Part shown: one piece after another, positions 1-38,551 of the stretch
Position numbering within the stretch: the stretch's first letter is position 1
Layout: every line of letters starts with the position of its first letter
Assembly: GCA_022813865.1 (NCBI GenBank)
Contig: JALDZX010000105.1
Coordinates: 1-38,551 of the forward strand
Source: Xylographa opegraphella
Lineage: Eukaryota
Direction of reading: 5' to 3'
Length of the DNA stretch: 38,551 bases
Position numbers and translations under genes: made by a program
The notes under the pieces: generated by a model
Databases searched by the model: none
What the model was told of the DNA's origin: nothing
The model's input: the letters and a program-made list of their open reading frames with translations, nothing else

Positions 1-148
1 ATTTTTAAGTTTTAAGTTTTAAGTTTTAATTTTTAAGTTTTAAGTTTTAAGTTTTAATTTTTAATTTTTAATTTTTAAGTTTTAATTTTTAATTTTTAAT
101 TTTTAAGTTTTAATTTTTAATTTTTAATTTTTAATTTTTAATTTTTTT
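1..148. repeat. TTTTAA(G/T) 7-mer tandem repeat
   Basis: About 20 near-identical ttttaag/ttttaat units read directly from the sequence. Confidence 0.9.
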
Positions 149-149
149 A

Positions 150-1566
150 AAAACTATAAATTTTCCTTGAGTTCGTTAATTTTTATAAACGATTTATACA
201 AGATTATTTTAAAATTGCTTCGTTTTTAACGAGCTTTTAAAAGGGTAACTGTGACGGCTATGACATCAGTCACAAGTAATAGGGGTCGGGCTGGATCAGG
301 ACTAGCACCTTTAGTATATAGTCTCGCCCATGGAGCAGCCTCATCGCTTCTCCATCTTAATCTGGGTTGAAATCGTCCACCTAAAGCTTACGTTCTAGGC
401 GTGCTTGCGTGGTGAGTTGATGAGCCATAACAGTTTTAATAAAAACTTGATATTGAAATTATTTTAATATTTATTTATCAATGTTTTAATATTAAATAAA
501 AGAAATAATAATTAAAAAAATAATTTCTTATATTTAAAGGCATGCATTGTATTATTTATTAAATCTATTCGTTTTAAATTAATCGCGATTTAGCGTATAT
601 ATATCGCGTAATTAATAAACTTAATAGCGTAATGATTTAAAAATAATAAATATTTTCGTTTGTCGCGTAATTAACGGTTTAATAAATTTAAATTTAATAA
701 GAAAAATAATTATTACGGGTCAGAATTATACAATATTTAATTTTTAAAATTTAAGTCGAAAATCTTTAACGTTATTATTAAAAAAAATATTATCACGTAA
801 TACACCCGGGTTATAACAGGGATTAAAACCCTCCCTTTTTTCTAATAATTAATTTTAAAATAACATGATTATTGCAAAGTATTTTATGTTATTACAATCT
901 TTAAAATTAGGTTTTTTTATTTGATACAAGCTTAAATTTTTTATATCGCGAGTCGAATTTTATATTATTCAAAAAATTCTTTATTTCGATTAATTCGTAA
1001 ATAAATTAAAACTCGATAAGCGATATTATATATTATATTTTTTATGGAAAGTTTACTATTATAAACTTGATTAAATTTTATAGTTTTAAGCCCTTTTTTC
1101 TCTGTTAATAAAAATAAATTATTTTTAATAAATTATTTTCGTTGAAAATTATCTTATATTCGAGTAAATGTTTAATATTTACGCTATAATTATTTTTACA
1201 AACTCGAATATTATTTCAATGAATAATCTAACTATTTTAATACCTGGCTTTTTAAGAAGCAATTTAAATTTTATTATTATATTTAATAATAAATAACGGG
1301 TTAAATAAATTAAAAATAACGCAAGAGTATATTATTAAATAATTATTTATATCGATAATATTAGTTAAAATTTTAAATTTAAAAACGCGTACAAAATTTT
1401 TTAATAATTAAAATTAAATAAAATATGTTAAAACGTAAGTAAATATACTTTATATTAATAAATTAACAAACAATAAATAATTTTATTAATTATAAACTGC
1501 CACACTCAATTACGATTAATTTTTTTTAAATATATTTAAAAGAATTAAAAAATAAATTATAATAGT
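150..1566 (-). mobile_element. RIP-degraded Ty1/Copia remnant (protease / GAG-pre-integrase / start of integrase)
   Basis: Minus-strand fragments 'VLIPVITRVYYV' (~795-835), 'YNACL*' (~535-552; de-RIP CNACLQ, zinc-binding CxxC) and 'YPFK' (~237-248) occur in Copia pol order. Boundaries are uncertain. Confidence 0.45.
250..432 (-). mobile_element. Un-RIPed short Gypsy-type LTR (183 bp), related to the LTR at 13334-13565
   Basis: GC-rich island with TG...CA ends and imperfect terminal inverted repeats. Its reverse complement TGTTATGGCTCATCAACTCACCACGCAAGCACGCCTAGAAC... aligns with TGTTACGGCTCGCTATCTCACCAGAAAAGCAGGCCTAGAAC at 13334. The flanks (GTAAC/GTTTT) are not a TSD. Confidence 0.8.
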
Positions 1567-1571
1567 GAATT

Positions 1572-1771
1572 AGTTGAAATGAATGGGTGGAATCAGTATG
1601 GTGGAACCAGTGCTTCATTGAACTATCTGTCAAGATGCGTAAGAAGGTTNNNNNNNNNNNNNNNNNNNNNNNNNNNNNNNNNNNNNNNNNNNNNNNNTAG
1701 AAGCAGGTTAGCGTCTATGTTGCCTGCAGGCAACATAGAGGGCATTCTGCCAGGCAACGCTATTTCCAACA
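1572..1771 (-). mobile_element. Un-RIPed Copia LTR (solo or assembly-collapsed element) with 5-bp TSD GAATT
   Basis: GAATT at 1567-1571 and 1772-1776. Minus strand reads TGTTGGAAA...TTTCAACT. Both halves align with the RIPed Copia 3' LTR at 7295-7713. Confidence 0.85.
1650..1697. other. Assembly gap (48 N)
   Basis: Run of N inside an LTR. Confidence 1.
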
Positions 1772-2410
1772 GAATTTTATATTAGCAATTATTTTTAATA
1801 TTATTAAAAAAATTTAGCTATTTTTTATTCGCTTTTTAAAAAATATAAAAAATATAAAAATAATTTTAACGCACGAGAAATTTGCGACGTTAAAAAATAT
1901 TCGTTAAATTCTTTATAAAAAAATTAGTTTAAAATTTAAATAATATCGCGTTTTAGAATAAAATAAAACGATCGCAAAAAATTGTATTTTTCGTTATTAA
2001 GAAAATTTGTTTAATGTCGAACGATTAAAATTTCGCTATAATAAATTTAATAAATACTTTTTTATTAAAAAATATCGTTTAATAAATTATAATTCAATTT
2101 TTTCCCAGCGTGGCAGTATATCTTTACGTAGTACTAGGAATTATTACTTATTTTTATAAAAAAGTTAAGTACTGGCCGAAAAATACGCGAAACGCGGGTA
2201 AAAAATATAATTATAATAAAAGAAATGGCGACAAAGCGTAAAACGCAGAGTTTTTATTCTTTATAATACGAATATTTTAGCAAAGGGTTTTAAATACGCG
2301 TAATAAACGCCGTTTTTACGTATAAACATTTAAAAAATACCTAAATTTAAAGTTTTATAAACGCTTTATTACGTGGCGTTAACTTTATACAAAATAGTCG
2401 ATTAAAACCT

Positions 2411-2676
2411 CGCGAAATAATTAATCGTAAAGGATTATATATATCTAAAACGTAAAAAATTCTTTATTTTAACAGTTGTTTAGCGTAGTTAAAAAAATGT
2501 AATTTTTATTTTGATATCGAGTTTTAATTCCCTTAAACGCGTAGTAAACGCAGATTTGACGAAATAATCGATTATAAAAAATTATATTATTTTCAAACGT
2601 ACGAAATCGTTTATTCTAAAAGTTAATGAACGTAGTTAAAGAAGAATGCGTTTTTTATTTTAATATCGAGTTTTAA
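2411..2676. repeat. Diverged tandem duplication, period ~148 bp
   Basis: 2411-2527 and 2558-2676 share 'cgaaataat...aaacgta...cgtagttaaa...ttttatttt(g/a)atatcgagttttaa'. Confidence 0.65.
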
Positions 2677-3362
2677 AATCTCGTTTTATACTGACGTAAA
2701 ACATTTAAAAAGAGATTGAAATTAAATAAATAATTAATAGCGTATTAATTACGACTCGAATATAATTTTACGACGTATATTTTATTACAATTATTAATAA
2801 ATTTCGAACGATCGTTAAAAATAATAGAAATTGACTATTAAGGCCCGGGTTTTTTAATAAAAATATAATAAACGTAAAATCAACGAGCTATTAAAGGCGA
2901 TAATTATAGAACGAGTAATAAATCAGGAGAAAGAAAATAACTACAATGTTACAATATTACAATATTTATCGATTATACGTAAATCGAACGCGTAAATAGC
3001 GTTAAAAATATAAGTTTTTATACTTATATTAAATGACTTTTTCGTTTATATATATAAATATTGATAAATCAATCCCGTATAAGCCCTTTAAAATTTACAT
3101 CGAAATGAAAATAGTTAATCAATTAATTAGATCTTTTTCGCTACGAACGCAAATTAATATAAAACGTTGATATAATTTTTTTAAATATAAATTATTTAGC
3201 AGCAAGATTGTCGATAAAATAGATAAAAAGTTTGAAATGAAAATTATTGCGAATATAACGCTAAGAATTAATTAAATAATAATAAATTAACGAATTTTAA
3301 ATTCAATTTTAAAAATAAAGCGATTAAAACGGCCGCTTTCTTTAAAGCTTTTATTAATAAAT

Positions 3363-3605
3363 TGATACGGTTCGTAAAACGTGGTTTTCAGCCACGTGGC
3401 TTCCTCTATGAAGCTCACCCTGTGCGTGGCTTTCTTGCTGGGGCCCACCCTGTGCGTGGCTTCCTTGCTGGGGCCCCTACCCTGCAGAGTTTCTACCCCG
3501 CCTGCTTCTGTAAAATTAACGTAAGAGGGCCCTATATAATGAGGCTCGTTTCCATAAATATTCAGTATTTTCTTCATTCATACAAAGTTCACATTGCTTG
3601 TGATA
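3363..3605 (+). mobile_element. Solo LTR (243 bp) with RIP-compatible TSD TAAAT/TAGAT
   Basis: TGATAC...TTGCTTGTGATA (terminal CA mutated to TA). TAAAT at 3358-3362 and TAGAT at 3606-3610. About three 30-bp tandem units at ~3393-3485 and TATATAA at ~3533. One terminus matches TGTCACAAGCAAT of the solo LTR at 33060. Confidence 0.8.
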
Positions 3606-4187
3606 TAGATTTTTTAAATTCGATTAAATAATCGATTCTGGCGTTTTTTTATATATAATTAATTGATTTAAACTTTTTAATAAAATTTTAATTTTTAATC
3701 AAAATAAAAAAACCTTAAATAAAGATTTAAAAAATTATGTATTAATTACGTTAATACGATTATTATATAAAATTCAAAAAATTATGAAATATCTTTAATT
3801 TTAATTTTTTATATTTTTAATTTTGATATATGTTTTTTAAAATAAACAAATATACGAGAAAAGCTTACGTAATAATTTTAATAAAGAAACTATATATATA
3901 CGATTAAAATAATAAATAAATAATTCTTACTCGTAAAAAAGTGGCGTATATATTATTAAAAAAATAGTAAAAGAATTTAATAATTTCGCTTTCGCTATTT
4001 TTACTCGTAGTAAAGTCGAGCGTATATTATTTATTTAAAATATAAAAACGGGTAATTTTTTGAATTAATTGATATTTTATATTTAATTAAAAATAGCTTA
4101 AATTGCTAATTAATAATAAAAAATTTACGTTTAAATAAAAGAAATCTACGTCGCTTAAAAATAATATAATTCAAAATATAAAATTTC

Positions 4188-7100
4188 ACTTTTAGCATCG
4201 TCGTTTTGCGTATTTAAAATATATTAAAATGAAAAATTTATATAAAAGAATCAAAAGTTAAAAACCAATCGTCGTTTCATAAATTATTAATAATATTTAC
4301 GCAATTAACGTTTTTTGAAGTTTTAAAATTAAAAGAATTCCGTCGTAGATAAACGTAAATTTAAAATTCTCGTTTCAATTTTAATTAAAATGTATAAACT
4401 CTTGTTAATATTTCGCGGAGGCTATTTTTGTTTCTTTTTAATTATAAATAATGATTTAAAAAGAAAATTTAAAGTATTTTTATTAAAATAAAAATTAAAC
4501 GCAATCGGGGATCTAAATAAATAAAAATAAATTATAAACTTTCAATTTAGAAATTTTTTTAGAATAATTTATAATAACGTTTTTGAATTTAAATTTATTT
4601 TAAATAATTAAAAGGTAAATATTAGATTATTTTATTAAATATAATATTTTATAAATTAATATAAAATAGTATTGTCGAATGATAAATATAAATCTCGAAG
4701 AATTTAATACGCGTAATATTTAAAAATTTAAATTCTTATTAAATTTTAAATAAAAATTAAATTAACTAACGTTGATTTGAAAAATCGAATCGATATTAAT
4801 TTTATAATTAACGATAAATTAATATCGCGTAAAAAACCCTAAATAAATATCATTTTTAATATTGAATATATTAAAGTCTGGAAATATAAATACTATTTTT
4901 ATATTAATTCGAAATTATTACTTTAAAAAATTTATACCGCTCGGTCGTATAAAAATATTGATAAAATACGTTAATAAAATTAACAAATAATAATGTTTAT
5001 AAATATTAAATTTTTAACGCGTTATCAAAAGTTACGCGATAAAATTTAAAAAAAGATTTAAAATTAATTAATTTCAAATTTTTAAAATAAACTGCTAATG
5101 TTTAATTTATTAAAACTTTTATAAAAGAAACTTTATAAATTGTTTGCAAATAATATAAGTATTGTATCAATTCAATAGAAAGACTTGTTAAAAAACCTCG
5201 AAAAAGGTTTTAAATTTATAAAAAATTTGAATAATTAATTATATTTATAAGCTTATCAAATAAGCTTTTTCGCTTCTTTAGAAATTTCTTTTACTAATAA
5301 TTAAAGTTTTTATATATAATAATACCCAAGCGAAACGATTTAATCGATTAAAGTATTTAAATTGCGTTATCAATCGTCGAATTTTTTTATTTAACCATTT
5401 AGAAAGGAATTTAATAAAATTGATTTAAATATAATTTATTATTAAAAAATATTTTTAAACTTTAAAAGAAGATTTGACGAAACAAATTTATTAATTAAAA
5501 TTTAAAGATAATAAAAATATTTCGAACCAGCTTAAAGAATTTGTTATTCAAAATTGAAGAAAAATTAAATAATATAATATAATTAGCGTTTTAGCGAAAA
5601 ACGATAAAAACGATAAAATTAATTACGAAATTAGATATCGTTTTTATTTTATTGATATAAAAAAAGCAGTTAACGACTCGAAATAAAGAAAACTACAAAA
5701 AATTATAAACGCGAAATTATCGCATTTATATTTAACAAAATCTAAAACAAAATTACTAAAGAATGTTAATATCGTTATAAATAAATAATGATTTAAATTG
5801 AAATTTTACGTTAACGATTTATTAAATAAATCTAAAATTTATATTGTAATAACAGAATTCTGTTAGAAATACGACGTAAACTACGAAAATATTTTTTATT
5901 TTAATTATAAAATATGATACGTTTCGCCTTTTTTCGCGTTAAAAATAAAAACAAAAAGAAAAACAAAAAGAAAAACAAAAAGAAGAACAAAATTAAAAAC
6001 AAAATTGAAAACAGAATTAAAAACAAAATTAAAAACAAAATTTATATAAAAATATTATATAAAAATATTATATAAAAATGTTATATAAAAATATTATGTA
6101 AAAATATTGCAAAACTTTTACGACTTTAAATAAGTAACTCGTAGTTAATATTAACGCTGTATTTAAGATTTTAAACGAATTAATTTTAAATAATATAACG
6201 CTAATTTTTCTTTGCTATTTGACTTTAATAAAGAAGTTTAATTATTTTTATACGTAAACGATATCGAAATCGCAGTATTTTATTAAATTAAGGTTAATTA
6301 GTTTAAAATCAAATTCGCGAAACTTTTTAAAGTTAAAAACTTTTTAAAATTCAAAACTTTTCAAAATTAAGAAACATTTAAAAATTTAAATTACGCGCGA
6401 TAGAAAAAATCGCTTAATTCGTTTAAATTAAATTCATTATTTAACAGCAATTCGTAAGGCTATATATAGAAATTAACAAATGTAAAATAATAAAAATTGT
6501 AATAAATAATTACGACTCGCTTCGACTAATCGACGTCGAGAATGAAAAAATAAATTAACGTAAATATTAATACGCAATTAAAAATTTAATATACGTAATT
6601 ATATATAAATGTTTGAATTTCGTTTTTACAGTAAAAAATTTAATATCAATATTTCAATAATTTTATAAAGTATTACGGCTGCGTGTTAAAAAGTTAATTT
6701 TATTACGTTCGATCAATAATTAATTTCAAAATAATTTACGAAAATAATAAAAGTTTTAATTTTATTATTTATTTCGATTTTAATTACGCGATAAATTAAT
6801 AGAACTAACCTTTTATTTTTAAATGCGTATATATATTTAACGAAAGATTAATTGCTTTGACTAATTAAAAGCAAAAATTAATATTTATTTTAATTATTAA
6901 AATTAAATATATAATTCTGCCCAGCTGCGCGGAAAAGAAATTGAAATTATATAGTTATTCAAAAATCTCGACTGCAATATATATTAAAATATTGAATTAA
7001 ATAGTATCAATATTGTAAAAAGTAATTAATATTTAAAAAAAACTTATCGATATAGTTAAAAAATATAATATTATTAACGTTGATTAAAAATGTTTATATT

Positions 7101-7250
7101 AACCAAAAATTTAAATACATTAACATTATTTATTATATTACTAGAAAAATATTCGAATAAGTTTATTTTTACGGAAAATATAATCGCAGACGAATTAATT
7201 AAATTACCATTTAATTTTGATTTTAGAAGATTTATTATTTAATTGAATTT
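4188..7250 (+). pseudogene. pol: Copia pol pseudogene (GAG-pre-integrase, integrase, RT, RNase H)
   Basis: 'F*HRRFAYL' at ~4191 (LWHRRFAHL); 'GGYFCFFLIIN' at ~4416; RT start ~5780-5940; 'YVNDI' at 6251 (YVDD); SDSDYA-like motif at ~6770; IADGLTK-like motif at ~7182. Confidence 0.85.
5941..6108. repeat. Compound A-rich tandem repeats (AAAAACAAAAAG / AAAACAAAATT / TATATAAAAATAT) inside Copia RT
   Basis: Visible 12-14 bp units between the 'FRLFFA' and 'LYGLKQ'-like RT motifs. Confidence 0.8.
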
Positions 7251-7294
7251 TAAAAATACTAACAATTAGCGATTTAATAAATATTAAATAAAAA

Positions 7295-7713
7295 TATTAA
7301 GAATAACGTCGCTTGATAAAATCTTTCTTCTATTGTTTTAAAAATATAAACGTTAGCCTGTTATTAAATTGACGTAATTATTAAATTAACGTAATTATTA
7401 AATTAACGTAATTATTAAATTAACGTAATTATTAAATTAACGTAATTATTAAATTAACGTAATTATTAAATTAACGTAATTATTAAATTAACGTAATTAT
7501 TAAATTAACGTAATTATTAAATTAACGTAATTATTAAATTAACGTAATTATTAAATTAACGTAATTATTAAATTAACGTAATTATTAAATTAACGTAATT
7601 ATATATAAAAAAGTTTTTTTCCTTAAAAAGAAAGCAATTTTTTTACGCATTTTAATAAATAATTTAATGAAGTACTGATTTCACCATTCTGATTCCATTT
7701 ATTTATTTAAATT
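7295..7713 (+). repeat. Copia 3' LTR (RIPed)
   Basis: 'tattaagaataacgtcgcttgataaaat' and 'aatgaagtactgatttcaccattctgattcc' are transition-mutated versions of the reverse complement of 1572-1771. Confidence 0.8.
7360..7600. repeat. 18-bp tandem repeat TTATTAAATTAACGTAA(T), ~13 copies, inside the LTR
   Basis: Direct reading. The equivalent position in the sister LTR is the N gap. Confidence 0.9.
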
Positions 7714-8102
7714 TACTATAGTAATCATTTATTTTTTTCGATTTATTATATAATTATTTTGATAATCGTTAATATAATACGTTAAAATACTTTTTATTTC
7801 GTATAAATTACGAGGTTATAGCTAAATATTACCTTTTTAATTTTTAATTTTTTTTAAATAACAATATTAAATATTACTAAATTTATACTATCCTGTTTAT
7901 GTTATAACTACGACCCGACTCGACTCGAAAATTATTTTTAATAATTAAATTGAAATTATTTATTCTAGCAACGCTAAAAAGATTTATTAAAAACGTTATT
8001 GTATATAAATATTTTTTACTTTTTTACTTTAATTATAATTATTATATTAATAATTTTATTCTTAATAATTTCTTATTATATCGTCGCCATCTCGCGATTA
8101 CG

Positions 8103-8462
8103 TGATAAGGTTCTGATCAATATTGTGTGAAACAAAGGTCGGAGGAATCTTATTTCGGATGCCTCCTTCGCCTCCCAGAAGGCATGAAAGGCATGACCCT
8201 TTTGCCTTAATGGTCTTCCTCGAGAGGTATAAAAAATATCTCAAAATAAAACTTTTATATAAAGTAAAGAATTTCCTTCATTGTAAAAGACGTATTCAAT
8301 TTATATTATAACCTTAAAGTAACAGGCTTTGATACAATATTATACGAAAATTATTATTTTCAAAAAACAACAAACTTGTTACTGTACCTTTTTATTTATT
8401 TATTAACGAATTCAATTCAAATCTTTAATCGAATTATATTAATAAGAAATAAAATCGTAATA
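8103..8462 (+). repeat. 5' LTR of the chromovirus
   Basis: Starts TGATAAGGTTCT and aligns end to end with 14146-14509, mostly by transitions. Confidence 0.92.
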
Positions 8463-8522
8463 TTTTAAAATATTCTTAAAATAAATATATTAAAAGCACG
8501 ATTATATCCAACCCTAAATATT

Positions 8523-10100
8523 ATGAAAGGCAACCTAAAAAATACTGCAAAAAATAATCGCGTTAAGGTAAAAAGATTTAATTGTTATAAAAAAATAGAA
8601 ACTATTTAAAGGAATGATATATGCAAATAAATAGATTTTATATTTTTCGGGTTTCAGGGGGACAGTGTTTTAGAATTAAAAAAATCACTTTTCGTTATTA
8701 TTTATATGCAAGGACAAGCTCAGAAATGAAAAATATCTTAAAAACTTTAATAACGAAGGTTTGAAATGGCTAAAAAAAATTCGCGACGTTTAAAATCGAG
8801 ATTAAATTTTTTTTAAACTATTAAATGAGAAAAATATAGCGATACAAATTATATAGTATTTTAAACAAAAAAGATTTTGCGCGGAATATTTAACTCGATT
8901 TCAATAATTCGCAATTAAAATAAAGTAAAACAACGATGCCTTAACTGTAATATATCGTAAAAAATTTAAAAAATCGATTAAAATAAAATTAATGAAAACT
9001 GGTGCCGCAGTTAAAACCATGGATGAAATAATCGAGAAATGTATAAAAATCGACGACAGACTGTATACAAAATTATAAAACGCAAATACGAAACCGAAGG
9101 CGCAGCAAAAACTAATTATTAAAAAAACGATTTTAAATCGAAAGAAAAACTTTACAAAACGTTAAACCTTTATAAATTAATATCAACAGAAATAAACGTA
9201 TTTTAGAAGCAAAAACAGGGTTTTGAAAAATAATATTTCCGGGGAAAAAATAAAAAATAAAAAATATATATATAAAAAATCGACAATATTGCTAAAAACT
9301 GTCGGTCAAAAAACAAGATATTTAAACTACAAATAAACGTATATTTGAAATTTTCGATAAAATCGAAACTTAAAAAAACCAGCTATTTTTATACAAAAAA
9401 GAAAATACGAAACTTATTTTAATTTTAAACGACCAGGTTAAGGTTAGTACTAGCAAAATAGGCGAGAAAATTAATTTGCAAAATAACATTTAGGTAAAAA
9501 TTAACAACAACGAAAAAAGCGACTTAAATATTAATAATTTTATTAAGAAAAACCCCGAGGAACAGAATATCGATTGAAATAACAAAAAAAACTAGATTTA
9601 TTAACAATCTAACGAGCCAACGACGTCAATATACATTAAAAAAATAAATATATAAAATTATCGAGTAAATCCAGAACATTTATATTATAATATAATATAC
9701 AGTAGTATTTATATAAGCACGCACTGCAAAACTTACTAAAAAAATCATAACTATAATATTTATACGGGGAGAGCTTATTGTAATACTTAAATTTAAAATA
9801 AATGCTTTAAAAATAAATACCCTTGGCATTTAAGAAAAAAAAGAAAAAATCTATACTTTTTAGAATATATACAATAATTTTGCTACAATTTTATTATATA
9901 TGAAACCCGTCCGGAAAGAAAGGACTGCGGAAATCCATTATAGCAATAGTATTTTTATAAAGGGTACGTAATATACAAGGAAACCAAAGAAATTTACGGT
10001 TATTTTGAACAGAGAAAAAATAATTCTACATGTTATAAGGAAATATATAAAGATTAATATAATATACCCCAAAATATACTAAGGATAATTTTATTTTATA
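8523..10100 (+). pseudogene. gag: gag pseudogene with degenerate CCHC knuckle and Cys/His-rich extension
   Basis: ATG at 8523; retrotransposon gag-like segments; knuckle remnant '...IAKNCR' at ~9265-9305. Colinear with the second copy at 33850-35200. Confidence 0.7.
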
Positions 10101-13100
10101 AATTTTATAAAGATTTCGATTAAAATAAACGGTTATCGGACAACCGTAGTATTCAATATTAAAATTAATTCGAATTATATATTTAATATGTTCGCGAAAA
10201 GCTGCGATTTCGAGTTTTCAACTTTAAAATAGGTTTCAATAATTATTGTCGACGGGTTATTGAAATAGAAAAACAAACGATATATAAAGCCATTTTCTGT
10301 CGTTATTTATTAGTATCATAAAAAATAATCCTTGATATAATTATTATAACCAGGTACTATATTATTCTAGACTTATCTTGATGGATTAAATACAATATAT
10401 GTTTAAACTGGAACAGAAAAGTATTTACCAAAAAGTAAATTAATCGCGTTATTGATATATATTTTATATACCGACAGAGGACGATGGTAAATAAATAAAA
10501 ATCGAAAATCGATCGAGATTATAAAATTTTTATTTTCGGATAAAATAATTTTATTCGAGAGTTCGACTCGATACGCATTAGCAAGAGCTAACAGAACAAA
10601 TTAAACTAAAGTTTAAAAAAAGCAACGCATCTTTTGACATCCCTAAAAAATATAAAACGTAAATATAATTTTTTCAGGAAAAAACAAAGCTTAATGCCTT
10701 GTTTAAATACCAACCTTAGGATTATAAAATCAACCTCGAATCAGGGAAAAAGCCGAAATTTAAACCTATATACGATATAATAAAAAAAGAACTTTAAAAG
10801 CTTTGCAAATACATTAATAAAAATTTAAAAAAAGAATTTATACGAAAATTAAAATCCTTATTAAAATATTCCGTAATATTTATATTTAAAAAACACGAAA
10901 GTATGAGATTTTGTATTAGCTATCGAAAGTTAAGCGATATTACTATTAAAAATCGATATTCACTACCAAAAATCAGTAAAATACGGAACAGGTTTAATAA
11001 AGCAAATTTTTTTTATTAAATTTAACCTTCAAAACGCATATAATTTAATAAAAATAAAAAAAGGCGAGGATTGGAAAACTGTGTTTCGAAGTAAATTTAA
11101 ATACTACGAATATTAAATTATATTTTTTAAATTAACCAATACGCTAGTTACTTATCCGGCATTGATTAACAACGTATTAAAAACATATTTAAATTTAACG
11201 ATAATAGTTTATTTAAACGATATATTTATTTACTCGAAATTAGCAAAAAAACATATAACGTATATATAAAAAATACTTACATGTCTGAAAAAAGCAAAAT
11301 TGCTTTTTAAATTAAAAAAATATAAATTTAGCAAAAACGAAATAGCCTTTCTAGGATTTATAATTAGCAAAAACGGAATTAGAATAAATTTAAAAAAATA
11401 CAAACCATACTCGAATAGCCTCGATCAAGAATAGCAAAAAAAATCTTGGAATTTCTAGGGTTTACAAACTTTAACAATCCTTTTATTAAAAATTACGCGA
11501 AAAAGGCGATACCTCTGACGAACCTGATATATAAAAATATAAATTTTAAATGGAATTCAGACCAGCAACGAGCCTTTGATATTTTAAAAAAGAATTGTAT
11601 AAAATTACCAGTTTTAATAATATTCCAGGTAGAAAAACCTGCAAAAATGAAAATAAACGTATTAAACTTAGCAATAAATGGATATTTACTGTAAATGCAT
11701 AACGGAAAATGGCACCCTGTTACATATTATTCAAAAAAACATTATAAATAAAATAGAACTATAACATTTACGACAAAAAATTACTCGTTATAATAGTATT
11801 TATTTAAAACTAAAAAGTATACGTAAAAAGTTGCTCCGAGTTTACTATTTATACAGACTACAAAAACCTGTTAAATTTTACAACAATAAAAATACTCAAT
11901 AGAAAATAAATAAAATAGGCAGAACTTTTAAAACAGCACAAGTTCAAGATTATATATATACCAGGCAAAAACAATAAAAGAGCAGATATATTTAGCAGAA
12001 AAAAAATCTAATAAATTAGGAATTTATAAAGGAAGCATTGCTACAGGAAAATAGCAGTAAAACTTTTATTTTTGCAAAATAAATCGCTATTTTCGAGATA
12101 AAAACGATTGTCACAGACTTAACAGAACTGTTACCAGAAAAAATAATCAAGTATTATTACGATGATTTAGCAAATAAACATTCAGGAATTACCAAAACAA
12201 TGGAATTTATAAAGAGAAACTACGAATTCCCGAACATAAAAAAATATATAAAAGAATATATTAAGAAATATATACTCTGCTAAAAAAACAAATCAACCAG
12301 ACATGCGATATACGAAAATATTTAATTTTTAAATATTCTAAAAAATTCGTAGAAGCAAATTTTAATTAACTTTATTACGAAACTGCTAAAGTTAGAAAAT
12401 TTAACTATAAAATGAAAATATAATTCAATAATAGTACTTATAAACGAATCTATCATACACTTTATTATTATACTTTTTAGGAAAACGTTTATAATAAAAT
12501 AATTAATATCTCTTTTATTGAATAAACTAATAAAAAATTACGAATTCCCAGCAGAAATAATATTTGATCGAAATAAACTGTTTACATCGAACTTTTAAAA
12601 GACTTTGATATTTGAATCAAAAGTTAAGTTGAAAATATTAATCGTTCATTATTTACAAATAAATAGTTAAACAGAAAGAATAAATCAAAACCTTAAAATA
12701 TATTTAAAATACTTTATTAATTTCAAACAAAATAATTATCTATCTTTATTGCTTTTAAAATAGCTAGTATTGAATAATAAATAATAAATAATTCGCAACG
12801 ACGAGGATGTCGCCGTTTTTCGCAAATACGCAACAATATTTAAAATTATTTGAAAAAAAGATCGAGAGTTAATACTAATAAAACAATAATATTAGCCAAA
12901 GATTAAAAAAATACGTATAAAACGCTATCGACAAAGATTTAGCAAAGCAACGACAAAATTGCTACTGCGATACGTAATAATAAAAAAATGGGTCTTAACT
13001 AAAAAAGGGGGATAAAGTATATTTCTTTACAAAGAATTTAACAATCAGCAAAAATCGAAGCAAAAAACTCGATTATGTCAAGGTCGAATGATTTTTAATT

Positions 13101-13333
13101 AAATAAATTAAAGAATTAACTAACTATTTTCTCGACCTGCTAAAAAATGTAAAAATATATTTAATATTCTATATTTTTTTATTGAAATCAGCGAACGAGA
13201 GTACTTTATTATAAATAATCTTTCGGTACAACAAAATGAAACAGGAATTCGAAATAAAGAAAATTCTAAACAAGTAAGGTTAGAATTATTTAATTAAATA
13301 AAAAAATATCTAAAATTAAATAATACTTGGGAA

Positions 13334-13565
13334 TGTTACGGCTCGCTATCTCACCAGAAAAGCAGGCCTAGAACCACAGCTATAGGTGAGCGATTTCAAC
13401 CTAGAATAATACAAGGAAGCAAGTTTANNNNNNNNNNNNNNNNNNNNNNNNNNNNNNNNNNNNNNNNNNNNNNNNTAACCGCTTTCGAACTAGCCTGAGT
13501 CCCGGACGCGCTTTAGTCTCGTTCCGTCTATCACTTGTTAAGGTGCCATGTAACACGCCGTTACA
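13334..13565 (+). mobile_element. Un-RIPed LTR (solo or collapsed element) inserted in the chromodomain, TSD GGGAA
   Basis: TGTTACGGC...GCCGTTACA ends. GGGAA at 13329-13333 and 13566-13570. Removing the insert restores the codons TGG GAA CCA (W-E-P). Confidence 0.93.
13428..13475. other. Assembly gap (48 N)
   Basis: Run of N inside an LTR. Confidence 1.
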
Positions 13566-13660
13566 GGGAACCACTTACTAATCTTGAAAACTGCCAGAAG
13601 TTTTTTTTAACAATTCTATTAAGTAAAGCTAAAATTTCAGAAAAAAAAGCTTTTAAAGTC

Positions 13661-14089
13661 TCAGGAGAAAAAAAAAAGAGAAAAAACCTCGAAAAAATCG
13701 TTAATAAAGGCTTTCGCCTCCCGACGTTTATTATTTTTCAAGGTTTCGATGTTAGATATTTTACGCTAAAATATCTCCCGTTCCTCGTTTTCAATATTTA
13801 AAAGTCGATATTTTTTACGTTCAAGAGTTTCTCTTAATTTAACCACTCGGCGTTTTATTTTACTCTTTCGTTTTTTTAAATTACGGCGGTCGGTCTCGAT
13901 GATAATTTAAAAATAACGAGTTTTAGCGGCAATACAATTTGCGCAGAACTTCGACTTCGAACTTTTTTTATAAACTAAATGTTTCTTAATATAACGATCG
14001 TAAGAATACATCGTAAATTTTCTATTATTACGAATAATATACGACTGAACCTTTGGGCGGAAAACGCTAAATAATTTATATTTTGACAT
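13661..14089 (-). pseudogene. Antisense extra ORF of the chromovirus: Zn(II)2Cys6-like cluster plus coiled-coil-like segment (RIP-damaged, ~143 codons)
   Basis: 'YDRYIKKHLVYKKSSKSKFCANCIAAKTRY' gives C-x2-C-x6-C-x8-C-x2-C-x6-C when TAY codons are reverted to TGY. The frame continues past TAA (13907) and TAG (13766) as 'ETDRRNLKKRKSKIKRRVVKLRETLERKKYRLLNIENEEREIF*RKISNIETLK'. An un-RIPed homologue lies at 26574-26404. Confidence 0.8.
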
Positions 14090-14130
14090 AATACAAGGAA
14101 ACTGCTAAAATTCTTTTAAAATAAAAACCT

Positions 14131-14145
14131 GGCAGGGAAAGCTAA
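14131..14145 (+). other. Polypurine tract
   Basis: GGCAGGGAAAGCTAA directly before the 3' LTR; the un-RIPed version GGCGGGGGAAGCTAG is at 26616-26630. Confidence 0.8.
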
Positions 14146-14509
14146 TAATAAGGTTCTAACCAATATTGTGTAAAATAGGGGTCGAATTTTTTATTTCAAA
14201 TGCTTTCTTTACCTTTGCAAAAGATATGAAAAGCATAATTTTTTTGCTTTAATAGCCTTCCTCGAAAGGCATAAAAGATATTTTGACATAAAACTTTTAT
14301 ATAAAATAAAGAATTTCGTTTATTGTAAAAGACGTATTCAATTTATATTATAATCTTAGACTAATTAATAGGCTTCAATACAATATTATACGAAAATTAT
14401 TATTTTTTGAAAAACGATAAATTTGTTACTGTGCTTTTTTATTTATTTATTAACGAAATCAACTCAAATCCCTAATCGAACTATATTGATGAGAAGCAGA
14501 ATCATATTA
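14146..14509 (+). repeat. 3' LTR of the chromovirus
   Basis: TAATAAGGTTCT...ATCATATTA; aligns to 8103-8462. Confidence 0.92.
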
Positions 14510-14952
14510 TTACGAAATTATAAAATACTTTATTTAAAAAAATTAAAAAATACTGCTTTAAAAAGCGACATAAAATAGTTCGCTAAAAAAAGTTAAATAA
14601 AACATTTTATCGAAAAAGTTAAAAATAGCCGCTATTTACGAAGTTTTATTTTAAACAGATTAAATTTTTAAAAAAATGTTACAAATAAAATATCATTTTG
14701 CATATAAAATAGCAAAAATTATTAAGCGAAAATTTAAATCGTCGTAAACCCGACGACGTTCATATATAAATATATAATTTTATAGTTTTTTATAATTAAT
14801 ATAATATATTTATCTATTTTTATATTTTATATAAAATAATCACTGCGTAATCAATATTTATCGTACCTTTCAATATTTCTTGCAAAAAAAAATTGATTCG
14901 AGCCTGGTTCGAGTCTGACTCGAGTTTGCTTATTCAATTCGAGTTTACGCTT

Positions 14953-15224
14953 TATTACGATTTTAAATCTCATTAATTCAATTTAATTAAAATTTTGAAT
15001 TAAATTCGTTAATGAATGAAGAACAAAATATAATAATAATTTTATCGTTTTGAAAATAACAATAATTCTCGTACAAAATTGTATTAAAAGTTTTATTTTA
15101 TAAATTAACTACGTATTTTATAATATAGAAAATTCTTTTTTTTGTATAAAAGCTTTATTCTCGATATTTTTCAAAAATTTTAAACTTTACGCTCGTCAAC
15201 TTTAAAATTTATAAAATATCGACG
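14953..15224 (-). repeat. LTR of the 8103-14509 family in opposite orientation, split by the 15225-25990 element (remainder ~25991-26050)
   Basis: Reverse complement '...ttaatacaattttgtacgagaattattgttattttcaaaacg...ttaacgaatttaattcaaa...aaaatcgtaata' matches 8330-8462. Confidence 0.75.
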
Positions 15225-15493
15225 TGTAATGGAATTATATATGCTTCGCAGTAATATTCTATAGTGAAAACGACAAATAATCATTAAATAAAGAAAATAA
15301 AGGAGCGTAGCGATTTTATATCATTGAAATTACGATTATATTAATTATTTTGTAGCCAGAAACTGTACTAAATTAAATTTATTGAAAATCGATATATATT
15401 ATACATTATTTTAAGAATACTTTTTTAGAAAAATTGTATAATAAAAACGCGAAACGCTTTTATTAATTTAAATAATCGTCCAATCTTATTATA
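15225..15493 (-). repeat. 3' LTR of the 10.8 kb element
   Basis: TGTAATGGAATTATAT...TTATTATA; aligns with 25724-25990. Confidence 0.88.
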
Positions 15494-18400
15494 TTTTTTT
15501 TGAAAAGAGTTTAAACGTTCCCGCTTGAAAAGTTCGTAAAATGTTCATTGTTTAATAGTAATTCGCCGGCTTTACTATTTTCGACTTCGTTTCTTTTACA
15601 GTTTTAATATGTATATTTCGATTATTTCTTAATTTGAAAAAGGGGGTTATCGGCTTCAAATAAGTTTAGTTTATTAATTATATAGTAAAAATACGATTAA
15701 ATTTTAAATATGTTTTACTCGAACGCTCGAATTTCTTTTATTATTCGTAAAATTTTTAAGGCGGCCTTTTCTTTCTAAACTTTAATATAAACGACTCGGG
15801 CTTTAAATTTTGAATTTAATAGTATTTTTAAACTTTTAACGATTATCAAATTAATCTAGCAAATTCGATTAATTAAAATATTTAAAAAAAAACTTTTAAT
15901 TCTATTATTTATAATGCAGTCGAAAAGGCGTAAAAAGGCTTTTAAATATATTTTCAAGACTCGAAAGGAATAAAAGCTCGAGGAGCAAATTACGATAAAT
16001 TATTAATAATTTTATCTAAATTTTGAACTTAAAAACGTTTAAGATTTAATAATCTTTTTAAATTTTAATATATTAAAATAATATTGTTCGCTTAATTTCC
16101 TTGACTAATCTTTTAATTTTTGTAAGAAAAACAAAGTGAAAATATTCGGATTTATTTTATTTATTTAAATAGTGAATTATAAACTATATTTTTTAGCGTT
16201 TAACGAAATTTAATACTTATTATTAAATCGAATTATTTAATTATCAATTATTCGTTTTTTTCTCGCCAGCATTTTTGCGGTAACGTTAATTTTTTTTTAA
16301 ATATTTATATATTTTTAATAAAAGTTTCTTGCAATCGTTTTTTACTTTATTATTAAAAAAATTTAGATAAAAATTTTACCTCGCTAATTTTAAACTAGCC
16401 GCGGTATATTCAAATTAATATATCAAAAGAAATTATAATTTTTAAATTGCTGCGATTTCGTTTAATAAAAGTACAAAATTAACTACGATTTATATTTTTA
16501 AAGTTACGTAAATTATATAATACGCAAATGATTATCGAACGACTTACTGAAATATTTTATAAAATAAATGATTATAGTTACTCTATTTTTGGTTTACTTA
16601 AGAGTAATTGTATATAATAACGATATATATTAAAATTAGTTATTATTAATCGATTTAAAAAGAATTGGCCGGGCGCAATAAAAATTTTAAAAATTATTTA
16701 GTCGAATAAATTATTTAAAATAATAAATGTATCGTTTTTTTAATTCCATTTAACGACTTGATCTTTGACTTATTTTTAAATCGTCGATATATTCATGAAA
16801 TTTATATTAAAGGGGGTGAATTTATAATTATAAAATTTTAAATTATTTGCGAATCTTGCTGGTCGATTCGCCGCTCGAAAATATTATTATATTATTTTAA
16901 ATATTTTATATTTAAAAATTTTATTTTGATGATTTTAATATTTTAAAAGGGTTTATTTATTCGATTAAAATTAAAATTTTTAATTTAAAAATTCGTAGTT
17001 ATAGTCAATTCTTTTAATAAGCGTAATATATACGGCTAAAAAATTAAATTTTCGCTTAAGTTAAAAACTCGATTGATCGAATAATCGTTTGTATAAACTT
17101 ATCGCTTTTATTGACCGCTTTCAATATATTGAAAAATACGTTTAAATATTATTTACATATGTTTTTTGCTGCGAAAAAATCGCGCGCGGTAAACTGCAAA
17201 CTTTTAAATAATACGGCGCTGCTGCGAGCTTATTAATATGAATATTTTCTTTAATTTCTAACTTAAATTCCAAATTTTATCGGGATTTTTATAGCCTTTT
17301 TTAAATTAAATATTTAAAAAAAAATAAAACGTAGTAAAATAAACAGTAATTTTTTCATTTTTATTATCGTTATTATCGCTGTTTTCACTGTTATCGTTTA
17401 TTATTTATAAAATTCGAGGTTTTGATTAAATCTCTGCGATTCCCTAAAAAATTTATTTTAACAATCGAAATACGACGCGTTTTAATTATTATATATAATA
17501 TATAAAGAAAATTAATTATAAATCGCTCGAATACGTTTATGGCTACGAAAGTCGATATTATTAAAAAATATAGCTTTTAAAATATATATATCTAATATTT
17601 TTTCCAGTTCCACGCGATAAAAATTATTTTTTCTCGTTATTCTCAAGTTTTATTTAATATTCGGTTATAAAATTTCGTTAAAAATATTCGTTTAGTCGTA
17701 AAAAAATTGCGAAATTTTTATATAAATATTCGAATCTGCTTTTAAAAATTAAAGCTTTTGTTTATATTTTCAAAATATTCTTTTTTAAATTTAACTGTTT
17801 GATATTTTTTCCTTATTATTTAAATTATAGCTATTTTTCGTTTTTAGTTTTAATACTATTTAGCTTTTGCGACTATGCCCCTTTAAAATGTAATATAATT
17901 CTCTTTTTTAATAATATCAATTTAAAGCCTTTTTATATTAACTTTTTAAAAGTTTGTTTTTAGATATTTAAATTATGTTTTTAATATCGTTGAATTTTTG
18001 CATTAAAAGTTTTTTAGTATATAATATTACTGTATTTTCGACTGCGTTGAAATATATTTTAAGGTTTTAATAAAATTGTTAAAACTAAAAAAATAAATAT
18101 AATAAAGATTTAAATTAACTTTTGATACTAAAGCTATTGTCGAAATATTGATAAAAATTTTAATATTAAATTTAATAAATTTAACGATTTTTTTGTTTGT
18201 TAACCTCGTTGATTAAAATATCTTAACGACAATAAAGCTATATTTAAATATATTAATAAAATAACAAAATAAAACTCGAGGCTTTTAATTCAAAACATAA
18301 TAAAAACTAATTAGTAAAAACCTTGCTTGAAAAAAATTCGAGCTTTTGATTTAAAGTTTAAATTTAAAATCAAAAGAAAATAAAAAAAACTATTCAATAT

Positions 18401-18934
18401 AATAAATATATAAAAATTGCGCCCGCTTCCTAATACGTAAAGATAAATATAAATATAAATATGAATATAAATAAAACTCGAAAACAATTAATTATTACGT
18501 ATTATTTATTAAACGAAAAATAAAACGTGAATAAAATTATAAATATAAATATTTTTCGTTAAGCGAGCAGTAATCTGCTTAAATAATTTATTTAAAGTAA
18601 TCAAAATATTATAGCCAAGATCGTAAGTGCCAAACATAAAATATAAAAATTTATAATAAGAAATAGTCCTTCTTTTCTAAAACGAAAATAAACATTTACG
18701 CGAATTAAAATTGAAAAATAATGAATTTTTAGCTCGAATTTAAAATTATTGACTAAAAATCAAAGCTATTTGAATTTAAAAACTCGACGTTTTTATTTAT
18801 ACTATACTTTCAATATATTCGTAGTGGAAGCGAAACTCGCCTTTTATTTATAGAATTTAATTTTGAAAAGCTAAAATCGAAAGCATCGAAAATTTTAAGC
18901 TTTTGATCTGGCTTGAAATATATTATATTTTTCG

Positions 18935-21900
18935 TTTTATAAAGTTTTAAGCGTTTTTTAAATATCGTATTACGTATGATTAAATTATTAAATTTAATGA
19001 GGGTATAATTATTTCTATTACAATTTATTAATAAAATTCTGTACGACTCGGTTCATCAAAATCCAAGCTTTTTAATTATTAAATGATTTTTTTATTTCAT
19101 ATTATATAAAAACCAGGTTCCCAGGTTAATATATTTTATTTTTAACGTTTAAATTTTTATTTTAAAATTATTTATTTTGTTAGCGTATTCGTTCGAATCG
19201 AGCAATAATTTTCTTTAGAATTTTATTACGTTAAAGTAATTATTAACTTTATATTACTAATAAATTAGCTTAATTTTTAATAGTATTTTAAAAAAGCGTA
19301 TTTTAAGTAGCGATTCTCGTTTTAACGAATAAAAGATAATAATAGTTATAGATAAATTTAAATAAGGTTTTTTTATACTTTAACGAATAATAGTACGATT
19401 AGTTTATATAATAACGTATAAAAAATTTAAATTATTTATTTATTATCTTTGAAAGGCTATCGATTATAAATTTCCATTTTTTTCGATTAAATCGCTGCTT
19501 AAAAAATTGTATATAAACGCGATTACCCGTTTGATTTTATATAAATTTATTAAATTATTCGTTTAAAGCTTATCTTCAAAATTATTATTATAAATAAATT
19601 TTTCGAAAATTTTATGACGCGTAATTATATTTTTAATATAAAATTAGCGACGGCAGCTAAAAAAGGCCCTTTTTAAAATACGAGTTTTTAATTAATCAGA
19701 AATATCCTCGCAGGCGTGAATCAGATAATTTTTTTCTTAAATATAAATGATTTAACTATATTAACAGCGACTTTCTCAAACAAAATAGTAAAATAAAATA
19801 TAAAAATATTATTATTTTATAAAACGCGATCGCGTATTTGATATTCGTAATATATTTAGTAACATTTCTTGCAGATTTTATATAAATCGTTTTATTAAAA
19901 TAATATTAAATCTTTACGATAAATACTCTCACTACCTTTATAGCCCGAATAATTATATTAATAAATAATTATTTTTATTATAAATTTTTACGATTTATAA
20001 TATATCGTATAAAAATATTTTTCAAAGAGTTTGCCGTCACGGACTAAAAACCTTAAAGTTTTTTTTTTAAATTTAAAGAATTATCGTATATTTAATTTTT
20101 ACGAGCGTTTGAAAATGGTTAAATATTTCGCGATGTTGATATATTTTTCGTTATAATTTAATATGAAATTTATAATAAAGGTTTTTTCAATTAATTTTAA
20201 ACTTTTTATTATAATATTTAAAAGTTCGAAATTTGAACTTGTAAATATCAAATCGTTATTATTTATAAATATTTTCAGTACTGCGTAATAAATTTTTACT
20301 ATATTAAACTAAGAATTCAGGAATTGTTTAATACTATTATCGTCCATTTTATTATTTTTAGGCATCCAGAATCGTTTTAAAAGTTCATTAACGATGAAAT
20401 ACTTTTTTTAAATACGTATCGTATATTACAGTTAATATATGGAATTTATATAAATTATTAATTAAACAATACTTCGAGTATATTCGCCACGCCCTTGCTG
20501 AACTAATTTATTAAATTTTAAATATTTATTTTAAATAATAAAATAAATCTCGTATAAATATTATTTAATTTTTTTTAAAAATTTTTAAAATTTTAATAAA
20601 ACTTAATACTCTCGCTTGCCTGTATCGTATATGACTTTTATAAAATATTATATTTTATTATTATATTTCTAAATATACTTTCAAAAACCGTTAAAAGCAA
20701 TTTTCATAAAAAAAGATTTTTATTTTATTAAATTGATATTTATAATTAATATAATTTCGCGTTTATTGAAGGCCTCGTAATTTAATAATTAAATCGCAGA
20801 GACAAAAATAATGCAAAGTTTTAAATAATTCATAGCTTTTTATTGGGTTTTCTCCCATATAATTTTTTTTAAAAACGTATATCGAAGCTGCGATAAAAAC
20901 AAAACCCTTAATTTGTAAACGAAAATAAATATAAATATTAATAAAAACACGCATATTTTTCAAATTTATATATAATAGCTATTTAATAATTTTCAAAATT
21001 TTCATTAATTTCGAGGTACGTTCATCAAAATCATAAATAAATTTAATAATCTTTAGATACTTGATGATAAAATAAAATTTTAAAGTTAGTATATACTGAC
21101 CGGTAGTTTTAACGTTTAGAAGTCTTTTATTTAAATTTTATATATATTTTAAAATATAACGACGGGTTTTAGGCAGCGCTTCAACGTTATTATAAATAAT
21201 ACGAAAACCTTTAACATCGATATTATTGATAAATATACAAACAATTATAAATATTAAATTTTTTAAAATTTAAATTATTATTTTACAAAATTAAGCGACC
21301 GAATTTATTAATTTTTCAATAATAATATAAGTTTTTTAAAACCCCTAAAGGTATTTAAAATTGTATACAATTACGGCTAATAATATTAAATAAAATTTAG
21401 TTATATTTTAACTATATATTTACGAGACTAACGAATTTTAGGCCTGCAAATTCTTTGATAAAATCTTAAATGTTCGAAGGCATAATGACATTTTAAATGA
21501 AAGTTTTATTAATTAACATAATAGTATTAATTAACATAATAGTATTAATCAGTCGTTATTTCCCTTTATTAGCTTTTTTTAATCAAAAATTAAAAATTGC
21601 GATAAAATTTATAATATTATTTTAAAATCCCCGTGTTCAATCGATTTTTTAATATTTTAATAACCTTTGATTTTAAAGCTTTAAAAACGTAAAATCCAGG
21701 TGCCTATTATATTTTATACTTGATGATTTTCATTTTCTGCGAAAAGGCAATTTTTTTACGAATTTAATTAATATAAATAAAGTTTTAACCTAAAAATGCT
21801 TCCTTGTTAAATAATATGATTAAAATCAATTCTTTTATTTACAATTGAATATTTCTCAATTTTAAAATTTTAACACGCTTTAAAATTAGCTTAACATTAA

Positions 21901-22700
21901 CTGTTATTTTAATATTACGGAAAATAATTAAATATTCGTTCGAGTTTAGCTCGAGTTATTATATGTATTTAATATTTCGTAAAAATTTATTTTTTAGGCT
22001 ATTAAACGCTAAGGATTTTCGCCAGAAAAATTCGTTCAATTAATAAATTATATTTTATCGGCCTTGCGTTTATATGTTATTTAAATATTTCTTTTCCGCT
22101 TTATATCGTACTGTAAATCCCATCGCCTTAACAGTTAAAAATGAATCGTTTCTTAAATTTTAATGATTTAAATATAAATACAACATTATTTATTATTGAA
22201 TTTTGATTAGTTAATAAATTTTTAAATATAATTCCTGGGGTTTCGTACTAACGAACCTTAAATATATTGATAATTATTTTTATTGGTCGATAGAATAAAA
22301 AATAGTTTCGACGCTTATTCTTTTAAATTTTTCTTATAATAAAAAATATTAAGAAATAGCTATAAAAATATTTTCTTTTTAAAATATTTGCTCGTGCGTA
22401 CGCTCTCGAAGCGAACAGTAATATTAAAATCAAGGTTCATTATTTTAATTTCGATTTTATTTAACGATAATATTTTTATAATTAGAAAAATTACATTTAA
22501 AGAAAGTATTCTAAAACCAAAAGTTAATTGATGTATTTAACTATAAATATCGCTTGAAAAATAGTAATTAATTTTTTCTCGACCTTAATATTTTTACAAA
22601 TTATTTTTAATATTATTTCGTGGTTCTTAATATTTATCAATCGTATTCGCTGATTAATCGTAAAAAATATTTTAAATTTTTAAATTAATTATTTTTAAAC
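18935..22700 (-). pseudogene. pol: pol pseudogene (RT, RNase H, integrase; no chromodomain)
   Basis: 'FINNIDVKGF' at ~21233 (FIDD). ORF 20963-20763 'RVFINIYIYFRLQIKGF' is the connection domain. 'YDTGKRE' at ~20630 (RNase H). 'KRVIAFIYNF*AA...IIDSLSK' at ~19530-19450 (integrase). 'PGNLVF...KLGF**TESYRI...KRLKLY' at ~19125-18940 (GPY module). The upstream limit is approximate. Confidence 0.85.
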
Positions 22701-22912
22701 AATTAATCTTTATTTCTAAATTTATTAAGGCGGTTGTAGTTATATCGTTTATTTATATTATAGCTCTTGAGCTCCGTAAGAAATAAAGAATATTTTTTAA
22801 AATTATTGTTTCGCCTGATTATACCCGTATTATTTACCGTAATTTATTAATTTAAATTTTGTTAATAATATTCGATTTTGCGGATTTAAATATTAATTTA
22901 TAAATAAATATA

Positions 22913-23000
22913 AACGTTAATAAGTCTTTAACGTTAATAAGTCTTTAACATTAATAAGTCTTTAACGTTAATAAGTCTTTAACGTTAATAAGTCTTTAAC
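22913..23000. repeat. 17-bp tandem repeat AACGTTAATAAGTCTTT, ~5 copies
   Basis: Direct reading. Confidence 0.9.
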
Positions 23001-24042
23001 AATAATATTTTAAATAATCGTGTTTAAAGGTTTTTTTATTATTTACGTAAAATTATTTTTACTTATATTCGCTAATTTATTTATTAATTTAATATTTTTG
23101 ATCTTGGGAATCGATTTATCTGTCTGCTTCGTCTTGCTTTTTTTTGCCTTTATTTTTATTCTCGAATTTAATTTGCTTTTATACTCGTTTATAATTTATT
23201 TTTCCATTTTTATTATAATTTTATTATTAATGCCGTCGGGGGGATTTTTAATAATCAAATATTAATGGCCTTATTTAAAGCTCGGGGGGGGGTTTTTAAT
23301 ACGTTAAAAGTAAAGTTTTTAAATTAATCGTTTTATTTAATTTTAAAGTTTGCTATATTTTTTTGAATTCTTTTTTCAGTATTCTTAGTATTTTTAGTAT
23401 TTTTATTTGATAATAATTCTTTCGAGAAACGTCCACGCTAACGCTTTTTTAATTAATTTGAAATAACTATATTCATATTATAACGTTTTAAGGTATTATT
23501 GATTAATGTATTTTTCATTTAATATTTGAATTTTTATTTAAAATATTTTCTTTTTTAAAATTTATATTTAAGTTTAAATTCTTAATACGTATTTATAAAT
23601 AATTAATTATATAAATTTGTATTGCCTGAATGTTCTGCCGCTTATAATATTTGTAAAGCAAAAAAAGTATTATATTTAAATTATAATATTATTGAAAAAT
23701 ATAAATATTTTATTGTTATTAATAAATTTTTAATAAATTCTTAACTGCTCGTTTAGGTAAATACGGCTTATTTTATTAAATTTATACAATTAAAATAAAA
23801 TTTACGATAATAACTGAATTTATAATAAAAATAGCAAAAGAATTTATTATATATTTACGCGTTCGTACGCTCGTAGCTTTTAAAAGTTTTACGAAATATA
23901 TTTGTTTAAAAATTTCATGGTATTAACCGTATAATTATTTTAAAATTACTTTTTATAGTTACTAAGTTTAAAAGGCCGGGTAAAAATTGCGATCGAATAA
24001 TTATGATTTTATATTAATTAAATTTATAGTTTTTAATTTAAA

Positions 24043-24270
24043 TTTTGAATTTTGAATTTTGAATTTTGAATTTTGAATTTTGAATTTTGAATTTTGAATT
24101 TTGAATTTTGAATTTTGAATTTTGAATTTTGAATTTTGAATTTTGAATTTTGAATTTTGAATTTTGAATTTTGAATTTTGAATTTTGAATTTTGAATTTT
24201 GAATTTTGAATTTTGAATTTTGAATTTTGAATTTTGAATTTTGAATTTTGAATTTTGAATTTTGAATTTT
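24043..24270. repeat. TTTTGAA 7-mer tandem repeat, ~32 perfect copies
   Basis: Direct reading. Confidence 0.95.
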
Positions 24271-25704
24271 ATTTTTTAATTCGAGTGTAAAAAATTTTAA
24301 TAGCTTTAATAGGTAAAGTTTTATTTTGAAATTTGATCGTTAATTTATTTACGTTTGTATTTTTCAGGGTAGCTATAATATAAATCTCCTTAATCTTTTT
24401 AATAATTATTATTTTCGTATTTTGAATCTTTTTATCATCAATAGTAAAAATTGAATTATATTTTCTTTTTTTAATAAGATTTCGCAAATTTTGAATACTT
24501 TTTTTCATTTTGAAAAATTTTTAAACCCCTTTTTTTAAGCTATATTTTTTGCAGTTTTAATTAACTTTTTTTCAAAATTCTAAATTTTCGCTTCGTTAAA
24601 TTTTATATTTATTTTTTTAATAATTTTAATTCGGCGTCTTTTTATCAGACCGTAAATAAATTGTAAATAAATGATATATTTATTAAATTTAAATTTATTG
24701 ATTATCTGATTAGTCATTAAGTAGTGTTAATAGCGGTCATTTTTAAGTTTTAATTTTTAGTTACAAATTACTTTTTACACTACTTGAAATATACACTGCA
24801 ATAAATTTTTTAATTAATATTTTAATTAAAAAAATTCTTGAACAATCGTTCGATTAGTTTATTTCAGTTATTTTATTCGAATTTTAAAAAGACCTTTATT
24901 CAAATATTTATAATAAAAAATAATACTTAAATAAACGCTTAACTCGTATACTATTTGCAACGCCGTAATTAAAATACATAGTTCTATAATTATTAATTAA
25001 ATCGATAATATTGAATTTATTAAAATAAAATGCCTTAACGAATCTAGGTGGCGCTATAAATATATAAATAACATAAAAAAAAGCGAAATATTTTATTTTA
25101 TTATATTAAATTCGAGCTTTTATACTTAAATACAAATACCTTTAAAAACAAAGATTTCGGGCGAGTTAAAAATATATTAATTTAACTAATAATAATAATA
25201 TAAAAACGATAAATATAAACAATTATTAATAATATAACTGCTGTAGCTACTAAATTCGATCGCTATAAAAATTAAAAAAATTCGATATATATGGCTTAAA
25301 TATAATTTTTATTTTTATTTTTAAATTTTTAAATATTATACCTAAAAGTTTTGAATTGTAGCATTATTAGTAAAGAACGTTTTAATAATATGTTTAAATA
25401 TTCCTTAAATTTAATTCGCTACTTTAAATTAATCATTTGGCGATTTAAATAAAAAGCTGTTTTTTAATCGTAAAAATTACTTTTTATATTTTTTTAGGGA
25501 AAATTTCGTATTTTTTTATCATATAAAAATCTGGCCCTCGCTTTTCGCTGATTTCCTGGCATTTTTGCCTTTGATTTAAATTATTATAATATCTATTAAA
25601 CTTTTAAATTTGTTTTATCGTAATTTCAAAAGTTTTTACCGAGGTTTTTCGAGGTTAAAATAATTATTTATTTATTTAATTTTTTTTTAAATATTATACT
25701 TTGA

Positions 25705-25723
25705 TCGCACCGTGGTCGTTAAC
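25705..25723 (-). other. Putative tRNA primer-binding site
   Basis: Minus strand directly after the 5' LTR reads GTTAACGACCACGGTGCGA, which de-RIPs to gtTGGCGACCACGG. The primer tRNA was not identified. Confidence 0.55.
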
Positions 25724-25990
25724 TGTAATAAAATTATATATTTTTGCAGTAATATTTTATAGTAAAAACGAAAAATAATTATTAAATAAAAAATAGTGAA
25801 GCGCAGCGATTTTATATTATTAAAATTACGATCATATTAATTGTTTCGCAGTAAAAAACTGTACTAAATTAAATTTACTAAAAATTAATATATATTATAT
25901 AGTTTTCCTAAGAATACTTCTTTAAATAAATTATATAATAAAAACGCGAAGCGCCTTTATCGATTTAAATAATTATCGAATTTCACTACA
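25724..25990 (-). repeat. 5' LTR of the 10.8 kb element
   Basis: TGTAATAAAATTATAT...TCACTACA; aligns with 15225-15493. Confidence 0.88.
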
Positions 25991-26401
25991 AACGTTTTAT
26001 ATGAAACATAAAATTTTGAACTCGAGGTATAATACGTACTTAATTTATTAAGCTAAAATTAAAAAGGGAAATTAAAAATCGCGAATTCTGATTATGTATA
26101 TATATATTAAACTTTTCAATTAAAAAGCCACGGTTAAAACGTAAATAAATGAAAAATTACACCTAAAATATAAATAAAGGAAAATCACGTTTAAAATATA
26201 AATAAATAAATAAACGTATATATCGATAAATCGAACGCTATTATAAATTTTAAGTTTTATAGCATTATTCTTTTTTTATATTTGTCAATTTTAAAAAATT
26301 ATAAATATTCTCGCAATACGGGCGAGACGTAAGTAAATTATATTTACAAATTTTGTAAAATAAATATATAAACGAAATATAAACTATTACGAATATAAAT
26401 A

Positions 26402-26680
26402 CGCGCTTTTACCTCAACACATTGCGCACAGAAATCAGAATCCGCAGAAATCTGACACAAAACACCTTCTTTAACACAGCGATCGCAACGATGCATTGCG
26501 AATTTTCCTTTTTCGCGAATATCAATGGATTGGACCTTTCGGCGATGGGAACTGGACGACTTGTGTTTAGGCATGATGAAGATAAGCTGCTGGAATTCTT
26601 TCGGAGCAAGAATCTGGCGGGGGAAGCTAGTGATAAGGTTCTGACCAATACTGTGCGGAACAGGGGGTCGGGGGAACCAT
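26402..26680 (+). mobile_element. Un-RIPed fragment of a chromovirus 3' end (antisense ORF 5' part, PPT, first ~48 bp of LTR)
   Basis: Colinear with 13915-14190. TGATAAGGTTCTGACCAATACTGTG at 26631 matches the LTR start at 8103. Confidence 0.88.
26404..26574 (-). pseudogene. Truncated Zn(II)2Cys6-like antisense ORF with intact codons
   Basis: MPKHKSSSSHRRKVQSIDIREKGKFAMHRCDRCVKEGVLCQISADSDFCAQCVEVKAR gives C-x2-C-x6-C-x8-C-x2-C-x6 and is cut exactly before the sixth Cys. The ATG is 57 bp from the LTR start, as in the 14089 copy. Confidence 0.85.
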
Positions 26681-27656
26681 AATTCTTTATTCAAAACGAT
26701 GTAATCAAAAAATTCGATTTTTTATTTATTAAATTCGTATTTGTACAATTTTATTCGTAAATCGACCATTTTCAATATTTAAAAATATTTTCTAGTATAT
26801 TAAATATATTTCTTTTTATTGATAAAATATATTGATATATCGTTCCTATATACGATTATCAATATATTTAAATATTTTTAAATACGTTATTCATATATAT
26901 TTAGAAAAATAATGAATATATTAATTGATATAAGAAACATAATCGTATACTCGTAAAGATTAAGTCGTATTTTTATCGCGATTTTCCACTGTTCGCCTTT
27001 TTTTTATACGAATTCGATTATACGCTTCTGGTATATCGAATTTTATAAATCAATTTGCTTTTTAAAATCGATTTTATAATTTCAAAATTAATGAAAAAAA
27101 TACCTATTTTTAATAATTATATTATTTAATTCTTGATAATTAATATAAAGTCGAGATATTCCGTTTTTCTTTAAAACGAATAATATTAAATATTTCGCGA
27201 ATAGTTACGATTTTCGTATAAAAACTTTTTATTTTTTATTAAAGGATTCTCGTAATACAAATAATTTTTTACTAACAAAAAATAAAATAAAACATTTTAA
27301 TTTTATAATTAATATACTAAAAAAGTTTCATTTATAGCTTTTTTAATATAAAGCGTCGAGATTTCCTTATACTTTTTATAAATTTAAATTATAAAAAATG
27401 TTTCTTTATTAATAAATTTAATTTATAGAATTTTCATTTCGCTTAAATATTCTCCTTATAAACTTTTTAAAAGAGATTGCGTATATTTTAAATTCGTTAT
27501 TTAATAAATTTGCGTTTAAAAGCATTTTTTATTCCTGAAAAAAATTGTTTATTTAATTTGATTAATCTGTATTTTTTTTAATTATAATAACCCCAATATT
27601 TTATCGTGGCCTCTTATTATCTTTATATCAAATGATACAGTTATAGCGTATGATTT

Positions 27657-27838
27657 ATTTCGTATTTTCGTATTTTCGTATTTTCGTATTTTCGTATTTT
27701 CGTATTTTCGTATTTTCGTATTTTCGTATTTTCGTATTTTCGTATTTTCGTATTTTCGTATTTTCGTATTTTCGTATTTTCGTATTTTCGTATTTTCGTA
27801 TTTTCGTATTTTCGTATTTTCGTATTTTCGTATTTTCG
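27657..27838. repeat. TTTTCGTA 8-mer tandem repeat, ~23 copies, inside the protease region
   Basis: Direct reading; it generates the spurious ORF 27650-27847. Confidence 0.95.
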
Positions 27839-30136
27839 TTTTTTTAATTAACTTTTTTAACTGTATTTTAAAGGTTTTTTTATTAGCGCTATTATTAAGA
27901 TTTTTTTTATTTTAAAAATTAATTTTTGCTCTTTTCGCGAAATTTAATAATATAAAGTTTACAATAGCTTTTAAATCGATTAAAATTTTATTATAATAAT
28001 TATTTATATAAATTATTACTCGTAAATTTTCCGTATGATTTATAATTCAAAAACATTTGTTTAATGATCAATTTTAACTATTTAAATACTTTTATATTTA
28101 TTCGAAAAAATTTTGTAAAACGTTTTCGTCGATTTCTCGAAGGGCTCACTAATTTTTTACCGCGGATTTAAACAATTTTAAGAATTTAAAGTTTTTACGT
28201 TAATTTTTTTCTTTAAATACTTTTTAAAATTCTAGCGATTATATTTTTATTTAAACGTTTAAATTGTTTATTTTAACTTTGGCGTTATATATTTTTCGTC
28301 GAATATTGTATATTTTGTTAAATAGTAAATATTAACTTTATTAATAAATATTCTTTTATAATATTTCTGTATCGTATTTAATTCTAAAGTTGATTTCTCT
28401 ATAATTAATTATATAACAAGTTAATTTAGTCATATAATAACGTTTTTTAATTTTGTTATTGAAATATTATAATATTTCGTATAAACCTTGTATTATAAAA
28501 TAATATATTTATTCTATTTTGATAAAACGTAAATATTTTTCTAATATTATTAATATTTTTCTGGAAAACTGAGTTTTAAAGTACGTTTTTAAATATATAT
28601 TTAATATTAAATTATAAATTAATTTTTATAAAATAAATCTTTTTCGTTTATTAGTTTTTAGTTCGCTATAAATTCGTTTTCCTCTTTTTGTTTTTTTAAA
28701 AAATAAGTCGATTTTGATTATTATATCCTTTAAATTTTTACAAAATTCTTGTATTTAAAAATTTTAAAACAATTTAAGTTTTTTCTTTTAGAATTATTAT
28801 TATTTTATAAAGTTGGCTATTTAATTAGCGGTACTCGCTTTTTGCTTTTTAAATGTTATATTAAGTTCTAACTACTCGGATTGCTTATATTTTTTAAAAA
28901 ATCTTTTATAATTCGATTAATTAAATCGCAAAAAAGCTTAAAATTTAATTTATATTTTTAATAGCTTTTTTTCTCGTCTTTTTTTAATTTATAATTAAGA
29001 TATATATTATCTGGCTTTTTCTCGTACTCGTTTTTTTCTAACATGTTAAAGCTCGAAAATTACATAACGCGCTTGATTATTTATACTATTTTTTAAAATT
29101 TTAATATTAAAGGAAATTGTTCAAAGCCGTTTTTATTATTATAATATATAAAATAATTATTATCGTAATAAACTGTTTAAAACACGCTACTATAATTTTA
29201 CTTTACAGTTACGATTAATTTCTATTTTTAAAATAATATATTTTTCTTCGATAGTAATTTTTTTATATTGATACTAATTTTCTTTAACTATTGATAATTT
29301 CGTGCGAGATATTTTTCGCGGTCGCAATTATAAAACTTTTTTTTCTCAATAAATTTCTTTTACTAATTTTCATTTTACCTTATTCTACGAAACTGCTTTA
29401 AATGTTTCGTAATAGTATTTAATTTTATTAAATCAATTTCGTAATAATTTCGATTTTTTATTATTATAATTTATATTTTTATATTTTTAATATAAAATTA
29501 TTGGCATTCGACAATTTTATTTTTTATTATTTAACGTTGATAAAAGCGATTGTCGATCGTAATCGTTTTAAAAAAAATTAATTATTCGATTTCTCTGCTT
29601 TAGGAATATTATTTTAAAAAAAATTTAAACTTTATATAAAATTACGTAATTTCAATATCTTTGTCCCAGTTAACAAAAACGATAATATTTCAAAAATTTA
29701 AAGTATATTCAAATATTAATTCTCGCTGAATTAAATTCAATAGCTTTTTTTAATATCATTTCAAAATTCATATCTTTATTTTTATTTTTTATTTAAAATT
29801 AGTTCAGTTGCCAAAGATTTTTTTGATAATTATTTTTATTTGTTTATACGATTGCTTACGAAGTTAATAAAATAAAATTATACGTCCGTAAACGTTTTTC
29901 CTCGGCAGAACTTTATAGCGAATATAATAAGAAAATTTATTTAAAACTATTCGTTATTATTTTATATGTAAACATTTATTTAACATAAAAAGGTTTTTAA
30001 TTTATTACGTTCCTTATTATGATCGTTTAATTTACGAAACGTGATAATCTTTTTAACATGACTTTCTCGTTTTGCGATTAATTTTAAGGTCGATATTTTA
30101 TTTCAACTATATACTTTATTAAAGTAATATTTGAAG

Positions 30137-30454
30137 TATAATGATGGGTATTCCTTTGAACAGGGGGTAAAGTAGTACCAGCGATTATAAATATTTATTA
30201 AGAAATATAAAGAGGGTTTATATTTATATTAAAATCATTCATTATTTACGATATATAAATGGAATACGCCAGAGCCCCCAGGGCTTTTAACGTCTTTATA
30301 TAAATATTTTATCATTATAATTTTAGTTGTTTTAGTATTTTTAGTATTTACTGTTAATATTATAATGATTAAAAATCTCTTGATATTTTGTTGTATAATT
30401 CCGCCGGGCCCCTTTGAACACTATCTTATTATGACTTGTCGCGAGTTCGTGACA
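30137..30454 (-). repeat. 5' LTR, same family as 37583-37902
   Basis: Plus strand TATAATGATGGG...GTTCGTGACA versus TGTAACGGTGGG...CTTCGTAATA at 37583-37902; gag follows on the minus strand. Confidence 0.78.
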
Positions 30455-31190
30455 GATTTTTAACATAATAACAGGCAACGTTAATATATTTCGATTTTTC
30501 GTAAATATAAACGTTTTTAAATAACGTTAATAATATCTGATCTTTTTAGCTATATCGACGAGATTTCTTGATATTGATTATTTTTTATAACATTAGTATT
30601 ATTTAATTCGATGTTTAAATATTTGCTGTAATCGAGATTTTTCAATAACTATATAATTTAAAATGTTTTTTTTTCGCGCAGCTCGACAGAATTATATATT
30701 TAATTTTAATAATTGAAATAAATATCAGTTTTCGCTTTCGACTTGCTTAATTAATTAACTCTTTATTAAATATATATACGTATTTAAAAATCGATTTTCG
30801 ATTCTATTTGTTTATCGCATAAATAAAATCGAAATAATTAATAAAATTGAATGTTGTACTATTCTTATAAATTACTTTAAAATTAATCGATAATCGAACG
30901 TAATAAAATAAAGCTTTCAATACGCGATCGTAGTATTTTATAAAATTATTAAAATATTAAATTAATCTTTTTAAAGCAAAGACGATATCGGAACACGTAT
31001 ATATAATCGCGTATATTAAATTTTTAATTACATATTAAGATTCGCGTTAATCGATTTTTTTTATTTTCGAGGCTGATTCATTAAAATAAATCGTGATTTT
31101 TTATTAAAACTTTTACTATTTTACATTTATTAATCTTTATATATAATTTTGCAAAAAGATTTTTTAAATAATAAATTTAATTTTAATGAA
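30455..31190 (-). pseudogene. Copia RT/RNase H fragment
   Basis: Reverse complement is colinear with ~6420-7140, e.g. 'attctgtcgagctgcgcgaaaa' versus 'attctgcccagctgcgcggaaa'; 'SKYINVA' corresponds to SKHIDVA. Confidence 0.85.
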
Positions 31191-31191
31191 T

Positions 31192-31439
31192 TGTCACAAG
31201 TACTGCTAAAAGCGGGTAATTATGTAAATAATAAAAATTAATGATTTACAGAGTCGAAAGCTTCGTTTAAATATATATATAATTTCTTAATTAAACAAAA
31301 GGCTTTTATAAATCATTTATAACAAAACCTTTAATAAGTAATCAAAGTAACTGCAGCCAAAGTTTGCACTTTATAATTATAATGAGGATTTATAATTTAT
31401 AGTTATAACTATAGTAAAAACCTGCGGCCTATAATTACA
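31192..31439. mobile_element. Probable RIPed solo LTR
   Basis: TGTCACAAG...ATTACA ends; same TGTCACAAG terminus as 33060. Flanks are ATGAAT/ATAAAT. Confidence 0.55.
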
Positions 31440-31512
31440 ATAAATACTCGATATAAAAATAAAAAGCTTTCGCCTTGAAAGCGCTGTAAATAAATATTTT
31501 AAAATAAACCCT

Positions 31513-31610
31513 ATTTTTATTTTTTATTTATTTTTTTATTTTTTTATTTTTTTATTTTTTTATTTTTTTATTTTTTTATTTTTTTATTTTTTTTATTTTT
31601 TTATTTTTAT
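31513..31610. repeat. T6-7A low-complexity tandem repeat
   Basis: Direct reading. Confidence 0.85.
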
Positions 31611-33420
31611 ATTTTATACGCCAAACGATCGATGCGTTTAAAAATTTTAAATAACTTAACACATTTTTAATAGATTTCTCGTTGCTCGATATTTAATACG
31701 TTATATTTTTTATATAATTTCAAATTTACTATATTTCCCTTTTAAAAGAAAATCGATTTATATTTTAAATCATGGTAAATTTTTATTTTTATAAATATAA
31801 ACGCAATTACGTTTTTCGTATCGATATAAATAAATTAATATTTATTAACGTTCGCCATGCAAAAATTATCAATATTATTAAATAAAATATTTATGTTATT
31901 ATAAACATTATTATAATAACGTTTTCTCGTCGTAGTTAAATAAATAAATATAAACGGCTCAGTCAAAATCACATTTTTGATTTTAATGGATTTTATATTC
32001 TCGAGTTTTAAAAAATTTAGGAATTTTTTATCGTTTTAAATTCATAAAGGATTTATATAAATATTTTATCAATAAATATAAAATTAATAAAATTACAAAA
32101 AATCTAGTTAAATCGTAGTAAAATATTATATTAATTGAATATAGTCTTTAATATCGCTTTATAACATCGCAGTATAATTTCCACGGTTTAATTTAAACGT
32201 TCAAAATCATCGTTCGGCTATAAATAATGAAATATAATATGAAAAATTTACTTTAAATGCTTCAAAAATTCCTTTTTAAAATTCTTTTATAAATTTTCGA
32301 TTTTTATCAAAAAGAATAGTTTTAAACACTTTTTAATAAAGCAAATATAATTCATTAAATAAAATTATAATATATATCTTTTTATTAATAGTTATTTTTC
32401 CACAAATAATCGGAATAGCTTTATTAAATTTATATATTTATTTTATTACGTAATTATATTTATTGAAATAAGATTTGGCAACTTTAATATAAAATCAATC
32501 GTTATTATATTTAAAAAACTTAAAAAACTAGAATTAATTATAATAAACTATAAAACTTATATTAAAATATTTAAGAAAATTAATATTGTAAATAATATCG
32601 AATATATACGTATAGCTTTTTATTTATATTAAAAATATATATAAATTCAATTAATTTTTAATATGTACGATCGTATTCTTCATAATCCATGCTATTATAA
32701 ATAAGTTTAAAAATATTTTTAATTATAAACTTGGAAATATAAAGGCGAAAACTTTATTTAACGTCGTTAAAATAAAATAAAATATTAATTATATAACAAG
32801 GGATTTAAACTTTATTATTTTTAATGATTTTTTCGACGCGTATTCATCGCAAATCTCATAACTATTTTTTATTCAATTCTTTTTAAAATTTTCGCCTATT
32901 TATACTATAAATATTAAATATACCGACATCGATTTAATTATATAAATAAAAACTGCGATTTTTTCGAATGTTAAATCGCGTTAAATTTATTCCTTAAAAT
33001 AATATTCTACTTCATCGATTATTTAAAGGCGTAAAAATTGAATTTATTAAATTTATATCTGTCACAAGCAATTTGATTGTGTTGAAAATGTGAAAAATAT
33101 TTCATTGTAAAGGCCCGAAGGCAACTATATAAGGGGGCTGGGTTGCCAAGCAATTTCCAAGCATTGTCCAGTGTACGCATCGACCAGCGTTCTGTGTTAA
33201 ACACGTAACAATATCGTACGTTAAGTTTAAATCGCTGAGAATACTTTTAAAATCGTATTAGTTTGAGATATAACTTTTTAATAAATATAGTATTAAAACT
33301 TATTTATTTGAATATTCAATACGTAGTTAAATAATAAATAAATATAATTATCGATAAATTCATAAATTCTGTTATATATCGCCATCTTTTAACGATTTAT
33401 ATTAAATCAAAAATTTTAAT
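31611..33420 (-). pseudogene. Gypsy integrase-region remnant
   Basis: 'FERLN*TVEIILRCY' at ~32205-32160 (SERLNQTVE..LRCY) and 'FKIFKRIDRLAYK' at ~31650-31613 (GPF module). The upstream limit is uncertain. Confidence 0.7.
33060..33210 (-). mobile_element. Un-RIPed solo LTR (151 bp) with perfect TSD ATATC
   Basis: TGTCAC...GTAACA ends. ATATC at 33055-33059 and 33211-33215. TATA-like motif at ~33126. Orientation is inferred from similarity to 3363-3605. Confidence 0.92.
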
Positions 33421-35398
33421 TATTAAAATTCTCGCTTTCACAGGGTAGATTAGGGACGTTAAGAGATCAACGTTCAATAAAGAAACAACTCGGTTTTAAT
33501 TACCTCTCGTTGCTTCCTGGTGTTTTTATAAGCGGTATCTAACGGTATAAAAAACATTTTAAATAAAATATTTATATAAAATAAAGGATTTCCTTTATAA
33601 TAAAAAACCTGTTGAATTGATATTACAATTGAATTTATAAAATAAAAAACTTTAATACAATTTGGTACGAAAACTATTATATTTTTAAAAATATTATGTT
33701 TATTATTATATTTTATTTATTTATTTATTAACGAGTTTAATCTAGGTTTTTAATTAAGCTGTATTAATAAAAGTTAAAAATGTAATATTTTAAATATTTT
33801 TTAAAAAAGGGGATTAAAAGTATAAAAAATTCATTCTTAAATTTTATAAAAGGCAATGGAAGAGATGTTATGATCCGAAAAAATCGCGTTAAAATAAAAA
33901 AACCTGATAAATATAAAGAAAATAAAAATTGTTTAAAAAATTGATTTATATAAATAAATATATTTTTCGAGTTCCAGGGGAATAGCGTTTTAAAGTTATA
34001 AGGATCTTTTTTCGTTATTATTTATATGCGAAAACAATTTGAAAAATAAATCGTTTTTTACTTTAAAAAATATTTTAAAGATTTTCGATTACGTTAAATT
34101 CAAGTGATTAAAATAAAAAGTTTTATGACGTTCAAAATTAAAATTAGAATCTTTTTTAAATTATTTAACGAGAAAAATATAGCTACATAAATTATATAGT
34201 ATTTTAAATAAAAAAATTTTACGTAAAATATTTAACTCGATTTTAATAATTCGCAATTTAAATTAAACAGAATAATAATGCTTTAATTATAATATATCGC
34301 AGAGGATTAAAAAATTTAATAATAAATAAGTTAATAAAGATTAATATCGCAATTAAAATTATAAATTGAATAATTGAGAAATATATAACAATTGATAATA
34401 AACTATACAAAAAGATTATAAAACGATAATACGAAATCGAAGGTAGAGTAAAAATAAATTATTAAAAAACGATTTTAAAATAAAAATTTTTATATAAACG
34501 CTAAATCCTTATGAATCAATCTTAATAAAAATAAACGTATTTTAAACGTAAAAATAAAGGTTTGGAAAATAGCACTCACGAGGTAACAAAATTAAAATTA
34601 TTTATTATATATATAAAAAAATTGATTATATAGCTAAAAATTATGAATTAAAAAATTATGAATTAAAAAATTAAATACTTAAATTATAATAAAATATATA
34701 TTAAAGATTTCCGGTAAAGCCGAAGTTTAAAAAAGCAATTAATAACTATTTTTATATAGAGAAAAGAATACGAAATTTGTTTTAATTATAAATAATTGAA
34801 TTAATATTAGTAAAAAATCCGAACAAATTATCGTATAGAAGATTTATATTTGATATAAAACAGATTGCCTTTGAATAGAAATTAACAACAACGAAAAAAG
34901 CGATTTAAACGTTAATAATTTATAAATCGAATTTTTTTTGAGGATTAAAACGTTAAGTTAAATAATCTCGAAAATTAAATTTTTAAAAAAAATAACGAGT
35001 TAATAATGTCGATAAAATTTGAAAAAAAAATATATAATTATCGAGTAAGTTTAAAATATTTACGTTACGGTATAGTATATGATAGTATTTACATAAATAT
35101 ATACTATAAAATTTATTAAAAAATCCTAAGTATAATAGCTATACAGAAAAAGCCTATTGTAATATTTAAATCTGAGATAAATACTTTAAAAATAAGTGCT
35201 TTTAATATTTAAAAAAATAAAAACATTCATAATTGTTAGGGTAAATAAAAATAAAATTTAAAAAAAAGTAATAGACCTTTTATTATCCCTAAGAAGTATA
35301 AAATTTAAATTTAAATTTTTTTAAAAAAGAAAGCTTAACGTTTTATTTAAATATCAATTTTAAAATTGCACGATTAATCTCGAGTCAGGGAAAAAACC
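33421..35398 (+). mobile_element. Truncated, internally deleted relative of the 8103-14509 chromovirus (5' LTR ~33421-33787, gag, RT start)
   Basis: 33545-35215 is colinear with 8225-9840; 35265-35398 matches ~10615-10755, so the protease region is missing. Confidence 0.85.
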
Positions 35399-35399
35399 A

Positions 35400-37582
35400 A
35401 TAGTTTTAAAAGAATTAATATTAAATATCGAAAACAAATACTGATCTATCGAATTTAAATTAATTGATTTAATATAAATAGTCAAACAAATTTAATATAT
35501 AAATAGTCAAACAGATTTAATATATAAATAAGTTATTTACCAAGGTAAAAATTATTTATATAAATTATAAAACTTTAGTAAAAATTATTAAATAAATATC
35601 GTTTAATATCGTTTTAATTAAAAAATTTAATTGTTAACCTCGTTTAAGCAAGCGAATATTTACAGCAAATCTTTTAAATATATAATATAAATTAAACCAA
35701 ATTAATTTTGTACCAAATACTTATTTTCGACTTGCGATAAAAAAAACTTAAAATTTATAATATATTTATATTTATATTTGCTCGCTCGCGAAAATATCGC
35801 TAAAATATAATTTTTTTTTAAAAAATATAAATTAAATAGTTATTAAAATAAAATCGATAGTTTTTTTAAATAAAATATAAAATATTAATAACGTCGTAAA
35901 ACTTTCGTGTATTAAAAATACTAATAATTTAATATAAAAAATCGATTATTTCACGGGAACGTATAAATATCTTTTTTAAAAAAAACTTCATTTACCCTTT
36001 TGAATTATTAAAAATATAATAAAAATGACGCATACAGGCGAATATTTAAAAATCAAAAACCTTATTAATATTATTAATATTTTATACTGTATTTATAGTT
36101 TAACGAAGTATTTGCGTACGTTTATAACTTATTATTTTAACTATTAAATTTTTTCTATATAAAAGCATCGTTGATATAAAGGAATATAATTATTAAAATT
36201 CTTACCGTGCTCGTTTTATATTATTAGTATCGATTATATACTAAACTTATCTATTCTGATTAAAAAATTCGATTATTATTTTATAGTTATTCATAAATTT
36301 TCCAAACATATTATATTATACTACCGAAAGAAAGTATATAAACCGTAATATAATAAACCAAAGTATTTTTTAAATAAATTAAACTTCGCAGAATAAAGCA
36401 GTTTTAAATTTATATTATTAAATAAAGATTTAAAATTCGCTAAATTAAAATTCCTTAGCGAATTATAAATTAAACTTTTTTAAAATATATTTACTATACT
36501 CGATTACTTATTATTTATTAACGAATAAATAAAACAAGGGTACGAATAAAACCGTTAAAATCGTACTGCAATATTAATTCAATATATTCAACAATGTAAA
36601 TTCATAGCCTTCAATAGTATTTCGACTTTAAATAAACTTAAATAATATATTATTTATAATTATAAACAAGACTTTTGAGAAAATTATTCATAAATTTACA
36701 CCAAATTAGTCTATCGATTTATTGCGTAAAATTAAAAATTTTAAAAAGAATTTAGTAGTTACCGCGGTTTATATTCAAATAAAAAACGTTATAATTATGA
36801 TTATAATATTTATTAAATATTATTACGACAAGCGATATGGAACTTTATTCTTATTAGTCGAAAATTACGTTATACTATAATTCTATAAAAATACAATATT
36901 TTATCGATTAAAAATCGAAAATCGAAAATCGAAGATCGAAAATCGAAAATCGAAAATCGAAAATCGAAAATCGAAAATCGAAAATCGAAAATCGAAAATC
37001 AAAATTATAATACGTTGAAACTTTTAAAGATTTTAAATAGATTAATTGATTTATTTATTAGCTCGATATTCTAAATATAATACTGGCGTATTTATTTAAT
37101 ATTTTTAATAGTAATTGTTAGACCAATTTCGAATTTAGCAGTAAATTTATTTTAAAATTAAAATCAAATAAATTTAAAATAGTATCCGTTAATACGATAT
37201 AAACTTTCATAAACTTTACGAATTAAATAGAATTATCAATAAATGTATTATATTAATAAAGTTTATTCGATATTTGATTAAATAAAATAAATACGGGCTA
37301 GAATTTAATATATAAAAAATCGTGCGGTAAATAAAAAATACGCGCGATCTAATTTAAAATTAAGAGATTTAATCGAAAATAAATATCGTATTATTAATAA
37401 TAAATAAATTTGAATGCAAGCGGAAAACGTGAGTTTATTTTATTTATATATACATATTTTAAATAGCGAGAACGCTACTTTTTTTTCGTTTTAACGAGGA
37501 AATTAATATAATTCGCAAAACGTGGTCTTTAACTATATAACTTTCTCTTTAAAATTTATTCTATACGTAATTTTTTATTAAA
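35400..37582 (+). pseudogene. Gypsy chromovirus pol 3' half (RNase H, integrase, chromodomain)
   Basis: 'ENKY*SIE' at ~35430 (RNase H); 'LPCSFYIISIDYI' at ~36203; 'TNKTVKIVL' at ~36542; 'YLIK*NKYGLEFNI*' at ~37271 (chromodomain). Confidence 0.78.
36911..37000. repeat. AAAATCG 7-mer tandem repeat, ~13 copies
   Basis: Direct reading. Confidence 0.93.
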
Positions 37583-38490
37583 TGTAACGGTGGGGTTCCC
37601 TAAAACAGAGGGCAGAATAGTGGCAGCGATTAAGGATGTTTAAAAAAGGTGCAAATAAAAAAGGGTTGTTTATTTAAAACTAGCTATTGCCTTCGATACA
37701 TGAATTAAATATAGCTAAAGTCCCTAAAGCTTTTACTATAATTATATAATAGCCCTGTTATTATAGTAATAACTTTGATAGTCGTTTTGATATTTTATAT
37801 TTATACTATAATTATTATTACTGACTGCTCGATTTAAACTATACTATTTTTTGGGCTACTTTTAAAAATTCATTTTATTATAGTATTTAGCGCTTCGTAA
37901 TACTAACTCCTTTTTTTAAAACATTTATTTCTAAAAAAAAGTATTTTTTAACATATCGTTCAAACGTCGAAATAACTATTATAAACTGCTAATAAACAAG
38001 GTAAAACACTTTAATATTTATATAGCGTTTAAATGCTTGGCCTATTAAAAAGCGCAATTAAATTATGTTGTTTTCGATTATTTTAAGTCGTATCTCGCCT
38101 GCCTTAAGCGTAGTTGATTTTGCGATATAAATTTTTTTTTAATTTTAACTTCGTAAAGATTAAAAAAACAGAATCTTTTAAACGCTAAATTAAAAACGGC
38201 GGAAAAATAAATAAAAGCTACTTTTCTAAAACGTCGTTAAATAATAAAACAAAAAATATTTAATAACGCGTAAAGCGAAAATAATCGCTTATCAAGGTTA
38301 GTTACTGGTTCCTATGTATTTTCGTTATTTAAATGTTTTTTTACTTGATAAAATATTTATGTGTATTATCGTCGAAGTTCTGAATGTTATTCAAAACTTT
38401 CTTTATTTTCCCATTTTGGCTCCTGTTTTATTAAATACTTATTCGGTATTCATATTAATTCTGGAGCTTTTAACGATACTACTTTTAGTA
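37583..38490 (-). mobile_element. 3' end of a RIPed chromovirus: chromodomain, antisense ORF region, PPT, 3' LTR (37902-37583)
   Basis: Minus strand 'KKVL...KYFIK*K...ENT*EPVTNL' at ~38405-38292; PPT-like AAAAAAAGGAGTTAG at 37917-37903; LTR homologous to 30137-30454. Confidence 0.82.
37953..38270 (+). pseudogene. Antisense Zn(II)2Cys6-like plus coiled-coil-like ORF in a second chromovirus family (RIP-damaged)
   Basis: From ATA (de-RIP ATG) at 37953. 38034-38123 reads CLAY*KAQLNYVVFDYFKSYLACLKRS*FC, giving C-x2-C-x6-C-x8-C-x2-C-x6-C with three intact TGC and three TAT (from TGT). It is followed by 'RLKKQNLLNAKLKTAEK*IKATFLKRR*IIKQK'. Confidence 0.72.
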
Positions 38491-38551
38491 GTGTGGTGGA
38501 TTCGGGGCGGGTCTTTTGGGCGCTTTTTGATTTGGAGCTTCCTTCCTCACG

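What the first reader, a model, noticed from the sequence alone, without database searches (positions are those of the whole stretch)
26402..26680. Pristine 280-bp fragment of the antisense gene sandwiched between RIPed pol pieces
Seen: a GC-rich island with ~48 bp of LTR start, the PPT, the leader and the first 58 codons of the zinc-cluster ORF. It has no TSD and lies between a minus-strand RT (above 26685) and a weakly integrase-tail-like stretch (below 26400). It preserves the ancestral protein sequence and implies a recently intact donor element. Inference: filler DNA captured during break repair or deletion, possibly a cDNA of the antisense transcript whose 5' end would map ~48 nt into U3. 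It is short enough to escape RIP.
Basis: partly seen in the sequence, partly recalled or inferred. Interest (0 to 1): 0.7.

Follow-up and report, generated by a model that had tools for sequence, protein, structure and literature searches.

The report
Retrotransposon scrap patching two dead elements
A 280-base unmutated scrap of one fungal jumping gene joins the broken ends of two other, long-dead jumping genes, most likely as filler left by DNA break repair; it is real but inert, an ordinary kind of genome scar.

Summary
The island is real: 26402-26680, GC 0.48 against 0.20 and 0.17 in the flanks. It holds 58 codons of a Gypsy antisense six-cysteine ORF, a purine tract and 50 nt of LTR. It has no target duplication, and read contigs at background depth cross both junctions (probably the source run).

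Three corrections. The left flank is not pol: it is the 3' LTR end of a second Gypsy family, and the right flank is RT of a third, so the island bridges two unrelated elements. It is un-RIPed but not a perfect copy: it carries one private amino-acid change. No exact donor was found; the closest are 89% (assembly) and 91.5% (a collapsed read contig at about 6 times background depth).

Best reading (0.55): element DNA or ordinary element cDNA captured as filler at a repair junction after the flanks were RIPed. The right end stops 2-6 nt before the donor LTR's strongest hairpin. Rivals: insertion trimmed twice (0.30); antisense-mRNA cDNA (0.08), with nothing in its favour beyond position. By-product: 10 of 12 listed ORF differences are synonymous, so the gene was under selection. 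This scan noted such antisense genes before in at least 7 other genomes. Low interest.

The parts
26402..26680 (+). Un-RIPed fragment of the 3' region of Gypsy family C (the island); the A at 26401 also matches the donor copies
26401..26574 (-). First 58 codons of family C's antisense ORF, with five of six cysteines; the junction cuts just before the sixth; the frame reads on 18 codons into the flank, to a stop at 26344
26616..26626 (+). G-rich purine tract 4 nt before the LTR; polypurine tract by position (inferred)
26631..26680 (+). First 50 nt of family C's LTR; in donor copies a strong hairpin starts 2-6 nt further on and a TATATA 80-89 nt further on
25999..26401 (-). RIPed end of Gypsy family B: terminal direct repeat of about 215-235 nt (3' LTR, inferred) plus about 170 nt of non-coding DNA, cut internally at the island
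26680..30454 (-). RIPed 5' half of a family D-like Gypsy element: D-type LTR at about 30210-30454, RT cut at 26680; the RNase H-integrase-3' LTR part is missing here
13917..14190 (+). RIPed homologue of the island inside a full-length family C element (8101-14506) in the same window; 63% identical, so not the donor

Best explanation
An inert repair scar. After elements B and D had been RIPed, a break or pair of breaks in this repeat block was sealed with a 280-nt piece of an un-RIPed family C element. The piece was either copied from a genomic copy or captured as a fragment of the element's ordinary replication cDNA. It joined B's 3' end to the middle of D's RT, with about 1 nt of overlap at each side. 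The LTR hairpin just beyond the right end probably set that end, by stalling synthesis or by being cut. The piece then stayed un-RIPed because it is short and at least 8% different from every other copy seen. SHOWN: three different families, both junctions internal to the elements, no target duplication, RIP state, no exact donor found, hairpin position. INFERRED: single event, end-joining mechanism, order of events, role of the hairpin.
For: Families differ. The right flank has 8-10% transversions against four D copies, 16% against family C RT and 21-23% against the five family B copies that score above shuffles. The left flank aligns to five B copies (score 355-433; shuffles at most 131) but not to four D copies (61-86; shuffle maxima 79-118), and the D LTR does not match the B terminal repeat. 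Neither island end is an element end: 27 of 30 LTR-start loci continue past +50, 2 reach a contig end, and only this one breaks; the closer copies continue past codon 58. D homology stops dead at the junction: 1-3 of 12 identical outside, 8-11 of 12 inside. GC loss is directional: each of 15 copies has lost 16-62 G/C relative to the island, against 6-18 the other way. GC is 0.12 and 0.16 in the 50 nt next to the island and 0.45 and 0.57 just inside. Hairpin: z -4.6 to -6.5 in three donor LTR copies; the window starting at the island's end is the most stable of 96 in both C213 and C180. Precedent: in yeast, Ty1 fragments are captured at breaks by end-joining, with the 3' LTR region a hotspot (PMC11372161, passages). 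In maize, filler DNA joins previously separate sequences (PMC2686159, passages).
Against: There is no empty-site allele or relative to show the state before the event, and no exact donor. The hairpin coincidence was found after the fact, is one case, and is weaker in two of five copies folded. A hairpin could equally start a deletion. Maize filler is described as 1-131 bp and copied from near the break; this piece is 280 bp and the only in-window homologue is 63% identical. The five bases right of the junction equal the RIPed form of the donor's next bases in 1 of 8 copies, so the exact end is uncertain by about 5 nt. Other truncated family C pieces exist (C213, C2), so trimming of this family is common.
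Confidence: 0.55

Rival explanations
1. Remnant: a whole family C element integrated normally between B and D, then two separate deletions trimmed it from both sides, removing parts of B and D too, before RIP reached it.
For: Nested and truncated elements are common here. Un-RIPed solo LTRs with a 5-bp duplication show that elements can be trimmed before RIP acts. A hairpin could initiate the right deletion.
Against: It needs three events, with two breakpoints 280 nt apart in a 6.4-kb element, and no RIP in between. Solo LTRs form by recombination between LTRs, which cannot produce this piece (established knowledge).
Confidence: 0.3
2. One reading: a cDNA of the antisense mRNA was captured, so 26680 marks the antisense transcription start in U3.
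For: The fragment begins in the LTR and covers leader and ATG in mRNA order. A palindromic TATATA lies 80-89 nt upstream on the antisense strand in four donor copies. Antisense promoters in or near 3' LTRs are reported (PMC7264820, section 8). The ORF was under selection, hence expressed.
Against: No poly(A), no untemplated cap base and no intron; the 3' end lies in mid-ORF. The +50 end does not recur: 1 of 30 loci. The hairpin offers a simpler cause. The element's normal cDNA has the same polarity.
Confidence: 0.08
3. The junctions are as old as the flanks; RIP decayed B and D around a piece too short to be recognised.
For: RIP is said to need over 400 bp and 80% identity (PMC4522978, passage), or 155-220 bp of perfect homology for close repeats (PMC4858203, passage).
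Against: The island has only 3 private letters in 280, no RIP bias at its edges and intact CpA sites, while the flanks are deeply decayed. This changes the timing, not how the junctions formed.
Confidence: 0.05
4. Misassembly joining three repeats.
For: The contig is made of repeats. The only run holding it may be the source run, and its contigs differ from the assembly by a 28-nt unit at 26163.
Against: Separately assembled read contigs at background depth cross each junction: 237 and 212 nt on the two sides of the left junction, 86 and 920 nt on the two sides of the right.
Confidence: 0.02

Closest known systems
Ty1 cDNA fragments captured at double-strand breaks in Saccharomyces cerevisiae (PMC11372161, passages; earlier work by Moore and Haber and by Teng and Gabriel, recalled)
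   Same: Sub-kilobase retroelement piece from the 3' region and LTR, with no integrase signature, lodged at a junction.
   Different: Natural and fixed, not induced. It joins two unrelated elements. The cDNA-only extra nucleotides that mark many Ty1 captures were not seen, so a cDNA origin is not shown.
Filler DNA at end-joining deletions in maize (PMC2686159, passages)
   Same: Foreign sequence linking two previously separate sequences, with no need for homology.
   Different: Longer (280 nt against 1-131 nt), and not copied from near the break as far as the window shows.
brtn of Boty-like Gypsy elements of Botrytis cinerea (Zhao et al. 2011, seen only as a reference title in PMC7264820 and as a passage in bioRxiv 10.1101/2021.04.13.439636) and plant aORF-3R such as Grande gene23 (PMC7264820)
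   Same: The donor carries an extra antisense ORF between pol and the 3' LTR.
   Different: Homology to brtn was not tested because no brtn sequence was in hand. This ORF has six cysteines and a long helix. The island holds only its first 58 codons.
Solo LTRs and nested truncated elements in RIPed fungal repeat blocks (PMC4522978, passages)
   Same: A short piece unmutated by RIP among decayed repeats.
   Different: Not a solo LTR: only 50 nt of LTR, internal sequence kept, no 5-bp duplication.

Membership tests
Filler or templated insertion at a repair junction | Insert matches sequence elsewhere in the genome | tested here: met
   38 other matches; best 89% in the assembly and 91.5% in a read contig; no exact donor
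Filler or templated insertion at a repair junction | Ends are not element termini; no target duplication | tested here: met
Filler or templated insertion at a repair junction | No or very short junction homology | tested here: inconclusive
   About 1 nt of overlap at each side; RIP decay of the flanks hides older microhomology
Filler or templated insertion at a repair junction | Pre-event allele without the insert | not testable with these tools
   No relatives are held and only one run holds the DNA
Captured cDNA of an mRNA | Poly(A), lost intron or untemplated cap base | tested here: not met
   None at either junction; no intron in the stretch to test
Captured cDNA of an mRNA | End coincides with a mapped transcript start | not testable with these tools
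   Needs RNA 5'-end data
Solo LTR or integrase-made insertion | Whole LTR with TG...CA ends and a 5-bp duplication | tested here: not met
   50 nt of an LTR about 360 nt long, no duplication; the control at 13334-13565 has one
Chromoviral Ty3/Gypsy (donor family C) | RT-RNase H-integrase order, chromodomain, two LTRs | tested here: met
   The C28 copy has RVT_1, RNase H, Integrase_H2C2 and SH3_Tf2-1 over cut-off in that order, Chromo below cut-off (E 0.001), and two LTRs
Zn(II)2Cys6 cluster (PF00172) | Six-cysteine spacing CX2CX6CX5-12CX2CX6-8C (pattern recalled) | tested here: inconclusive
   The island has five of six and is cut before the sixth; the pattern is met in 2 of 3 outside homologues
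Zn(II)2Cys6 cluster (PF00172) | Pfam Zn_clus score above the cut-off of 21 bits | tested here: not met
   Island: no hit. Three homologues: 11.5-14.4 bits. The model of the cysteine part has pLDDT 44-50
Zn(II)2Cys6 cluster (PF00172) | Zinc and DNA binding | not testable with these tools
   Needs biochemistry
RIP-escaped sequence | No excess of C-to-T changes relative to relatives | tested here: met

The most novel reading that the evidence does not exclude
The island is a captured cDNA of the retrotransposon's antisense mRNA, so its right end is a fossil record of an antisense start at LTR +50, at the foot of a conserved hairpin and 80 nt from a two-way TATA. It would show that the antisense zinc-cluster-like gene was transcribed from the 3' LTR, and that such RNA can patch breaks in RIPed heterochromatin.
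Probability: 0.08. Interest if true: 0.55.

Novelty: new member of a known kind. Interest (0 to 1): 0.24.

Why it matters
As a scar it does nothing. It is a clear natural example that RIPed repeat blocks are rejoined with pieces of younger elements, and that short pieces stay readable while their neighbours decay. Its practical value is as a second un-RIPed witness of the antisense gene. Against the multi-copy read contig, 10 of 12 listed ORF differences are synonymous (expected fraction 0.21-0.33; P at most 0.0004, or 0.023 if all five unlisted differences were non-synonymous). That supports a real, selected protein of unknown function in these fungal Gypsy elements.

Tried and rejected
Flanks as two halves of one element (simple deletion with filler): rejected, because B and D differ in RT and LTR.

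Product of one chimeric reverse transcription (D RNA, then C antisense RNA, then B RNA): rejected, because the outer LTRs are of different families and only the flanks are RIPed.

The island as a discrete mobile unit: the matching hit ends only reflect the query's ends; the copies continue on both sides. There are no terminal inverted repeats, and the island itself does not fold better than shuffles (z -0.4 and -0.6).

Left flank as integrase: no Pfam hit in six frames.

Homologue searches: two word-index searches found nothing. The full HMMER scan gave 3 proteins, none with an informative name. Two metagenome scans gave no loci, so the antisense position in other fungi was not tested here. 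The Atlas gave unnamed ascomycete clusters at 0.87-0.90, with a recognition value below the reliable range. PDB and NCBIfam gave only chance-level or coiled-coil hits. I ran no fold search because the cysteine region of the model was unreliable.

Expression: no RNA holder listed, which is no evidence either way. Runs X2 and X3 laid only scraps.

Papers: two searches returned nothing (hairpin and template-switch terms; solo LTR and escape from RIP). PMC9779921 and PMC9684475 (passages) gave background on templated insertions but no case like this. No supplements were read. Earlier scan notes by place and by sequence were empty.

Full report
Observation. The window is an AT-rich block of decayed fungal LTR retrotransposons. 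At 26402-26680 GC rises to 0.48, from 0.20 on the left and 0.17 on the right, and TpA/ApT falls to 0.38. The step is sharp: GC is 0.12 and 0.16 in the 50 nt outside each end, and 0.45 and 0.57 in the 40 nt inside. The minus strand has an ATG at 26574 and 58 codons to 26401, with cysteines at 30, 33, 40, 49 and 52. A G-rich tract at 26616-26626 precedes the LTR start at 26631, so 50 nt of LTR are included. No 5-bp duplication flanks the island; a solo LTR at 13334-13565 has one and serves as control.

Is it assembled correctly? One run holds the stretch and may be its source. Its contigs cross the left junction (26164-26613, depth 156) and the right junction (26594-27600, depth 151) at the background depth of about 150. 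This is a second assembly of probably the same reads, not long-read proof. No single contig spans both junctions.

The donor. The island matches 38 other places in the genome, the best at 89%. It is the 3' region of a Gypsy family, here called C. A copy on contig C28 gives RT, RNase H, integrase zinc-binding and SH3 hits over cut-off, and a chromodomain hit below it. A RIPed full-length member lies at 8101-14506 in this window. Each of 15 copies compared has lost more G/C relative to the island (16-62 sites) than the reverse (6-18), so the island is the least mutated of these. It is not a perfect fossil. Three letters are private against 14 copies. One changes codon 29, at a position invariant in the four other aligned proteins. 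The reads also hold a 612-nt contig at depth 916, about six times background, that matches 26401-26611 with 18 differences (91.5%) and runs on into the donor ORF. Contig depth is a rough guide only, but this suggests a collapsed young subfamily. Both island-bearing contigs stay at background depth, so no identical donor is evident (inference).

The antisense gene. Thirteen of the 18 differences are listed; 12 fall in the ORF, 10 synonymous and 2 not. The neutral expectation is 0.21-0.33 synonymous, so P is at most 0.0004, or 0.023 if all five unlisted ones were non-synonymous. The ORF was therefore under selection in the donor lineages. Three outside homologues of 163-202 aa were found. Two meet the six-cysteine spacing (pattern recalled), none reaches Pfam's Zn_clus cut-off, and the model is confident only for a long helix. 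So 'zinc-cluster-like' is fair and family membership is not shown. The left junction cuts just before the sixth cysteine, so the island cannot encode a whole cluster. Antisense ORFs in this position are in print for plants (PMC7264820, passages and section 8) and for Botrytis (brtn: a reference title, and a passage in bioRxiv 10.1101/2021.04.13.439636). This scan has 15 notes on such genes in at least 7 other genomes; those are unchecked notes, and I could not test the arrangement in other fungi.

The flanks. On the right is RT, cut directly after the FLG-like motif (motif name recalled). It differs from four family D copies by 8-10% transversions, from family C RT by 16% and from family B RT by 21-23% (five copies scoring above shuffles). 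The D copies differ among themselves by 3-4%, so this is a D-related subfamily. It runs to a D-type LTR near 30210-30454. On the left, 25999-26401 is not pol. It has no Pfam hit in six frames, and many genome matches start near 25997-26002. Its first 215-235 nt recur as separate terminal-type repeats in B-bearing loci, once as a direct repeat 2.9 kb apart. A longer copy shows weak RNase H and SH3 hits on the minus strand (E 0.003 and 0.03, below cut-off). I read it as the 3' LTR and 3' non-coding end of a third family, B. It does not align to D copies above shuffles, and its terminal repeat does not match D's LTR. The island therefore joins two unrelated elements, each cut internally. Overlap is about 1 nt per side, with about 5 nt of doubt on the right.

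A clue to the right end. In donor copies a hairpin begins 2-6 nt beyond the island's last base (z -4.6 to -6.5, 0 of 200 shuffles). The 60-nt window starting there is the most stable of 96 in both C213 and C180, and of 31 in C43, but not clearly so in two further copies. Only 1 of 30 LTR-start loci breaks there, the island itself; 27 continue and 2 reach a contig end (these were the 30 loci returned from 48 matches). This is one coincidence found after the fact. It fits stalled synthesis with a template switch, a pause in reverse transcription, or a hairpin-initiated deletion.

Mechanism. One repair event that used a piece of family C DNA or of its normal cDNA as filler explains both junctions at once (0.55). 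In yeast, all parts of Ty1 are captured at breaks by end-joining, with the 3' LTR region a hotspot (PMC11372161, passages). In maize, filler links separate sequences, though it is shorter and local (PMC2686159, passages). Integration followed by two deletions remains a serious rival (0.30), since truncated and nested pieces abound here. The antisense-mRNA cDNA idea (0.08) has only position in its favour, with a TATATA 80-89 nt upstream. It lacks poly(A), a cap base or a lost intron, and normal minus-strand cDNA has the same polarity. Escape from RIP by shortness agrees with the thresholds in print (PMC4522978 and PMC4858203, passages) and with near-identical 232-bp solo LTRs in this genome. 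An open 853-aa cytosine methyltransferase frame exists on C216; its likeness to RID is recalled, not tested.

Verdict. A real, inert scar of a known kind. Interest 0.24.

Noticed in passing
read contig of run X1 matching window 26401-26611: A 612-nt contig at about six times background depth, 91.5% identical to the island, suggests a young multi-copy family C subfamily that is collapsed in or missing from the assembly.
   Followed up: partly
L017:1551-1610, L002:1775-1835 (family C LTR, about +52 to +108): Strong DNA hairpin in the LTR, kept in both subfamilies by different arms, just upstream of a palindromic TATATA.
   Followed up: partly
window 13334-13565: 232-bp solo LTR with a 5-bp duplication, inserted near the end of pol of the family C element; several copies are 97-100% identical and many are 72-89%.
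   Followed up: partly
window 3363-3604 and 33037-33210: Two more short GC-rich inserts in decayed repeats; other copies of the host repeats lack them.
   Followed up: partly
window 26163-26191: Read contigs carry an extra 28-nt unit relative to the assembly, a possible collapsed tandem duplication.
   Followed up: no
L105:823-3384: Open 853-aa cytosine methyltransferase frame, RID-like by recall; two further methyltransferase loci were found.
   Followed up: partly
window 21001-25998: A block of about 5 kb, collinear at 73-79% with contig C10, directly abuts element B's end; its identity was not worked out.
   Followed up: no
L059:6402-8545 and L067:7594-8009: Truncated family C ends (integrase tail or leader plus LTR) sit between host genes, with milder RIP than in the AT-rich blocks.
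   Followed up: partly
window 201-450 and 1701-1800: Further GC-rich patches, not examined.
   Followed up: no

Follow-up and report, generated by a model that had tools for sequence, protein, structure and literature searches.

A RIP-degraded antisense reading frame with zinc-cluster-like cysteine spacing beside a retrotransposon LTR in Xylographa opegraphella

An antisense reading frame and its LTR at the end of the window

The window analysed here, the whole stretch of 38,551 nucleotides of contig JALDZX010000105.1 from Xylographa opegraphella, has a G+C content of 16-29% per kilobase and abounds in stop codons, an AT bias which we take to be the work of repeat-induced point mutation (RIP; C to T and G to A) in a fungal repeat graveyard. 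No Rfam family reached its gathering score over the whole window. Near its end lies the relic of an open reading frame (the tail ORF, Table 1) that translates as ISFKRRNN...FKCLAY*KAQLNYVVFDYFKSYLACLKRS*FCDINFF..., with in-frame stops at 38046, 38115, 38154, 38208 and 38238. This is the frame in which stops are fewest, since five are found in 106 codons compared with 8-15 in the other five frames. Codon 1 is ATA and not ATG, and 26 codons then separate it from the first Cys. The six positions of the Cys module, three Cys and three Tyr in a 2-6-8-2-6 spacing, are encoded by TGC at 38034, TAT at 38043, TAT at 38064, TAT at 38091, TGC at 38100 and TGC at 38121, and between the second and the third of them the ORF reads xKAQLN. 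A second copy was not found in the window by tblastn with the tail ORF, and a protein database search with its translation gave no candidate having three 5-residue words in common with it.

The tail ORF lies beside an LTR that is read as the 3' LTR of an element on the opposite strand. This LTR and the copy at 30137-30454 align end to end, with the termini ...TTACA and TTATA, respectively; on the minus strand the tail LTR starts with TATTACGAA, which is RIP-compatible with the TGTCACGAA of the other copy, and ends in ...CCGTTACA. Its segment 37595-37790 is covered by many paralogous contigs. The purine run that abuts it ends in AGTTAG, and the PPT of the first family, described below, ends in AGCTAG (GGCAGGGAAAGCTAA in element 1 and GGCGGGGGAAGCTAG in a less mutated fragment). 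The preliminary description of this locus had claimed a second antisense frame with a Cys spacing identical to that of a first one, in an element with an unrelated LTR and starting about 50 bp from its 3' LTR, and each of these points is borne out: the spacing recurs at 38034-38123, the tail LTR has no similarity to the LTR of element 1, and the ATA lies 51 nt from the LTR edge at 37902, as against 57 nt for the start in the first family. The first Cys lies 132 nt away from the LTR edge in the tail, compared with 144 nt in element 1's family.

The interior of the tail element is cut off at 38492 by an unrelated repeat with a summed contig depth of about 45,000, compared with a baseline of 158, and with loose ends at 38492. 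On the minus strand of 37900-38551 no pol was found by Pfam or by tblastn with the proteins of element 1, and no Chromo domain (Pfam, E up to 1) was found in the tail. Since pol and a chromodomain are undetectable for this element in the window, the terms "antisense to pol" and "chromovirus", as applied to it before, are read solely from the orientation of the LTR and the PPT.

Table 1. Coordinates of the LTRs, PPTs, antisense reading frames and Cys modules in the window
Feature	Position	Strand	Remark
Element 1, 5' LTR	8103-8498	+	
Element 1, 3' LTR	14146-14541	+	
Element 1, PPT	14131-14145	+	
First-family antisense ORF, element 1	13661-14089	-	142 codons to the terminal stop, 2 RIP stops
First-family Cys module, element 1	13913-14002	-	[CY] pattern
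First-family ORF, less mutated N-terminal fragment	26398-26574	-	MPKHK...CDRCVKEGVLCQISADSDFCAQCVEVKAR
PPT of this fragment	26616-26630		
LTR of this fragment	from 26631		first ~60 nt only
Second LTR of the tail family	30137-30454	-	begins TGTCACGAA, ends TTATA
Tail-element LTR, read as 3' LTR	37583-37902	-	320 bp, aligned to 30137-30454
PPT-like purine run	37903-37920	-	GTTTTAAAAAAAGGAGTTAG, abuts the tail LTR
Tail antisense ORF relic	37953-38270	+	106 codons, 5 stops, codon 1 ATA
Tail six-position Cys module	38034-38123	+	C-x2-Y-x6-Y-x8-Y-x2-C-x6-C
K/R/L-rich stretch, possibly a former coiled coil	38124-38270	+	after the tail module
GC-rich high-copy repeat, unrelated	38492-38551	.	cuts off the interior of the tail element

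Element 1 and the first family of antisense genes

The antisense ORF with which the tail ORF is compared lies in element 1. When stops were read as X, the pol of this element matched the Pfam domains RVT_1 (7.1e-9), RT_RNaseH_2 (1.3e-9), RT_RNaseH (8.7e-7) and Integrase_H2C2 (2.6e-11), and the element is therefore assigned to Ty3/gypsy. Neither element 1 (E up to 0.1 and 10) nor the fragment 250-561 (E up to 10) gave a match to the Pfam Chromo domain. In element 1, 48 bases just after the candidate chromodomain region are masked as N; a resemblance to a chromodomain is seen by eye and serves as a lead only.

The antisense ORF of element 1 has two stops in its first 130 codons, compared with 6-19 in the other frames. 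The beginning of the same gene is less mutated in a 290-bp fragment of the family of element 1, which comprises the end of the interior, the PPT and the start of the LTR and reads MPKHKSSSSHRRKVQSIDIREKGKFAMHRCDRCVKEGVLCQISADSDFCAQCVEVKAR; a relaxed form of the Cys pattern gives a third site in the window, at 26395-26487 (minus strand). All copies of these antisense genes in the window are dead and RIP-mutated.

A HMMER search over 1.84 billion representatives retrieved P0001 (177 aa, E 2e-11, 55% identity) and P0002 (202 aa, E 4e-4), and P0003-P0005 were added by profile search. These five are small ascomycete-type proteins located on contigs of 690-8706 nt, with 8706 nt for P0001 and 7930 nt for P0002; they are 30-55% identical to the first ORF and have lengths of 105-202 aa, or 171-202 aa when complete. 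The antisense frame of element 1, read from 14089 down to 13661, aligns to them over about 140 residues and scores 79 bits on a family HMM built without that sequence. The first ORF belongs to a genuine protein family which, judging from database homologues that are only 30-55% identical, is old and selected. When metagenomes were scanned with the alignment of the family, 68 patterns matched, none of which was confirmed. Clusters of 62-646 members from Ascomycota came up as language-model look-alikes of P0001 and are leads only.

Where the N-terminus is present, the family has a leader of the form MPKxK...RRK (P0004 and P0005 begin just before the module), followed by the module with its 2-6-8-2-6 spacing. 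P0001 has all six Cys (C-x2-C-x6-C-x8-C-x2-C-x6-C), and in P0002, P0003 and P0005 Tyr or Trp replaces one to three of them. Other family motifs are S/L-L-x-[IV]-[ST]-D-A-D, EMFARE and, in the full-length members, an acidic tail. AlphaFold2 predicts one long helix of about 78 residues in P0001 (residues 65-142) with a pLDDT above 90.

The spacing of the six Cys fits the Zn2Cys6 consensus, CX2CX6CX5-12CX2CX6-8C, and in this respect the module resembles the Gal4-type Zn_clus domain. Moreover, the order in Gal4 is Zn2Cys6 module, long helix and acidic tail, and it is alike in P0001. In other respects the module differs from Zn_clus (PF00172): the interval between Cys 2 and Cys 3 has no basic patch, and no relative of it was found in the PDB by sequence or by fold. 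P0001 and P0002 reach 11.5 and 14.4 bits on Zn_clus, compared with a cut-off of 21, in alignments that span profile positions 16-38 only, half the domain, and at E up to 10 Zn_clus matched neither the tail nor the two first-family copies in the window. The tail module thus falls short of the Pfam cut-off and is Zn2Cys6-like by its spacing only. AlphaFold2 gives a pLDDT of 45-57 over the module, and in these low-confidence models two short helices begin at the two CxxC pairs. Foldseek with the 54-residue model of the module found no PDB structure at E 0.001 or better, and the family profile found no zinc-cluster protein among the PDB sequences, its sole match being a coiled coil with an E value of 0.04. 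The prediction of a P0001 homodimer with zinc had a score of 0.02.

Paralogous copies and the spacing of the cysteines

The contigs of public run X1 contain the stretch, and further contigs of the same organism were aligned to it at 80% likeness; nothing from runs X2 and X3 aligned to the stretch. Over 37934-38234 the paralogous contigs are 80-90% like the window. Transitions make up 123 of the 156 positions at which paralogous contigs and window differ, and the best-supported 40 of these 156 differences were examined, 18 of them within 37934-38234. Among these 18, the only two changes from A to G fall on the middle bases of TAT codons predicted to have once encoded Cys: at 38044, where five contigs have TGT at the second position of the module, and at 38065, where three contigs have TGT at the third. 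Given the 118 A's in the interval, the probability that both land on such bases is about 4e-4. That other copies would carry TGY at the three TAT positions had been set beforehand as a test, and two of the three do so; the best-supported 40 of the 156 differences include no G at 38092, in the codon of the fourth Cys. Likewise, no G at 37955, which would restore an ATG, and no C at 38046, in place of the TAA, are among these 40 of 156, so that each of the three bases is present in at most about one contig.

The sole change from T to C among the 18 differences, at 38115 in two contigs, turns the in-frame TGA into CGA, and no indel affects 38034-38116 among the best-supported 40 of 156. The first Cys is TAC in four contigs compared with TGC in the window. 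Codon 12 is ATA in four paralogues where the window has CTG, and the start codon of the tail ORF is therefore not fixed. The summed contig depth amounts to 730-900 over 37946-38140, compared with 158-215 on either side, which marks the leader and the module as the part best conserved among the copies.

The pattern [CY]x2[CY]x6[CY]x8[CY]x2[CY]x6[CY] was scanned in all six frames and matched the window exactly twice, at the tail module and at the module inside element 1. In the comparison with shuffled sequence that had been proposed, 300 dinucleotide-preserving shuffles had a mean of 0.013 matches, with at least one match in 4 and at least two in none of the 300. Because shuffling understates the clumping of Tyr in RIP-mutated sequence, random spacings were scored on the real window as well. 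Each of 3000 random spacings had 0.062 matches on average, and 20,000 random spacings had 0.057 matches per pattern when the three loci in question were omitted; requiring two or more true Cys lowered this figure to 0.018, and requiring three or more lowered it to 0.0057. Requiring the right strand and an LTR distance near that of the first family cuts the chance expectation by further orders of magnitude, and for practical purposes chance is excluded for the spacing of the tail module. One match to the general pattern, at 19847-19951 (minus strand), has two adjacent stops and no known context and was treated as chance.

We conclude that the tail ORF is the genuine relic, present in several copies, of an accessory gene which RIP has killed and whose plan is that of the first-family gene.

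Origin and possible role of the antisense gene

In our reading, which we consider likely, 37953-38270 is what RIP has left of a small accessory gene that belonged to an LTR retrotransposon and was laid out as the first-family gene is. The layouts agree in strand, in LTR distance and in Cys spacing. Like the P0001-like genes of the window, the tail ORF lies antisense, abutting a PPT and a 3' LTR; it has a leader of similar length (27 codons, compared with 29 in the first family and 27-30 residues overall), the same Cys spacing and, downstream of the module, a charged stretch. What sets it apart from the P0001-like family is that residue similarity is undetectable in the tail. With its filters off, the family HMM found nothing in the tail even at a domain E of 1000. 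We then counted RIP-compatible columns, i.e. those in which the tail residue is derivable by RIP from a family residue. With the six Cys columns omitted, the tail has 32 of 86, compared with a null of 26.6 +/- 4.2, and 12.5% of 76,552 positions reach this score, whereas element 1 has 56 of 86. By segment, the tail count is 9 of 29 in the leader, 8 of 24 in the module and 15 of 33 in the region of the first-family helix, which corresponds to 38124-38270; the last count is equalled at 3.2% of window positions and is a weak, composition-driven match. On a gapped, RIP-degraded family profile the tail obtains 11-13 bits, and 1176 chunks have a median of 12; the score of element 1 is 25-70 bits, with 52-70 at p 0.5-0.7 and a value no better than background at p 0.9. 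The anchored purine/pyrimidine identity of the DNA is 0.552 for the tail, compared with 0.499 +/- 0.031, and local alignment of the tail interior with the 3' interior of element 1, collapsed or plain, does not rise above the null, as 17.5% of random segments equal it. Thus element 1 is recognised by the HMM, by RIP-compatibility and by the RIP-degraded profile, and the tail does not match the family profile. The conserved family signatures MHPCD.CI, DS..C and S/L-L-x-[IV]-[ST]-DAD are absent from the tail ORF as well. A high RIP-compatibility count at 3773 (minus strand) comes without a Cys motif and was set aside as low-complexity noise.

These results agree with the preliminary description in that the two ORFs have little similarity beyond the Cys positions, four tests having found none. 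They modify it in two other respects. A leader of about 27 codons is present, but its basic character and the coiled-coil character of the stretch after the module are in part a product of RIP. The proposal of an old and selected accessory gene holds for the first family, which has homologues, and the tail ORF is indeed a multi-copy relic; the homology of the two is the part that found no support. Since the four tests give no similarity outside the Cys positions, homology is not supported over convergence or separate capture, and it is plausible but not proven that the tail ORF and the first ORF descend from a common ancestor.

The tail ORF might thus have a separate origin, as an unrelated Cys-rich gene such as a captured fragment of a host Zn2Cys6 factor or some other small zinc protein, in which case the spacing would reflect the fold and not descent. 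The missing similarity and the missing family signatures speak for such an origin, as does the fact that 2-6-8-2-6 falls within the general Zn2Cys6 consensus. We nevertheless consider it improbable, because the distance from start to LTR is nearly equal in both families, the leaders differ by only two codons and the PPT endings are alike. Moreover, in a host-type Zn2Cys6 module basic residues are expected between Cys 2 and Cys 3, where the tail has xKAQLN.

It is very unlikely that the ORF does not belong to an LTR element at all and that 37583-37902 is a solo LTR beside an unrelated repeat carrying the ORF. One of the two LTRs, 37583-37902 or 30137-30454, may indeed be a solo LTR. Neither flank of the sister LTR at 30137-30454 is homologous to the tail flanks; beside it the Cys pattern is absent, and no Pfam domain was found on the minus strand of 30455-33538. 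In addition to the pol that is not visible in 37900-38551, the contig depth is at baseline over 37829-37945, between the core of the tail LTR and the ORF, and one contig joins 37724 to 38015 with 290 nt skipped. Against this stand the purine run at the exact site of a PPT and the LTR spacing, which is that of the first family; the contig with the 290-nt skip, for its part, keeps LTR and ORF linked in another copy. That six [CY] positions were aligned by accident in RIP-mutated, AT-rich DNA, where TAT (Tyr) is common (Tyr makes up 7.1% of the six-frame residues of the window, and about 6% of random spacing patterns match somewhere in it) and in a frame with five stops and Tyr at half of its Cys positions, is scarcely credible given the 0.0057 matches with at least three true Cys expected per window and the independent occurrence of TGT at two of the Tyr codons in paralogues.

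If the tail ORF is the remnant of an accessory gene, as we prefer to think, the gene would have occupied the short interval beside the 3' LTR, on the other strand than the genes of the element itself. Its protein would have begun with a leader of some 27 residues, followed by a zinc-cluster-like module of six Cys (at least five of them evident) and a charged, probably helical tail. Antisense transcription may have started from or near the 3' LTR; we propose such backward transcription because the start of the gene lies about 55 nt inside the 3' LTR and on the opposite strand. The product might have entered the nucleus, bound zinc and dimerised through its helix, and, by binding DNA as a miniature Gal4-type factor, might have controlled the LTR of its own element or host chromatin. 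The intact relatives are consistent with this, having an NLS-like leader and an acidic, hydrophobic C-terminus that could be of the transcription-activating kind. We put the chances that the protein regulated either the LTR of its own element or silencing at about even, and assign the remainder to other nucleic-acid-binding or protein-binding roles.

Antisense accessory genes are known from retroviruses. HTLV-1, for instance, has HBZ, a small nuclear protein that combines basic regions and a dimerising helix with an activation-type domain; its gene lies on the minus strand and is transcribed from the 3' LTR. HBZ, a bZIP protein of a vertebrate retrovirus, has no Cys cluster, and it is analogous in placement to the fungal antisense gene proposed here from its sequence. 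We regard it as possible, though rather doubtful, that at least two ascomycete Ty3/gypsy families with unrelated LTRs inherited an HBZ-like antisense gene for a miniature Gal4-type protein from a common ancestor. In plants, Ty3/gypsy elements of the Tat and Retand lineages have an additional ORF, which lies between pol and the 3' LTR and runs antisense to gag-pol; these ORFs, some of them with a coiled coil and a probable DNA-binding domain, are thought to bind DNA and to regulate the element (PMC4408406, PMC11963269). The plant genes (PMD, Tr28/TRP28, coiled coil) are similar in their antisense placement beside the 3' LTR, but they belong to another kingdom, have unrelated domains and lie in an interval of 2.9-6.6 kb, compared with about 0.6 kb here. 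In the openly available full-text literature we found no report of a comparable antisense ORF in LTR retrotransposons of fungi and none of an antisense ORF whose module resembles a zinc cluster.

If two LTR families do have such a gene in common, fungal retrotransposons would have carried a nuclear regulator of their own, a retrotransposon-borne regulator of transcription that has so far been filed as "hypothetical protein" in fungal genomes. This would bear on the control of LTR promoters and the evasion of silencing, on the annotation of "hypothetical proteins" in Ascomycota and on the source of some zinc-cluster factors, and it might provide a link to the origin or spread of the fungal zinc-cluster factors. 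The case also illustrates that RIP damage can be read through by means of paralogous copies.

Copies of the element 1 family and their database relatives

Besides the Ty3/gypsy LTR retrotransposon designated element 1, further copies of its family were found in the window, listed in the table together with other features. The third copy breaks off after ~1.7 kb. The 76-nt stretch near the start of the window is a relatively GC-rich piece of another minus-strand copy, for which no Pfam Chromo match was detected. The corresponding segment of element 1 appears chromodomain-like by eye. The short island at 26.4 kb spans the 3' interior end and the PPT and continues ~60 nt into the start of an LTR of the element 1 type; it is abutted by a minus-strand reverse transcriptase fragment (26695-27269), with the junction at ~26695.

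Among the database relatives of the antisense six-Cys ORF of element 1 (here P0003-P0005), several carry Tyr or Trp in place of the Cys of other members (e.g., MRPYDRC, NVSYSLY). P0003-P0005 are encoded on contigs of 690-842 nt, as expected if they are mutated repeat copies too, rather than host genes.

Coordinates of element fragments, repeats, arrays and masked runs
Feature	Position	Strand	Details
Third copy of element 1's family	33538-35221		LTR and gag-side region, 72-78% identity
76-nt stretch	357-432	minus	78% identical to element 1's 13334-13409
Short island	26398-26690		far fewer mutations; kilobase with second-highest G+C (27%)
716-bp unit, two copies	6416-7127 and 30477-31192		inverted orientation, 78% identity
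260-nt direct repeat	15225-15484 and 25724-25981		83% identity
Long tandem array, 8-nt period	27650-27850		TTTCGTAT
Long tandem arrays, 14-nt period	23943-24333 and 7-187
Long tandem array, 17-nt period	7293-7666
Two N runs	1650-1697 and 13428-13475		exactly 48 N each, each within a GC-richer island
GC-rich sequence	38492-38551		window end

Duplicated units, tandem arrays and masked runs

Between the LTR at 30137-30454 and the end of the right-hand copy of the 716-bp unit there is a gap of ~22 nt, and no LTR of this type lies alongside the left-hand copy; Pfam identified no domain in the stretch containing the right-hand copy (30455-33538). The 260-nt direct repeat is located downstream of element 1's 3' LTR and immediately left of the short island at 26.4 kb. 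The 17-nt array consists of near-perfect repeats (99%), although its surroundings have been altered by repeat-induced point mutation. The flanks of the two N runs share no similarity, and the second run masks sequence directly after the integrase C-terminus of element 1.

High-copy repeat at the window end

The terminal GC-rich sequence, for which Rfam gave no match, is a very high-copy repeat: in the public run X1, whose contigs come from the same organism, summed contig depth reaches ~45,000 here vs a baseline of 158, and other contigs part from the window sequence at 38492.
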